NCBI GenBank assembly: GCA_942492095.1
Contig: CALODC010000009.1
Span: 45,066-109,065, forward strand
Source: an uncultured Flavobacteriaceae bacterium
GTDB lineage: Bacteria > Bacteroidota > Bacteroidia > Flavobacteriales > Flavobacteriaceae
Length of the DNA stretch: 64,000 bases
Reading direction: 5' to 3'
A program made the translations under genes and the position numbers. The notes beneath the pieces were generated by a model. That model saw only the letters and a list, made by a program, of their open reading frames with translations, made no database searches and was not told where the DNA came from. Positions 1 to 64,000 of this stretch are shown here, in pieces (the stretch's first letter is position 1; each line of letters opens with the position of its first letter).

Positions 1-88
1 GCCGGGGCAGCAGTAACTGCCAGGGGCGTTTTTGGTGATATTCTTCGAATTGCAGAAAAGATGTAAATTGAAAGAAACAGGAGATGCC

Positions 89-1270
89 ATGAAAAAAACT
101 AATCGCCACTTTGAAACCGATGCGATCCGAACTCAGATAGAGCGCACCCCTTTTTTGGAGCACTCCAGTCCTATTTATATGACCTCTAGTTTTGTCTTTG
201 AAGACGCCGAAGATATGCGCGCTTCCTTTGCCGAGGAAAAGGACAGGAATATCTATTCGCGCTATTCAAATCCAAATGGAACGGAGTTAATAGATAAAGT
301 GTGTAAAATGGAGGGTGCAGAAGCAGGATTTGCTTTTGCTTCGGGGATGGCAGCTGTTTTTTCAACTTTTGCAGCACTTCTTGAAAGCGGAGATCATATT
401 CTTTCTGCCCGCAACATCTTTGGATCAACACACAGCCTGTTTACGCAGTTCTTTCCCAAATGGAAAATTACCCATACCTATTTCAGGATTGATGAATTAG
501 AAAACATAGAGGCTCTAATTACACCGAGAACCAAAGTGATCTATGCAGAATCGCCTACCAACCCGGGGGTAGATCTTGTTGATCTGGAAAGGCTCGGGGC
601 CATTGCAAAAAAACACGGATTAATATTTATCGTAGACAACTGCTTTGCCTCACCCTATTTGCAACAGCCCATAAAATTTGGAGCCCATTTGGTCATTCAT
701 TCCGGCACAAAACTCATGGATGGCCAGGGGAGGGTATTGGCAGGGATCACAGTAGGCAGGGCAGATCTTATAGATAAGATCTACAGATTTGCGAGAATTG
801 CAGGACCGTCTCTTTCTCCTTTTAATGCCTGGTTGCTATCCAAAAGTTTGGAGACCCTGGCTGTTAGGGTAGACCGGCATTGTAGTAATGCATTGGAGGT
901 AGCACAGTTTCTGGAGGGTCATACAAATGTACAATGGGTAAAGTATCCATTTTTACCTTCACATCCCCAACATAAGTTGGCCAGGAAACAAATGAAAGCC
1001 GGAGGCTGTGTACTTGCTTTTGAGGTAAAAGGAGGCGTAAAGGCCGGCAGGAAATTTTTCGATGCAATTAAGCTCTTGTCACTTTCTGCCAATTTAGGCG
1101 ATTCCAGGAGTATTGTTACCCATCCCGCCTCCACAACACACAGCAGGCTTTCCGAAAAAGAACGAATGGAAAGTGGTATCACAGATGGTATGGTTAGGAT
1201 CTCTGTGGGTCTTGAACATATTGAAGATATCATTGGCGATATCTCACAGGCGTTAGATGCCATATCCTGA
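89..1270 (+). CDS. PLP-dependent trans-sulfuration family enzyme, O-succinyl/O-acetyl-homoserine sulfhydrylase-like
   Basis: ORF 32..1270. The first ATG is at 89 (MKKTNRHFETDAIR). PLP-lysine motif HSGTKLMDGQGR (DGQGR is typical of MetZ-type sulfhydrylases) and THPASTTH near the C-terminus. Confidence 0.85.
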   Translation: MKKTNRHFETDAIRTQIERTPFLEHSSPIYMTSSFVFEDAEDMRASFAEEKDRNIYSRYSNPNGTELIDKVCKMEGAEAGFAFASGMAAVFSTFAALLESGDHILSARNIFGSTHSLFTQFFPKWKITHTYFRIDELENIEALITPRTKVIYAESPTNPGVDLVDLERLGAIAKKHGLIFIVDNCFASPYLQQPIKFGAHLVIHSGTKLMDGQGRVLAGITVGRADLIDKIYRFARIAGPSLSPFNAWLLSKSLETLAVRVDRHCSNALEVAQFLEGHTNVQWVKYPFLPSHPQHKLARKQMKAGGCVLAFEVKGGVKAGRKFFDAIKLLSLSANLGDSRSIVTHPASTTHSRLSEKERMESGITDGMVRISVGLEHIEDIIGDISQALDAIS

Positions 1271-1305
1271 ATAGTGTATTCCCCTCTTTTAGCTATATTA
1301 GCTCT

Positions 1306-1716
1306 ATGCTTTCCAAAAAAACCAAGTATGGCCTGAAGGCCCTGACCTTTCTGGCAAATAGGCCAGACCGTAAACCTATTGCAATTGCAGAGATTGCAGA
1401 CCATGAGAATATCTCTCAAAAATTTTTAGAAAGTATTTTACTAACCTTACGCAGAACAGGGTATTTAGGATCGAAAAAAGGCAAGGGTGGAGGGTATTAC
1501 CTAATCAAGGACCCTTCTGAGATCCCAATGACCACCGTGATGCGCGTCCTTGAAGGACCCATTGCCATGGTGTCTTGTGTTAGCCTTAATTTTTATGAGC
1601 AATGCGAAGACTGCCCGGATGAACAGGCTTGCTCAGTGCATAAACTAATGCTGAAGGTTCGGGATAGTGCGCTGGAGGTATACAGGCATACTACGCTGGC
1701 AGATCTGATGGTTTAA
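1306..1716 (+). CDS. Rrf2-family transcriptional regulator with clustered cysteines (possible Fe-S ligands)
   Basis: Rrf2 wHTH signature MLSKKTKYGLKALTFLA...ISQKFLESILLTLRRTGYLGSKKGKGGGY. Cys cluster C-x8-C-x2-C-x5-C (SCVSLNFYEQCEDCPDEQAC). Confidence 0.9.
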   Translation: MLSKKTKYGLKALTFLANRPDRKPIAIAEIADHENISQKFLESILLTLRRTGYLGSKKGKGGGYYLIKDPSEIPMTTVMRVLEGPIAMVSCVSLNFYEQCEDCPDEQACSVHKLMLKVRDSALEVYRHTTLADLMV

Positions 1717-1783
1717 GTGCCAAATTCCTAATAGAGAGGAGTGTTTGCTGAAAATATTAAAATCAATCAGCTCTATTGTAATT

Positions 1784-1886
1784 AATCTATTAAAACTGTA
1801 GGGTAAAGAACCAATTAATCGAGGTTTGTAATAAGAATAACTTTTGAAAATACTATTTTTGAATAATCTAGTAAAACTATAGGGTA
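1784..1886 (+). promoter_or_regulatory. Pair of 22-nt direct repeats in the Rrf2-cysH spacer (candidate operator sites)
   Basis: AATCTATTAAAACTGTAGGGTA (1784-1805) and AATCTAGTAAAACTATAGGGTA (1865-1886) are 20/22 identical and 81 nt apart. Related inverted half-sites lie nearby (TAGATTA 1892-1898, ATTACAA 1903-1909). Confidence 0.35.
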
Positions 1887-1920
1887 TATAATAGATTAAG
1901 AAATTACAAAGAGCTCGTTC

Positions 1921-2544
1921 ATGAAGTTTACCAATCAGCATTTACAACATCTTAATGCACAGTTCAGAGGAATACCCACGGAGGAGATCATAGGATGGGC
2001 ACTAGACTATGCAAGGTCTGCTGTTGTAACCACTAATTTCGGCCCTTTTTCTGCCTCTATTCTCCATGCAGTAACTGCTATAAAAAACGATGTTCCGGTT
2101 ATTTGGTGTGACACAGGTTATAATACAGAGGCTACCTATAAACATGCAGAAGATGTAATGAAAACCCTTGATCTGAATATAAAGATCTATGTTCCTCAAC
2201 AAACAAGAGCCAGGAGGGATGTAATGATGGGAATCCCGGATATTGAAGATCCAAGACATGCGGAATTTACGCAGCAGGTAAAACTGGAACCATTTCGCAG
2301 GGCTTTTCGTGAGCACCAACCCGATGTTTGGTTTACAAACATACGAAAGGGACAGACGGCATATCGTGATACCTTAGACATACTTAGTATAAGCAAGGAT
2401 GGAATCCTAAAGGTAAGTCCGTTTTATCACTGGAATGATCAACAGCTAAGCGCCTATCTAAAACATCATCATTTGCCAAATGAACCGAATTACTACGATC
2501 CCACCAAGGTGCTTCAAAATAGGGAATGTGGAATTCATTTGTAG
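1921..2544 (+). CDS. cysH: Phosphoadenosine phosphosulfate (PAPS) reductase
   Basis: 207 aa with the C-terminal catalytic motif ECGIHL (ECGLH signature). No CC...CxxC Fe-S motif, so PAPS-type rather than APS-type. Confidence 0.85.
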   Translation: MKFTNQHLQHLNAQFRGIPTEEIIGWALDYARSAVVTTNFGPFSASILHAVTAIKNDVPVIWCDTGYNTEATYKHAEDVMKTLDLNIKIYVPQQTRARRDVMMGIPDIEDPRHAEFTQQVKLEPFRRAFREHQPDVWFTNIRKGQTAYRDTLDILSISKDGILKVSPFYHWNDQQLSAYLKHHHLPNEPNYYDPTKVLQNRECGIHL

Positions 2545-2670
2545 CTTTAATCATTGGGCAGGTCACCTAATATCCTGCCCGGAATAGTCCGGGTAAAAAT
2601 TCCCAGATTTACTTGTTTTTATTACTGTTGTAGTGTTACTTTGTGATAGTTCATATACACATTGAAATTT

Positions 2671-2773
2671 GTTATCAAGAAAGGTGGAGGGACTAGACCC
2701 TGTGAAACCTTAGCAACCCTTTATCTATTAAAGAAGGTGCTACATTCTATCGCGCACAAGCGTGACAGATAAC
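2671..2773 (+). promoter_or_regulatory. SAM-I (S-box) riboswitch aptamer upstream of metH
   Basis: GTTATCAAGAAAGGTGGAGGGACTAGACCCTGTGAAACCTTAGCAACC...AAGGTGCTACATTC...ACAGATAAC matches the S-box core (TTATCAAGAGAGGTGGAGGGAC, GAAACC, GCAACC, AAGGTGCTA, AGATAA). P1 is GTTATC 2671-2676 / GATAAC 2768-2773. A P4 hairpin is TCGCGC-ACAA-GCGTGA. Confidence 0.85.
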
Positions 2774-2888
2774 GTACAATTAGGTAGTTCTGCCTTTTTC
2801 CATTCTTGATAGTTCACATTTTAGTGGTATTACACCTCAAGCTAATTCGTTTAGAATAACCGGTGGTGTGCAAGTTTGATAAGTATCG

Positions 2889-3899
2889 ATGATGAAAAGA
2901 ATAGAAGAGCTTTTATCCAAACGTATCCTGGTGTTAGACGGGGCCATGGGAACTATGCTTCAGCAATATAACTTTACTGAAGAAGATTTCCGGGGAGAAC
3001 GATTTCAAGACTGGCCCCATTCTTTGCAGGGGAACAATGATTTATTATCCCTTACCCAGCCTCAGGCCATTGCTGAGATCCATGAGAAATATTTTGAAGC
3101 AGGTGCAGATATTGTGGAAACCAACACCTTTTCCGGAACTTCTATCGCTATGGCAGATTATCATATGGAAGACCTGGTTTACGAATTAAACTTCGAATCA
3201 GCCAGAATTGCCAAAGAAGTTGCCAAAAAATGTACTGCCAAAGACCCTCAGAAACCCAGGTTTGTGGCAGGTAGTATTGGCCCTACCAATAAAACGGCAA
3301 GCATGTCTCCGGATGTGAACGATCCCGGTTTCCGTGCGGTATCCTTTGAGGATCTGCGCCTTGCCTACAGGGAACAAGCGGAGGCCCTTATAGATGGGGG
3401 AGTAGATCTTTTATTAGTAGAAACTGTATTTGATACGCTTAACGCGAAGGCTGCCTTGTTTGCTATTGAGGAGATTAAAGAAGAAAGAGGGATAGAGGTC
3501 CCCATAATGCTAAGTGGTACCATTACAGATGCTTCGGGCCGTACTTTATCTGGGCAGACGGCAGAATCGTTTCTGATATCGGTATCCCATATCCCTTTAT
3601 TATCCATTGGTTTTAACTGTGCTTTGGGAGCCAGTCAGTTAGTACCCCATCTGGAGGTATTATCGGCCAAATCGGGTTTGGCAATATCTGCCCATCCCAA
3701 TGCAGGCTTGCCAAATGCCTTTGGGGAATACGATCAGAGTCCGGAAGAAATGGCCGCACAAATTAGGGAGTACCTGGAAAAAAATCTCGTAAACATTGTT
3801 GGTGGTTGCTGTGGAACCACCCCTTCACACATAAGAGCCATTGCTACATTGGTTCAGGAATTTAAACCCAGACAATTATTGACCCCTGCATGGAAGTAA
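2889..3899 (+). CDS. Homocysteine S-methyltransferase domain protein (N-terminal module of a split methionine synthase)
   Basis: [27 protein letters not shown] and the zinc-ligand motif [11 protein letters not shown]. Ends at the MetH inter-domain linker and overlaps the next ORF by 10 nt. Confidence 0.9.
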
Positions 3900-6631
3900 A
3901 GAAACTACATATCGTAAAAGACCCTTCCACATCCCTGTTTGAGGAAGACAATAACCTCGACAGGAAACTCCTGAAACTCGCAGGCCTGGAACCGCTGATC
4001 ATTAGCCCGGAAAGTAATTTCATCAATGTGGGTGAACGTACAAATGTTGCCGGGTCCCGTAAATTCCTTCAACTGATTAAAGAGGGAAAATACGATGCTG
4101 CTGTAGAGATTGCCAGGAATCAGGTGGAAGGCGGTGCACAGATCATAGATGTGAATATGGACGATGGTCTTATTGACGGGAAGGAGGCGATGGTGAAATA
4201 TCTTAACCTGATTCTCGCGGAACCGGATATAGCCAGGGTGCCCATCATGATAGACAGTTCCAAATGGGAGATCATCGAGGCTGGTTTACGGGTGGTTCAA
4301 GGGAAATGCGTGGTTAATTCCATCAGTCTTAAAGAAGGGGAAATGGAATTCCTCAGACAAGCCAAACTAATCCGTTTATACGGTGCAGCAGTGATCGTTA
4401 TGGCGTTTGATGAGAAAGGACAGGCAGATAATTACGATCGCCGTCTGGAAATAGCCTCCAGATCGTACGATCTCCTGGTGAACAAGTTAAATTTCCCTCC
4501 GGAAGACATTATTTTCGACCTGAATATTTTTCCGGTAGCAACCGGCATGGATGAGCACAAACGCAATGCTGTAGATTTTATAGAAGCCACCAAATGGGTT
4601 CGGGAAAATCTCCCCCATTGCAGTGTGAGCGGGGGCGTAAGTAATGTTTCTTTTAGTTTTAGAGGAAATAATACGGTACGTGAGGCCATGCACTCGGTCT
4701 TTTTGTACCATGCCATCAAAGCGGGCATGAATATGGGGATCGTTAATCCTGCCCTGCTGGAGGTTTATGACGATATTCCCAAGGACCTTCTTGAACACGT
4801 AGAAGATGTGATCCTTAACAGAAGGCCCGATGCCACCGAGCGCTTATTGGAATTCGCAGAAAAGGTGGTGGGGAAGGCAAGGGAAAGCAAACTAGATCTT
4901 TCTTGGCGCGAAGAACCTTTACAAGACAGGATAACCAGGGCACTGGTAAAAGGTATAGATCAGTATATAGTTGCCGATGTAGAGGAGGCGCGCCAGGCAT
5001 CTGCTCAACCCATTGAAGTGATAGAAGGTCATTTAATGCATGGAATGAATGTAGTAGGTGATCTGTTTGGCAGTGGTAAAATGTTTCTTCCTCAAGTGGT
5101 AAAGTCGGCCCGGGTCATGAAAAAAGCGGTAGCCTATCTCACACCATTTATTGAAGCTTCCAAAGATGCCTCTTCCAGGGGAGCAGCCGGTAAGATCCTG
5201 ATGGCAACAGTTAAAGGTGATGTGCACGACATTGGGAAGAACATCGTTAGTGTGGTGCTTGCTTGTAACAACTACGAGATCATAGACCTTGGTGTTATGG
5301 TGCCACCGGAAAAGATTATTCAGAAGGCAATTGAAGAACAGGTAGATATTATCGGACTAAGCGGTTTGATCACTCCTTCTCTGGATGAAATGGTCTTTCT
5401 TGCCAAGGAAATGCAGCGTCAAAACTTTTCGGTTCCTTTGTTGATAGGGGGTGCTACTACCAGTAAAGCACATACGGCGGTAAAGATAGATCCACAGTAT
5501 AACGCGGCCGTAGTGCATGTAAATGATGCCTCAAGGGCAGTCACCGTAGTGGGCGATTTGCTGCAAAAGGAGCGCTCTCAGGGATATAAAGATCAATTAA
5601 AACTCGAGTATGAATCTTTCCGTGATAAATTCCTTGAAAGAGGAAAACACAAGGATTATATTTCACTTCTGGAGGCCCGTAAGAACAAAATGTCCATATC
5701 CTGGAATGCCGATGAAATTGTAAAACCACGGAGGCCCGGCATCCAGGTCATAAAAGAATTAGACCTTGGGCTTTTGACGCCTTTTATAGACTGGGCCCCT
5801 TTCTTCAGGAGTTGGGACCTCCACGGGAAATATCCTGAAATCCTCAGTGATGCGGTGGTAGGCGAACAGGCAAGAGAACTTTTCGAAGATGCCCAAAAGA
5901 TGCTGGCGGAGATCTTAGATAAGAGACTGCTGCAGGCAAAGGCTGTATTTGGGATCTTTAGCGCAAATAGCATTAACGAAGACGATATCCAGGTAGAGGA
6001 TACTGATTCAGGAAAGAAGTACGTATTCCGTACCCTAAGACAGCAACTTAAAAAAAAGAAAGGAGTACCGCATCTTGCTCTTGCCGATTTTATTGCGCCG
6101 AAGAATATGGGAATCGAAGATTATGTAGGTTGTTTCTGCGTTTCTGCGGGCTTTGGAACTCAGGAACTGGCCCAAAAATATGAGGCCGCCTTAGATGACT
6201 ATAATGCCATTATGGTAAAGGCCCTGGCAGACAGATTGGCGGAAGCTTTTGCTGAGTATTTACACCTCGAAATTAGAACTAACCACTGGGGGTATGCAAC
6301 CGGAGAATCGCTCAGTAATGAAGAGTTAATACGGGAAGCATATAAAGGAATCCGCCCGGCGCCAGGTTATCCAGCCTGTCCGGATCACCTGGAGAAAAAG
6401 ACCATTTGGGAACTTTTGAAAGTACAGGAATCCATAGGGGTACAACTTACAGAAAGTCTGGCCATGTGGCCTGCAGCCAGTGTAAGCGGGTATTATTTTG
6501 CACATCCGGAAGCCAAGTATTTTGGCCTTGGAAAAATAACAAAAGATCAATTAAAGGATTACGCCAAACGCAAAGGTATGTCTGTTGAAATGGCTGAAAA
6601 ATGGTTGTCCCCCAATTTAGCACAGCAATAA
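3890..6631 (+). CDS. metH: Methionine synthase, pterin-binding + cobalamin-binding + AdoMet-activation modules
   Basis: [27 protein letters not shown] (MeTHF domain), [11 protein letters not shown] (DxHxxG B12 motif), and C-terminal [12 protein letters not shown] (activation domain). Confidence 0.92.
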
Positions 6632-6646
6632 TAGTTGTAAACGAGT

Positions 6647-7600
6647 ATGAAAGTAACCGAACATATTGAGAAAGCGAAAGGTAAAACCCTCTTTTCCTTT
6701 GAGATCATTCCACCCGTAAAGGGACGCAGTATTAAGGAATTGTACGACAATATTGACCCACTTATGGAATTCAATCCACCCTTCGTGGATGTAACCACTT
6801 CCCGGGAAGAATATGTATATATAGACAGAGACGGCCTTTTCGATAAGAAATTAACCAGAATGCGACCAGGCACTGTCGGAATTTGCGCCTCTATAAAACA
6901 CAAGTACGATGTGGATACAATTCCTCATGTACTTTGTGGTGGATTTACCAGAGAGGAAACAGAGTATCTTTTAGTAGACTGCCATTACCTGGGCATAGAG
7001 AATGTAATGGCCCTGCGCGGAGATGCCATGAAAGAAGAGACCTATTTTGAACCTACTAAAGGAGGGCATACCTATGCTTCAGAACTGGTGGTACAAATCC
7101 ATAACCTCAATGCCGGCCAATACCTGCATGAAGTGATAGAGACAGATAATTGTTCAGATTTTTGTATAGGGGTTGCCGCTTATCCCGAAAAACATTTGGA
7201 GGCTCCTTCCTTACAAACAGATCTAAAATGGTTGAAAAAGAAAGTTGAGCTGGGGGCTCACTATATTGTTACCCAGATGTTCTTTGACAACCAAAAATTC
7301 TTCGACTTCGTCAAAGCAGCAAGAGCGGCAGGGATTACAGTTCCCATAATTCCCGGCATAAAACCGATAGCTGTAAAGCGTCATCTGCAATTGCTTCCTC
7401 AGGTTTTCCGTATCGATCTTCCGCAAGACCTTATTGAAGCCGTAGAAAAATGTAAGAATAACAAAGAGGTACGCCAGTTGGGGATAGAATGGGCCATTGC
7501 CCAATCTAAGGAACTAAAAGAGGCTGGTGTGCCAGTTCTGCACTATTATTCCATGGGCAAAAGTGAAAATATTAAAGAGATTGCCAAGGCAGTATTTTAA
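6647..7600 (+). CDS. metF: Methylenetetrahydrofolate reductase
   Basis: 317 aa with FSFEIIPPVKG at the N-terminus and the GAHYIVTQMFFD motif. Lies directly downstream of metH. Confidence 0.9.
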   Translation: MKVTEHIEKAKGKTLFSFEIIPPVKGRSIKELYDNIDPLMEFNPPFVDVTTSREEYVYIDRDGLFDKKLTRMRPGTVGICASIKHKYDVDTIPHVLCGGFTREETEYLLVDCHYLGIENVMALRGDAMKEETYFEPTKGGHTYASELVVQIHNLNAGQYLHEVIETDNCSDFCIGVAAYPEKHLEAPSLQTDLKWLKKKVELGAHYIVTQMFFDNQKFFDFVKAARAAGITVPIIPGIKPIAVKRHLQLLPQVFRIDLPQDLIEAVEKCKNNKEVRQLGIEWAIAQSKELKEAGVPVLHYYSMGKSENIKEIAKAVF

Positions 7601-7662
7601 GGCCAATTAGTTTCCGGCTTCCAGCAGATACATCGTCCGAATAATTCCTATTTTTACACCCC

Positions 7663-8763
7663 ATGAATACCAGAACGCTAATTTTATACCTACTTGTTGG
7701 TTGGGGATGCTTTTCACAACAAACAGAGACCCCTCGTTCTTGGAACCTGGACCTGAGCCCTTTTTACGGCTCAATTCTTTTGCACAATACAGACATTTCC
7801 CATTTGATCAGTGAGCACCCCACTGGATTAATTCTTGGATTCAATAAACAAACCTATGGGTATGAGGGGTGGGAAGAGTATTTTAATTATCCGGAAACAG
7901 GATTTTCTTTGGTGTATCAGGATATGAACAACACAACCTTAGGTCGTAACCTGGGTATTTATGCTCATTACAACTTCTATTTTTTAAAGAGAAATTTGCA
8001 GTTTAGAATAGGTCAGGGTATTGCCTACAATACCAATCCCTATGATAAGGTTGAGAATTTCAGGAATAATGCCTATGGATCTCATCTGCTTAGTTCTACC
8101 TATTTAATGATGAATTACCAAAAGGCACGTCTCTTCAAAAGAGTAGGTGTAAAGGCAGGGATCTCTGTAATTCATTACTCCAATGCCAACGTAAAGGCGC
8201 CAAATACTTCTACCAATACATTTGCATTTAATGCCGGCCTGGTCTATGAGCTACAAGGCGAGGAACCAATCGATTTTATTATACAAGAAAAACAAGAGCG
8301 TGTACAAGAACCCATTAAAGCTAATTTGGTTTTTAGAACAGGGATCAACGAAAGCGATGTGATCAATTCCGGGCAATATCCTTTTTATATTCTGTCTGCC
8401 TATGCGGATAAACGAATTGGAAAGCTGAGTGCCATTCAGCTCGGAACGGATATATTTTTCTCAAATTTTCTAAAGGATCTTATCAGATACCAGGCGGTCT
8501 CATTTCCGGAACTCAACGTAGATCCTGATGAGGATTTTAAACGCGTGGGCATCTTTGTGGGGCACGAACTTTTTATAAATAAGATGAGTATTATTACCCA
8601 ACTTGGGTATTATGTTTATTACCCCTTCGATTTTGAAGGCCAGGTGTACAACCGGGTTGGGTTAAAGCGATATTTTGGCGAGAAATGGTTTGCAGCTATT
8701 ACCCTTAAGTCGCACGCTGCAAAAGCGGAAGCGGTAGAAATTGGTGTAGGGATCCGATTATAA
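7663..8763 (+). CDS. Outer-membrane acyloxyacyl hydrolase / lipid A deacylase (PagL)-like protein
   Basis: Signal peptide, alternating beta-strand pattern and a C-terminal aromatic-rich barrel end. The family call comes from remembered similarity to flavobacterial acyloxyacyl hydrolase annotations and was not verified. Confidence 0.5.
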   Translation: MNTRTLILYLLVGWGCFSQQTETPRSWNLDLSPFYGSILLHNTDISHLISEHPTGLILGFNKQTYGYEGWEEYFNYPETGFSLVYQDMNNTTLGRNLGIYAHYNFYFLKRNLQFRIGQGIAYNTNPYDKVENFRNNAYGSHLLSSTYLMMNYQKARLFKRVGVKAGISVIHYSNANVKAPNTSTNTFAFNAGLVYELQGEEPIDFIIQEKQERVQEPIKANLVFRTGINESDVINSGQYPFYILSAYADKRIGKLSAIQLGTDIFFSNFLKDLIRYQAVSFPELNVDPDEDFKRVGIFVGHELFINKMSIITQLGYYVYYPFDFEGQVYNRVGLKRYFGEKWFAAITLKSHAAKAEAVEIGVGIRL

Positions 8764-8779
8764 AAATGATAAATAGAGT

Positions 8780-9541
8780 ATGATTAAGACTGGGCGTTTA
8801 CTATTCTCAATGATTATAACACTCCTCCTGGGATGTAATGGCGACAATGTTCCCGATTGTTTTCAAAATGCCGGTGACATTGTACAAGAAGAGATGAGCC
8901 TTCCACCTTTTGAGAAGATCACTGTTTTTGAGAATATTGAAATGATAATAAAAGAAGGCCCGGTGCAGGAAGTGGTCATAGAAACCGGGGAATTCTTACG
9001 CCCCGAGATCACTGCAGCGGTAGAGAACAACAGACTGGTAGTAAGAAATACAAATAATTGCAACTTGTTTCGGGAATATGGAATCACAAAGATCTTTGTG
9101 ACCTCCCCAAATATTAATGAAATACGCAGCAGTACCGGTTGGCCCATTCGGAGTGATGGAATCCTATCCTATCCGGAATTGCAGTTGATCTCCGAAAGTT
9201 TTAGCAACCCGGAGACTGAAACTACAGACGGATCTTTCGATCTTAACCTCGCCACTCAAAACCTATCATTGGTAGCAAATGGAATCGCCTACTTCCAGTT
9301 AAGAGGAAGTACAGACCAACTTAGGGCTACCATAGCTGCAGGTGATTCCCGGATAGAAGCTGAAAATTTAATAGCGCAGGAGATAGTCATTAACCATAGA
9401 GGGAGTAATGATATGCTGGTGAATCCACAACAAATACTAAGGGGAGTGATCAGGGGCACAGGAGACGTTCTTAGTTTTACAAGACCAGATTCTGTTTCTG
9501 TTGAAGAATTATACAGGGGCCGCCTGATCTTTAAGGAGTAA
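8780..9541 (+). CDS. DUF2807 / head-GIN domain lipoprotein
   Basis: Lipobox LLLGC followed by the FEKITVFENIEMIIKEGPVQEVVIE...NNRLVV repeat pattern typical of DUF2807. Confidence 0.65.
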   Translation: MIKTGRLLFSMIITLLLGCNGDNVPDCFQNAGDIVQEEMSLPPFEKITVFENIEMIIKEGPVQEVVIETGEFLRPEITAAVENNRLVVRNTNNCNLFREYGITKIFVTSPNINEIRSSTGWPIRSDGILSYPELQLISESFSNPETETTDGSFDLNLATQNLSLVANGIAYFQLRGSTDQLRATIAAGDSRIEAENLIAQEIVINHRGSNDMLVNPQQILRGVIRGTGDVLSFTRPDSVSVEELYRGRLIFKE

Positions 9542-9548
9542 GAGATTT

Positions 9549-10640
9549 ATGGGTTTTATAGAATATTTAAGGCAACTTATCACCCCTGCTGTTTTGGGCG
9601 AGGCAGCCGGTAAAACAATGGCCATAAAACAAATTGATGCGCGTTTCCGGACATTAATAGACAGTGGCAGTCTGCCTGGTTTATCGGTCACCGTACTTAA
9701 AAAAGGAAGAAAGGTCTTCCAAAAAGGTTATGGCTATGCCGATATAGATCGCAAAATAGCAGTAGACCCCTGCAAGACACAATTTAGGATCGCCAGCGCC
9801 TCCAAGCCAATTGCTGCTATGGCTTTAGCCAAAATGGTTGCAGAAAAAAAAATAGATCTGGATACTTCCTTCTACAATTACATCCCTTATTTTCCAAAAA
9901 AGAAATACGATTTCACTATTCGTCAACTGGCTTCTCATACGGCCGGTATCCGTGGGTATAGGGGGAAGGAATATGCTTTGAACAAGCCTTTTTCCATCAA
10001 AGAGAGTTTACAGATTTTCCAGGATGATCCCTTAGAATTTTCGCCGGGAACAGATTATTTGTATACCAGTTTTGATTGGGTGCTGCTCTCTCTTGCCATA
10101 GAAGAGGTAAGTGGAATGCCGTTTTCAGAATACGTGAGAAAAGGAGTGTTGGATCCTTTAGGGATGCATGCTACCCAGGCAGAATTTCCTGGAGTTGTTA
10201 AGAAGAGCATCGCAACGCCCTATACCGGGAGGAGATCCGGTTTTCGAAAAGCAATTCCGGTAGACAATCAATACAAATTGGCAGGGGGGGGCTACCTGTC
10301 TACTTCAAAAGACCTTGCCAAATTGGGTAAGGCGTTCCTGGACTATAGCCTTGTTTCCAAGGAGGTGCTTCAAGAATTTCTGTCACCTCAATATGTAAAA
10401 GGTAAATCTACCTACTATGGATTGGGATGCCAGGTAAGTGAAGATTCCAACGGTCGGCCATTCATAGGACATGTGGGCAATGGAATAGGTGGTTATAGCA
10501 ATTTTTTTGTGTATCCCAAGGAGGAGGTTGTCATAGCCCTTTTGGTCAATTGTACAGATCCCAAGATACAGCTGGTATTAGAAAGGGAATTATATCCCAA
10601 ACTATTAGAATTCATTTCTGTTTCAGAAGGAATTTGTTAG
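9549..10640 (+). CDS. Serine hydrolase, beta-lactamase (class C/PBP4-like) family
   Basis: SxxK motif in RIASASKPIAAMA. Typical beta-lactamase-fold length. The start is uncertain (alternative Met at 9618). Confidence 0.75.
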   Translation: MGFIEYLRQLITPAVLGEAAGKTMAIKQIDARFRTLIDSGSLPGLSVTVLKKGRKVFQKGYGYADIDRKIAVDPCKTQFRIASASKPIAAMALAKMVAEKKIDLDTSFYNYIPYFPKKKYDFTIRQLASHTAGIRGYRGKEYALNKPFSIKESLQIFQDDPLEFSPGTDYLYTSFDWVLLSLAIEEVSGMPFSEYVRKGVLDPLGMHATQAEFPGVVKKSIATPYTGRRSGFRKAIPVDNQYKLAGGGYLSTSKDLAKLGKAFLDYSLVSKEVLQEFLSPQYVKGKSTYYGLGCQVSEDSNGRPFIGHVGNGIGGYSNFFVYPKEEVVIALLVNCTDPKIQLVLERELYPKLLEFISVSEGIC

Positions 10641-10766
10641 TCAAAAGTATTTTTGAACACAAAATTTGCTAATTCCAGGTAGCTTTAGAAATAATAAAAA
10701 AAATGATTGTAACAAATCTTGTATTTTTGATACTCATGCAATAATGTAACTCACAAAAAAATAAAA

Positions 10767-11540
10767 ATGAAAACAATAAAATTGATTCTTGTTCTAGCTA
10801 TTTTGGCCTCTCCTTTATTTTCAAAAGCTCAGACAGCTGATGAAATTATCGAAAACTATTTTGAAAACATCGGTGGGATGGATAATTTCAAAGCCCTTGA
10901 AGGTGTAAAAATGATAGCAAAAGTTAACCAACAGGGAATGGAAATTCCTTTGGAGATTATTCAACTAAAGGACGGTAGACAGATGACCATTATAAACTTC
11001 CAGGGAAAGCAAATTATGCAGGGGGTGTTTGATGGGGAAACGCTTTGGAGTCACAATTTCATGACAATGAAAGCCGAAAAGAGCGATGCAGAAACTACTG
11101 AGAATTTTAAACTCAATACCAACGATTTTCCAGATTCTTTTATAGACTATAGAGAAAAGGGCTACACGGTGGAGTTAATGGGGAATGAAACTATAGATGG
11201 TACGGAGACCTTTAAAATTAAGTTGGTCAAAGAACCTATCACTGTGGATGGAAATAAGGAAGAAGATATAAGTTACTACTTTTTCGATACCGAAAATTTT
11301 GTGCCTATTGCAGTCCAGTCCGAGATCAAATCAGGTCAGGCGAAAGGGATGATTCAGGAAATAACCATGAGTGATTATCAGGAAATAGAAGGACTTTATT
11401 TTCCTTACTCTATGACACAGGGAATAAAAGACGGGGCCTCTAATCCACTTACCATAGAAAGTATAGAGCTAAATCCGATTGTAGACGGAGCCGCTTTTGT
11501 TTTTCCAAAAGAAACGGTAACTGAAGAAGATAAAAAATAA
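10767..11540 (+). CDS. LolA-like outer-membrane lipoprotein-sorting family protein (secreted)
   Basis: Signal peptide ending SKAQ, then TADEIIENYFENIGG...FKIKLVKEP, a pattern seen in flavobacterial LolA-fold proteins. Family assignment is from memory only. Confidence 0.55.
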   Translation: MKTIKLILVLAILASPLFSKAQTADEIIENYFENIGGMDNFKALEGVKMIAKVNQQGMEIPLEIIQLKDGRQMTIINFQGKQIMQGVFDGETLWSHNFMTMKAEKSDAETTENFKLNTNDFPDSFIDYREKGYTVELMGNETIDGTETFKIKLVKEPITVDGNKEEDISYYFFDTENFVPIAVQSEIKSGQAKGMIQEITMSDYQEIEGLYFPYSMTQGIKDGASNPLTIESIELNPIVDGAAFVFPKETVTEEDKK

Positions 11541-11552
11541 TCTTTCTAACCA

Positions 11553-11582
11553 AAGGGTCCTTGCAAGAGGATCCTTTTTTTT
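11553..11582 (+). terminator. Rho-independent terminator
   Basis: AAGGGTCC (11553-11560) / GGATCCTT (11569-11576), an 8-bp stem with one G-U pair, followed by a T-run to 11582. Confidence 0.6.
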
Positions 11583-11596
11583 AATCAATTTGTCAT

Positions 11597-14555
11597 ATGA
11601 AACATTTTTTTAATGCCATAATCGCCTTGGCGCTTTGGTTCCCTCTTACAGGCTATGGACAGCAAACCAAGGCAATTAAAGGGAAGGAATTGTTTGGCGA
11701 CATAACAGCAAGACACATTGGCCCTGCTCTGATGAGTGGGCGGATCAATGACCTTGAGGTTCATCCAACTAATAGCCGAATTATCTACGCTGGTGCAGCC
11801 GGTGGAGGAGTCTGGAAATCGAACGATGCCGGCACCACCTTTAACCCCATTTTCGATGAATATTGCCAGTCCATTGGAGCTGTAGCACTAGATCCGAGTG
11901 ATCCGGACAATACTATCTATGTGGGAACAGGAGAGACCTGGACTCGCAATAGCGTAACCATTGGAGACGGGCTATACCGATCTAAAGACGGAGGTTCGAA
12001 CTGGGAAAAAATAGGCCTTGAAAAATCAGAACGAATCGCGAATGTAATTGTGAACCCAACCAATCCCAATGAGATCTTCGTTGCCGTACTTGGTGCCCTA
12101 TGGGGAGATAGTGAAGAACGGGGGGTTTACAGATCAGAAGATGGGGGAGCCAGTTGGGAGAAGGTTCTCTATGTAGATCAGAAGACGGGTTGTGCAGACC
12201 TTGCGATGGATCCAACTGATCCTAATACACTATACGCCTCTATGTGGGAATTTCGCAGGACCGGCTGGTCATTTATGTCAGGGGGAAGCAACAGTGCTTT
12301 GTATAAATCAACAAATGGGGGACCAGTTGGAAAAGGATTCATAATGGTTTTCCGGAAGGAGACCTGGGCCGATTGGGTATAGCAGTAGCCCCTTCAAATC
12401 CCAAAGTACTTTATACGGTTATCGAAGCAGAAAAAGACGAACGTAAAGGACTCTACAGAAGTGATGATGCCGGAGAAAACTGGAAACAACTTAACAATGA
12501 TTTCGGGATTACGGTAAGACCTTTTTATTTTTCCCGAATTGTAGTAGATCCAAAAGATGAGAATGTTATAGTAAAAGGAGGACTTAGCGGCTCTATTTCC
12601 AGAGATGGAGGCAAGACCTTTAAGGACCTGGGGAACATGCACAGTGATATACATGATATTGCCTTCAGTATTCTTGACTCAGACATTATGTTTGCAGGGA
12701 CCGATGGTGGTGTCTACCGCAGTTGGAACGGCTGCACCACTAAGGAAATAGTTGAGAACCTGCCCTTGTCCCAATTCTATCACATAAGTGTGGACAACGA
12801 AGAGCCTTATAATGTTTATGGCGGACTTCAGGATAACGGGTCTTGGTATGGCCCATCTTCTTCCCCCGGAGGTGTTGAGGCAAGAGACTGGAATTCCATT
12901 GGTGCAGGAGATGGATTTAGAGTGTTAAAGCATCCCACTAAGAAAATTATTTATTCCGAAATGCAGGGAGCCGAAAATGTTTGGCGCATTGATGTAGACA
13001 GAAGACTTAGCAAGACCATTCAACCCCAACCTTCAAAAGGAACGCCTAAATTGAGATTCAATTGGAATGCACCCATGGCGATTAGTGAACACCAACCAGA
13101 TCGTTTTTATATGGGCAGCCAATTTCTTCACAAGTCTGAAGATATGGGCGATACCTGGGAGATTATTTCCCCTGACCTAACGACAAATGATCCTTCAAAA
13201 CAGAATCAGGAAGACTCAGGAGGCTTGTCCAAGGATAACTCCGGCGCAGAGAATCATACTACCATATTCACAATCGCTGAGTCGCCCTTAGATGAAAATG
13301 TCATCTGGGTAGGAACAGATGATGGCAATGTGCAACTTACACGCGACGGGGGAAAGACTTGGTCTAATACCGTGGCAAATATTTCCGGACTACCAAAAAA
13401 CACCTGGTGTTACCATATTGAGGCAAGTGTTTTTGATAAGGGCACAGCGTATGCAGACTTCGATGGTCATACAATGAATGACATGAAACCATATGCATAT
13501 AAAACGACAGACTATGGAAAAACGTGGACCAATATCATAACTTCCGAAGTAGATGGCTTTGTGAGGAACATTCAGGAAGACTACCTTAATCCAAACTTAC
13601 TTTTTCTCGGTACCGAATTTGGTCTGTACATTACGTGGACGGTGGGCAAAGCTGGAGTAAGTTCACCAATAATATGCCTGCCGTAGCTGTACATTTTATT
13701 GCTCTGCAAAAGAAGACAAATGATCTGGTACTGGGAACCCATGGTCGTGGTGTAATAATTCTTGATGATATTTCACCTTTGAGGGAGATAAACGAGGAGG
13801 TATTGGGAAAGACACTACATTTCTTTAGTAACGAGCCTACGATTATTAACGAAAAGAGTTCTTTCGGGGGAAATTTTGGCGCGGAGACCCAATTTGTGGG
13901 AGGAAATAAAACCAATGATGTGCAGATTAAGTATTATCTGAGTAAAGGAACTTTCGGGAGATGACCATGAGATCCAGACATGGATGGCAACACAATTGTA
14001 GAATTGGGACCGGAATCTAAAGGTATAATATTGTGAATTGGGGCTAACCCGTAAACAACCCAAAGTGGCAAGGGGAAGACTTTTAGTTTTGGGGGCTTCA
14101 CCTCTCCTCAGGTACCTGCTGGAACCTACAAGGCCGTAATCACCAAAGGCAAGGAAACGTTTGAACATCCTTTTGAATTGATTTATGATGCACAGTCTCC
14201 TTTAACGCCAACGGACAGAGAACTTAGGAACCGCTTACGATGCAGTTATATGATATGACTCAGGAACTGGCTATTTGGTATTAATAGATGAGCGATAACA
14301 GAAATAGCAAAAAAATCAAGATTAGTGAACTCAACGATTGAAAACATGGTGATTACCGCGGGGTAATTATGTTGGTCGAACACAGCGTGAATAAAATTGC
14401 AGTAGTTATGACAAGCTTGGCCAGACGAGAATTTAGGTCTTATATCGGAACGCTTTGTGAAAGCAAAGGAAGATTTGGAACGTATCAAGAAAAAAATTAA
14501 AGATCTGGAGACGATAGAACTCATGAACTTTAATGAATTCCTTGAGGCCAAATAA
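11597..14555 (+). pseudogene. BNR (Asp-box) / sortilin-Vps10-like repeat protein, disrupted by many single-base frameshifts
   Basis: ORFs 11597..12382, 12373..13686, 13635..13964 and further fragments join into one protein of about 985-990 codons. It carries repeated SxDxGxTW boxes (SNDAGTTF, SKDGGSNW, SEDGGASW, SDDAGENW, SRDGGKTF, SEDMGDTW, TRDGGKTW, TDYGKTW). Frame switches are needed at about 12317, 13632, 13959, 13970, 13978, 14028, 14042, 14075, 14230 and more before the TAA at 14553-14555. Confidence 0.75.
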
Positions 14556-14581
14556 GCTAACATATATTTTAAGACTCAATG

Positions 14582-14611
14582 TACCACCGCTTTAAGCGGT
14601 GGTATCTTTTT
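14582..14611 (+). terminator. Rho-independent terminator
   Basis: TACCACCGC (14582-14590) / GCGGTGGTA (14596-14604), a perfect 9-bp stem with loop TTTAA, then TCTTTTT. Confidence 0.7.
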
Positions 14612-15101
14612 AAAATAGCTAGGGTATACAAATAGGTAAATAGCCTGGCTAAGAGAGCTGACTATTTTCATAGTTTATAAGATCTACAGCAGGTATTTCT
14701 GAGGTATAAATTCTTAGCAATGGCTTAAAGAAAGGACTATAGGCGTAATTTGGTGATAGGAGGAACAACGATGATTGGTTTGGGGGTTGGATTCGTTTTT
14801 CTTCAGACTTCGGCCCACATCTTTGTGGCATGTGTCTTAAAGGTATTGCCCTCGGAGTAGTATTGGTGAAGGACAGATAAGTAAAGTTCTAAGTTAGGTG
14901 TTTATACATTTACCTTAAAACTCTCAAAATTAAATCAGAGATTACTAAGACCATTTGTGAAAGTTACTCACAAACTTCTCTTAAATTCAATTCTTCATCA
15001 GAATTTATTACATTTAATTCAATTTGATTGCTTTGGGTAATTCAGGAAGTCACGGCACTTAATCTAATCTCAATCATTTACTGGGACTAAATAGAGAAGT
15101 T

Positions 15102-16439
15102 ATGAAAAGAAGAGAATTTTTGAAGAATACGGCGGTGGCCTCCTCGGTCTCCCTGTTACCTTCCACTATGTGGGGAATACATCAGGATAAAAAATTGCGC
15201 ACTGCCCATATTGGGGTTGGGGGAATGGGGGCAGAAGATCTGAAATCTGTTTCCTCGCATCAGAAAGTAGAGGTGGTTGCTCTCTGCGATGTAGACTCCA
15301 ACAATTTAGAAGCAGCCAAACTTCTTCATCCAAATGCCAGGATTTTTGCGGATTACCGAATGCTCTTTTCAGAAATGGCAAATGAGATAGACGCAGTGAT
15401 CGTCTCCACGCCAGATCATACACATGCACCTGCTTCCATGCTGGCCATGCAATTAAATAAACCTGTTTATTGCCAGAAGCCACTGGCCCATCATGTATCA
15501 GAAGTGAGAGCTATGCGAAAGCTTGCTGAGGAGAAAAATCTGATCACTCAGATGGGGATACAGGTTCATTCATTTTACGATTATAAATTAGCAACATTAC
15601 TGATACAATCCGGAATTATTGGGAAGGTTTCCTGTGTACGGGCATGGTCTCCCAAGAATTGGGGTTACGATGGACCGGCACCCACAGGAACCGATCCTAT
15701 CCCTGCTAATCTGGACTGGAATTTATGGTTGGGCACTTCGGCAACCCGGCCCTACAAAGATCAGGTTTACCATCCTGCCAACTGGCGAAAATTGTTAGAT
15801 TTTGGCTGTGGTACCCTGGGAGATATGGGGGTACATATTTTTGATACGCCTTATAATGCTCTACAGCTAGATGTGCCTTTTACAGTTAAGAACAAATGCC
15901 GTAGACCTAATGGGTTTGGGTATCCTGAGAAAAATACAGTCACCTATGAATTTCCCGCTACGCCCTATACGACTGAGACTTTGAAATGGGTATGGTACGA
16001 CGGGAAAGGAGCCCCAGCAATGCATAAAGATTTAAAATTACCCAACAACGAAAAACTCCCACTACAAGGAGCCATGTTTATTGGTGAAAAAGGAAGATTA
16101 CTTTTGCCCCATTTTATGGAGTTGCCCAGACTTATTGTAGACGGTGAATACAAAGAAATAGACATAAGTCCGTTTGAACAATCTGGCCAAATAGGGGAAC
16201 CAGTCAGAGACTACGATTTGGAAGGGCATAAGCACTATCACCAGTTTGTGGACGCCTGTTTGGGAACTGATACGTGTACAGCACCGTTTTCGTATGCTGC
16301 CCGTCTAACAGAAACCATACTATTGGGAGTCATTGCGGGCCAATTTCCGAACAAAAAATTACACTGGGATGATACAACAGCCCAGTTTAAGGAAGCAAAA
16401 GCCAACAAATATCTGGCAGGGAATTATCGCGATTTTTAG
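15102..16439 (+). CDS. Gfo/Idh/MocA-family oxidoreductase with twin-arginine (Tat) signal
   Basis: MKRREFLKNTAVASS Tat motif. Rossmann start LRTAHIGVGGMGAED. EKPLA-like motif in CQKPLAHH. Confidence 0.85.
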   Translation: MKRREFLKNTAVASSVSLLPSTMWGIHQDKKLRTAHIGVGGMGAEDLKSVSSHQKVEVVALCDVDSNNLEAAKLLHPNARIFADYRMLFSEMANEIDAVIVSTPDHTHAPASMLAMQLNKPVYCQKPLAHHVSEVRAMRKLAEEKNLITQMGIQVHSFYDYKLATLLIQSGIIGKVSCVRAWSPKNWGYDGPAPTGTDPIPANLDWNLWLGTSATRPYKDQVYHPANWRKLLDFGCGTLGDMGVHIFDTPYNALQLDVPFTVKNKCRRPNGFGYPEKNTVTYEFPATPYTTETLKWVWYDGKGAPAMHKDLKLPNNEKLPLQGAMFIGEKGRLLLPHFMELPRLIVDGEYKEIDISPFEQSGQIGEPVRDYDLEGHKHYHQFVDACLGTDTCTAPFSYAARLTETILLGVIAGQFPNKKLHWDDTTAQFKEAKANKYLAGNYRDF

Positions 16440-16680
16440 TGAGAAGTTTATATTTTTTACTCTATTAGTTTCGGGTTTATACCTAAATCGTCCAATCTTT
16501 TTTTCGTAGATTTAATATAGGAAATTAGGTAGCCCCGTAATGGTTTCTATAAATGTTGTTTAATAGAAAATGGATCATATCATGAATTTTTGGCTGATCT
16601 TTTTTCATTTCAGGCAACTTAACAGGTATTCGGGAATTTTACCTAGAGAGTTTATTAGTTGGTTTTAAAATACTAGGCAC

Positions 16681-17058
16681 ATGCCATTTCGCACTATTTG
16701 GGAGAACGAAGGAATCAAATGGGAGTTTCACGACTTTGTGACTGCTCAAGAAATATGGGAAGCCAATAAGATATTCTTTAACGACCACCGGGCTAAAACA
16801 GCCAAGTACCAGCTTGTTCATACCCTGGAAACCACAGGTGTGGAATGGGATCCTTTAAGTATAGTAGATGTTTCAGTCAATGATGTGGCCGCCAGTAGAA
16901 CCCTGCAAAGATTAAAGATGGCATACATTACCAATAATGAAAAGATTAGAAATAAGATTGAAAAATACGTGGAGGTCTCCCGGAACTTAAATACAAATTG
17001 GCATTTTCGTGGATTTGAAAGTGAAGAGGAAGCCAGGCTGTGGCTTAATGGCACCTAA
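16681..17058 (+). CDS. Hypothetical protein (125 aa)
   Basis: Clean ORF starting at an ATG, with no recognisable motif. Confidence 0.45.
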   Translation: MPFRTIWENEGIKWEFHDFVTAQEIWEANKIFFNDHRAKTAKYQLVHTLETTGVEWDPLSIVDVSVNDVAASRTLQRLKMAYITNNEKIRNKIEKYVEVSRNLNTNWHFRGFESEEEARLWLNGT

Positions 17059-17098
17059 CTTCAATATTTTTTTAATGGGGTTAAATGAATTTCAACAG

Positions 17099-17553
17099 AT
17101 GAAGATTTCAAATTATATCATTGCCGTTTCCTAATTATTGTAACCATCTCCTGTTTAACCAAACCAGGTGAGGCTACCCTTTAGCGCTGGAAGAATGAGA
17201 TCCCTGAAACTGAACAGCATTTTGCAGAAATAGCACAAGAGAAAGGTATTCCCACGGCTTTTTTATACTATGCCGCAGAGGATGCAGTTTTAATGAGAAA
17301 TAATTCGCTTATTATTGGCAAAACGGCCATCGTCCAACAGTTTGAAGATCAAAAGTCATCAGGGAACTCTGCTAGCCTAAGCTGGAAGCCAGATTTTGTA
17401 GATGTTTCTAACTTTTGAGATTTAGAGTATACCTATGGAACCTTTGTGTATACCTCTCAAGATTCTACAGGACATGCTAATAACATTGAGGGGGTATTTC
17501 ATACGGTATGGAAAAGACAAGCGGATGGTAGCTGGCGCTTTGTTTGGGATTAA
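17099..17553 (+). pseudogene. NTF2-fold / DUF4440 (SnoaL-like) lipoprotein gene, decayed
   Basis: Start MKISNYIIAV, then a frameshift near 17130. In-frame TAG at 17182-17184 and TGA at 17416-17418 (VSNF*DLEYTYG, where the family has SGDLxYTYG). Otherwise a continuous DUF4440-like sequence ending HTVWKRQADGSWRFVWD*. Confidence 0.6.
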
Positions 17554-17572
17554 AAGGACATAGATCTTAACC

Positions 17573-20236
17573 TCAGAGATTAAAACGGTAGGTAGCCTTT
17601 AGTAGAAAGGTATTGTTGGCTTTTTGATTTAAAAGCTGATCATTGATGATGCTTCCAAAACTGTCATTCACATCACCACTCCCTGTGATCCCCTGAGACC
17701 ATACCAGAAAAATTTCAGATCCCGGGATGTACTCCCAGCGAAGTACCAGGTTAGAACGGAATTGCACAAAAGCAAAATCGGGATCACTAAAACTATAGTC
17801 AACAGAGCCATCGAGATCCTCATCTATCTCATATGACCCGTTGTTAAACTGTATCTGATCTTCAGAATACCAGTTAACTCTGTTATCAATGTTCTCTGCC
17901 GTGGCATTCACCACATAATTAAAATCTGAGAAATTAGCTTTAAAAATAAATGGCTGCCCATAGTACTGCAGACTCAAGTTGGGGTTTAGATTGTAATTTA
18001 TTCGTAAGGTAGTGCTGAGTGTTTCCTGATCTATGGCGCCCAAAATGTACCTTGGCTGGTTACCGAAACTTTGCTCGCTAACGTATTGTGTTCTACTTGG
18101 ATTCTGAGAGTACTCTGTGTTTAATGAGATGCTCAGGGAATTAATAGGCTGGTAATTAAATCTCAATTCATAGTTGTAAAAGGAAAAATTATTTTGGGTG
18201 GCCTGAGAGTTGACGGTTCCGGCTATGACGCTCAATTTCTTTCGGCGATCAGTTCCAAAAAAGAAGAACCAAAAATTCTCTTCATTATACCGCCATCTTG
18301 GGCCTCCTCTAAGAAATGTATTGACAAAAATACGGGGCTTGTGGGCTGCGCCGAAATCTATAAGGGAATTATTCTTAAAATTAATAAAGCCATTAATTTC
18401 ATATTGAATACGGTTGTAGTTCCCCTCAAAATCGAATGCAGTGGAAATTTCAGTAGAAAAATTAGCTTGTCTGAACCAGGTGGTAGGCTGGTTAAATACT
18501 CTTCGGATGTTAGCGTATTGCCTAAGGTCATCGGCCTGTCTTAAAAATCCAATATCGTTTAATTCCAGTTCGGGAGACTTCCAGAAAGCACCTCCACTAT
18601 AGCGCCAATTACCACCTCCGCCTTTGCCTATCTCAAAGCGGCCACCAGTGCCGCTCAGGGAGGTACGCGTAGGATCTACTGACACATGGCTCGCGTCCGA
18701 TCGTTGAAATAAATGGGTAATACTGCGTTGTGTTTCTTCGATGGCCAATTCACTACCTACGACCTTACTAAAAGTAAAAACCCCTTCCATATAGTAGGTG
18801 CGGTTCTTCCAGTTATGCTTAAAATCGATCCCGCCGGTATAAGCAGCCTTATGTAAGAAGTCCAGATCACCTTCCAACTGCCTATTGGCGGCAGTGAAAA
18901 TGCCGCCTATGTATGAGTTGCGCTCATTGAAATCTTTCTGTGCCCTGGCTACCAGGTAATTGGTTAGGGGTTCTACAATTTCTTTTCGTTCGTTTCCAAT
19001 GACCGGTAAACCGTTGATAACTTCAGTACGGGTGTCCAGGGCTACTTCGCCATATTCCTTGGCAGTAACACTTTCCAATAGTCCAATCGTCCAACCATTT
19101 TGGGTCTTTCCACTAAATTTGGCGGCACCGAGGATGGTGGTGAAATTAGGGACATCCTCATATTCTCCAAGATCGGCGTTTGCCGTCGTGGATCCCTGAG
19201 GTGTTCTGCCAATTCTTCTGGAGAAAAAAAGATTATCAGGACCACCTCCTATTCGATAATCAAATACACTTTTATTTTCAACAAAGAAAGGGCGTCTTTC
19301 CTGAAAGAAGATCTCAAATCCATCAAGGGCAATGGCCCCTGGGTCTGCATCTACCTGCCCGAAGTCGGGATTTATCGTGAGATCGAGCGTCAGGTCGTTG
19401 GTGATCCCAATTTTTGCATCCAATCCGGCAGCCAGTTTTGAGTCCTGCCCGTCCCTGAACGGACTACCATCTTCAGCCTCATAACTGTCTAACTGTGTAA
19501 GCGTATAGGGTTGTATTTCCAATTGTTTTTGTGGGATAAGTCCGATAAGACCCTGCAATTCACCAAATTCACTTACCCAACCGGGAGGATTGGCATCTAC
19601 AGCTTGCCATAAGGATCGTTCCTCATTGTTAAAATACCGGCGGGTAGCCTGCAATCCCCATACTTGTTCCTGTGCATTGCTAAACCGAAGCTGACTTAAA
19701 GGAATTCGGATCTCTGCGGTCCACCCATCTGCATCTATATGGGTGCTGAGAAACCAAATTGGATTCCAGCTAGAGTCAAAATTATCGTTATTGGAAACAA
19801 ACTCATCACTTTTCACCCCTGAAGAAGACGCTGTGAATGAAAAGGCTGTTCTATCATCATTATAACTATCAATGTTAATTTCTACCCAGTCCCCAGGAAA
19901 AGTGTCGCGTCTACCAAGCCTTCGTTCTATGGTTGACGGATCTTTTTGATAACACTTAAAGCCTACATAGAGATTTTTATCATCATACAGGATCTTCATA
20001 AGCGTCTGCTCCGTGGGTGCGGTACCTGTATCTGGTTGAAATTCTATAAAATCACCTGCCCACTCTACCAGACCCCAGGCTTCATCTTCCATGAACCCAT
20101 CTATTTTGGGAGATGCTATGGCCCCTATGTTTTTAGTTGAGTAAACGCGTTTTACGCGCACGCTGTCCCGGTCTTGGCCATAACAACGCATAGCCATGCC
20201 AATAAGTACGAAAATACCTAGAAGTGTTATTCGCAT
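17573..20236 (-). CDS. Carbohydrate-binding family 9 (DOMON-like) + DUF5916 outer-membrane beta-barrel protein
   Basis: 887 aa with a signal peptide, an N-terminal CBM9-like region (IDGFMEDEAWGLVEW) and a long beta-barrel-like C-terminus ending in F-x-L (TYRFNL). Confidence 0.7.
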   Translation of the reverse strand: MRITLLGIFVLIGMAMRCYGQDRDSVRVKRVYSTKNIGAIASPKIDGFMEDEAWGLVEWAGDFIEFQPDTGTAPTEQTLMKILYDDKNLYVGFKCYQKDPSTIERRLGRRDTFPGDWVEINIDSYNDDRTAFSFTASSSGVKSDEFVSNNDNFDSSWNPIWFLSTHIDADGWTAEIRIPLSQLRFSNAQEQVWGLQATRRYFNNEERSLWQAVDANPPGWVSEFGELQGLIGLIPQKQLEIQPYTLTQLDSYEAEDGSPFRDGQDSKLAAGLDAKIGITNDLTLDLTINPDFGQVDADPGAIALDGFEIFFQERRPFFVENKSVFDYRIGGGPDNLFFSRRIGRTPQGSTTANADLGEYEDVPNFTTILGAAKFSGKTQNGWTIGLLESVTAKEYGEVALDTRTEVINGLPVIGNERKEIVEPLTNYLVARAQKDFNERNSYIGGIFTAANRQLEGDLDFLHKAAYTGGIDFKHNWKNRTYYMEGVFTFSKVVGSELAIEETQRSITHLFQRSDASHVSVDPTRTSLSGTGGRFEIGKGGGGNWRYSGGAFWKSPELELNDIGFLRQADDLRQYANIRRVFNQPTTWFRQANFSTEISTAFDFEGNYNRIQYEINGFINFKNNSLIDFGAAHKPRIFVNTFLRGGPRWRYNEENFWFFFFGTDRRKKLSVIAGTVNSQATQNNFSFYNYELRFNYQPINSLSISLNTEYSQNPSRTQYVSEQSFGNQPRYILGAIDQETLSTTLRINYNLNPNLSLQYYGQPFIFKANFSDFNYVVNATAENIDNRVNWYSEDQIQFNNGSYEIDEDLDGSVDYSFSDPDFAFVQFRSNLVLRWEYIPGSEIFLVWSQGITGSGDVNDSFGSIINDQLLNQKANNTFLLKATYRFNL

Positions 20237-20463
20237 TGGTTAGTTGTTGTGTTTTAAAGACGCCTTGTACCTGCCTTTGTTACACTAAATTGGAAATTAT
20301 TTGAATTTTCCCGGGAAATGCGTTAAAGCTTTCAGAAAAGTTACCGGCTTAACCCCCCTAATAATATGCATTGAAGCAAGCCAATCTGCCATTCACCTAT
20401 ATCTTAAAATATTGTTTAATTTTAAGGATAGGTCCTTTTCTGAAAGGAGGCTTATGCACTTAA

Positions 20464-21425
20464 ATGAAATACATGGAATATCCTATAATTTTTCAAAAAA
20501 TCAGAAGGATCAGTTTTAAGCTGTTGCTTATGTTTATTTCTTTTTATTCAACTGCTAGTTGGGGTCAGGTGAAGACTGTTTCAAAAGAAACAATGACCCC
20601 TGCAGGCTACATGGATCTCCACGATAAATTCGAAGGAAAACCCCTCCTTGCTTTACAATGATTCTAGTGGTCTTTTCGTAGATGATTCATTATTTATTGG
20701 TCCTTCTACTATTCAAAAGGCATTGTATTCACAGATTGCCAAGGTTGGGACATTCGTTCAGTACGATACCATAGCCTCCTATCAATTACACGAAGGAAGT
20801 GTACTGGCAATCGGAACCTATACAACAGCTAAGGGCCTAAAAGTTTCCAGTATCATCGGTTGGCGAAAAGATGAAGTGTGGATAAAAGCCTTTGAGGCAT
20901 TGGAGGAAGAGATCGGTTCATATGCCTTATGCAAAGGAAGACATTGATCTGATGCGATCATCCTGGGAACTGTATTCTAACCAGCACAGACCAGACCTCA
21001 TTGTACAAAATATCTTCGCAGCAAATGGGCGTTATTTCTACAATGGCTTTTTTGAAAAGGGGGGTCACTTTTTTGAGGATCGTTGGCGAGTAACTCCACA
21101 GGGATCCGAGCGGTAAGAGTAAAAAACGAGAACGGAATCCGTATGGACTCAATATAGAAACGGGATGAGTCTTATTCAATAGACCTGATGCCTAAAAAGG
21201 TTTATCAGGTAACCGATAGTGTGATCTATGAGATAGGGATCTACAGAACCTTACCAGAGGGAGAGAAGGGGGGTTGCTCGAGTCTTATTTCTTAAGCTTT
21301 TATTCTGACGACCAGATTCAAAAGAAGGGAGTAGTTGGAAACTCTTACTGGACTTTAATCTTTTCTTGATTTTTCATTGTTTCACGATCATTAAAAAAAG
21401 GTTTCTCCCGTCAAATGATTATTGA
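20464..21425 (+). pseudogene. Tandem NTF2/DUF4440-like two-domain gene, decayed
   Basis: ORFs 20464..20661, 20648..20947 and 20892..21116 plus later fragments read through only with frame switches at about 20640 (A4C4 run), 20920, 21115-21180 and the G-run 21268-21274. In-frame TGA at 21306-21308 sits where the family has Trp (LLF*RPDSKEGSSWKLLLDFN). The 3' boundary is uncertain. Confidence 0.5.
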
Positions 21426-21643
21426 GCCTCTATGATACGGGTACTTTTACCTTCAGTGGCATTCGGTTTCAATGCAGACTTTTTTGGCGCAAGGCTAGCT
21501 TATGTGGATTTTGATGAGCCTGCTACCACTGAAATATTTTTAGTAAAGGACCAATGTCCCAGAATAATTAAAGGTATTGAAGCACTTTGCCATTGGATTT
21601 CCGATATTTAATCAGATAATCTTTTAGGTGTATACATAAAACT

Positions 21644-22825
21644 ATGAAAGCCTTTATCTATAAAAAATACGGCCCTCCAGACGTCCTTCAACTCGTGGAG
21701 GTCCCCAAACCTATACCTAAGCCAAACGAGATATTGGTAAAAGTGAGGGCTACTTCCGTGAACCGTACAGACTGTGCCAATTTACGGGCGAAGCCATCAA
21801 TAATGAGACTTTCCATGGGGCCGTTTGCTCCTAAAAATCAGATTTTGGGGACAGAGTTCTCTGGAGAGATCACTGAGATAGGAACAGCAGTTACCAATTA
21901 TGAAGTAGGTAACCGAGTGTTTGGATTTTCCGACAGTGGTTTAAGGTCATATGCAGAATATTTGGTGCTTTCACCCAATGATGCCTTCAGTATCATCCCC
22001 AATCATATTTCGTTTCAGCAAGCTGCTGGCTGTATTGAAGGAGCTCATTACGCTTATAATATGATCAACAAATTGCAATTGCAAGAGGGCGATAAGGTGC
22101 TAATTAACGGAGCCACCGGAGTTATTGGATCTGCTGCCTTGCAATTACTAGGTTATTTAGGGATAGAACGAATAGCAGTGACCAATACTAAGAATATCCC
22201 TTTGGCTGCCTCTTTGGGTGCATCTCATACGATTGATTGGGAACGCCAGGATTTTGTTAGGTCCTCAGACAAGTATCAGGCTATCCTGGATACTTCAGGA
22301 AAAAGTACCTTTAAGGCATGCAAACCCATACTAGTGAATGGAGGGGCTTATATTTCCTCAGAACTTGGTCCCTGGTCCCAAAATTTGTTCTATTCATTGT
22401 TAACGTACCTGTTCGGGAGTGTGCCATTTACAAAAGGGAAAAAGGTAAAATTTCCTTATCCCCCCGATATTATGAGAAGCATTCGTCTGTTAAAAAGTCT
22501 TATTGAAGAGCACCATTTCAGCCCTCTGATAGATCGCGTATATCCTTTTGAGGAGATACCAGAAGCGTTCCGGTATGTTGAAAAAGGACATAAGACAGGG
22601 AATGTAGTGATCTCATTGGAATACCGAACATTTGTGTATTATAAGAATGGCTATATCCATGACCATGATCTAAAATACGTACCCTTTTTATTAGGGATTG
22701 GCATATTAGGCACCTACATTGGCAAAAGGATCCTGAAATATATTCCTCAATCTAAGTTTAAAAAGCTCTCCCTGATTCTTATCTTAGTTATTGGACTTAT
22801 TACGGTGATAAAACTATTACTTTAG
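21644..22825 (+). CDS. Zinc-type/MDR NAD(P)-dependent oxidoreductase (quinone oxidoreductase-like) with a foreign 67-aa hydrophobic C-terminal tail
   Basis: MKAFIYKKYGPPDVLQLVEVPKP...GATGVIGSAALQL...HKTGNVVISLE forms a complete MDR protein of about 326 aa. Residues 327-393 (from 22622) resemble the C-terminus of a TSUP/TauE-SafE permease. Confidence 0.8.
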   Translation: MKAFIYKKYGPPDVLQLVEVPKPIPKPNEILVKVRATSVNRTDCANLRAKPSIMRLSMGPFAPKNQILGTEFSGEITEIGTAVTNYEVGNRVFGFSDSGLRSYAEYLVLSPNDAFSIIPNHISFQQAAGCIEGAHYAYNMINKLQLQEGDKVLINGATGVIGSAALQLLGYLGIERIAVTNTKNIPLAASLGASHTIDWERQDFVRSSDKYQAILDTSGKSTFKACKPILVNGGAYISSELGPWSQNLFYSLLTYLFGSVPFTKGKKVKFPYPPDIMRSIRLLKSLIEEHHFSPLIDRVYPFEEIPEAFRYVEKGHKTGNVVISLEYRTFVYYKNGYIHDHDLKYVPFLLGIGILGTYIGKRILKYIPQSKFKKLSLILILVIGLITVIKLLL

Positions 22826-22907
22826 AATAATAAAACGGAGTTGAGGATAACGCATTTATGGACCTACATTTGAATGTCTGAATAGCATAAATCTAATCAA
22901 AAAAAAT

Positions 22908-24764
22908 ATGAAGTTTAAAAATATAGTTTGGCTCTCTCTGCTTCTTGGTGTTAACATGACAATGGCTCAAGAGCCCAAAGAGATAGAGATCAAAACAGCA
23001 GTAAAAGACGTAACTGTTTTTATTGAAGGTGCCCAGATCACGAGAAAAAAAGCGGTTGATATTCCTGCCGGAACCAGTATTTTAAAGTTTACGGACCTGT
23101 CACCTTTTATCAATGGAAAGAGCCTTCAAGTAAAGGCAGATGGGAACGTCACAGTACTTTCCGTAAACCAGCAACAAAATTATTTGGAGGAACTGGGAAA
23201 ATCCAAAGAGCTGCTGGACTTGGAAGCACAGCTACTGGAGGTGCAGGAAAAGATCAAAAAAGAACGAACCTATCTGGACATCCTGGCAGAGGAAATTGTC
23301 TTTCTGCAGGCCAATAAGGTGGTAGGCGGTAACCAGACCCTTACAGCGGCTACCTTAAAAAGTGCAGCCGACTACTACGGGCAGCAGCTTACTTCCTTGA
23401 AGTTAAAGGAGCTCGATCGGACAAAAACCCTTAACGATTTTTATGAGGAACAAACCAAGCTGCAGAATCAGATCAATACAATCACCGGGAAAAAAGAATA
23501 TGCCAACGGAGAGGTCCTTGTAAAAATAGAGGCCAAAAGGGCTACGCGCTCTAACCTGGAATTGTCCTACGTGGTAAACAATGCAGGATGGTATCCGTCT
23601 TATGACATCCGTTCTACCAATGTCAATGAACCAATTTCCCTGGGGTATAAGGCCAATGTAAAGCAAGATACCAAGATAGACTGGAAAGATGTGAATCTGC
23701 GCTTGTCATCGGCCAATCCAAATATTTCTGGTACCGCTCCTGAATTACAAACCTATTTTCTGGATTACAACACCAGACCTCCGGTGTATAATCGTTCGGT
23801 GGCTGAAGTTTCGGGGGTTGTTAGAGATCAGAATGGAGAATCATTGCCAGGGGCTATGGTGACAGTGGAGGGTAGTACAATTGGCACCCAGACCAACTTT
23901 GACGGATATTATTCCCTGAGTCTTCCTGCCAACGCAGGCATGCTACGGTTCAGTTATATTGGTCAGGTAACCCAATCGGTGCCTATTACCAGTTCTGTTA
24001 TAAATGTGAGAATGCAGAATGATTCTCAGGCGTTAAATGAGGTTGTTGTTATGGGTTACAGTGGGAGGGAAAAGCGAGCTTTACGCAATGACATGCCAGC
24101 TCAACCTGTCATGGAGGCAGAAATAAAATCTATTCCACTGCAGCAAGTGGAGAAACAGACTACAGTCGACTTTGTAATTGATTTGCCCTATACCATCAAT
24201 TCAGATAACAAGAGCTACACGGTAACGATGGCTAATTATTCGCTTCCTGCGAACTACCAGTATTACAGCGTGCCCAAGGTTGAAAAGGAATCCTTCCTGA
24301 TCAGCAGTATCAATGATTGGGAGAAGTATAATCTGCTGGAAGGGGAGGCCAATATCTTCTTTGAGAACACCTTTATAGGTAAGACGGTCCTCGATGTGCG
24401 CTATGCTTCAGACACCCTGGATATTTCCCTAGGACGGGATAAGAATCTAACCATTAACCGGGAGAAGATAACCGACTTTAGTTCCAAAAAATTTGTCGGC
24501 ACCAGAAAAGAGGAGTCGCGTGCCTGGAAGATCACTGTGAAAAACAACAAATCGGAGGCCATCAATATGCTGTTGTTAGATCAGGTTCCTGTGTCTATTC
24601 GCGATGAGATCAAAGTGGATATTGAGGAACTTACTGGAGGCAAGCACAATACCCAGACCGGGGAGATCAAATGGGAATTAAAACTCAATCCCGGAGAGGA
24701 AAAGGTATTTACGCTGAGGTATACCGTTAAATATCCCAGGAACCAGAATTTGATCATTGAATAA
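22908..24764 (+). CDS. DUF4139/DUF4140 (MuiA-like) protein with an inserted CarboxypepD_reg-like domain
   Basis: Signal peptide. N-terminus VTVFIEGAQITRKK...LKFTDLSP (DUF4140). GVVRDQNGESLPGAMVTVEGSTIGTQTNFDGYYSL (CarboxypepD_reg). DUF4139-like C-terminus. Confidence 0.7.
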   Translation: MKFKNIVWLSLLLGVNMTMAQEPKEIEIKTAVKDVTVFIEGAQITRKKAVDIPAGTSILKFTDLSPFINGKSLQVKADGNVTVLSVNQQQNYLEELGKSKELLDLEAQLLEVQEKIKKERTYLDILAEEIVFLQANKVVGGNQTLTAATLKSAADYYGQQLTSLKLKELDRTKTLNDFYEEQTKLQNQINTITGKKEYANGEVLVKIEAKRATRSNLELSYVVNNAGWYPSYDIRSTNVNEPISLGYKANVKQDTKIDWKDVNLRLSSANPNISGTAPELQTYFLDYNTRPPVYNRSVAEVSGVVRDQNGESLPGAMVTVEGSTIGTQTNFDGYYSLSLPANAGMLRFSYIGQVTQSVPITSSVINVRMQNDSQALNEVVVMGYSGREKRALRNDMPAQPVMEAEIKSIPLQQVEKQTTVDFVIDLPYTINSDNKSYTVTMANYSLPANYQYYSVPKVEKESFLISSINDWEKYNLLEGEANIFFENTFIGKTVLDVRYASDTLDISLGRDKNLTINREKITDFSSKKFVGTRKEESRAWKITVKNNKSEAINMLLLDQVPVSIRDEIKVDIEELTGGKHNTQTGEIKWELKLNPGEEKVFTLRYTVKYPRNQNLIIE

Positions 24765-24808
24765 ATGGTTATTTATAGGCTTAAATAAATAGGCATAGAA
24801 ACAAAAAT

Positions 24809-24834
24809 AGGGTAGTGTTTACTGCCCTTTTTTT
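24809..24834 (+). terminator. Rho-independent terminator
   Basis: AGGGTAGT (24809-24816) / ACTGCCCT (24821-24828) with one G-U pair, then a T-run to 24834. Confidence 0.6.
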
Positions 24835-24974
24835 ATATCTTGAAGTCGAACTAAGACAATGGATCCTTTTATGATACTTCCTCACACCTTTTGACCAGAG
24901 CGAAGGCTACATCTGCACTCCTTTTTCTTTGTTTCACCTTTGTCGATAAATGCAAAGACTTTTAATAAATTAAC

Positions 24975-25469
24975 ATGAAAAAAATACTGAAATGGTACGC
25001 CTACGTTAACAAACCAGTAGTGCAGAAGTACGTTTGGGCCGATCTTTTACTTTTTATACCCCGGTTTGTGTGCGGAATGCTGCTGGCCATAGATTTTGGC
25101 GCCTCTAAATTTGGAGTGCCCTGGTCCGATCCCGAATTGAATCTGGGCCTCTTTGAAGTGGTGTATTGGTTTCCGGAAGATGTAGCCCGGTTTGGAGGAA
25201 TATTTGCTATGTTCCCCGTCTCTTTTGCCTGGATCGCCGGTTTTAGTGAAACAATTGGCGGACTCATGCTTGCCTTGGGAATTAAAACAAGGATCGCAAG
25301 TTTTATGATTGTTTGTACCATGCTGGTGGCCATTTTTTTTCAACAAATGAACCAGGGCATTTGGAACATGCTTCCGGCCATGGGATTTCTGTGGGTAGGG
25401 CTATACAGTTTGATCAATGGCTGCGGACGATTTGGACTCGATTATCTGATAATAAAGAGAATGAAATAA
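24975..25469 (+). CDS. DoxX-family membrane protein
   Basis: 164 aa with four predicted TM segments and DoxX-like LIPRFVCGMLLAIDFGASKFG. Confidence 0.7.
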   Translation: MKKILKWYAYVNKPVVQKYVWADLLLFIPRFVCGMLLAIDFGASKFGVPWSDPELNLGLFEVVYWFPEDVARFGGIFAMFPVSFAWIAGFSETIGGLMLALGIKTRIASFMIVCTMLVAIFFQQMNQGIWNMLPAMGFLWVGLYSLINGCGRFGLDYLIIKRMK

Positions 25470-25475
25470 GACACT

Positions 25476-26060
25476 ATGAATAGGCGAGTCCTCCCCTTTT
25501 TTGTTTTCCTGTATTTTTTGGGAGTGACGTTCGCTCATTCTCAAGACGGCAATGCAGGAACGCATGAAAGATGGGAATACGTCCTGGAAGATACTGGAGA
25601 TGTTTTACAAATAGCCCTGCCTCTTTCTGCAGGCCTGGCAACGATATTTCAAAAGGACTATGAAGGCACCAAACAAATGGCCTTTTCCTACGCCAGTACA
25701 ATGGCAATTACCTATGCGCTGAAATACACCACTAAAAGGCAACGACCTGAAGGTAGAAATACGTATGACTCCTTTCCCTCCGGTCATACTTCCTCTGCAT
25801 TTTCCGGGGCCTCTTTTATTCAAAGACGCTATGGGTGGAAATACGGCAAATACGCTTATATTCTGGCTGCATTGGTTGGGGTAAGCAGAATGGAAGGGCC
25901 GGATGGTTATCACGATATTTGGGATGTGTTGGGTGGAGCCGCCGTAGGTATTGGAAGCACCTATATATTTACTAAACCATATAAATATCAGAAAATAGAA
26001 GTAGGTTTTTCGGCTCGTAAGGATATGAAGCTACTCTCAGTACGATGGAACCTTAATTAA
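25476..26060 (+). CDS. PAP2-superfamily phosphatase
   Basis: All three PAP2 motifs are present: KYTTKRQRP, PSGH and SRMEGPDGYHDIWD. Confidence 0.85.
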   Translation: MNRRVLPFFVFLYFLGVTFAHSQDGNAGTHERWEYVLEDTGDVLQIALPLSAGLATIFQKDYEGTKQMAFSYASTMAITYALKYTTKRQRPEGRNTYDSFPSGHTSSAFSGASFIQRRYGWKYGKYAYILAALVGVSRMEGPDGYHDIWDVLGGAAVGIGSTYIFTKPYKYQKIEVGFSARKDMKLLSVRWNLN

Positions 26061-26066
26061 TAAATT

Positions 26067-27734
26067 ATGACAGACATACAGATCGCACAAAGCGTCAAAG
26101 AAAAACACATTCGAGAAATAGCAGCAGGCTTGAATATTTCGGAGGATCAATTAGAATATTACGGGTCTAACAAGGCAAAGTTACCGCTTGAACTTATAGA
26201 TGAAGATTCGGTAGAAAAGGGAAATCTTGTCCTTGTTACAGCCATAACACCCACCCCGGCCGGTGAAGGAAAGACCACCACCTCTATAGGTCTGGGAGAT
26301 GCCCTGAACCTTCGAAAGAAAAAAGCAGTGATTGTGTTGCGCGAGCCTAGCCTGGGACCTGTATTTGGCATTAAAGGTGGGGCCGCAGGGGGAGGCTGGA
26401 GTCAGGTGATTCCCATGGTGGATATCAACCTTCATTTTACGGGCGACTTTCATGCTATTGAGAAGGCAAATAATTTATTGGCTGCCCTCATAGACAATAA
26501 CATTCAGAGTAAAACCCGCAACCTTGGCATAGACCCCAGAACCGTAATTTGGAAGCGTTGTATGGATATGAACGACCGCGGGTTGCGGAATATCATTGCG
26601 GCCCTGGGTGGTAAAGCCGGTGGAATTCCACGTGAAACCGGATTTAATATTACCGCCGCCTCTGAGATCATGGCCATCTTATGCCTGTGCAAAAACCTGG
26701 AGGACCTGCAGGAGAAATGTGGAAATATTTACGTAGGCGATACCTGGGAGGGAAAACCTGTATATGCAAGAGACCTGAATGCCCAGGGTGCCATGACCGT
26801 TTTGCTAAAAGATGCCATTAAGCCAAATTTAGTGCAGACCTTGGAAGGTAACCCGGCTATTATTCACGGCGGACCTTTCGCAAACATAGCACAGGGGACC
26901 AATTCTATCCTGGGCACAAAAATGGGCCTCAGTTTAGGCGATTTTGTGGTCACAGAAGCCGGTTTTGGGGCAGATCTGGGGGCAGAAAAATTCTTAAATA
27001 TTAAATGCAGGCAAGCAGGCCTTTCACCTAAAACCATTGTCCTTGTAGCCACCATCCGTGCCTTAAAATACCATGGAGGGAAACCCTTGGCAGAGCTCAC
27101 TCAGGAAGATACAAAGGCCCTTAAAGCCGGGATGCCCAACCTGGAGCGCCATATTAAAAGTTTACAGACTTTTGGGATCCCGGTGGTAATATCGGTCAAT
27201 GCATTTAGCAGTGATACCGAAGCAGAAAAACAACTAATTCTAGATCATTGTAAAAAACTAAATGTCCCCGCGGCGCTGAGCTATGGATGGGCCGAAGGAG
27301 GGAAAGGATGTACGGATCTGGCGGATCTGGTGATAAATGCTGCGGCAACATGCAAGACCAAGTTTGTGCCCAGTTATGATCTTTCGGATCCCATACGAAC
27401 TAAACTAGAGAAGATTTGCCAAACTATTTACGGGGCCACCAATGTTATCCTATCCAATGTGGCAAATAATCAGATGAAGCGATTTGAACGTATGGGCTAT
27501 GGAGAATTACCTATCTGTATCGCCAAAACTCAAAAAAGCCTCAGCGATGATGAGAAAAAACTGGGAAGGCCAGAGAATTTTGACATCAGTATTCGCGAAT
27601 TCGAGATCGCTACCGGAGCAGGATTTATTATTCCCATTGCAGGAAATATTTTAAGGATGCCGGGACTGCCAGCAATCCCTTCCGCCGAAAACATTGCTAT
27701 GGATAGGGATGGAACCATTTCCGGACTTTTTTAA
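26067..27734 (+). CDS. fhs: Formate--tetrahydrofolate ligase
   Basis: 555 aa with PTPAGEGKTTTSIGL and EPSLGPVFGIKGGAAGGG motifs. Full length. Confidence 0.93.
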   Translation: MTDIQIAQSVKEKHIREIAAGLNISEDQLEYYGSNKAKLPLELIDEDSVEKGNLVLVTAITPTPAGEGKTTTSIGLGDALNLRKKKAVIVLREPSLGPVFGIKGGAAGGGWSQVIPMVDINLHFTGDFHAIEKANNLLAALIDNNIQSKTRNLGIDPRTVIWKRCMDMNDRGLRNIIAALGGKAGGIPRETGFNITAASEIMAILCLCKNLEDLQEKCGNIYVGDTWEGKPVYARDLNAQGAMTVLLKDAIKPNLVQTLEGNPAIIHGGPFANIAQGTNSILGTKMGLSLGDFVVTEAGFGADLGAEKFLNIKCRQAGLSPKTIVLVATIRALKYHGGKPLAELTQEDTKALKAGMPNLERHIKSLQTFGIPVVISVNAFSSDTEAEKQLILDHCKKLNVPAALSYGWAEGGKGCTDLADLVINAAATCKTKFVPSYDLSDPIRTKLEKICQTIYGATNVILSNVANNQMKRFERMGYGELPICIAKTQKSLSDDEKKLGRPENFDISIREFEIATGAGFIIPIAGNILRMPGLPAIPSAENIAMDRDGTISGLF

Positions 27735-27749
27735 TAAAATAAAACACCT

Positions 27750-30158
27750 ATGAATTTCAGATTTAATAGTGTAAGCACAGGGTTAATTATTGTAATAAAC
27801 TTATTCATAAGCTCTTGTAAGACAAATACGGACCAGCAAGTTAGACTGGCAGGCCTTCAGGAACCGGTAGAAATTGTCAGGGATAGTTGGGGCATCAATC
27901 ATATCTATGCAAAGAATGAACACGATCTTTTCTATGCACAGGGATATGCCGCTGCCAAAGACCGGCTATTTCAATTTGAGATCTGGAGAAGGCAGGCAAC
28001 GGGTACAGTGGCTGAGATCCTGGGTGAACGGGAATTAAAACGGGATATTGGTACCAGGCTCTTTAAATTTCGGGGCGATCTCAATACTGAAATGAACCAC
28101 TATCACGATAACGGAGCAAACATCATTACCGCTTACACAGAAGGGGTCAATGCCTATATTGAGGAAGCATTGCAGCAACCTGAAAATCTACCTATAGAAT
28201 TCAAAATGTTAGGGATTACGCCTAAAAAGTGGACCCCGGACGTGGTTATTTCCAGGCATCAGGGGCTTTTGGGGAATATTGGCGCCGAACTGGAGATAGG
28301 AATGGCGGTGAATAAAATAGGGGTAGAGGCTGTGAAAGAGCTCTATTGGTTTCACCCCAAAGAACCCATCTTAGAGATAGATTCTGCCATTGATGGCTCC
28401 CTTCTCAATGATGAGATATTAGACGTCTACAGAGCGTACAGAAGGCCGGTGTATTTTGACAAAGAGGATGTAGTGCCAGCGTATCGGGGAACCCCGACCA
28501 GCACGGCACTACTATTTAATTCCGAAACACAAGAAGATTCATTATCCATAGGGAGCAATAACTGGGTAGTAAGTGGTGCGCTAACCAAGGATGGAAATAC
28601 GATCATGGCAAATGATCCCCATAGGACCATTGCGGTCCCATCGTTGAGGTATATGGCTCATTTGGTGGCTCCCGGATGGAATGTCATTGGAGGAGGAGAA
28701 CCCGAGATCCCCGGAATTTCAATAGGACACAATGAATACGGTACCTGGGGACTTACTGTATTTAGTACAGACGGCGAAGACCTTTATGTATATGATCTCA
28801 ACCCTGAGAACCTCAATGAATACCAGTACAAGGGAGGATGGGAAGCTATGGAGACAATCACTGAGACCATCCCGATCAAAGATAAAGAACCGAAAAAAAT
28901 AACACTGAGATACACACGTCATGGCCCGGTTACTTTTATTGATAGTGTACATCATAAAGCATATGCCATTCGATGCGCCTGGCTAGAACCAGGAGGGTCT
29001 CCCTATTTGGCGTCGCTACGCATGGACCAGGCGAAAACCTGGGAAGAATTCCGGGAAGCCTGTAACTATAGTAATATTCCGGGAGAGAATATGATCTGGG
29101 CAGATAAACAAGGAACCATTGGATGGCAGGCAGTTGGCATTGCTCCAATACGAAAGAATTTTAGTGGGTTGGTACCGGTGCCGGGCGATGGCCGTTATGA
29201 ATGGGAGGGGTACTTGCCCATAGTAGAAAAACCGCATGACGTAAATCCGCAAAGTGGGTTTATTGCCACTGCCAACCAGAATGTTACTCCTGCCTCTTAT
29301 GATCGTTGGGATGCTATTGGATATTCCTGGTCGGACCCCTATAGAGGTCAACGGGTGGAGGAGGTTTTAAAGGCAGGTACTAAATTCTCGATCGATGAGA
29401 TGATGGCACTGCAGGTAGACTACCTGTCTGTTCCTGCCAGAATACTGGTCCCAATGTTGGCCAGACTTTCACTGGAAGGGAAGGCAGCCAAGGCACGCGA
29501 TCTTCTGCTAAACTGGGATCATGAACTTTTACCCAATAGTATAGAAGCAGGTATCTACGTGGCTTTTGAAAGAGAATTAGAAAAGCAGGCAGAGGCAATG
29601 TTCATCCCTGAAGATGCAAAGGGAATAGTTTCTGGGATCCAAATGAAAAGAATTTTGGATTGGATGGAGCATCCGGAAGAGAAATTTGGTAAGAATGCCG
29701 CTGCGGCCAGAGACAGGTTACTTGTAAGCGCATTTAATACGTCTATCAGTACTCTGGAAAATACCCTGGGACAGGAGATAGAAGATTGGCAATACGGACA
29801 AGCAGATTATAAACATACCTATATGAAACATGCCTTAAGTGATGCCGTGGGGAAAGAGTGGGCAGATTCTTTAGATCTGGGTCCGCTTCCAAGAGGTGGC
29901 AACGGCTATACCCCGGGATCTACAGGGAACAATAATAGACAGAGCAGTGGTGCTTCCTTTAGGCTTATCGTCTCTACAGGAGATTGGGATACTGCCGTAG
30001 GGACCAATAGTCCTGGCCAGTCTGGCGACCCTGCCAGCCCATTTTACAGTAATTTGTTCGAACCCTGGGCAAAGGACCAATACTTCCCTGTTTTTTATTC
30101 CAGGGAAAAGATAGATTCGGTATCGGTGCAAACTGTACAATATCTTCCCAGAAGGTAG
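27750..30158 (+). CDS. Penicillin/AHL acylase family Ntn-hydrolase (lipoprotein)
   Basis: Lipobox LFISSC, GINHIYAKNEHDLFYAQGYAAAKDRLFQFE, and the self-processing nucleophile context GSNNWVVSG. Confidence 0.85.
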   Translation: MNFRFNSVSTGLIIVINLFISSCKTNTDQQVRLAGLQEPVEIVRDSWGINHIYAKNEHDLFYAQGYAAAKDRLFQFEIWRRQATGTVAEILGERELKRDIGTRLFKFRGDLNTEMNHYHDNGANIITAYTEGVNAYIEEALQQPENLPIEFKMLGITPKKWTPDVVISRHQGLLGNIGAELEIGMAVNKIGVEAVKELYWFHPKEPILEIDSAIDGSLLNDEILDVYRAYRRPVYFDKEDVVPAYRGTPTSTALLFNSETQEDSLSIGSNNWVVSGALTKDGNTIMANDPHRTIAVPSLRYMAHLVAPGWNVIGGGEPEIPGISIGHNEYGTWGLTVFSTDGEDLYVYDLNPENLNEYQYKGGWEAMETITETIPIKDKEPKKITLRYTRHGPVTFIDSVHHKAYAIRCAWLEPGGSPYLASLRMDQAKTWEEFREACNYSNIPGENMIWADKQGTIGWQAVGIAPIRKNFSGLVPVPGDGRYEWEGYLPIVEKPHDVNPQSGFIATANQNVTPASYDRWDAIGYSWSDPYRGQRVEEVLKAGTKFSIDEMMALQVDYLSVPARILVPMLARLSLEGKAAKARDLLLNWDHELLPNSIEAGIYVAFERELEKQAEAMFIPEDAKGIVSGIQMKRILDWMEHPEEKFGKNAAAARDRLLVSAFNTSISTLENTLGQEIEDWQYGQADYKHTYMKHALSDAVGKEWADSLDLGPLPRGGNGYTPGSTGNNNRQSSGASFRLIVSTGDWDTAVGTNSPGQSGDPASPFYSNLFEPWAKDQYFPVFYSREKIDSVSVQTVQYLPRR

Positions 30159-30164
30159 GGTTCC

Positions 30165-31064
30165 CTAGGGGGTGCTGGTAAGTTCGGTGAAAAGGCTTTC
30201 CAGGTTCTTATTCTTCCGGCTTAATTGAAGGGTTTTAAGTTGGTTGTCATGTGCAAAATCGAAGACTACAGGTCTCATGTCCTTGGTATGACTAAAGGTG
30301 ATCTCATATACAAAGCCAACGGTATTCTTAACAAAGGTCACATGTGGAAGTTTTTGCAGAAAGGCTTCTTCTACCCGGTAGTCGAACTCCACTTCAATGA
30401 TCTGTTCCTTTGCCTCCCTGAGATCAGATAATTTCTTATCGGCCACCAGACTTCCTTTATTTATGATGAGTACACGGTCGCAAACAGCTTCTACTTCCTT
30501 CATGATATGAGTAGAAAGCAGAATGGTCTTGTCTTTCCCTATCTCTCGGATCAACTTACGGATCTCCAAAAGTTGATTGGGATCCAAACCTGTGGTAGGT
30601 TCATCAAGGATAAGTACCTCCGGGTTGTGTAAGAGGGCCGCCGCCAGACCTACACGTTGTCTGTATCCCTTGGAGAGTTGGCCAATTTTCTTGTGAGCTT
30701 CCGGACTCAGACCAATTTGATCTAGTACCTCATCTATTCGATGTTTAGGCACCTGGTACACTTCAGCATTGAACTGCAGGTATTCCTTTACGTACATCTC
30801 CAGGTATAGCGGATTGTGCTCCGGCAAATAGCCAATACTCTTTTGAACCAACCGAGCTTCCGTTTCCACATGATATCCATTTACCAAAGCCATACCCTCA
30901 TCGGCTTTTAGATAAGTGGTAAGGATCTTCATCAAAGTAGATTTTCCAGCCCCATTGGGCCCAAGGAAACCTACAATTTCACCTTTTGCAATGCTAAAAG
31001 ACAGGTCGTTGAGGGCTACTTGCTGCCCGTATGTTTTAGTAAGATGCTCAACCGTTATAGACAT
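30165..31064 (-). CDS. gldA: Gliding-motility ABC transporter ATP-binding subunit
   Basis: MSITVEHLTKTYG..., Walker A GPNGAGKST, signature LSKGYRQR, Walker B LILDEP. The C-terminal half is typical of GldA. Start chosen at the ATG at 31064, not the ORF-track start at 31094. Confidence 0.8.
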   Translation of the reverse strand: MSITVEHLTKTYGQQVALNDLSFSIAKGEIVGFLGPNGAGKSTLMKILTTYLKADEGMALVNGYHVETEARLVQKSIGYLPEHNPLYLEMYVKEYLQFNAEVYQVPKHRIDEVLDQIGLSPEAHKKIGQLSKGYRQRVGLAAALLHNPEVLILDEPTTGLDPNQLLEIRKLIREIGKDKTILLSTHIMKEVEAVCDRVLIINKGSLVADKKLSDLREAKEQIIEVEFDYRVEEAFLQKLPHVTFVKNTVGFVYEITFSHTKDMRPVVFDFAHDNQLKTLQLSRKNKNLESLFTELTSTP

Positions 31065-31330
31065 ATGATCCTTAATTCTGAAGTAAAAATACACATTGTG
31101 CCATAAAAAAGACGACTGGCAAAGAAGCTTTATTTCTTCTAAATTAAACAGATCAGAAAAGGTGTTAATGCTGCTATCTTATTTCCATTATTACAGAATC
31201 CTCAGTAAAAACAGATCTGAGAAAAAAAATCCGCAGTTATTTCTCAATATTCATCAACATTCAAAAAAATAAATCCATAAAGGCGCATTTTTCAATTTAA
31301 TAATTACCTTAGCCTGAGGTTTTAAAGATC

Positions 31331-31402
31331 ATGACAAACAATTATTTCTGGAGCGGTTTCTATTTTTACTTCTTTAACAAAAGAGGCAAGGGACTGTTAT
31401 AG
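31331..31402 (+). CDS. Putative aromatic-rich leader peptide MTNNYFWSGFYFYFFNKRGKGLL
   Basis: 23-codon ATG ORF in which 9 of 11 consecutive codons are Phe/Tyr/Trp. It is followed by a terminator and the aromatic amino-acid biosynthesis operon. Confidence 0.6.
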   Translation: MTNNYFWSGFYFYFFNKRGKGLL

Positions 31403-31427
31403 CTAATTGTGAAACGATAACTATAGA

Positions 31428-31456
31428 AGTCCCGTAGAAAACGGGACTTTTTTTTT
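31428..31456 (+). terminator. Intrinsic terminator (attenuator) directly upstream of pheA
   Basis: AGTCCCGT (31428-31435) / ACGGGACT (31441-31448), loop AGAAA, T8 at 31449-31456. The 5' arm can alternatively pair with GGGACT at 31390-31395. Confidence 0.75.
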
Positions 31457-32296
31457 GTGACCATTAAAGTGAAAAAAAGGATAGCCATACAGGGAATTCA
31501 GGGATCGAACCATCACCAGGTTGCTCGTGAGTATTTTGGTGACAACATAGAGCTGGTAGAGTGTATGTCTTTTCATGGCTTGGTAGACCAATTACTAGAT
31601 GGCCGTGCAGATAAAGGGGTAATGGCCATCGAGAATTCTATCGCCGGCTCCATAATTCCCAATTACGCCCTGGTCTATGAAAATAACCTGCATATCATAG
31701 GGGAGTACTATCTGAATATACATCACAACTTAATGGCGTTAGAAGGTCAAACCCTTGCAGATATAAAAGAGGTTCGTTCACATCCCATGGCCCTGTTACA
31801 ATGCCGTGAATACCTAAAAACTCAGGTGCATATTAAGATGGTGGAGGATGTGGATACCGCTGAAACGGCAAAGCGTATTCAGGATCAGCAATTAAAGGGA
31901 GTAGCGGCTATTGCTCCCGCCGCAGCGGCTGAATTGTTTAAATTGCAGATCATCGCACCCGAAATTCAGACCATAAAAAACAACGCCACCCGCTTTATCA
32001 TAGTAAAAATAACAAATAAGGAACTACCGAAGGAAGAGATCAACAAAGCGTCCATACGGTTTATTACAGATCACAAAAGGGGTAGTTTGGCAACTGTGTT
32101 AAATGTTATGAGCGACTGTTATTTAAATCTGACCAAAATACAGAGTTTACCCATAATAGAGACGCCATGGAAGTACGCCTTTTTTGTAGATGTTACCTTC
32201 GATAAGTACGAGTACTTTGAAAAGGCAAAGTCGCTTCTCCGGATAATGTCGGAGGATTTTAAGGTTTTGGGAGAATATAAAAATGTGATGGTATGA
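31457..32296 (+). CDS. pheA: Prephenate dehydratase (PDT + ACT domains, no chorismate mutase domain)
   Basis: IAIQGIQGSNHH, TRFIIV and the ACT region GSLATVLNVM. GTG start at 31457 (alternative GTG at 31469). Confidence 0.88.
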   Translation: MTIKVKKRIAIQGIQGSNHHQVAREYFGDNIELVECMSFHGLVDQLLDGRADKGVMAIENSIAGSIIPNYALVYENNLHIIGEYYLNIHHNLMALEGQTLADIKEVRSHPMALLQCREYLKTQVHIKMVEDVDTAETAKRIQDQQLKGVAAIAPAAAAELFKLQIIAPEIQTIKNNATRFIIVKITNKELPKEEINKASIRFITDHKRGSLATVLNVMSDCYLNLTKIQSLPIIETPWKYAFFVDVTFDKYEYFEKAKSLLRIMSEDFKVLGEYKNVMV

Positions 32297-33450
32297 TTAA
32301 GACGGCAGAAAGGCTGACTACCATAGAAGAATACTACTTCTCCAGGAAACTAAGGGAAGTAAGAGGGCTTATGGCCAAAGGCAGGCCAATAATTAATATG
32401 GGAATTGGGAGTCCGGATCTATCTCCATCTAAGGAGGTGTTGCAGACAATGCAGAACGCCCTGAATGATCAGGGAGCCCACCAATATCAAAGTTATCAGG
32501 GCTTACCAGCCTTGAGGTTAGCAATTGCGGATTTTTATAAGGAAAAGTTTGGTGTCCTTGCAGATCCTGAGCATGAGATTCTGCCTCTTATGGGGTCTAA
32601 GGAAGGAATCATGCACATAAGCATGGCCTTTCTGAATCCGGGTGATCAGGCATTGATCCCCAATCCGGGATATCCAACCTATCAGGCGGTCACAAAATTA
32701 ATTGGTGCAGTACCCCGCAGTTATGATCTTTTAGAAGAAAACAATTGGTTTCCGGATCTTGAGAAGCTGGCCTCTGAAGATCTTTCTAGCGTAAAACTAA
32801 TGTGGGTAAGCTATCCTCATATGCCAACGGGGGCTACGGCTTCTTTTGAAAAATTGAGAGATTTAATAGCCTTTGCCAAAAAGCATTCTATCCTATTGGT
32901 CAATGACAATCCATACAGCTTTGTATTAGGGAACCACCCTACCAGCATTCTGGAAATTGAAGGGGCCAAAGAGGTGGCGCTAGAATTGAATTCTTTGAGT
33001 AAGACCTTTAATATGGCAGGATGGCGAGTAGGCATGGTGCTTGGCAAAAAAGAACACATTGAGGCAGTTTTAAAGGTAAAAAGCAATATGGATTCCGGGA
33101 TGTTTTACGGAATACAAAAAGGAGCGATTGCAGCCCTGCAGAGCGGTAAAGCCTGGTTCGAGGAATTAGATGCCGTATACAGGCAGCGAAGAAAGCGAAT
33201 GTTTCAACTCGTAACTTTATTGCAATGCACCTTTGATCCGGACGCCGTAGGTATGTTTGTATGGGCAAAGTTGCCAAAAGGCTCAAAATCGTCAGAAGAA
33301 TTCATAGATGAGATACTGCATACCAGGGATATTTTTATTGCCCCGGGCACCATTTTTGGAAGTAACGGAGAAGGATATATACGTTTTTCTCTTTGCGTAA
33401 CTGCCGAAAAGATTGAAGAGGCAATAGCGCGTTTTAAAAAACAGGGATGA
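32293..33450 (+). CDS. Class I/II PLP-dependent aminotransferase (probable aromatic/prephenate aminotransferase)
   Basis: PLP-lysine context NSLSKTFNMAGWRVG. ATGA overlap with pheA and with the next gene. Confidence 0.85.
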   Translation: MIKTAERLTTIEEYYFSRKLREVRGLMAKGRPIINMGIGSPDLSPSKEVLQTMQNALNDQGAHQYQSYQGLPALRLAIADFYKEKFGVLADPEHEILPLMGSKEGIMHISMAFLNPGDQALIPNPGYPTYQAVTKLIGAVPRSYDLLEENNWFPDLEKLASEDLSSVKLMWVSYPHMPTGATASFEKLRDLIAFAKKHSILLVNDNPYSFVLGNHPTSILEIEGAKEVALELNSLSKTFNMAGWRVGMVLGKKEHIEAVLKVKSNMDSGMFYGIQKGAIAALQSGKAWFEELDAVYRQRRKRMFQLVTLLQCTFDPDAVGMFVWAKLPKGSKSSEEFIDEILHTRDIFIAPGTIFGSNGEGYIRFSLCVTAEKIEEAIARFKKQG

Positions 33451-34307
33451 AAATAGGAATCATAGGAATCGGATTAATTGGAGGCTCATTTGCTAAGGAC
33501 CTTAAAAAGGTGTACACCAGTGTACATATCATTGGGTTGGATGCAAATGAGGCACATCTGGAAACAGCCTTGGAGCTTGGAATTATAGATGCCAAAGGAG
33601 ATGAGCGTTCAATAAAGGAAGTAGACATTCTATTTCTGACGATTCCTGTAGATGCTGCTGTTAATACCTTGCCGGGAATGCTCGATATCATTGAGGACGA
33701 AACCTTAATAATCGATGCCGGTTCTACCAAGGCATTGATCTGTTCAAATGTTAGGTCTCATCCAAAAAGAAGAAATTTTCTGGCTTGTCATCCCATAGCC
33801 GGTACAGAATTTTCAGGACCATCGGCGGCCATCGAAGGACTATTTGAAGGGAAGACCAATATCATTTGCGAAGTAGAGAAGACAGCCTTTAAATTACAGG
33901 AAAAGGCATTGGAGATCTTTCAGAAGTTGGGAATGCGTATCCGGTATATGAATCCGGAAGCACATGACAAACATATCGCCTATGTATCTCATTTATCGCA
34001 CATAAGTTCATTTATGCTCGGGAAAACCGTGATCGAAAAGGAAAAAAATGAACGCGATATCTTTGACATGGCAGGGAGTGGTTTTGAAAGTACGGTGCGT
34101 CTCGCCAAGAGTTCCCCGGCGATGTGGACGCCCATATTTGATCAGAACAAAGAGAATGTCATTGAAACCCTCGAAGAATACATTCAGAATTTAGAGGCTT
34201 TTAAACAAAAGTTGAAAGATGACGATCTCGAAGGTATATTTAAAGACATGCAGGATACAAATAAAATCAAGGAAATATTAAAAGGAATACCCCTCAACAA
34301 ATTATAA
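33447..34307 (+). CDS. tyrA: Prephenate dehydrogenase
   Basis: MKIGIIGIGLIGGSFA Rossmann motif, HPIAGTEFSGP, HDKHIAYVSHLSH. Confidence 0.88.
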   Translation: MKIGIIGIGLIGGSFAKDLKKVYTSVHIIGLDANEAHLETALELGIIDAKGDERSIKEVDILFLTIPVDAAVNTLPGMLDIIEDETLIIDAGSTKALICSNVRSHPKRRNFLACHPIAGTEFSGPSAAIEGLFEGKTNIICEVEKTAFKLQEKALEIFQKLGMRIRYMNPEAHDKHIAYVSHLSHISSFMLGKTVIEKEKNERDIFDMAGSGFESTVRLAKSSPAMWTPIFDQNKENVIETLEEYIQNLEAFKQKLKDDDLEGIFKDMQDTNKIKEILKGIPLNKL

Positions 34308-34314
34308 GGACATT

Positions 34315-35397
34315 ATGGAAAATTCGAAGGATTTACGAAACTGGTTAGATAAAATGGAGCTCTCCCACCCTTTGGTGATCGCGGGTCCCTGTAGTGCAGA
34401 AACTGAAGCACAGGTACTCCAGATAGCCCATGAATTGAAAGACACGGACGTTAACTACTACCGTGCCGGGATTTGGAAACCACGTACGCGCCCCGGTAAT
34501 TTCGAAGGGGTAGGGGCCATTGGTTTAAAATGGTTGCAGCAGGTAAAAAAAGAAACCGGATTAAAGACGGCCACCGAGGTAGCTAACAGGGCGCATGTAG
34601 ACCTTGCCCTGGAACACGACATTGACCTCTTGTGGATAGGAGCCCGCTCTACTGTGAGTCCGTTTATTGTACAGGAAATAGCAGATGCTTTAAAGGGGAC
34701 AGACAAGGTTGTCTTGATAAAAAACCCCGTAAACCCGGATCTCTCCTTGTGGTTAGGCGCAGTAGAAAGACTCTATTCTGCAGATATTAAGAACCTGGGG
34801 GTTATCCATCGCGGCTTTTCGACCTATGAGAAATCGAAGTACAGAAATATTCCGGAATGGCAATTGGCCATAGAACTGCAAACCAAGTTCCCCGATCTGC
34901 CACTGATCAATGATCCATCTCATATCACAGGGAAAAGGGATATGATCTTTGATGTTTCTCAAACCGCACTGGACCTGAATTTTGACGGACTTATGATTGA
35001 GACCCATTTTGATCCGGACAATGCCTGGAGTGATGCTGCACAGCAAGTAACCCCAAAAAGACTGATACAGATCATGAACGATTTAAAAATTAGAAAAGAA
35101 ACAGACCAGGAAGCAGAATACAACAATAAACTTAGCAACCTAAGGGCACAGATCGATATTATAGATAATCAACTGATTGATATTCTAGGTAAGCGTATGC
35201 TTGTTTCTAATGGGATTGGAGAATTAAAGAAACAACGCAATGTGGCCGTACTTCAAACAAATCGATGGAATGCCATTCTCGGGAAAATGATCCTGGAAGG
35301 TGAGGCGAAAGGTCTGAGCGAAGAATTTGTCTTAAAAATGTTTAAGGCCATTCACCAGGAATCTATTAACCATCAGGAAAAAATAATTAACGCATAA
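34315..35397 (+). CDS. Bifunctional 3-deoxy-7-phosphoheptulonate (DAHP) synthase type I-beta / chorismate mutase
   Basis: KDO8PS-like DAHPS core (IAGPCSAE, RAGIWKPRT, NDPSH) with a C-terminal AroQ chorismate mutase (LRAQIDIIDNQLIDILGKR). Confidence 0.88.
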   Translation: MENSKDLRNWLDKMELSHPLVIAGPCSAETEAQVLQIAHELKDTDVNYYRAGIWKPRTRPGNFEGVGAIGLKWLQQVKKETGLKTATEVANRAHVDLALEHDIDLLWIGARSTVSPFIVQEIADALKGTDKVVLIKNPVNPDLSLWLGAVERLYSADIKNLGVIHRGFSTYEKSKYRNIPEWQLAIELQTKFPDLPLINDPSHITGKRDMIFDVSQTALDLNFDGLMIETHFDPDNAWSDAAQQVTPKRLIQIMNDLKIRKETDQEAEYNNKLSNLRAQIDIIDNQLIDILGKRMLVSNGIGELKKQRNVAVLQTNRWNAILGKMILEGEAKGLSEEFVLKMFKAIHQESINHQEKIINA

Positions 35398-35465
35398 TTA
35401 TTTTCCTGCATAGTGTAACATTTTAAGTGATCAATTGTCTTTATCAAAACACTAATAAACATCTT

Positions 35466-36140
35466 ATGAAAAAATTACTATTGTTCGCATTTGTACTGGT
35501 AGCCGTAAATTCTTTTGCCCAGCGCATTGTAGATAAAGAAGTTGGAGACTTTAACGAGATAAAGGTCTTTGACCTGATCGAAGTGAACCTGATCAAGGCA
35601 GATGAAAATCGTATTTTAATTAAAGGAGACCATGTAGACGACATCCAATTTGTCAATAAGGACGGCGTCTTAAAACTAAGGATGCAACTCGAAAAAAAGT
35701 TTCAGGGAGAAGATACGCTGATAGAGGTGTATTACACAGATATTGATATTATTGACGGAAATGAAGGCGCCCAGATCGTATGCAATGAAACTGTGGCGAA
35801 AGACGCCATCACCGTGAAGGTGCAGGAAGGGGCCCAGGTGAAAATAGGGATGGACGTTAGGCAATTAGATGCCCGAGCCGTTACAGGTGGTATTATTGAA
35901 GCCTCAGGCGTAGCAAAGAATCAGGTGATCGTATTAAATACCGGTGGAATTTTTGAAGGTAGAGATTTAAAAACTGCCTATTCCTCCGTAAAAGTCAGTG
36001 CGGGGGGTGAAGCTACCCTCAGTGCTTCTGAAAAAGTTGATATCAATGTAAGAGCCGGTGGGGACGTGATCGTATACGGAAATCCAAAAGAAGTAAACAA
36101 GAATACCCTTGCCGGGGGTCGCATTTTCATTAAGGATTAG
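35466..36140 (+). CDS. DUF2807 / head-GIN domain protein (secreted)
   Basis: Start at MKKLLLFAFVLVAVNSFAQ (ATG at 35466). Repeated beta-helix-like segments, as in the paralogue at 8780..9541. Confidence 0.65.
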   Translation: MKKLLLFAFVLVAVNSFAQRIVDKEVGDFNEIKVFDLIEVNLIKADENRILIKGDHVDDIQFVNKDGVLKLRMQLEKKFQGEDTLIEVYYTDIDIIDGNEGAQIVCNETVAKDAITVKVQEGAQVKIGMDVRQLDARAVTGGIIEASGVAKNQVIVLNTGGIFEGRDLKTAYSSVKVSAGGEATLSASEKVDINVRAGGDVIVYGNPKEVNKNTLAGGRIFIKD

Positions 36141-36155
36141 CTAAATACAAACGGT

Positions 36156-36194
36156 AAAAAAAGCCCTGATCTGTTTGGATCAGGGCTTTTTTTT
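36156..36194. terminator. Bidirectional rho-independent terminator between convergent genes
   Basis: A-run 36156-36162, AGCCCTGATC (36162-36171) / GATCAGGGCT (36178-36187), a perfect 10-bp stem, then a T-run to 36194. Confidence 0.8.
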
Positions 36195-36205
36195 GTAATC
36201 GGTGA

Positions 36206-36646
36206 TTAGCGCTTAAAAATATAACGCGTAATAAATATCCCCTGTCCGTCTCCTTTGCCGGCTTCACTTTCAACAGCACTGGTGACAAAAGCAAGTTCCC
36301 ATCCATCAGAGATCATCGTATTGATCATGGATGTAATAATGGCGTCATTGGCCGCGATATTTTGAAACCTGATACCACCAAGGTTGTAAAAGTTGAGTAA
36401 TTTTGTTTCTTCAAAGTTTTTCACTCTGATTTCTTCCCGGTCCGACTTGTTACGAGTATTGTCTTCCTCAGTTTGAACACTGGTAAATTCCTTGTAATCC
36501 TTTTCTTCCATCGCGTTTATGATCCTTGATCTTCCCAGACCATTTGGCACGATAGATTCTACACTGGTGATAACTTTAAATTCCTGAGCTTCAAGGCCAA
36601 GTATACAAGATGAGACCAAGAGAACAAATAAGATACTTTTTTTCAT
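36206..36646 (-). CDS. Hypothetical secreted protein (146 aa)
   Basis: Clean ORF with signal peptide MKKSILFVLLVSSCILGLEAQ and no recognisable motif. Confidence 0.6.
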   Translation of the reverse strand: MKKSILFVLLVSSCILGLEAQEFKVITSVESIVPNGLGRSRIINAMEEKDYKEFTSVQTEEDNTRNKSDREEIRVKNFEETKLLNFYNLGGIRFQNIAANDAIITSMINTMISDGWELAFVTSAVESEAGKGDGQGIFITRYIFKR

Positions 36647-36745
36647 TTGTGTTAATTTTTAAACGGTTCAATTGTTATTTACACTATAAAGATAACCGTT
36701 CGTGTAAAAGTAAAATTGTTTCTTTGTAAGGAGATATGAACAAGT

Positions 36746-37690
36746 ATGAAGGGCACTGTTTATAAGTCTACAGGGAGTTGGTATACGGTAAAAACTCAGA
36801 AAGGCGATTTTATTGAATGCAGGATTAAGGGGAAATTCCGTATCAAGGGAATTAAAAGTACCAACCCTATTGCTGTGGGTGATAAAGTGAGCTATGAACT
36901 GGAAGAAACCGGAGACACCACCTATGGTGTGATCCACAAGATAGAGGACCGGAAGAATTATATTATCCGAAAATCTGTGAACCTTTCCAAACAAACCCAT
37001 ATTATTGCCGCCAATATAGACAGGGTCTTCCTTATGATCACTTTAAATAACCCGAAGACCTACACTACCTTTATTGACCGTTTTTTGGCTACTTCTGAGG
37101 CCTATGATATTGAGACCGTGCTTATTTTTAATAAGATAGATACGTATAATGAGGAGGAACTTGCCGAGATCAAATACCTCGCAGCCTTATATCGAAAGAT
37201 AGGCTATACCTGCCTGGGGGTTTCTGCAAAAAAAGGGACCAAGGTAGAACAGGTGAAAGAGTTGATGCTGGGCAATACCAGTATGTTCTCAGGAAATTCG
37301 GGAGTTGGAAAGACTACCCTAATCAATGCCATTGAACCATCCCTTCAACTGAAGACCGCAGAAATTTCGGAACAACATTATCAGGGACAACACACTACCA
37401 CTTTTGCGGAAATGTTCGATCTTAGTTTTGATGCCCGTATCATAGATACGCCGGGGATCAAAGGATTTGGCCTGGTAGATATGGCAAAAGAAGAAATTGG
37501 CGACTATTTCCCTGAATTTTTTGAGCTAAAACAAGCCTGTAAATTCAATAATTGTATGCATATTGATGAACCCCAATGTGCCGTTAAAGAGGCGCTGGAA
37601 AATGATGAAATAGCTTGGAGCAGGTATAAGAGTTATCTGCAAATGGTAAGTGGGGAGGAAGATACCTACCGCTTTGATGAATTTGAGTAA
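36746..37690 (+). CDS. rsgA: Ribosome small-subunit-dependent GTPase A
   Basis: OB-fold N-terminus, circularly permuted GTPase motifs (NKID, GNSGVGKTTLIN, DTPG) and zinc knuckle CKFNNCMHIDEPQC. Confidence 0.92.
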   Translation: MKGTVYKSTGSWYTVKTQKGDFIECRIKGKFRIKGIKSTNPIAVGDKVSYELEETGDTTYGVIHKIEDRKNYIIRKSVNLSKQTHIIAANIDRVFLMITLNNPKTYTTFIDRFLATSEAYDIETVLIFNKIDTYNEEELAEIKYLAALYRKIGYTCLGVSAKKGTKVEQVKELMLGNTSMFSGNSGVGKTTLINAIEPSLQLKTAEISEQHYQGQHTTTFAEMFDLSFDARIIDTPGIKGFGLVDMAKEEIGDYFPEFFELKQACKFNNCMHIDEPQCAVKEALENDEIAWSRYKSYLQMVSGEEDTYRFDEFE

Positions 37691-37723
37691 AAAGGGGAGG
37701 AGCCGTAAATAGTAATTTTAAGA

Positions 37724-38180
37724 ATGAGAGCAGTCATCCAACGAGTTGCCTGGGCACACGTAACCGTAGAGAGCAGGCGAATTGCAGAAATAGGACAAGG
37801 TATGCTGATCCTTCTAGGTATAGAAGATGCCGATGCTGCAGAAGACATCGCCTGGCTAAGTCGTAAAATTGCAAACCTTCGTATCTTTAATGATGAGGAT
37901 GGGGTGATGAACAAGTCATTGATTGAGATGAACGGAGATGCCATAGTGGTGAGTCAGTTTACCCTGCACGCCAGTACCAAAAAAGGAAACAGACCTTCCT
38001 ATATCAAGGCTTCCAAACCCGGCAGTAGCCATTCCTCTCTATGAGCAATTCGTAGTTCAGTTAGAGAACGATCTCACCAGGAAAGTAGGAACCGGAATCT
38101 TTGGCGCGGATATGAAAGTGGAGCTTTTAAATGACGGACCTGTGACCATAATGATAGACACTAAAAACAAAGATCTATGA
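37724..38180 (+). pseudogene. dtd: D-aminoacyl-tRNA deacylase, interrupted by a 1-nt insertion
   Basis: MRAVIQRV...VVSQFTLHASTKKGNRPSYIKASKP runs in one frame to a TGA at 38042-38044. The conserved remainder AVAIPLYEQFV...GIFGADMKVELLNDGPVTIMIDT continues in the +1 frame to the TGA at 38178-38180. The switch is at CCCGG, 38018-38022. Confidence 0.7.
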
Positions 38181-38503
38181 ATATTAATAACGCACAAACT
38201 GCTGTAGATGAATGGATCAAAGCCCACGGAGTTCGCTATTTTAACGAACTCACCAATATGGCCCAACTTACCGAAGAGGTTGGGGAGGTTGCCCGTATCA
38301 TTGCAAGGCGGTACGGCGAACAAAGCGAAAAGCCCTCGGATATGGATAAGGATCTGGGAGAAGAACTGGCCGATGTTCTCTTTGTAGTGCTCTGTCTGGC
38401 TAATCAAACAGGGATAGACCTGCAGGCAGCATTCGATAAGAAATTAGATCTCAAGGCCAAGCGCGATCACAAACGGCATCAGGATAACAAAAAGTTGAAA
38501 TAA
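38177..38503 (+). CDS. MazG-like nucleotide pyrophosphohydrolase
   Basis: EEVGEVARII...LGEELADVLFVVLCLAN (EExxE...ExxD MazG signature). ATGA overlap with the end of dtd. Confidence 0.8.
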   Translation: MNINNAQTAVDEWIKAHGVRYFNELTNMAQLTEEVGEVARIIARRYGEQSEKPSDMDKDLGEELADVLFVVLCLANQTGIDLQAAFDKKLDLKAKRDHKRHQDNKKLK

Positions 38504-38577
38504 TCCTATCTTTGATGCTTCAGGAAAGTAATAATCCCTGAAGCTCAGCTGTTCAAAACCCTTAAATCCAATCTGGC

Positions 38578-39828
38578 TTGAAACTGCACCTCTCTGGTCC
38601 ACCCACATCCATAGTAAGATCCGCCATAAAGATCACCGGATCAAAGAGTGAATCTAACCGACTCCTCATTCTCCAGGCACTTTACCCCGATCTCCGCATT
38701 GAGAATTTATCCAATGCAGATGACGTTAAGGTGATGCGGAACGGGCTTAAAATTTCCAAAGGGGAAGTAGATATCCACCATGCCGGGACGGCCATGCGCT
38801 TTCTCACAGCCTATTTCGCCTCCAGGAAAGGGACAGATATTGTCTTAACAGGATCTTCCAGGATGCAGGAACGCCCCATTAAAGTGTTGGTAGATGCCCT
38901 GAGAAAACTGGGAGCCGATATTCAATATCAGAATAATGAAGGATACCCGCCTCTGCACATCAAGGGAAGACAACTTACGGCAGAGCGGGTAAGTTTACCG
39001 GCAAATATTAGTAGCCAGTTTATTTCCGCCTTATTATTGATCGCAGCCAGTTTACCAAATGGCCTGGTGATAGAACTCCTGGGTAAGATCACTTCGGTTC
39101 CCTATATCAACATGACGCTTTCCCTTCTGGAAACGCTTGGTATCCAAACCGCCTTTATCGGGAACACCATTGAGGTGCACCCCACGAAGACCGCAAGATC
39201 CACAAAGGTGGTGGTAGAATCTGACTGGAGCTCAGTGTCCTATTTTTACAGTATTGTGGCCCTCAGTGACCCCGGGACCCACCTGGAGATTACATCCTAT
39301 ACCCCAGATAGCCTTCAGGGAGATAGGATATTGGCCCAGATATATACTCATTTTGGGGTGGAAACAGCCTTTAAAGGCAAGGCGCTGCACCTTTTTAAAA
39401 GAAGTGAGCTGACCGGAAAAATCGATAAAAATGGTGCTGAGCAACTACTTTCGCTAAACCTGGCGGATGCCCCGGATATTGCACAAACCATTGTAGTTAC
39501 TTGCTTTGGTTTGGGAATAGGCTGCCACCTTAGCGGCTTACACACCTTAAAGATCAAAGAAACAGATAGGCTGGAGGCTCTCAAAAACGAACTCACCAAA
39601 TTAGGAGCGAGTGTAATTGTAACTGATAAGGACCTTACGCTGGCCGCAGGAGGAAGTATCAAAAATGAGGTAACCATAGAAACGTATAATGATCACCGCA
39701 TGGCCATGGCGTTTGCCCCTTTGGCCATGAAAACCTCCCTGTTTATAAATGATGCAGGGGTTGTGTCTAAATCCTATCCCGACTTTTGGAATGACCTAAA
39801 AACATTGAATTTTAAGATCTCTTCTTAG
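38578..39828 (+). CDS. aroA: 3-phosphoshikimate 1-carboxyvinyltransferase (EPSP synthase)
   Basis: ITGSKSESNRLLILQAL, HHAGTAMRFL, ETDRLEALKNEL, DHRMAMAFAPL. A TTG start is required because the next in-frame Met lies inside conserved sequence. Confidence 0.9.
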   Translation: MKLHLSGPPTSIVRSAIKITGSKSESNRLLILQALYPDLRIENLSNADDVKVMRNGLKISKGEVDIHHAGTAMRFLTAYFASRKGTDIVLTGSSRMQERPIKVLVDALRKLGADIQYQNNEGYPPLHIKGRQLTAERVSLPANISSQFISALLLIAASLPNGLVIELLGKITSVPYINMTLSLLETLGIQTAFIGNTIEVHPTKTARSTKVVVESDWSSVSYFYSIVALSDPGTHLEITSYTPDSLQGDRILAQIYTHFGVETAFKGKALHLFKRSELTGKIDKNGAEQLLSLNLADAPDIAQTIVVTCFGLGIGCHLSGLHTLKIKETDRLEALKNELTKLGASVIVTDKDLTLAAGGSIKNEVTIETYNDHRMAMAFAPLAMKTSLFINDAGVVSKSYPDFWNDLKTLNFKISS

Positions 39829-39854
39829 GATTCCTTATTTAATCCGTCTTTTAC

Positions 39855-39886
39855 TTGACATCGCCTGTTCCAGGGTCGTATATTTG
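39855..39886 (+). promoter_or_regulatory. Candidate Bacteroidota sigma-A promoter for queA
   Basis: TTG (39855-39857), a 21-nt spacer, then TATATTTG (39879-39886), which matches the TAnnTTTG -7 consensus. Lies 105 nt upstream of the queA ATG. Confidence 0.35.
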
Positions 39887-39990
39887 CAGGCTTAAAAAAA
39901 GGGCGTAAAATCAGAAGTATGTCGCGTTTTTATAAAACATGCCTTTGTTTTCTTCTCTTTCAATACATATCAGCCTAAAAGTAAAACTCT

Positions 39991-41040
39991 ATGAAATTAT
40001 CGCATTTCAATTTTGAACTTCCGAAAGAGCTATTGGCAGAATATCCCTCGGAACACAGGGATGAATCTAAATTAATGGTCATCCATAAGGACACCGGCAA
40101 AATTGAACATAAAATGTTCAAAGACCTTATCAATTATTTTGATGAGAATGACGTCATGGTTTTAAATAACACCAAAGTGTTTCCTGCCAGATTATTTGGG
40201 AATAAGGAAAAGACCGGTGCGCGGATCGAGGTTTTTCTGCTTCGCGAATTGAATGAAGAGCAACGCCTTTGGGATGTATTGGTAGACCCGGCCAGGAAGA
40301 TCAGGATAGGGAATAAACTGTATTTTGGTGAAGATGAAAGTCTGGTAGCTGAGGTCATAGATAATACTACTTCCAGAGGACGTACATTGCGTTTCCTGTA
40401 TGATGGTGCCTATATTGATTTTAGAAGAAAATTACGTGAATTAGGCGAAACGCCTTTACCGAAATACATAAAGCGCTCTGTGGAGCCGGAAGATGAACAG
40501 CGGTATCAGACCATTTATGCGAAACACGAAGGTGCAGTGGCAGCACCAACAGCCGGACTCCATTTTTCGAAACACCTTTTGAAACGACTTGAGATCAAAG
40601 GGATCAAATTTGCAGAGGTAACCCTGCACGTAGGTTTGGGCACCTTTAATCCTGTTGAGGTAGAGGATCTTTCCAAACACAAAATGGATAGCGAAGAATT
40701 GGTGATCGATGAGAAAGCCACTGAAATAGTGAACAACGCCAAAAACAATAAACGAAGGATCTGTGCGGTGGGAACTACTGCTATGAGAGGCTTGGAAAGT
40801 GCTGTTTCTTCGGAGCATATGTTAAACACTTTTGACGGCTGGACAAACAAGTTCATCTTTCCTCCATATGAGTTCAGTATTGCCAATGCCATGGTCACCA
40901 ACTTTCATTTACCGAAATCGACCCTGTTAATGATGGTCTCAGCATTCTTGGGGCACGATCTTATGAAACGCGCTTACAAGGAAGCCATTATTGAAGGATA
41001 TCGTTTTTATTCTTATGGCGATGCCATGCTGATCATATAA
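39991..41040 (+). CDS. queA: tRNA preQ1(34) S-adenosylmethionine ribosyltransferase-isomerase
   Basis: [52 protein letters not shown]. Confidence 0.93.
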
Positions 41041-41059
41041 GTCAAGAAATAATCAAAAG

Positions 41060-41107
41060 ATCCTGCGCCACCTAAATTCGTTTAGAGGAGCAGGATTTCT
41101 TATTTTT
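41060..41107 (+). terminator. Probable rho-independent terminator after queA
   Basis: Long interrupted hairpin with outer stem ATCCTGC (41060-41066) / GCAGGAT (41090-41096) and inner stem CCTAAA-TTCG-TTTAG, followed by T-rich TTCTTATTTTT. Confidence 0.45.
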
Positions 41108-41111
41108 AACC

Positions 41112-42155
41112 ATGGATACCATCCAAAAGAAAGACATCCGGGCCCTAAACAGGGAACAACTTAAATCCTTCTTCACCGAACGTGGAGATAAGGCTTTTAG
41201 GGGAGACCAGGTATTTGAATGGTTATGGAAGAAAGGAGCACATTCCTTTGAGGATATGACCAATCTCTCCAAAGAGACACGTGCGATGCTGATGGATCAC
41301 TATGTGATTAATCACATTAAGGTAGATAACATGCAGCGCAGTACCGATGGGACCATCAAAAATGCCGTGCGCCTTCACGACGGCTTAATAGTAGAGTCGG
41401 TTTTAATCCCCACCGCATCCCGGACCACAGCCTGTGTTTCGAGTCAGGTAGGTTGTAGTTTAGATTGTAAATTTTGTGCCACTTCCAGGCTAAAAAGGAT
41501 GCGCAACCTCAATCCGGATGAGATCTATGACCAGGTAGTAGCCATTGATCGTCAAAGCAGACTCTATCACGGAAGACCTTTGAGTAATATTGTTTTTATG
41601 GGGATGGGGGAACCTTTGATGAACTACAATAACTTATTGAAATCTATTGAGAAGATCACCGGTAACGAAGGCCTGGGAATGTCTCCCAAGCGGATCACGG
41701 TCTCTACCTCCGGAGTCCCAAAGATGATTCGAAAAATGGCCGATGACGAAGTAAAATTCAAGCTAGCTGTTTCCCTGCATTCGGCCATAGATAGTGTGCG
41801 CACCTCCATCATGCCTTTTAATGCCACTTTTACATTGGAAGAGCTCAGAGAATCTTTGATCTATTGGTATCAGAAGACCAAAAGCAGAATCACCTATGAA
41901 TATGTTGTCTGGGAAGGGATCAATGATACTCAGAAAGATGTGGATGCGCTGATTAATTTCTGCAAATTTGCGCCCTCCAAGGTAAATTTGATCGAATACA
42001 ATCCCATAGATGATGGCATTTTCCAACAAGCTGATGATTCGGCACTTAGCCTCTACGTCAATGCCCTGGAAAAGAGTGGAATTACAGTTACCATTCGTCG
42101 TTCTCGCGGGAAGGATATTGATGCGGCATGCGGACAATTGGCAAACAAATCCTAG
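41112..42155 (+). CDS. rlmN: 23S rRNA/tRNA (adenine-C2)-methyltransferase, radical SAM
   Basis: Radical-SAM CSLDCKFCAT, GMGEPLMNY, and the C-terminal catalytic Cys in DIDAACGQL. Confidence 0.93.
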   Translation: MDTIQKKDIRALNREQLKSFFTERGDKAFRGDQVFEWLWKKGAHSFEDMTNLSKETRAMLMDHYVINHIKVDNMQRSTDGTIKNAVRLHDGLIVESVLIPTASRTTACVSSQVGCSLDCKFCATSRLKRMRNLNPDEIYDQVVAIDRQSRLYHGRPLSNIVFMGMGEPLMNYNNLLKSIEKITGNEGLGMSPKRITVSTSGVPKMIRKMADDEVKFKLAVSLHSAIDSVRTSIMPFNATFTLEELRESLIYWYQKTKSRITYEYVVWEGINDTQKDVDALINFCKFAPSKVNLIEYNPIDDGIFQQADDSALSLYVNALEKSGITVTIRRSRGKDIDAACGQLANKS

Positions 42156-42281
42156 TCCTGCATCGCAAAACGGATTAAGATTTCGTTTTTGAAAGAATAT
42201 ATAGGCAGCTCTCCCCAAGTGCCTTGTAATTTTTACCTAATTTTAGTGCACTAATAAGATCGTTATTTCAAACTCTCTTCA

Positions 42282-43259
42282 TTGAAAATAGTATCTCAAA
42301 TAAAGGAACCTGTTAGCAAGGAAATGGAGCTCTTTGAGCAGAAGTTCTTTGAATCCATGACTTCTAAAGTGGCCCTTTTAAACAGGATCACCTATTATAT
42401 TGTAAATAGGAAAGGGAAACAAATGCGACCTATGTTTGTTTTTCTCACTGCCAAACTAGTTAATGACGGAGAAATAAATGAACGCACCTACAGAGGCGCT
42501 TCGGTCATAGAATTGATACACACTGCTTCATTGGTCCATGACGATGTAGTGGATGAAAGCTATAAACGCAGAGGATTCTTTTCCATCAATGCCCTATGGA
42601 AGAATAAAATAGCGGTTCTGGTGGGCGATTATCTCCTATCAAAAGGTATGTTGCTATCTGTGGAGCATGGCGATTTTGATTTGTTAAAGATCATTTCAGT
42701 GGCCATCAGGGAGATCAGCGAAGGGGAATTATTGCAACTGGAAAAAGCCAGGCGGCTAGACATAGATGAAGCGGTTTATTACGAGATCATCAGGCAGAAA
42801 ACAGCCACTTTGATTGCCGCTTGCTGCAGCCTGGGCGCCTGTTCGGTACAACCAGATACACCACACGTAGAAACCTTTCGCAAATTTGGTGAATTATGTG
42901 GGATGGCTTTCCAGATCAAAGACGACCTCTTTGATTACGGGGAAACACAAATTGGCAAGCCTACCGGGATCGATATCAAAGAACAAAAAATGACCCTCCC
43001 GTTGATTTATGTTCTGAATAACGTTCCTGAAAAAGACAAACGATGGCTCATCAATTCCGTAAAGAATCATAACAAAGACAAGAAAAGGGTCAAAGAAGTT
43101 ATACAATTTGTGAAAGATAAAGGAGGATTGGAATACGCCGAATCTAAAATGCATGCCTATCAGGATGAGGCACTCAAACTCCTGGATACCTACCCAGATT
43201 CCCCCTACAAGGAGGCCCTGCAGTTAATGGTGAATTATGTGGTAGATCGAAAAAAGTAA
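42282..43259 (+). CDS. Polyprenyl diphosphate synthase (octaprenyl/solanesyl type)
   Basis: Two DDxxD motifs: LVHDDVVDES and FQIKDDLFDY. TTG start at 42282 (alternative Met 15). Confidence 0.88.
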   Translation: MKIVSQIKEPVSKEMELFEQKFFESMTSKVALLNRITYYIVNRKGKQMRPMFVFLTAKLVNDGEINERTYRGASVIELIHTASLVHDDVVDESYKRRGFFSINALWKNKIAVLVGDYLLSKGMLLSVEHGDFDLLKIISVAIREISEGELLQLEKARRLDIDEAVYYEIIRQKTATLIAACCSLGACSVQPDTPHVETFRKFGELCGMAFQIKDDLFDYGETQIGKPTGIDIKEQKMTLPLIYVLNNVPEKDKRWLINSVKNHNKDKKRVKEVIQFVKDKGGLEYAESKMHAYQDEALKLLDTYPDSPYKEALQLMVNYVVDRKK

Positions 43260-43306
43260 TGTATCGACCCACATTTTCAAAAAATTATTAATTTTTTTCT
43301 GGTTGA

Positions 43307-43334
43307 GGCAACGTTTTTGATGTTTAGTACGTCT
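43307..43334 (+). promoter_or_regulatory. Candidate ECF-type (autoregulated) promoter
   Basis: GGCAAC (43307-43312), a 17-nt spacer, then CGTCT (43330-43334), 24 nt upstream of the sigma-factor ATG. Fits the generic ECF pattern GGAAC-N16/17-CGT. Confidence 0.35.
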
Positions 43335-43357
43335 ATAACAATAGAAGACCACACTAA

Positions 43358-43921
43358 ATGAAGATCATTTCATTTTATGAAAACGAAAAAGGGATGCTGA
43401 AAAAAGCACTCAAAGGGGATAGAAATGCCCAGCGCTTACTGTATGAAAAATTTGCCCCTAAGATGCTGTCTGTTTGCAGGCAGTACATCAAAGATCAGCA
43501 TTTTGCTGAAGACGTAATGATCTGTGGCTTTGTGAAGGTCTTTAAAAACTTACACAGCTTCCGTAATGAAGGAAGTTTTGAGGGTTGGATACGAAAAATC
43601 ATGATACGGGAATCTATCACCTTTCTCAGGAAAAATCAGTTTGTGGTCTTCGATACGGACCAAATGGAGGAGGTTGTAGAGGAAAACTTATATCTGGAAT
43701 CATCCTTACAGGCCACAGAGGTGCAAACCCTGGTGGACTCACTTCCCGAAGGATATAAAATGGTCTTTGTGCTATATGTGGTTGAAGGGTATAAGCATCA
43801 GGAAATTGCAGAGATGCTCAACATTTCCGAGAGCACGTCAAAATCGCAGCTCTTTAAGGCGCGTAATTATTTACAGCAAAGAATTAGCAGATTGGCCCTG
43901 GCGAAAGAGGTGCGATCTTAA
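43358..43921 (+). CDS. ECF-type RNA polymerase sigma-70 family factor
   Basis: Region 2 (FEGWIRKIMIRESITFLRK) and region 4 HTH (EGYKHQEIAEMLNISESTSKSQLFKAR). The start may instead be Met 13 (43394). Confidence 0.88.
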   Translation: MKIISFYENEKGMLKKALKGDRNAQRLLYEKFAPKMLSVCRQYIKDQHFAEDVMICGFVKVFKNLHSFRNEGSFEGWIRKIMIRESITFLRKNQFVVFDTDQMEEVVEENLYLESSLQATEVQTLVDSLPEGYKMVFVLYVVEGYKHQEIAEMLNISESTSKSQLFKARNYLQQRISRLALAKEVRS

Positions 43922-43932
43922 AAAGAAATATC

Positions 43933-44667
43933 ATGGCAAAGAACAGTGTAGAGAAGAAAATAAGAGAAGTATTGCAGGAACGAACAGTTACGCCTTCTAC
44001 TAGTGCCTGGAGTAAAGTTGAAGCTCAACTGGGACCTACTTCAACAGCTCCCGGCTTCAAGTTTTGGAGCTATGGGATCGCCGCAGGGTTTATTGGAGTT
44101 TTATTTATTTCAATATTCTATTTCACCCAACGCGAGAATGAGGTGCTTCCAACGCAGGAAGTAGTCAGAACTAATGCCACGGAACTGGAGGTTCTTGATG
44201 CTGATAAAATACAAGGATCTACATACCTCGGATCTGAGAAAACAGAGGTTATTGTTCAGAAAACCACGGAAGTATTTGACCAACCTTTAGTGGAGATCCC
44301 AGCGGAAACTAATAAGATGCTGGCACATGACGCCAGGAATCCGGAGATTAGTGACGAAAGGGTGGTGGAAGACTATGTTTCTTTAGAGAAGGTAGACACA
44401 AAAATAGCGGAGGTTATGTCACAGGTATCCCTGTTGGAACAAAGCAAAGGAAGGGTGAGCGATGCCACAGTAGATTCATTATTAAGGGCCGCTCAAAAGG
44501 AACTGCTTGGAGAGCAAGTTCTTTGGGAGCCACAAGCCATAGATGCCCTGGCACTTTTGACAGACGTGGAGGACGAACTCAACCTTTCCTTGAGAGATCA
44601 GTTATTTGAAAAATTAAAAGATGGCTATGAAAAAGTAAGGTCGGCCATTGCCTATCGCAACGAGTAA
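43933..44667 (+). CDS. Membrane-anchored hypothetical protein, putative anti-sigma factor
   Basis: Lies 11 nt after the sigma gene. Short cytoplasmic N-terminus, a single TM (FWSYGIAAGFIGVLFISIFYF) and an acidic extracytoplasmic tail. No conserved motif recognised. Confidence 0.45.
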   Translation: MAKNSVEKKIREVLQERTVTPSTSAWSKVEAQLGPTSTAPGFKFWSYGIAAGFIGVLFISIFYFTQRENEVLPTQEVVRTNATELEVLDADKIQGSTYLGSEKTEVIVQKTTEVFDQPLVEIPAETNKMLAHDARNPEISDERVVEDYVSLEKVDTKIAEVMSQVSLLEQSKGRVSDATVDSLLRAAQKELLGEQVLWEPQAIDALALLTDVEDELNLSLRDQLFEKLKDGYEKVRSAIAYRNE

Positions 44668-44759
44668 TCAACATTCATATTAGATTTATTTTCTTCATAC
44701 AAAGCTATGAGGACAGGAGAAGTTTATTCATCAATCATTCATCAAAAAACACAGACATT

Positions 44760-45845
44760 ATGACAACAGTAGTTAAAGTAGCCCTCGGGATTTTATTATT
44801 TTTTCTTGCCCAAAGTTTAAGTGCACAGACAGCGGTACAACAGAAAATTGATTCCCTTCGTCAACAGAAGGAACTGGTTACCCTGCAGGAGAAGGAAGCA
44901 CTGAAAAAAGAAGTTGAAGCCATCGTAACAAGGCAGAAAAATGGTGAGATCTCCCTGGAGGAAGCGCGCGAATTAAAGCAGGAAGCAGCGAAGAAACGAG
45001 CCCTTAACATTGAGAATAAACTGGCCATTCTGGATAACACTATTGCTCTTATGGATCGGAACAACGGAGATGGAAATATAGTGCAGGATACGGTTCCATA
45101 TCTGGCGAAAATCGAAATAGGATTTGGGCATAAGGACACTGATAATAGTAGGGTATTTGGTATTAAATATTCAAATAAAAAAGAAGGCAGGTCTGTTGTA
45201 TATGATCGAAGAACCTATTCTGACCTGGTGCTCGCTTTTGGGTTGAACAATGCTATTATAGACGGGCAATCTTTAGGGGATTCTCCTTATGAATTGGGAG
45301 GAAGCCGCTTTTTTGAAATTGGGGTAACATGGAGGACAAGGGTCTTTGAAAACTCTAACTTTTTGCGATTTGCCTATGGTCTGTCTTTTCAGTTTAATGG
45401 GCTAAATCCAAAGGATAACCAATATTTTGTTACAAATGGTTCTGAGACCACCCTGGAGACCTTTGATGTAGATCTGAGTAAATCAAAATTACGGATGGAT
45501 AACCTGGTTATTCCCCTCTACCTGGAGTTCGGACCTTCTAAAATGACCAAAACGGAGAGCAAAATAAGGTATTCTTTAAGAAACCAATTCAGGATCGGAA
45601 TAGGAGGCTATGGTGGATTTAATCTGGGTACCCGTCAAAAATTGAAATATGAGCGCAATGGGGAGCGTGCAAAGGACAAACTTAAACGTGGTTTTAACTC
45701 CAGTGATTTGGTCTATGGTCTCGCCGCTTATGTGGGAGTAGATGGGGTACTTCTTTATACCAAATACGATCTGAATCCCATTTTTAAGGATGCTACGATC
45801 AATCAGCGAAACATTTCTTTTGGGCTGCGTTTTGACCTCGATTAA
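44760..45845 (+). CDS. Outer-membrane beta-barrel (porin-family-like) protein with N-terminal coiled coil
   Basis: Signal peptide ending SLSAQ, a heptad-like charged segment (residues about 25-95), then alternating beta strands ending in FGLRFDLD. Confidence 0.5.
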   Translation: MTTVVKVALGILLFFLAQSLSAQTAVQQKIDSLRQQKELVTLQEKEALKKEVEAIVTRQKNGEISLEEARELKQEAAKKRALNIENKLAILDNTIALMDRNNGDGNIVQDTVPYLAKIEIGFGHKDTDNSRVFGIKYSNKKEGRSVVYDRRTYSDLVLAFGLNNAIIDGQSLGDSPYELGGSRFFEIGVTWRTRVFENSNFLRFAYGLSFQFNGLNPKDNQYFVTNGSETTLETFDVDLSKSKLRMDNLVIPLYLEFGPSKMTKTESKIRYSLRNQFRIGIGGYGGFNLGTRQKLKYERNGERAKDKLKRGFNSSDLVYGLAAYVGVDGVLLYTKYDLNPIFKDATINQRNISFGLRFDLD

Positions 45846-45902
45846 GAAAAGAACCAACCCCATTGTTTAGGGTACTTGGATAAGACCTGGATTTCATTCA
45901 TA

Positions 45903-45947
45903 AAACAGGGAATAGTTTTTTAAACCGTCCCTGTTTGTGTATTTTTA
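45903..45947 (+). terminator. Rho-independent terminator
   Basis: AAACAGGGA (45903-45911) / TCCCTGTTT (45928-45936), a 9-bp stem followed by GTGTATTTTTA. Confidence 0.5.
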
Positions 45948-45968
45948 TCCTTCCGTAACTATTGAATC

Positions 45969-47948
45969 TTGATCGCAAAAAATACTATAGACCAGGTCTA
46001 CGAAACTGCCCGTGTAGAGGAGGTTATTGGCGATTTTGTCAATCTTAAGAAGTCGGGTTCCAACTACAAAGGCCTCAGTCCTTTTACCGATGAGAGGTCT
46101 CCCAGTTTTATGGTTTCGCCTGTAAAGCAGATCTGGAAAGACTTCAGTAGTGGTAAAGGGGGAAATGTGGTGGCTTTTTTAATGGAGCATGAACACTTTA
46201 CCTATCCGGAGGCCATAAAATATTTGGCCAAAAAATATCAGATCGAGGTAGAGGAAACAGAACAGAGCAACGAACAAAAGGAGCAGGCCAATGAACGGGA
46301 GAGCCTCTACCTGGTGTCGGAATTTGCGCAGGGGTATTTTGCAGACATCTTGTGGAACACTCAGCCGGGAAAGGCAATTGGACTCAGCTATTTTAAGGAA
46401 AGGGGATTTACGGAAGATACTATTCGCAAATTTGGTCTGGGATATGGGCTAGACGAATGGGATTCCTTTACAACCCACGCGCTGGAGAAGGGTTATCAGC
46501 TCAACTTTTTGGAGAAAACAGGGCTCAGCATTGTAAAAGAGGATACGTCACGACCGGGCCAAACCAGAAAATTTGATCGTTTTAAAGGAAGGGTTTTGTT
46601 TCCGATCCATTCTTTAAGTGGCAGGATACTGGGCTTTGGAGGCCGAATTCTCAGCAGTGATAAAAAGGCTGCCAAGTATGTGAATTCGCCCGAAAGTGAT
46701 ATCTATCATAAAAGTAAGGTCCTTTACGGGATCTATTTTGCAAAACAAGCCATCGCCAAAGAAGACAACTGTTTTCTCGTGGAGGGGTATACAGACGTTA
46801 TTCAGCTACATCAGCGGGGAATACATAATGTGGTTGCTTCCAGTGGTACCGCACTGACCCCGGAACAGATCCGGATGATTAATAGGCTTACCAGGAATAT
46901 CACGGTATTGTTCGATGGGGACGCCGCCGGTTTACGGGCATCTCTTCGAGGTATAGACCTCATTCTGGAACAGGGAATGAATGTGCGAATTTGCACTTTT
47001 CCTGAGGGGGAAGATCCGGATAGTTTTGCAAAGAATAATTCCTTCGAAGAAGTAGTGCTGTATCTGGAAGAACAAGCCAAGGATTTTATACAATTCAAGA
47101 CTTCTCTGCTTGCTGAAGATGCCGCAAATGACCCTATCAAAAAAGCAGATACTATTCGCGATATCGTGGGGAGCATTGCCAAGATTCCGGATCGTATAAA
47201 ACGCGAACTGTATATTCAGCAGTGTGCTGCTACGATGAATATTTCAGAAGCAGTCTTGTTTAATACCCTGGCCCAGATCAGTAAAAAAGCATACACCGAG
47301 GCTAGCAAACAAAACAAGAACGAGCAAAAGGCCTTTGAGGTGATCCGTGAGGTTCCCAGAGAAACCAAGGTAGATGTACAATACGAATTAGAGCGTAAGA
47401 TCATTGAGATATTGCTACTTTATGGGCGAGAAGAGCAGCAGTTTGAAGACCTGGTACTAAAAGAGAATGAGGCAGGTGATCTTGTACTGGAACCCGAATG
47501 TATTGAAGCAAAAGTGTATGAAAAAATCTACTTGGACCTGCAGGAAGATGAGATCGAAATGACGCACGAGCACTTTAGAAAGATTTATTACAGCCTGATG
47601 GAATCTCTCAATGAAAAAGAAGATTTCACCATTGCATCTTTTTTAAATGAGCTAGATCAGGAATTGGTGAATAACATTTCATCCATTTTGATGGAAGAAG
47701 AAAAATATACGCTCCATAACTGGGAGAGCAAAGAAATTTATCCCAAAGAAAAAGGCACTTCTGTTGGGCAATTAGTAAGTGAAACCATTCTTACCCTGCG
47801 CTGTTTTCTTATCAAGAAAAGAATAGATTCCTTACAACAAGACACCGAAGATCAGACCGATGATAACCGGGAGGTTTTGGAAGAGATCGTGAATTATTTG
47901 CAATTAAATAAATTGTTGAGCAGTAAGTTAAATCGAGTTTTGTCTTAA
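45969..47948 (+). CDS. dnaG: DNA primase
   Basis: Zinc-finger region KGLSPFTDERSPSFMVSPVKQIWKDFSSGKGGN and a TOPRIM domain (LVEGYTDV, LFDGDAAG). TTG start. Confidence 0.93.
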   Translation: MIAKNTIDQVYETARVEEVIGDFVNLKKSGSNYKGLSPFTDERSPSFMVSPVKQIWKDFSSGKGGNVVAFLMEHEHFTYPEAIKYLAKKYQIEVEETEQSNEQKEQANERESLYLVSEFAQGYFADILWNTQPGKAIGLSYFKERGFTEDTIRKFGLGYGLDEWDSFTTHALEKGYQLNFLEKTGLSIVKEDTSRPGQTRKFDRFKGRVLFPIHSLSGRILGFGGRILSSDKKAAKYVNSPESDIYHKSKVLYGIYFAKQAIAKEDNCFLVEGYTDVIQLHQRGIHNVVASSGTALTPEQIRMINRLTRNITVLFDGDAAGLRASLRGIDLILEQGMNVRICTFPEGEDPDSFAKNNSFEEVVLYLEEQAKDFIQFKTSLLAEDAANDPIKKADTIRDIVGSIAKIPDRIKRELYIQQCAATMNISEAVLFNTLAQISKKAYTEASKQNKNEQKAFEVIREVPRETKVDVQYELERKIIEILLLYGREEQQFEDLVLKENEAGDLVLEPECIEAKVYEKIYLDLQEDEIEMTHEHFRKIYYSLMESLNEKEDFTIASFLNELDQELVNNISSILMEEEKYTLHNWESKEIYPKEKGTSVGQLVSETILTLRCFLIKKRIDSLQQDTEDQTDDNREVLEEIVNYLQLNKLLSSKLNRVLS

Positions 47949-47994
47949 AAGAGAATTAGACCGTGTAGGCCCATACAGTAGATGATATAAAAAA

Positions 47995-48022
47995 ACCCAC
48001 TGGAATTTCAGAGGGTTTTTTT
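47995..48022. terminator. Bidirectional terminator between dnaG and the response regulator gene
   Basis: A-run, then ACCCACTG ... CAGAGGGT (one A-A mismatch), then a T-run to 48022. Confidence 0.5.
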
Positions 48023-48039
48023 AAGTTTGGTTATTGAGC

Positions 48040-48669
48040 TTAGTATAGTTCGAGGGCCTTTGCCTGTTGCAAGAGGTCCACAAGGTTATCTACATTTAAT
48101 TTTTTCATTAAGCGCGACTTATAAGTACTGACGGTCTTTTCGTTTAAATTAAGTCCCTCGGCAACGTCTTTATTGCGTTTACCACTTGCGAGTAGCTTCA
48201 GTACCTCAACTTCCCTTGTAGAAAGTTTCCTGAAAAACCTGCGTTGTTTTTGAGTTCCTTCATCGAAGGCTAAACGCTGTGCCAGTTCATTGGTTATAAA
48301 CATCTTGCCCTCACCAACTTTTTTCACGGCACTTATCATATAATCTAATTCAGAGGTTTTAGATAGGTATCCAAAAGCACCCGCTCTAATGGTGCTCAAG
48401 GCGTACACATCCTCCGATTGACCGCTATAAATAAGCACTTTTACTTCCGGAAATTCTTTCTTGATCTTTCTTAAGGTAGCAATACCATTGATCTCGGGGA
48501 TGTCCATTTCCAGAATTACAACATCCGGGACGGCCTTAGTTAAAAAGTTGAAAAGTTCATTGGTGGTAGACACATCTCCTAAAACTTCGAAATCTGGAAC
48601 AGTATTGAGTACTTCTTTAATTCCGAGACGCACAATGGGATGATTGTCGGCGATTAAAATTTTGATCAT
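48040..48669 (-). CDS. NarL/LuxR-family response regulator with an atypical receiver domain (Glu at the phospho-acceptor position)
   Basis: REC + LuxR HTH (LSTREVEVLKLLASGKRNKDVAEGLNLNEKTVSTYKSRLMKKL). Acidic pair is DN (D8 N9). The canonical Asp is replaced by E54 in VVILEMDIPEING. Conserved Ser (LIYSG) and Lys (GYLSK) are present. Confidence 0.88.
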   Translation of the reverse strand: MIKILIADNHPIVRLGIKEVLNTVPDFEVLGDVSTTNELFNFLTKAVPDVVILEMDIPEINGIATLRKIKKEFPEVKVLIYSGQSEDVYALSTIRAGAFGYLSKTSELDYMISAVKKVGEGKMFITNELAQRLAFDEGTQKQRRFFRKLSTREVEVLKLLASGKRNKDVAEGLNLNEKTVSTYKSRLMKKLNVDNLVDLLQQAKALELY

Positions 48670-48834
48670 TAGTCGGTTTTTTCTTGATATTATGCGATGG
48701 TTTTACGCACAACCCTAGCATGCAATGTAAGGTTTTAATATCTAATTTCTATGGCAAAACTGTAATTTTTTTATGGTTTTTCTATAGTTTGCCACCAACT
48801 AATCGTTTTAAGTACTTGATTATCAGGTAATCGG

Positions 48835-49623
48835 TTATTTTAGAGTAATAGGAATCTTACAAATAGGTATAGGAATCATCTTATGTTTATTAGCGGAATT
48901 ATACTTTTTATATATCTGGAAAACCTCGGCCTCTCTGTTTTCGAAGTCGTGCACATGCTTCCCTTTTGCCTCCTGAGCCATGGCCCATTCTAATTCCGGA
49001 TAGGATGCTCCAATCTGGTCTTCGTCTGTTCTATGATCACCCCATAGTCCGTCTGTGGGAGGTGCCATAAGGATCTCCTTGTGTACCCCAAGAAATGAAC
49101 CTACTTCATAGACCTCTGTTTTGAGCAAGTCTGCAATAGGACTAAGGTCTACACCACCATCCCCGTACTTGGTATAAAATCCGATTCCGAAATCTTCAAC
49201 CTTGTTACCCGTACCGGCTACCAGATATCGCAGTAAGGCGGCAAAATAATACAAGGTGGTCATCCGTAAACGGGCTCTTGTATTGGCCAGAGACATATGA
49301 CGTTCATCTTCATTATCTACTGTCGGTAAGGCAGCTACTAATTGATCAAAAACTGGGGTAAGATTAACGGGCTGACTGCTAACGTTTGGATAGTTTTTTT
49401 GCAACCATTTAATATGATTAGCTGCCCGTGAAACCTGGTTCTCTCCCTGATGAATTGGCATTTCAATACACAAAAGGTCCAACCCGGTGCGAGCGCATAA
49501 GGTAGAGGTCACTGCAGAATCTATGCCTCCGGAGACGCCAATGACAAATCCTTTCATTTTGGCATTGATGGCATACTCCTTTAACCATTCAACAATATGA
49601 TCTACTACTTTATCTGTTTGCAT
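48835..49623 (-). CDS. nadE: NH3-dependent NAD+ synthetase
   Basis: PP-loop SGGIDSAV, 262 aa, conserved YGDGG. Confidence 0.92.
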   Translation of the reverse strand: MQTDKVVDHIVEWLKEYAINAKMKGFVIGVSGGIDSAVTSTLCARTGLDLLCIEMPIHQGENQVSRAANHIKWLQKNYPNVSSQPVNLTPVFDQLVAALPTVDNEDERHMSLANTRARLRMTTLYYFAALLRYLVAGTGNKVEDFGIGFYTKYGDGGVDLSPIADLLKTEVYEVGSFLGVHKEILMAPPTDGLWGDHRTDEDQIGASYPELEWAMAQEAKGKHVHDFENREAEVFQIYKKYNSANKHKMIPIPICKIPITLK

Positions 49624-49717
49624 GTTCCAACTTATTTAATTTGAAATACTGTAACTTTGGCCCCGTAAAAATAACCTCTGCAAACGTAATATTAAAGCAG
49701 TTAAAGGATAACTTTTC

Positions 49718-50680
49718 ATGTACAGAAATACAGCATTGATAATTTGCATGCTTTGCCTGCTTAGTTCCTGCAAAAAGGAGAAAGAAATACAAGCCGATAT
49801 TGCCAAACAGTCGGTAGAATTAAAAGTACTTCGATTCGACAAGGAGTTTGCTGCTGCCACGCCAGATAATTTATCCAATATCAAAAGTAAGTACCCCTAT
49901 TTCTTTCCGTCCCAGTACACCGATAGCATTTGGATAGCCAAAATACAAGACAGCTTACAAATAGAATTAAGGGAGGCGGTAGACAGTGCTTTTTATGATT
50001 TTAAAGAAGAACAGGAAGAGATCACCATGCTCTTAAAACATATTGTGTATTACTTCCCTACCTATACTATTCCAACCGTGGTTACCCTAACCACAGAGGT
50101 AGATTATGAGAACAGGATCATCCTTACAGATTCCCTTTTACTGATAGGGTTGGACAATTATCTGGGACAGGATCATCGGTTTTATAAAGGAATTGATCGT
50201 TATATTTCCAAGGGGCTAGACAAGCAGTATCTGGAAAGCGATATTGTAAGTGCTTTGTCCAAAAAAGTTATCTCTTTTCCACGAGACAGGTCATTTTTGG
50301 CGCAGATGGTATATTATGGGAAAGAACTTTATCTGAAGGACCTTTTGATCCCCTGGCAAACCGATGGGCAAAAAATTGGTTATGATACGGACCAACTTAG
50401 CTGGGCTCAGGCCAATGAAGAGCAAATTTGGCGCTACTTCGTGGAGCGCGAACTTTTGTACAGCACAGACCCTAAGTTAGGTCCGCGTTTTCTCGATCCG
50501 GCACCCTTTTCCAAATTCAGGTTAGAACTAGATAATGAATCGCCCGGAAGGCTGGGGAGATATATTGGTTGGCAGATCGTCAGAGCCTTTATGGAAAAAA
50601 CCGAACTCCCTGTGGAGCAATTATGGAATTTACCGGCAGAGACCATTTTTAAACAAGCAAACTATAAACCTAAGAAATAA
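49718..50680 (+). CDS. gldB: Gliding motility lipoprotein GldB
   Basis: Lipobox LLSSC, about 320 aa, in the nadE-gldB-gldC arrangement described for Flavobacterium johnsoniae. Confidence 0.8.
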   Translation: MYRNTALIICMLCLLSSCKKEKEIQADIAKQSVELKVLRFDKEFAAATPDNLSNIKSKYPYFFPSQYTDSIWIAKIQDSLQIELREAVDSAFYDFKEEQEEITMLLKHIVYYFPTYTIPTVVTLTTEVDYENRIILTDSLLLIGLDNYLGQDHRFYKGIDRYISKGLDKQYLESDIVSALSKKVISFPRDRSFLAQMVYYGKELYLKDLLIPWQTDGQKIGYDTDQLSWAQANEEQIWRYFVERELLYSTDPKLGPRFLDPAPFSKFRLELDNESPGRLGRYIGWQIVRAFMEKTELPVEQLWNLPAETIFKQANYKPKK

Positions 50681-50684
50681 GACT

Positions 50685-51017
50685 ATGGCCCAGCAAAATA
50701 CTTCAGAAATAACCTTACGGATTGCCCTGGACGAAAATAGGATCCCTGAACAATTAACCTGGTCTGCACAGGATGGCGGGATAGATAATGAAGATGCCAA
50801 AGCCATGTTGTTGTCTGTTTGGGACAGTAAGAACAAGGAATCGCTGAAAATAGACCTGTGGACCAAGGACATGCCTGTAGACGAAATGAAGATCTTCTTT
50901 CATCAAACGCTGGTCTCCCTGTCCGATACCTTTATGAAGGCCACACAAGATGAAAAGATGACGGCAACTATGAAGGATTTTTGTGAGTATTTTGCGGAAA
51001 AACTGGAATTGAAATAG
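50685..51017 (+). CDS. gldC: Gliding motility protein GldC
   Basis: 110 aa starting MAQQNTSEITLRIALDENRIPE (ATG at 50685, not the ORF-track start at 50535). Lies immediately after gldB. Confidence 0.8.
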   Translation: MAQQNTSEITLRIALDENRIPEQLTWSAQDGGIDNEDAKAMLLSVWDSKNKESLKIDLWTKDMPVDEMKIFFHQTLVSLSDTFMKATQDEKMTATMKDFCEYFAEKLELK

Positions 51018-51037
51018 TTTCTTTTTCTGCTCCTCAT

Positions 51038-51751
51038 TCAATTTGCCATGGGCACTTCCATGAGCAGGATCTTGCTGCTGGCGTTTATTTCAAAGGTGAC
51101 GGTGTCAGCTTCCCAAATTCCTAACCCATCTCGTCTGTTTAGTATTTCATCTCCCACCTGGCAAGTACCTTCCAGCAAAAAGACATACAGGCCATTTTCC
51201 TTATTCTTTAGGGTGTAACTCACGGAGTTACCTTCAGAAAATTCTCCCAGGTGAAACCAGGCTTGCTGATGGATCCAGATTCCGTCATCGCCGGGGTCCG
51301 GAGAAATGATCTGCAGAAATTGGTCTTTAAGCTTGTCTTTTTCTAGCGTAATCTGGTCATAGCGGGGCGTAACATTTAATTTATTGGGAAGTACCCAGAT
51401 CTGCAGAAACTTTACTTTTTGATCCCGGTTCTTATTCCGTTCGCTGTGACTAACGCCTGTTCCTGCGCTCATAGTCTGAATATCACCTTCCCTGATCACG
51501 GCGGTATTTCCCATACTGTCACTGTGTTCAAGATCTCCCTCCAGGGGAATAGAAATGATCTCCATATTCCGGTGCGGATGTTTTCCAAACCCCATGCCGG
51601 GAGCAACTTCATCATCATTCAGCACGCGTAAGACCCCAAAATTCATGCGGGAAGGGTCGTAATAATTCGCAAAACTAAAGGTGTGATAGCTTTTGAGCCA
51701 TCCGTGATCTGCCTGGCCTCTGCTGGAAGCCCTGTGTATTATTTTTTGCAT
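51038..51751 (-). CDS. Pirin-family (bicupin) protein
   Basis: MQKIIHRASSRGQADHGWLKSYHTFSFANYYDP and GFGKHPHRNMEIISIPLEG (the Pirin HxH...E metal site). Start at the ATG at 51751. Confidence 0.88.
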   Translation of the reverse strand: MQKIIHRASSRGQADHGWLKSYHTFSFANYYDPSRMNFGVLRVLNDDEVAPGMGFGKHPHRNMEIISIPLEGDLEHSDSMGNTAVIREGDIQTMSAGTGVSHSERNKNRDQKVKFLQIWVLPNKLNVTPRYDQITLEKDKLKDQFLQIISPDPGDDGIWIHQQAWFHLGEFSEGNSVSYTLKNKENGLYVFLLEGTCQVGDEILNRRDGLGIWEADTVTFEINASSKILLMEVPMAN

Positions 51752-51857
51752 GTATGTGTCATTTATTTGAACCTTTGGTCGTAAGGAAGCCAACTTCCTT
51801 TCGTCTATCTTTGTAATGATCCTCCATAGTTTTAAGACCACCTAAAAATCGGAAAGA

Positions 51858-52232
51858 ATGGCCACAGATGCAATAGAGAAATTGATATTTATCTACAATG
51901 CGGATACTGGCCTAAAGAATGGCTTGTTCGATATTGCGCATAAGATATTTAATCCCAGTACCTATGAATGCCGTCTGTGTGAACTAACATTCGGAACGTT
52001 CAGAGAAAAAAGGCTTTGGAAGAATTTTCGTTTGGAACATACCGTTCAAATGGAGTTTTTGCATAAAGATGAGTTCCTTAAGACTTACGCCTCTAAATTT
52101 ATGCCTGCTTATACCTTTCCAATTATTCTGGAAGCTACCGCGCATGATCTGGAGATCTTTATGACCACTAAGGAGCTCAAGGCAATGTCCGATACTCAAG
52201 ACCTTATAGCAGCCATCAATCAAAAGTTTTGA
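51858..52232 (+). CDS. Hypothetical protein (124 aa) with a CxxC motif
   Basis: Clean ATG ORF with YECRLCELTFG. Divergent from the pirin gene. Confidence 0.55.
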   Translation: MATDAIEKLIFIYNADTGLKNGLFDIAHKIFNPSTYECRLCELTFGTFREKRLWKNFRLEHTVQMEFLHKDEFLKTYASKFMPAYTFPIILEATAHDLEIFMTTKELKAMSDTQDLIAAINQKF

Positions 52233-52274
52233 ATTACATTATTTTACAAAAGTAGATGAACCTCCCTGTGGAGA

Positions 52275-52892
52275 TCAGTGGGTTTGTTCCTGATAGAAAT
52301 CCTTATTGATCTGGTCTATATAGGCGAGTATCTCATCCCTGCCCAGGGATTGGGTGGAGGAGGTGATAAAATGAGGAGGGGCCTCTTCCCAGACACCATT
52401 GGTCATGGCAGAAAGATAAGCCGCTGCCTCTCTTTGAATGGCCTTGGGTTTAAGCTTATCAGCTTTTGTGAAAATAATGGAAAAGGGGATAGCCTGTTCC
52501 CCTAGCCATTCCATGAATTTAAGATCGATGGGTTGGGGATCATGGCGTATGTCTACCAGCACAAAGGCGCTGAGTAGCTGTTTTCGTTCCAGGAAGTAAT
52601 CGGTAATGTATTTTTGAAAAGTCTTTTTGTCTTTTTTGGAGACCCGTGCATAACCATATCCCGGTAAATCTACCAGGAACCAATTATTATTGATCTTAAA
52701 ATGATTGATAAGCTGTGTTTTTCCGGGTCTTCCCGATGTTTTGGCCAGGGATTTACGATCAGTCAACATATTGATAAGGGAAGACTTCCCCACATTAGAC
52801 CTGCCTATAAAGGCGTATTCCGGAATTGGATCTGCCGGGCATTGGGCAACATTGGTATTGCTAACTACAAAGTCGGCCGACTTAATTTTCAT
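52275..52892 (-). CDS. yihA: Ribosome biogenesis GTP-binding protein YsxC/EngB
   Basis: G1 GRSNVGKSSLIN, G3 DLPGYG, G4 TKADK. Confidence 0.92.
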   Translation of the reverse strand: MKIKSADFVVSNTNVAQCPADPIPEYAFIGRSNVGKSSLINMLTDRKSLAKTSGRPGKTQLINHFKINNNWFLVDLPGYGYARVSKKDKKTFQKYITDYFLERKQLLSAFVLVDIRHDPQPIDLKFMEWLGEQAIPFSIIFTKADKLKPKAIQREAAAYLSAMTNGVWEEAPPHFITSSTQSLGRDEILAYIDQINKDFYQEQTH

Positions 52893-52904
52893 GACGTAGT
52901 ACCC

Positions 52905-53669
52905 TTAGAAATTTCGTTTCTCCAGCCATTTTTCGAGCACCTCATTGAATTCATTAGGGTGCTCCATCATGGGTGCGTGCCCACATTCATTGATCCAGAA
53001 AAGGTCCGAATCGGGGAGGAGTTCATGAAATTCCTTGGCGACATTAGGAGGTGTCACAGAATCGTTTTCACCCCAGATGATGCAGGTGGGTGTATGCATA
53101 TGGGGCAGGTCCTTGGACATATTATGACGAATGGCACTTTTGGCAATTGCCAGCGTCTTTACAAGTTTCATGCGGTCATTTACCGTTGCGAAAACTTCAT
53201 CTACAATTTCTTTGGTTGCCACGGCAGGGTCGTAAAAAACGTCCTGTGCCTTCTTTTTTATAAACTCGTAGTCGCCTCGTTTTGGATATCCATCTCCCAT
53301 GGCACTTTCGTAAAGCCCTGAACTACCGGTAATTACCAGGGCTTTAACCATATTGGGATAGAGCTTTGTATGCAACAGGCCTATATGGCCACCAAGGGAA
53401 TTACCCAGCAAGATTACGTCTTTCAGGCCTTTGTGTTCAATAAAGCGTTCCAGGAATTTTGCAAAATTCTTGACATTGGTCTTAAGCATGGGCATGCTGT
53501 AAATAGGCAGTTCCGGGACCAACACCTTATAACCTAACTGAGGAAAATGGTTGGTGACCCCTTCAAAATTACTTAAACCGCCCATCAGGCCGTGAAGTAT
53601 GATCATTGGCGTTCCTTCACCTACCTCGATATATCTGTATTTACCGTCGGTTCTAATGTTTTTCTCCAT
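52905..53669 (-). CDS. Alpha/beta-fold hydrolase
   Basis: HGLMGG oxyanion region, nucleophile elbow GNSLGG, and the C-terminal His in CGHAPMMEHP. Confidence 0.85.
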   Translation of the reverse strand: MEKNIRTDGKYRYIEVGEGTPMIILHGLMGGLSNFEGVTNHFPQLGYKVLVPELPIYSMPMLKTNVKNFAKFLERFIEHKGLKDVILLGNSLGGHIGLLHTKLYPNMVKALVITGSSGLYESAMGDGYPKRGDYEFIKKKAQDVFYDPAVATKEIVDEVFATVNDRMKLVKTLAIAKSAIRHNMSKDLPHMHTPTCIIWGENDSVTPPNVAKEFHELLPDSDLFWINECGHAPMMEHPNEFNEVLEKWLEKRNF

Positions 53670-53861
53670 ACAGGACAGCTTCAGTTGTCAGTTGGCAAAT
53701 ATAGGCATTATCCTCTTATGCCGCCATTTAATTGAGTGTTCGCCCGTTGATTTTCTGCCCCAGGGCATTTATTATCCCTTTACCTATAGATGCGGAGATA
53801 TTTTTTCAAAGCCGCTGAATTACTTTTTCTGAGTCCAAAAGTTGTAAAATTTATGAACAAA

Positions 53862-53905
53862 GTGGTAATTTGTGGTAAATAGTGGTAATAATTTCTATAT
53901 ATTTG
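53862..53905 (+). promoter_or_regulatory. mraZ promoter region: three GTGGTAA direct repeats (MraZ boxes) plus a -7 box
   Basis: GTGGTAA at 53862-53868, 53872-53878 and 53882-53888, with exact 10-bp periodicity. TATATTTG (53898-53905) matches TAnnTTTG, 30 nt upstream of the mraZ ATG. Confidence 0.65.
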
Positions 53906-53934
53906 AGTTTATATAGAAGACCAACCAGATTTAA

Positions 53935-54399
53935 ATGATCAGTTTCATTGGAACATATGATTGTAAGGCCGATGTAAAGGGCAGGGTGATGATCCCTGTG
54001 ACCCTAAAGAATCAGATGGCCCCTGTGATCAACAAGGGCTTCGTTATAAAGCGTTCTGTGTTTCAGCCATGTTTGGAACTGTATCCAATGGAAGAATGGC
54101 ATTTGCTGATGCAGAAGATGAACAAGAAGAACCGCTTTAAGAAAAAGAACAACGATTTTATAAGGAGGTTTTCGGCTGGTGTAAAACCAGTAGAGATCGA
54201 CGGTACCGGCCGTTTACTCATTCCAAAAAACCTAATCGCCATTGCGGGGATAACTAAGGAAGTGGTCTTGAGTTCAGCCATTAATATAATTGAGATCTGG
54301 GATAAGGATAGCTATGAGAAAGTATTGGATGAAACCGCTGAGAATTTTGCGGAATTAGCGGAAGAGGTAATGGGTGATGATGGTGATGAAGTATCATAA
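53935..54399 (+). CDS. mraZ: Transcriptional regulator MraZ
   Basis: Two SpoVT-AbrB/MraZ repeats, including DVKGRVMIP and DGTGRLLIP (DxxGR motifs). Confidence 0.93.
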   Translation: MISFIGTYDCKADVKGRVMIPVTLKNQMAPVINKGFVIKRSVFQPCLELYPMEEWHLLMQKMNKKNRFKKKNNDFIRRFSAGVKPVEIDGTGRLLIPKNLIAIAGITKEVVLSSAINIIEIWDKDSYEKVLDETAENFAELAEEVMGDDGDEVS

Positions 54400-55282
54400 G
54401 CCTGTATTGTTGAAGGAGTCTGTTAAAGGACTTGCCATAAAGGAAAATGGCACCTATGTAGATATCACCTTCGGAGGTGGAGGGCATTCCGCAGAAATAT
54501 TAAAGCAGTTGGGAAGCGAAGGCAGACTGGTTGCATTTGACCAGGATGAGGAAGCGATCGATAATGAAATAGATGATGAACGATTTACGCTGATCAATGA
54601 GAATTTTCGATTTGTTGGTCAGTTTTTGAAGTTCTATGGCATAAAAAAGGTAGATGGGATCCTCGCAGATTTTGGGGTTTCTTCACATCAGTTCGACAGC
54701 GCCGAACGGGGGTTTTCTACTCGTTTTGAAGCTGAACTGGATATGAGGATGACCAGGCGCAACGAGCTATCGGCTTTTGAAGTGATCAACCAATACGAAC
54801 ACAAGCAACTTAGAAGAGTGCTGTTTGAGTACGGGGAGCTAAGAAACGCAGAGGCCATGGCCAGTGAAATTATTGCAGCTCGGGAAAAAGAACCAATCAA
54901 AACTTCATCGGCATTGAAGGAGGCGTTAAAAAGGTTTTTACCAACCCATAAGGAGCATAAGATATTGGCTCAGATCTTTCAGGCCATCAGAATAGAAGTG
55001 AATCAGGAGTTGGAGGCAATAAAGGAGTTTTTGATACAAACACCTCAGTTGCTAAATAAAGGTGGAAGACTAAGCATTATAAGTTACCATTCATTAGAAG
55101 ATCGTTTGGTAAAACGCTTTATACAAATGGGAAAGTTTGAAGGAGAGGTGGAAAAGGATTTTTACGGTGCACCACTCACTCCTTTTAAAAAAGCAGGGAA
55201 TTTGATAGTACCGGGAAAAGAGGAAATAAAACTGAACAACAGGGCACGCAGTGCAAAACTAAGAATCGCAGAACGCATTTAA
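54386..55282 (+). CDS. rsmH: 16S rRNA (cytosine1402-N4)-methyltransferase
   Basis: MKYHKPVLLKESV, YVDITFGGGGHS, DFGVSSHQFD, SYHSLEDR. Confidence 0.93.
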   Translation: MKYHKPVLLKESVKGLAIKENGTYVDITFGGGGHSAEILKQLGSEGRLVAFDQDEEAIDNEIDDERFTLINENFRFVGQFLKFYGIKKVDGILADFGVSSHQFDSAERGFSTRFEAELDMRMTRRNELSAFEVINQYEHKQLRRVLFEYGELRNAEAMASEIIAAREKEPIKTSSALKEALKRFLPTHKEHKILAQIFQAIRIEVNQELEAIKEFLIQTPQLLNKGGRLSIISYHSLEDRLVKRFIQMGKFEGEVEKDFYGAPLTPFKKAGNLIVPGKEEIKLNNRARSAKLRIAERI

Positions 55283-55298
55283 AGAGTATAGCAGCAAT

Positions 55299-55619
55299 AT
55301 GAAAAACGGATTTGTAGCCATCTTAAAAGGAAAGTTCCTTGTTAGTGGTGATGCCCCAAAAAATTGGCTCTTTTTGATCTTCGCCTCGTTTTTGGCTACC
55401 GTTATGATTGCCAGTTCGCATAGTGCAGACCGAAAAGTGCACCGCCTGGCCGCCTTAAATGAGGAGGTAAAGGAATTGCGAAGTGAATTTGTAGATATGC
55501 GATCTGATGTGCAGAGATTAAAACTAGAATCTACTATACGTCTTACGGTGGCAGAAGAAGGATTGCTTCCTTCCGAAACCCCGCCTCAAAAAATCAAAGT
55601 AAAATCTGAGAATCCGTAA
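55299..55619 (+). CDS. FtsL-like cell division protein
   Basis: 106 aa with a single TM (WLFLIFASFLATVMIA) and a short coiled coil. Lies between rsmH and ftsI. Confidence 0.75.
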   Translation: MKNGFVAILKGKFLVSGDAPKNWLFLIFASFLATVMIASSHSADRKVHRLAALNEEVKELRSEFVDMRSDVQRLKLESTIRLTVAEEGLLPSETPPQKIKVKSENP

Positions 55620-57626
55620 ATGGCCTTTGAAAGCAAACATATCTTAACCAGGTTATATCTCGTTGCGGGAGGCTTATTTCTTTTTGCAGGCCTCGTTCTG
55701 TTTAAACTTGTCTCAATTCAAATGGTCCATGGAGATAAGTATAAGGCTTTGGCCCTTCAGCGCACCGAGAAGATGTTTACCATTCCTCCTAATAGAGGTA
55801 ATCTGTATTCTGATGATGGCAGTTTGTTAGCCACTTCCGTTTCAAAATATACCATTCGCTTTGATGCTGTAACGGTCAAAGACGAAGACTTTAAAAAGTT
55901 TGTGAATCCACTTGCCGATAAACTGTCAGGATTGCTTCACAAGCCCTCCTCTCATTTTGAAAAACTGCTTCGAAAGGCAAAAGCCAATAAGAACAGATAT
56001 GCTTTAATTGCCAGAAATCTTGACTATTCCCAGTATATGAGCATCAAGGGTTTCCCGCTTTTTAATATGGGTCCTTATCGCGGCGGATTAATCGTAGATC
56101 AGAAAACGGTCCGTGAACATCCTTTGGGCAAGATCGCAGAACGCAGTGTGGGCTATGAGCGCTTTGATGAAAATGGCTATGCCACCCGGGTGGGACTCGA
56201 AGGCGCTTTTGGGCAGTATTTGAGAGGGAAGGAAGGAAAGCGACTAAAACAAAAGATCGCCAAAGGGCAATGGAAACCCATTGGCCTGGATAACATCATT
56301 GAGCCCCAGGATGGCTATGATGTCATTTCTACTATAGACATTAATATTCAGGATATCGCACACCATGCCCTGTTGGGTCAGCTGGAAAAGTACAAGGCAG
56401 ATCACGGATGTGTCATTGTCATGGAAACCAAAACGGGTGAAATAAAGGCTATCTCAAATTTAGGTAGGACAGAAGACAACAAATATTATGAGCGATTAAA
56501 TTACGCCATCGGAGAATCGCATGAGCCTGGTTCAACCTTTAAACTAATGTCGCTTGTAGCTGCTCTGGAAGATAAAGTGGTTGATACCAGTACGGTTATT
56601 GATACCGAAAAAGGAAAATGGCGATTGTACGACAGGACAGTGCGCGATTCTAAACATGGGGGTTATGGCAAGATCTCGGTAGCCACTGCTTTTGAAGTTT
56701 CCTCAAATACGGCCTTTGCCAAAATGATTCACAATAATTACAAGGAGAATCCTCAAATGTTTGTGAACAGATTAATGCAGATGGATCTTCATAAGGAATT
56801 AGTTCTGCCAATTAAAGGTGAAGGGAAGCCGGTGATACGCAATCCAGGAGACAAAGGCTGGTCTGGGATCTCTCTGGCATGGATGTCTCACGGATATGAA
56901 GTTTCGTTAACTCCCTTGCAAACCCTGGCTTTTTACAATGCCATTGCAAATGATGGGGAATTGCTCAGACCCAGATTGATCAAAGAAGTAAAAGAATGGA
57001 ACACTTCCATCCGTAAGTTTAAGAAAGAAGTCATCAATCCTGCAATTTGTTCCAAAGAAACGGCTCTTCAAGTACAGCAACTATTAAAGAATGTTGTAGA
57101 GAAAGAACACGGAACCGGACATCGGCTTTACGCTGCCAACTTTTCTATGGCCGGTAAAACAGGTACAGCCCAAAAGAACTACGTAGGGAAGGATCCGGAC
57201 AAACTTAGATATATCTCAACCTTCGCAGGCTATTTCCCTGCAGACGACCCTAAATATTCTTGCATTGTGGTGATTCATGAACCCGATAAAAGCGTTGGCT
57301 ATTACGGTGCTGATGTGTCAGGTCCGGTATTTAAATCCATTGCGCATAAGATCTATTCTAACAATCCTCTGATAGATGAGGTGGCCTCTTTAGAGCCCTT
57401 TAATCTGGTTTTGGAGGAGGCGTATGAAGACTATTTTGAGGAAGCTAGTAAAACGATCACTACCATGCCCAATTTGGAAGGTATGAGCGGAATGGACGCT
57501 ATTTCTATCCTTGAAAATCTTGGCTTACAGGTGGAAATAAAAGGAAACGGCAAGGTTAAAAAACAATCTATCACCCAGGGTACGGCATTGAGCCAGGTAT
57601 CTAAAATTGTATTGGATCTATCATGA
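55620..57626 (+). CDS. ftsI: Penicillin-binding protein (FtsI/PBP3 class B transpeptidase) with a C-terminal PASTA domain
   Basis: Motifs STFK, SSN and KTGT. The C-terminal 60 aa or so (MPNLEGMSGMDAISILENLGLQVEIKGNGKVKKQS) are PASTA-like. Confidence 0.9.
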   Translation: MAFESKHILTRLYLVAGGLFLFAGLVLFKLVSIQMVHGDKYKALALQRTEKMFTIPPNRGNLYSDDGSLLATSVSKYTIRFDAVTVKDEDFKKFVNPLADKLSGLLHKPSSHFEKLLRKAKANKNRYALIARNLDYSQYMSIKGFPLFNMGPYRGGLIVDQKTVREHPLGKIAERSVGYERFDENGYATRVGLEGAFGQYLRGKEGKRLKQKIAKGQWKPIGLDNIIEPQDGYDVISTIDINIQDIAHHALLGQLEKYKADHGCVIVMETKTGEIKAISNLGRTEDNKYYERLNYAIGESHEPGSTFKLMSLVAALEDKVVDTSTVIDTEKGKWRLYDRTVRDSKHGGYGKISVATAFEVSSNTAFAKMIHNNYKENPQMFVNRLMQMDLHKELVLPIKGEGKPVIRNPGDKGWSGISLAWMSHGYEVSLTPLQTLAFYNAIANDGELLRPRLIKEVKEWNTSIRKFKKEVINPAICSKETALQVQQLLKNVVEKEHGTGHRLYAANFSMAGKTGTAQKNYVGKDPDKLRYISTFAGYFPADDPKYSCIVVIHEPDKSVGYYGADVSGPVFKSIAHKIYSNNPLIDEVASLEPFNLVLEEAYEDYFEEASKTITTMPNLEGMSGMDAISILENLGLQVEIKGNGKVKKQSITQGTALSQVSKIVLDLS

Positions 57627-59086
57627 CATCCCTCAAGGACATATTATATGGAGTAGGATTAACAGCGGTTAGTGGTACCACGGCGAAGTTGGTAAACAAC
57701 ATCTGCTTTGATTCGCGCGCGGTAGCTCTTGATGACGTGTTTGTTGCCATAAAAGGAACACAGTCAGATGGTCATGTTTACATAAAAAAGGCTATTGAAC
57801 TTGGTGCAAATGCTATTGTTTGTGAAAAAATGCCGGAAGAACTTATCAATGAGATCACTTACATAGAAGTAGAAGATTCTAAAAAGGCCCTGGCCATTAT
57901 GGCGTCTAATTTTTATGGAAATCCGTCTAGGAACTTGCAATTGGTGGGAGTTACAGGGACCAATGGTAAAACAACAGTTAGCAGTCTTTTGTATCAATTG
58001 TTTAAAAAAGCAGGGTATAAGGTAGGCTTGCTTTCAACGATCAGGATCATGGTAGATGAGAAGGAATATCCTACCCTCCATACAACCCCGGATGCACTGA
58101 CCATTAACAAATACCTCGCCATGATGAATGAGGAAGGGGTAGAGTTTTGCTTTATGGAGGCCAGTTCTCATGGTATTGATCAGAAAAGGACCAGCGGCCT
58201 TCTTTTTGCTGGTGCCATTTTTACCAACCTCACCCACGATCATTTAGACTATCACAATTCATTTGCAGAATACAGGGATGCTAAAAAGAAATTGTTTGAC
58301 GACTTGCCAAAAACTGCTTTTGCCATTTCAAATATAGATGATAAGAATGGCCTGGTAATGCTGCAGAATACCAGGGCAAAAAAATATACCTATGCCCTAA
58401 AATCATATGCAGACTACAGAGCTCAGATCCTTGAGAATCAGTTTAGTGGTCAATTACTAAAAATTGAAAACAACGAACTCTGGACCAAATTGATAGGTCA
58501 CTTCAATGCGTATAATATTTTGGCCATATACGCCACCGCAGATCTGTTGGGTCTTGAAAAATTTGAAATTTTAAAATTATTAAGTGAATTGGAAAATGTG
58601 GATGGCAGGTTCCAATATTTTATATCAAAACAACGCATAACGGCTATTGTTGATTATGCCCATACGCCGGACGCCTTAAAAAATGTGCTGGATACAATCA
58701 GCGCATTGAGGACTGGAAATGAAAACGTCATCACCGTAGTGGGGTGTGGTGGTGATCGTGACAAGTCTAAGCGTCCGGTAATGGGGCATATCGCTACGTC
58801 CATGAGCAACAAGGTCATTTTTACTTCCGACAATCCCAGGACCGAATCTCCTGATACTATTATATCGGAAATGGAAGCAGGGGTAGAGCCACAACATGCT
58901 AAGAAGGTATTGGCCATAGAGAACAGGGAACAAGCTATTAAAACCGCTTGCCAGCTGGCAGATGCGCAGGATATAATCTTGTTGGCCGGAAAAGGCCATG
59001 AAACCTATCAGGAAACCAATGGTACAAGGATAGAATTTGATGATTTTAAGATCGTCAGAAAGGTCCTTGAAGATTTAAATAAATAA
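57623..59086 (+). CDS. murE: UDP-N-acetylmuramoyl-L-alanyl-D-glutamate--2,6-diaminopimelate ligase
   Basis: [10 protein letters not shown], the DNPR motif (FTSDNPRTE), and an ATGA overlap with ftsI. Confidence 0.93.
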
Positions 59087-59105
59087 GAGCACTAAGAGAC
59101 ACCAT

Positions 59106-60326
59106 ATGTTGTACTACTTATTTGAGTACTTAGAGAAGCAATACCAGTTCCCCGGCGCTACCCTGTTCCAGTTCCTTACGTTCCGGGCAGCAATGGCAGT
59201 ATTGCTTTCCTTGATTCTTGCAACAACTCTTGGGAAACGGATCATACTTTTTCTTCGTCACAAACAGATTGGGGAGACCGTGCGCGACCTTGGATTGGAA
59301 GGGCAAAAACAAAAGCAAGGTACCCCAACCATGGGAGGACTTATTATTATAATGTCTACTCTGGTGCCTGTGCTGCTATTTGCACGTATCGACAACATTT
59401 ATATCATCCTGCTGATCATAACCACTATATGGATGGGCATTATCGGTTTTATAGATGACTACATCAAGATCTTTAAAAAAAATAAAAAAGGCCTGAAAGG
59501 GAGGTTTAAGATCCTGGGGCAGGTAGTGCTTGGCCTTGTGGTAGGTGCCACGCTCTTTTTTCATCCGGAGGTAACCATGAAAGAAAAAAATAAATCTACC
59601 ATCACAGAGAAATTTGAGGTGAGAGATGTGGAAGGAAAAGAGCACAAATCAACCAAAACCAACATTCCGTTTTTTAAGAACAACGAATTTGACTATGGAG
59701 ATCTGATTGGTTGGATGGGAGAAGGGGCGCAATCGTATGCCTGGTTGATCTTTATTCCTATTGTGATTTTCATTGTAACCGCAGTTTCTAATGGAGCTAA
59801 TCTTACAGATGGTATTGACGGGCTGGCGGCGGGTACTTCGGCTATAATTGTTCTAACCCTAGGCATTTTTGCCTGGGTGTCCGGGAACATCATATTTTCC
59901 AATTACCTCGATATTTTCTATATCCCCAGAGCAGGGGAATTGGTGGTCTTTATTTCTGCTTTTGTGGGGTCTCTCGTGGGCTTCTTGTGGTATAATGCTT
60001 ATCCGGCTCAAGTATTCATGGGAGATACCGGGAGTTTAACCATAGGTGGTGTCATAGCAGTGATCGCTATCATAGTCCGCAAGGAATTACTCATCCCCTT
60101 ATTATGTGGGATCTTTTTTGCAGAGTCATTATCCGTAATGATCCAGGTAAGTTATTTCAAATTCACGAAACAAAAATACGGAGAAGGTAGACGAATATTT
60201 TTGATGTCGCCCCTTCACCACCATTACCAAAAGAAAGGATATCACGAAAGCAAGATAGTCACCAGATTTTGGATCATTGGGATCCTTTTGGCAATTGTCA
60301 CCATAGTAACCTTAAAAGTGAGGTAA
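59106..60326 (+). CDS. mraY: Phospho-N-acetylmuramoyl-pentapeptide transferase
   Basis: [30 protein letters not shown]. Confidence 0.93.
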
Positions 60327-61661
60327 ATGGAGCGGTTGGTGATTCTGGGAGGAGGAGAAAGTGGCGCAGGTACGGCCATCCTGGGGAAACAAAAAGGATA
60401 TGAGGTTTTTGTCTCGGACAACGGAAAAATAAAAGAAACCTATAAAGACGTTCTTACACATTTTGGAATTGATTGGGAAGAAGGTGGCCATTCTGAGGAG
60501 AAGATCCTGAATGCCAACTTGGTCATGAAAAGTCCGGGAATCCCTGATAAGGTGCCGCTGGTACAAAAACTATTAGCCATGAATGTCCCCGTGTTATCGG
60601 AGATAGAATTTGCTGCCAGATATACCAAGGCTACTATCATCGGAATTACAGGAAGCAATGGAAAAACCACCACCACTATGTTAGTGCACCATATAATGAA
60701 AGAAGCGGGATATTCCGTGGGCATGGCCGGAAATATTGGAGACAGTTTTGCAAAAATGGTGGCCGAATCCTCGTTCGAGTATTATGTATTGGAGATCAGC
60801 AGTTTCCAACTAGACGGGATTAACAAATTCAAACCGCATATTGGGATACTAACCAATATCACGCCAGATCATCTGGACAGGTATGAGTATGATTTTGAGA
60901 AGTATATAGCTTCCAAATTCAGGATAACCATGAACCAGACGGCGGAAGACTATTTCATTTACGATGAAGACGATGAAGTAATTGCACGCCATTTGGAGAC
61001 GCACCCAATTAAAGCCAGAAAGCTGCCATTTTCGTTAGAAAAGGATGGGAAACAAGGAACATTTATAAGAGACAAACAATTTATAATTAAGACAGACCAA
61101 GGAATTATGGAAATGAGATCAGATTCATTAGCATTAGAGGGAAATCACAACCTGAAGAACACTATGGCAGCCATTACGGCAGCTAAACTGGTGGGGATTC
61201 GCAAGGAAGTGATCCGTGAGAGTATTCAAAATTTCCAGGGTGCTGCCCATAGACTGGAAAAGGTGTTGAAGATACACCATGTTCAGTATATCAATGATTC
61301 TAAAGCAACCAATGTAAATGCGACCTATTATGCACTAGACAGCATGTCTACCCCTACAGTCTGGATCGTTGGTGGAGTGGATAAAGGGAATGATTACAAG
61401 GTGCTTATGCCCTTGGTGCGCGAGAAAGTAAAAGCCATCATTTGTCTGGGAATGGACAATACCGAACTCAAGCATGTCTTTGGTAGTGTGGTAGATATAT
61501 TCGTTGAGACCTATGCTATGAGTGAGGCGGTGAAAGTGGCATACAAAATAGCCGAACGCGGAGATACCGTCTTGCTTTCTCCTGCCTGTGCGAGTTTCGA
61601 CCTTTTTAAAAACTATGAGGACAGGGGAAATCAATTTAAAGAAGCAATAAAAAATTTATAA
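60327..61661 (+). CDS. murD: UDP-N-acetylmuramoylalanine--D-glutamate ligase
   Basis: GITGSNGKTTTT, NITPDHLDRY, NDSKATN. Confidence 0.93.
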   Translation: MERLVILGGGESGAGTAILGKQKGYEVFVSDNGKIKETYKDVLTHFGIDWEEGGHSEEKILNANLVMKSPGIPDKVPLVQKLLAMNVPVLSEIEFAARYTKATIIGITGSNGKTTTTMLVHHIMKEAGYSVGMAGNIGDSFAKMVAESSFEYYVLEISSFQLDGINKFKPHIGILTNITPDHLDRYEYDFEKYIASKFRITMNQTAEDYFIYDEDDEVIARHLETHPIKARKLPFSLEKDGKQGTFIRDKQFIIKTDQGIMEMRSDSLALEGNHNLKNTMAAITAAKLVGIRKEVIRESIQNFQGAAHRLEKVLKIHHVQYINDSKATNVNATYYALDSMSTPTVWIVGGVDKGNDYKVLMPLVREKVKAIICLGMDNTELKHVFGSVVDIFVETYAMSEAVKVAYKIAERGDTVLLSPACASFDLFKNYEDRGNQFKEAIKNL

Positions 61662-61665
61662 TACT

Positions 61666-62862
61666 TTGAGGTTTTTACAACACATACAAGGAGATAAGGT
61701 TATTTGGGCAGTAGTAGCACTGTTGGCCTTATTCTCATTTCTACCGGTCTATAGTGCCAGTAGTAATTTGGTGTATGTGGTTGGCAATGGCACTCCCATA
61801 GGCTATTTGGTAAAACATGGCTTATTACTTTTCCTGGGTTTTGGCATTATATACGGTATCCATAAGATCCCTGCACACTATTTTAAGGGGCTGGCTATCA
61901 TAGCTATGCCCGTGGTGATTGCTCTCCTGGTCTATACCCTGGCTCAGGGAACTACCATTGAAGGGGCCAATGCCAGTAGGTGGATCCGCTTGCCATTGGT
62001 AGGGTTCACTTTTCAAACCTCCACCCTGGCATCTGTGGTTCTAATGATCTACATTGCTCGTTATCTCTCAAAGATCAAGGACAAGACGATCACCTTTAAG
62101 GAAAGCATTCTGCCCTTATGGGCACCGGTATTTCTGATTGTACTTCTTATTTTACCAGCAAATTTTTCGACAGCCGCCATCCTCTTTTTTATGGTCTTGT
62201 TATTGTGTTTTTTGGGCGGATATCCCTTAAAATATTTATCTGCCATGGTAGGATCTGGTCTAGTGGGTCTTGTCTTTTTTGTGCTTATCGCAAAAGCAGC
62301 ACCAGATCTTTTTCCCAATAGAGTGGATACGTGGATGAGCAGAATTGAAAGTTTCTGGGATCCGGCCGATACGGAAGCTGATTATCAGATAGAAAAAGCG
62401 AAAATAGCAATTGCCAGCGGAGGACTTGTAGGTAACGGGGCAGGGAAAAGTGTTATGAAGAACTTTTTACCCCAGAGTTCCTCAGATTTTATTTATGCAA
62501 TTATCGTAGAGGAATACGGATTAATAGGCGGTTTTGTGCTGATGTTTTTTTACCTCTTGTTACTATTTCGAATTATCGTGGTAGCAAATGCCAATGATTC
62601 GGTCTTTGGAAAATTACTGATAGTTGGTGTTGGTTTGCCAATTGTATTTCAGGCGCTGATTAATATGGCGGTGGCAGTAGAGCTATTCCCCGTTACAGGT
62701 CAGACACTTCCTCTTATCAGCAGTGGGGGCACCTCTATCTGGATGACCTGCCTGGCGATAGGCATTGTGTTGAGTGCAAGTATCAAGAGATCAAAAGCAG
62801 GAATTGATGGGCAGGAAATAGATGAAAATAACCCTTTAGAAGTCTTAAGTGGACAATTATAG
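61666..62862 (+). CDS. ftsW: SEDS-family peptidoglycan glycosyltransferase / cell division protein FtsW
   Basis: About 10 TM segments with SEDS motifs (SSDFIYAIIVEEYGLIGG, PLISSGGTS). TTG start. Confidence 0.9.
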   Translation: MRFLQHIQGDKVIWAVVALLALFSFLPVYSASSNLVYVVGNGTPIGYLVKHGLLLFLGFGIIYGIHKIPAHYFKGLAIIAMPVVIALLVYTLAQGTTIEGANASRWIRLPLVGFTFQTSTLASVVLMIYIARYLSKIKDKTITFKESILPLWAPVFLIVLLILPANFSTAAILFFMVLLLCFLGGYPLKYLSAMVGSGLVGLVFFVLIAKAAPDLFPNRVDTWMSRIESFWDPADTEADYQIEKAKIAIASGGLVGNGAGKSVMKNFLPQSSSDFIYAIIVEEYGLIGGFVLMFFYLLLLFRIIVVANANDSVFGKLLIVGVGLPIVFQALINMAVAVELFPVTGQTLPLISSGGTSIWMTCLAIGIVLSASIKRSKAGIDGQEIDENNPLEVLSGQL

Positions 62863-63949
62863 GTTTATACTCTCGGGAGGAGGAACAGGCGGTCATATTT
62901 ACCCGGCGATCGCCATAGCGAATGAGTTAAAACGCAGGTTCCCGAAGGCAGAAATATTGTTTGTAGGAGCATCAGACCGGATGGAAATGGAAAAAGTGCC
63001 TCAAGCAGGGTACGAGATCAAAGGATTATGGATCAGTGGATTACAAAGGAGACTAAGTTGGAAGAATCTGATGTTTCCCATAAAAGTGATAAGTAGTTTG
63101 ATTAAGGCGAGAAACATTGTAAACACTTTTAAACCGCATGTGGCAATTGGTACAGGGGGCTATGCCAGTGGGCCGGTTCTTCGCATAGCTTCTGGGAAAG
63201 GTATTCCTTGTGTGTTGCAGGAACAAAATTCCTATGCCGGGATCACCAATAAAATATTAGCCTCCAGGGTGAGCAGAATTTGTGTTGCTTACGATGGAAT
63301 GGACAAGTTCTTTCCAAAAGAAAAGATTGTAAAAACAGGAAATCCGGTAAGAGCCTCTTTAATTAGATTGCCAGAAACAGGAACATCTTCCTATGCTTAT
63401 TTTGATCTTAGGCCAGACAAGAACACAGTATTGGTCCTTGGAGGAAGTTTAGGAGCGAGAAGGATCAATGAGCTTATTGAAGATCAATTAACAGCTTTCT
63501 CAAAACTAGGACTTCAACTCATATGGCAGTGTGGTTCTTTATACTATGAAAAATACAGGCAATTTGGTTCCGAAAGGGTATTTGTAACAGGATACCTGAA
63601 CCAAATGGAGCATGCCTACAGGGTTGCAGACATCATCATTTCAAGATCAGGAGCTGGTTCGGTCTCCGAACTTTGCCTGGTAGGCAAACCGGTTATTTTT
63701 ATCCCATCGCCCAATGTAGCAGAAGATCATCAAACAAAGAATGCACAAGCGTTGGTAGAAAGAGGAGCTGCCTTAATGATACAGGAAAGGGATCTTGCAT
63801 CAGAATTCAAAAAACAATTTGAAGAACTCTTTCATTCCAAAGAAATGAAGGAACAACTAGGCAAGAATATAAAGGAATTGGCCCTGCCAAAGGCTACAGA
63901 ACATATAGTAGATGAGATCGTACAATTAATTGAGGGGAAAGATGACTAA
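62849..63949 (+). CDS. murG: Undecaprenyldiphospho-muramoylpentapeptide beta-N-acetylglucosaminyltransferase
   Basis: SGGGTGGHIYPA, GGSLGA, SRSGAGSVSE. GTG start overlapping the end of ftsW. Confidence 0.93.
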   Translation: MDNYRFILSGGGTGGHIYPAIAIANELKRRFPKAEILFVGASDRMEMEKVPQAGYEIKGLWISGLQRRLSWKNLMFPIKVISSLIKARNIVNTFKPHVAIGTGGYASGPVLRIASGKGIPCVLQEQNSYAGITNKILASRVSRICVAYDGMDKFFPKEKIVKTGNPVRASLIRLPETGTSSYAYFDLRPDKNTVLVLGGSLGARRINELIEDQLTAFSKLGLQLIWQCGSLYYEKYRQFGSERVFVTGYLNQMEHAYRVADIIISRSGAGSVSELCLVGKPVIFIPSPNVAEDHQTKNAQALVERGAALMIQERDLASEFKKQFEELFHSKEMKEQLGKNIKELALPKATEHIVDEIVQLIEGKDD

Positions 63950-64000
63950 GGAATGGTTCCATAAGGTGTATTTTATTGGTATCGGCGGTATCGGAATGTC
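63942..64000 (+). CDS. murC: UDP-N-acetylmuramate--L-alanine ligase, 5' end only (truncated by the window edge)
   Basis: The ATG at 63942 overlaps the murG stop by 8 nt. It reads MTKEWFHKVYFIGIGGIGMS, the MurC N-terminal nucleotide-binding motif. Confidence 0.75.
   Translation, partial: MTKEWFHKVYFIGIGGIGM

Follow-up and report, generated by a model that had tools for sequence, protein, structure and literature searches.

In Escherichia coli, pheA is preceded by pheL, a short leader rich in Phe codons, and the thr and ilvGMEDA operons carry multivalent attenuators, with Thr and Ile codons in the first leader and Leu, Val and Ile codons in the second. Candidate attenuators in Bacteroidetes/Chlorobi are reportedly mentioned in the abstract of a 2004 study by Vitreschak et al. 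in FEMS Microbiol Lett. Our literature search found little other comparative work on Bacteroidetes attenuators and no comparative study of an element upstream of pheA. In the tryptophan pathway, Weinberg et al. (2010, PMC2864571) listed the Bacteroid-trp motif (RF01692), a probable cis-regulatory RNA that is confined to Bacteroidetes.

The closest described system is the 5′ region of pheA-aspC3 in Flavobacterium psychrophilum, which Guérin et al. (2021, ISME Commun; PMC9723704) annotated as a "leader peptide attenuation element". According to that paper and its supplement (Table S7, SI Appendix D9), the element is a 5′ transcribed region of 171 nt (THC0290_N_0195) that was quantified separately, its transcription start site (TSS) was mapped, and terminator and antiterminator hairpins were proposed by the authors. 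Expression peaked in minimal medium, where read-through was also found, and the 5′ region varied independently of the coding sequence. Conservation in other genera of the Flavobacteriaceae is noted in the available text, which contains no comparative or covariation analysis, and the searchable literature yielded no mutational test of the element. The initial annotation of the locus studied here had held that leader-peptide attenuation has little experimental support in Bacteroidota; this view has to be qualified, since for the F. psychrophilum orthologue a TSS, a 5′ transcribed region and read-through have been reported (PMC9723704).

Comparison of the locus with known attenuators

We analyzed a 64,000-nucleotide stretch (the window) of contig CALODC010000009.1 from an uncultured, Muriicola-like marine bacterium of the Flavobacteriaceae, in which the gene order is gldA-pheA-aminotransferase with gldA divergent. 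The F. psychrophilum element, like that of the window, sits between divergent gldA and pheA-aminotransferase and contains a short ORF with tandem aromatic codons, MNTNNTFYSNNSFYFYWNIGRDCYMVI. Two blocks can be aligned between the elements, UUUUAYUUCU and AAGGGAYUGUUAUA, and the segments numbered 2, 3 and 4 below covary, reading GGGAUU/AAUCCC/GGGAUU in F. psychrophilum and GGGACU/AGUCCC/GGGACU in the window. In contrast, the promoter sequences differ, the leader has 27 codons in F. psychrophilum versus 23 in the window, and the ORF changes frame towards its 3′ end through a 1-nt indel, so that the peptide tails differ. By its position, alignable sequence, aromatic ORF and terminator/antiterminator, the window element belongs with the pheA 5′ element of Guérin et al., although the TSS and expression data are those of the F. 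psychrophilum element and the window element is known from its sequence.

With the E. coli pheL-pheA attenuator (Phe_leader, RF01859), the window element shares the target gene, the 1:2, 2:3 and 3:4 helices and a terminator placed just before pheA. However, the E. coli leader has only Phe codons and controls a bifunctional chorismate mutase/prephenate dehydratase alone, whereas the window leader mixes Phe, Tyr and Trp codons and precedes an operon of four to five genes, with tyrA and DAHP synthase among them. Membership in Phe_leader was rejected because this top Rfam match scored 26.9 bits against a gathering threshold of 55 (E = 0.036), and the resemblance stems from U-rich codons and a terminator. 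Judged by sequence, the window element is thus an analogue of Phe_leader and not a detectable homologue. Other permissive matches were also sub-threshold and were rejected (Trp_leader, 20.7 bits; PyrR, 21.8 bits; rimP, on the opposite strand). At the gathering threshold, the Rfam/Infernal scan suggested in the initial annotation returned nothing at the element, either across the whole window or in 20 representative related loci; no Rfam 15 family covers it, and matches to Bacteroid-trp, T-box and other curated leaders and riboswitches were likewise absent at this level from the window and the 20 loci.

Bacteroid-trp comes from the same phylum and relies on the same principle, with a short peptide listed for its operon (MNTFLNNTWWWNNLRQTS), but its operon is different and its regulatory codons are WWW. 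The E. coli thr and ilvGMEDA leaders also mix codons for more than one end product; they differ from the window element in amino acids, operons and phylum and have no sequence relationship to it.

Anatomy of the pheA leader region

The features of the locus are collected in Table 1. When rechecked, the coordinates and sequences of the initial annotation all proved exact: the ATG, TAG and peptide (MTNNYFWSGFYFYFFNKRGKGLL) of the leader ORF, the nine aromatic codons among eleven, the terminator arms AGTCCCGT (31428-31435) and ACGGGACT (31441-31448) with the following T8 (31449-31456), and the antiterminator sequences GGGACT (31390-31395), GTTAT (31396-31400) and ATAAC (31417-31421).

Table 1. 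Features of the pheA attenuator and its operon, in coordinates of the window.
Feature	Position	Strand	Remarks
Candidate -7 promoter box, TACCTTAG	31305-31312	+	Variant of the Bacteroidota TAnnTTTG; conservation
Leader ORF, 23 codons + TAG (31400-31402)	31331-31402	+	Peptide MTNNYFWSGFYFYFFNKRGKGLL*; homologous ORFs in relatives
Regulatory codon cluster, proposed stall site	31343-31375	+	YFWSGFYFYFF: 5 Phe, 3 Tyr, 1 Trp
Segment 1, 5′ half of 1:2 hairpin	31338-31361	+	Within ORF, overlapping the aromatic codons; from MFE fold
Segment 2, GGGACUGUUAUAG	31390-31402	+	Last ORF codons and stop; pairs with segment 1 or 3
Segment 3, CUAUAGAAGUCCCGU	31421-31435	+	Terminator 5′ arm 31425-31435; antiterminator 3′ arm 31421-31433
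Segment 4, ACGGGACUUUU, and U-tract	31441-31456	+	Terminator 3′ arm; U-tract up to 31456
pheA (prephenate dehydratase), first regulated gene	31469-32296	+	Pfam PDT 8e-57; likely start GTG 31469
Aminotransferase, class I/II	32293-33450	+	Regulated operon
Prephenate dehydrogenase (tyrA)	33447-34307	+	Regulated operon
DAHP synthase fused to chorismate mutase (aroG/CM)	34315-35397	+	Regulated operon
DUF2807 gene	35427-36140		After the DAHP synthase/chorismate mutase gene
Bidirectional terminator	36160-36189		After the operon and the DUF2807 gene

The anatomy is that of an attenuator: a short 5′ leader ORF enriched in codons for the end products of the operon, an intrinsic terminator between this ORF and the first structural gene, and an antiterminator that excludes the terminator by way of a segment that would be covered by a ribosome at the stop codon and left accessible by one that has stalled. 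The run of nine aromatic codons in eleven is the single maximum among the 76,813 stop-free 11-codon windows in all six frames of the whole window. A detector for an aromatic ORF followed by a terminator, applied to 128 kb covering both strands, gave the leader site and one other match, at 16229 on the minus strand, which was rejected as antisense within a gene (a 445-aa ORF).

A consensus scan described the terminator as an 11-bp stem (31425-31451) with 5 G-C pairs, a 5-nt loop and a T-run, which provides a U-tract of about nine U. The fold of the leader region (-35.3 kcal/mol) has a z-score of -4.19, and none of 200 shuffled sequences was equally stable. When the energies of the competing structures were compared by folding, as had been proposed, we obtained -16.0 kcal/mol for the antiterminator, -15.5 kcal/mol for the terminator and -19.3 kcal/mol for the 1:2 hairpin (computed for 31335-31412), so that the alternatives are predicted to be balanced and an attenuator at this site is thermodynamically feasible. 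For the antiterminator, the pairing of 31390-31395 with 31428-31433 was upheld, but the extension originally drawn between GTTAT and ATAAC, although possible, is not the register preferred by the fold. The most stable form instead adds a helix between 31397-31402 and 31421-31426 (UUAUAG/CUAUAG).

The candidate -7 box lies within a conserved block (~31287-31314), and the block TTTAATAATTACCTTAGCC keeps a fixed spacing to the leader ATG in most of ~78 related loci. By analogy with F. psychrophilum, in which the mapped TSS lies 6 nt past the TATGTTTG box, transcription would start near 31318. A sigma-70 promoter scan, which does not cover Bacteroidota promoters, yielded nothing useful ahead of the leader on the + strand.

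Downstream, all the genes named in the initial annotation are present (those for prephenate dehydratase, aminotransferase, prephenate dehydrogenase and DAHP synthase/chorismate mutase), and their reading frames overlap or are adjacent. The pheA start had been placed at GTG 31457, immediately after the T-run. This codon is in frame, but GTG 31469 is favored and is the most likely start on sequence comparison: a start four codons before IAIQG, which corresponds to GTG 31469, is conserved in all 75 related loci that could be tested, and a 275-aa NCBI protein from Muriicola is 100% identical and matches this start.

Conservation and covariation in the Flavobacteriaceae

The proposed test for conservation upstream of pheA was carried out on 79 Flavobacteriaceae sequences (78 loci and the window, limited to those with enough upstream DNA), and a leader and a terminator were present in all of them. 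Among the genera represented are Muriicola, Eudoraea, Maribacter, Ulvibacterium, Poritiphilus, Pelagihabitans, Pseudozobellia, Allomuricauda and Aurantibacter; their pheA is 77-92% identical to that of the window. In each of the 79 sequences the homologous leader ORF has 22-23 codons and the terminator follows 21-28 nt past the leader stop. Among the relatives, 46 to 139 nt separate the leader stop from the position of GTG 31457, and the pheA start lies ~12 nt further on.

Variation within the leader has a coding signature in these alignments, in which the ORF is conserved as aromatic codons and not as nucleotide sequence. Entropy is highest at third codon positions (0.80), followed by second (0.52) and first positions (0.39), and the stop codon varies at a fixed position (TAG in 66, TGA in 4 and TAA in 2). 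Columns exchange Phe, Tyr and Trp codons, as at one position with TGG in 48, TAT in 16, TAC in 1, TTT in 5 and TTC in 2, and these exchanges require one or two base changes. Synonymous variation is also frequent; another position has TTT in 34 sequences and TTC in 33.

Both mutually exclusive structures covary. In the terminator 97.8% of cells were paired, with 25 compensatory cells, and in the antiterminator 93.9% were paired, with 8 double-change cells; none of 500 shuffles was as good in either case, and because the sequences are related, these counts include single inherited changes counted several times. Compensatory changes in the antiterminator include G74 to A with C119 to U and A70 to G with U123 to C, and sliding the register lowered its pairing to 51% or less. 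The RNAalifold consensus contains a 1:2 helix as well (columns 30-53 with 63-84, 97.6% of cells paired), for which we found no covariation beyond column composition and no advantage over shuffles; we do not claim this helix as proven.

Proposed mechanism and modeling of the switch

We conclude that the window element is very probably a classical leader-peptide (ribosome-mediated) transcription attenuator of a Phe/Tyr biosynthesis operon, the reading put forward in the initial annotation and supported in silico by conservation, covariation, constrained folds and recurrence. The events that we infer, from the TSS and translation of the ORF through stalling and the coupling of transcription and translation to the amino acid response, would be as follows. 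Transcription would begin ~13 nt upstream of the leader ATG, and a ribosome would translate the 23-codon leader as RNA polymerase proceeds. When Phe-tRNA and Tyr-tRNA, along with Trp-tRNA, are plentiful, the ribosome would reach the stop codon and cover segment 2, the 3:4 terminator and its U-tract would form, and the transcript would end at ~31455 with a length of ~138 nt. If a charged aromatic tRNA runs short, the ribosome would stall in the aromatic cluster, occupying segment 1 and leaving segment 2 free to pair with the emerging segment 3 (31390-31402 with 31421-31433); this pairing would prevent the terminator, and polymerase would read through pheA, the aminotransferase gene, tyrA and aroG/CM. 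If the leader were not translated, the 1:2 hairpin would sequester segment 2 and the terminator would form, making "off" the default. Control is probably multivalent, since a single Trp codon stands among the Phe and Tyr codons of the leader, and both Phe and Tyr are products of the operon, which also encodes the entry enzyme of the common pathway.

Constrained folding of nascent transcripts from 76 sequences behaved as this mechanism predicts. With a ribosome modeled on the aromatic codons, the antiterminator formed in all 76; with the ribosome on the stop codon, it formed in none and the terminator formed in all 76; and with no ribosome, the terminator formed in 74. Minimum free energy folds of the untranslated nascent RNA paired segment 2 with segment 3 in 49 of 76 and with segment 1 in 23 of 76. 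Because these folds favor 2:3 over 1:2, the predicted off state without translation rests on folding order and not on equilibrium. Similarly, in the full transcript with a stalled ribosome, the terminator was still the equilibrium winner in 48-68 of the 76, which means that the switch must be kinetic.

Two further considerations count against the attenuator reading. Leader attenuation requires close coupling of transcription and translation, which is not known to occur in Bacteroidota, and initiation on the leader would have to occur with a 5′ UTR of ~13 nt and no Shine-Dalgarno sequence.

Related elements in other lineages

The same arrangement, built from unrelated terminator sequences, is found before pheA in Flavobacterium, Lutibacter, Formosa, Gillisia and Chitinophaga. 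Genera other than Flavobacterium, Chitinophaga included, were reached by a second profile search, earlier searches having given close relatives or Flavobacterium only. The elements of Flavobacterium spp. read CAGGAUUGU / ACAAUCCUG / CAGGAUU, and in a Flavobacteriales MAG CCGGAAGCGGCU serves both as segment 2 and as segment 4. Two complete leader and terminator units are stacked in tandem in Chitinophaga-type genomes, as in Chitinophaga nivalis, and an aromatic leader with a terminator was present in 70 of 78 Chitinophaga-related metagenome loci. Some loci missed by the terminator detector (L117, L128 and L130) were later recovered by R1, a covariance model based on the alignment of the Flavobacteriaceae sequences.

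Across 103 non-redundant units, the 2:3 duplex beat shuffled sequences in 99, and the terminator arm of the same locus beat the arms of other lineages in 96. Counted from the stop codon, segment 2 occupies positions of about -13 to -4; a ribosome at termination would cover it in all 103 units, and one at the start of the aromatic cluster would leave it free, likewise in all 103. At E < 0.01, model R1 had a match immediately before pheA in 78 of 94 distant loci; its best non-target match in the window had E = 0.047. Four Flavobacterium spp. loci (L081-L084) have an intermediate form, MASNRFYFSNNFYFFFSRSQDCAMVI, and were matched by R1 with E values of 0.004-0.009. On balance, we lean towards the view that the window element is a member of an uncurated, phylum-wide family of multivalent Phe/Tyr(/Trp) attenuators of pheA operons in Flavobacteriia and Chitinophagia.

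Alternative explanations

We considered other explanations for the element, taken here in descending order of plausibility. Because the alternative structures alone are silent on what selects between them, the terminator/antiterminator switch could be real but set by a trans-acting factor or ligand instead of the translating ribosome, for example a TRAP- or PyrR-like RNA-binding protein, a T-box-like tRNA contact, or a Phe- or Tyr-binding riboswitch. An RNA of this kind would be expected to keep its sequence or structure, however, and not an in-frame ATG, interchangeable Phe, Tyr and Trp codons and a stop codon placed to mask segment 2. No conserved aptamer-like structure was found besides the three helices, and the negative Rfam 15 result at gathering score, for the site and the 20 representative loci, includes the T-box, riboswitch and PyrR families. 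We therefore regard control by a factor or ligand as very unlikely, despite a weak, sub-threshold match to a PyrR site (21.8 bits versus a gathering threshold of 54, E = 1.8) and the fact that ribosome-polymerase coupling is unproven in Bacteroidota.

It is scarcely probable that the leader ORF acts mainly in translation, by reinitiation or by opening the pheA start, with the hairpin stabilizing or processing the mRNA. Leader ORFs near structural genes have been proposed to raise translation by reinitiation, also in Bacteroidetes (PMC4833913), but the leader stop is separated from pheA by the 46-139 nt plus ~12 nt given above, far more than the 10-14 nt at which reinitiation peaks, and a canonical G+C-rich stem with a U-tract stands between leader and pheA in every case. 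The independent changes in abundance of the 5′ region and the coding region reported for F. psychrophilum also point to termination (PMC9723704).

A functional small aromatic or hydrophobic peptide, followed by a plain or leaky terminator that senses nothing, seems most improbable to us. Short hydrophobic peptides can have functions, and the peptide looks strongly conserved (M..QYFWNGFYFYFFFKRGTGLL, in ~10 genera), but RNA pairing explains its conserved C-terminal KRGxGLL. The AAGGGAYUGUUAUA block is kept in F. psychrophilum in another frame, where it encodes a different peptide tail, and the distant lineages share only the aromatic run, with unrelated N- and C-termini. In addition, the 3′ end of the ORF matches the terminator arm of its own locus (preferred in the 96 of 103 units), and the element invariably precedes pheA. 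Finally, chance co-occurrence of a U-rich ORF and a terminator, conceivable in the intergenic region of an A+T-rich genome where TTT, TTC and TAT are common in non-coding frames and where the detector yields one false unit elsewhere in the window, has virtually no probability and is already refuted by sequence conservation in 79 of 79 relatives, in other genera and in another class, given also the densest aromatic window of the 76,813, the fold z-score of -4.19 and the position of the false unit, antisense inside the 445-aa ORF.

Implications

The pheA attenuator is real, well conserved and ordinary. It is not new in kind, an orthologous element having been described in 2021, and it does not overturn current understanding. 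For annotation of the genome, it accounts for a 375-nt "empty" intergenic region and corrects the pheA start. The prediction that follows is that starvation for Phe or Tyr would switch on pheA, the aminotransferase gene, tyrA and aroG/CM jointly. A new RNA family could be seeded with the alignment of 76 Flavobacteriaceae sequences, the working covariance model and the ~100 non-redundant units from two classes.

Bacteroidota largely lack Shine-Dalgarno-led initiation. If the elements work as predicted, the pioneer ribosome would have to be tightly coupled to RNA polymerase and very short leaders would have to support efficient initiation, and the elements would offer a natural reporter for tests of coupling. 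The data suggest that ribosome-sensed attenuation is routine in Bacteroidota, which bears on the question of transcription-translation coupling in a Shine-Dalgarno-poor phylum.

The leader and its operon

Re-reading of the sequence reproduced exactly the positions that the initial annotation had given for the start codon, peptide, aromatic codons, terminator arms and T-run. The leader ORF, starting at 31331, reads ATG ACA AAC AAT TAT TTC TGG AGC GGT TTC TAT TTT TAC TTC TTT AAC AAA AGA GGC AAG GGA CTG TTA TAG, and codons 31343-31375 encode YFWSGFYFYFF (5 Phe, 3 Tyr, 1 Trp), a 9-of-11 aromatic run that is unique among the 76,813 11-codon windows free of stops in the six frames of the window. Folding of 31325-31460 gave -35.3 kcal/mol, compared with -22.9 ± 3.0 for shuffled sequences (z = -4.19). 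The pairing of aromatic ORF and terminator is no by-product of A+T-rich sequence. A detector for this pattern, run on both strands of the window, returned the true site and one other match, at 16229-16054 on the minus strand, the sole other aromatic short ORF with a terminator-like hairpin; it lies antisense within a 445-aa ORF (15102-16439, + strand) and was rejected as a chance match.

Domain and family matches agree with the operon content proposed earlier, and the divergent gldA gene suggests a flavobacterium capable of gliding. The pheA start had been placed at GTG 31457, the longest-ORF start, which is probably wrong. Because a start codon four codons 5′ of the IAIQG motif is kept in 75 of the 75 related loci where the test was possible, and because this position fits the 275-aa length of an NCBI Muriicola sp. 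protein to which the window PheA is 100% identical, pheA most likely starts 12 nt past the U-tract. Downstream, a strong bidirectional terminator directly after a DUF2807 gene is probably the 3′ end of the operon, which would make DUF2807 a fifth co-transcribed gene. Across the whole 64-kb window, a SAM riboswitch was the sole Rfam family matched at gathering level.

Features of the pheA leader region and its surroundings (window positions)
Feature	Position	Strand	Details
SAM riboswitch	2669-2775	+	RF00162, 82.8 bits (gathering score 44.4)
gldA			divergent, upstream of leader; TIGR03522, above cut-off
Conserved block TTTCAATTTAATAATTACCTTAGCC	31287-31314	+	~25 nt
Leader ORF	31331-31402		product MTNNYFWSGFYFYFFNKRGKGLL*
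Segment 1	31338-31361		aromatic-codon region
Segment 2	31390-31402		ORF end and stop
Segment 3	31421-31435		5′ terminator arm
Terminator 5′ arm AGTCCCGT	31428-31435	+	sequence reading
Terminator 3′ arm ACGGGACT	31441-31448	+	sequence reading
Segment 4	31441-31456		3′ terminator arm and T-run (to 31456)
Terminator stem	31425-31451		consensus scan; 11 bp, 5 G-C pairs, 5-nt loop
pheA start (most likely)	31469		GTG
pheA			prephenate dehydratase (PF00800), downstream of leader
Aminotransferase			class I/II, downstream of leader
tyrA			prephenate dehydrogenase (NF006307, above cut-off), downstream of leader
DAHP synthase/chorismate mutase			fusion, downstream of leader
DUF2807 gene	35427-36140		
Bidirectional terminator AAAGCCCTGATC....GATCAGGGCTTT	36160-36189	both	12-13-bp stem

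Conservation of the leader in Flavobacteriaceae

A genome scan with PheA yielded 80 loci (77-92% identical), including Eudoraea, Muriicola, Maribacter, Ulvibacterium, Poritiphilus, Pelagihabitans, Pseudozobellia, Allomuricauda and Aurantibacter. An aromatic ORF of 22-23 codons, of the form M..(Q/N)YFWNGFYFYFFFKRGTGLL, followed 21-28 nt 3′ of its stop by a G+C-rich hairpin and T-run, was present upstream of pheA in the window and in all 78 loci with sufficient upstream DNA. The spacing from terminator to pheA varies widely among these relatives, and therefore the unit joins the leader to the terminator rather than to the start codon. Among 72 distinct coding rows, aromatic columns exchange one aromatic residue for another (codon counts are TGG 48, TAT 16, TAC 1, TTT 5, TTC 2 in one column, and TAC 56, TTC 8, TAT 7 or TTT 34, TTC 33 in others), the stop is fixed in place (TAG 66, TGA 4, TAA 2), and entropy at the codon positions is 0.39, 0.52 and 0.80. 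Such a pattern marks selection for aromatic codons and an open frame, not for a nucleotide string.

The peptide tail KRGxGLL is apparently conserved, and Flavobacterium psychrophilum retains the nucleotides behind it, AAGGGAYUGUUAUA: AAGGGAYTGTTATA (31386-31400, at the 3′ end of the ORF) recurs in the 5′ region of that species (sequence from PMC9723704, Table S7), where a 1-nt indel upstream shifts the frame to ...GRDCYMVI. Since these nucleotides are kept across different frames, the tail owes its conservation to RNA pairing rather than to peptide function.

Just 5′ of the leader, the conserved block is shared between genera, with constant spacing to the ATG. It includes TACCTTAG, which nearly matches the Bacteroidota -7 box TAnnTTTG, and most relatives have a TTG ~19 nt 5′ of this box. 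Because its conservation exceeds the needs of a promoter alone, the block might hold an operator as well. The first codons of the leader ORFs are nearly always A-rich across the compared pheA loci, L001-L174 (MTKQ, MTRN, MNT, MTNK and similar), as are those of the F. psychrophilum trp-operon leader peptide (MNTFLNNT...). Such starts may represent Shine-Dalgarno-independent initiation needing an unstructured, A-rich start region.

Covariation and the predicted switch

RNAalifold analysis of the Flavobacteriaceae leader alignment A1 (76 distinct sequences) gave a consensus of two features, a long hairpin joining the aromatic-codon region to the ORF end (1:2) and the terminator (3:4). The terminator is paired in 97.8% of cells with 25 compensatory cells (C-G to U-A; U-A to A-U or C-G), and 0 of 500 shuffles did as well. 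The antiterminator (2:3; A1 columns 70-77 with 116-123) is paired in 93.9% of cells with 8 compensatory cells, again matched by 0 of 500 shuffles: segment 2 G to A is paired with segment 3 C to U in three sequences, A-U becomes G-C in four, and sliding the register lowers pairing to at most 51%. The 1:2 hairpin is paired in 97.6% of cells, its variation is mostly C/U facing G, and its compensatory changes show no significant excess over shuffles; we regard this helix as plausible but not proven. The best antiterminator in the window (-16.0 kcal/mol, against -15.5 for the terminator; 1:2, -19.3) retains the proposed pairing of GGGACT (31390-31395) with AGTCCC (31428-31433), but in place of its GTTAT/ATAAC extension pairs 31397-31402 with 31421-31426.

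To model translation, all 76 sequences were folded with the stretch under the ribosome (A-site first base plus 12 nt) masked. With a ribosome at any tested aromatic codon (-14 to -8), nascent RNA lacking segment 4 formed 2:3 in 76 of 76; with a ribosome at the stop codon, 2:3 formed in 0 of 76 and the terminator in all. These constrained folds bear out the ribosome logic first proposed, in which a stalled ribosome favors the antiterminator and one at the stop codon the terminator. With segment 4 in the transcript, the terminator still wins at equilibrium in 48-68 of 76 despite the stalled ribosome, and therefore the choice must be kinetic, as it likewise is in classical attenuators. With no ribosome, the terminator belongs to the full-length MFE structure in 74 of 76; in untranslated nascent RNA, equilibrium favors 2:3 over 1:2 in 49 of 76. 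The off state without translation would rest on co-transcriptional folding order, the weakest step of the attenuator model.

Distribution in other lineages

Other lineages were reached by profile searches, after which the loci were fetched. Flavobacterium spp. have the leader MASNRFYFSNNFYFFFSRSQDCAMVI and the segments CAGGAUUGU, ACAAUCCUG and CAGGAUU, a three-way compensatory change relative to both the window and F. psychrophilum. Lutibacter, Formosa, Gillisia, Cellulophaga and three further Flavobacteriales lineages all have an aromatic leader and terminator, with the ORF 3′ end complementary to the terminator arm of its own locus, also at loci with an unrelated terminator sequence (in L086, CCGGAAGCGGCU occurs in segment 2 and again in segment 4; in L094, GGCAGGACU pairs with AGUCCUGCC).

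In Chitinophaga nivalis (class Chitinophagia; L085, 1142-1448), two complete units stand in tandem upstream of pheA, with leaders MIQQATFGFFSFYYFWYQE and MMSPVNKNRYFFYYFSYFFYAKKPGTRLQ and one terminator each; tandem units also occur in L095-L113, L114, L115 and L139. Stacking attenuators in this way would multiply the repression ratio. When the Chitinophaga protein served as query, 80 Chitinophaga-related metagenome loci (54-89% identical) were retrieved; 78 of them had usable upstream DNA, and in 70 of these our strict detector found the unit, in many cases twice. Among 103 non-redundant units, the 2:3 duplex was better than shuffles of segment 2 in 99 and the own-locus arm better than the arms of other lineages in 96; segment 2, at about -13 to -4 from the stop, was reachable by a terminating ribosome in all 103. 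R1, a covariance model built from the Flavobacteriaceae alignment only, was run on 94 distant loci and matched immediately 5′ of pheA in 78 (E < 0.01; best off-target match in the 64-kb window, E = 0.047), including several that the strict detector missed.

Relation to known systems

The mechanism is textbook leader-peptide attenuation, already published for the pheA operon in Flavobacteriaceae. In F. psychrophilum, TSSs and transcribed regions have been mapped (Guérin et al. 2021, ISME Commun, PMC9723704), and SI Appendix D9 of that study describes "putative terminator/anti-terminator hairpins", condition-specific read-through and maximal pheA operon expression in minimal medium. Synteny, alignment and intermediate sequences assign the window element to the Flavobacteriaceae pheA 5′ element of Guérin et al. 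The initial view that attenuation has little experimental support in Bacteroidota thus needs amending for the read-through data. The searched literature yielded no mutational test in Bacteroidota, nor any study of the pheA element by comparison or covariation. Bacteroid-trp (RF01692), as described by Weinberg et al. 2010 (PMC2864571), is its trp counterpart.

The element would work like E. coli pheL-pheA but, at 26.9 bits versus 55, falls outside Rfam Phe_leader. It differs from the E. coli paradigm in that the leader combines codons for Phe and Tyr with one for Trp, the 5′ UTR is predicted to be very short and Shine-Dalgarno-less, and the operon includes tyrA and DAHP synthase/chorismate mutase, a gene content suggestive of multivalent control.

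Given the conserved aromatic codons, the covariation of 3:4 and 2:3 and the masked folds, the element is very probably a functional ribosome-mediated attenuator, as first proposed. We lean slightly toward its being one of a phylum-wide, uncurated attenuator family that includes the tandem double attenuators of Chitinophaga. The existence of such a family, if true, argues for transcription-translation coupling in Bacteroidota.
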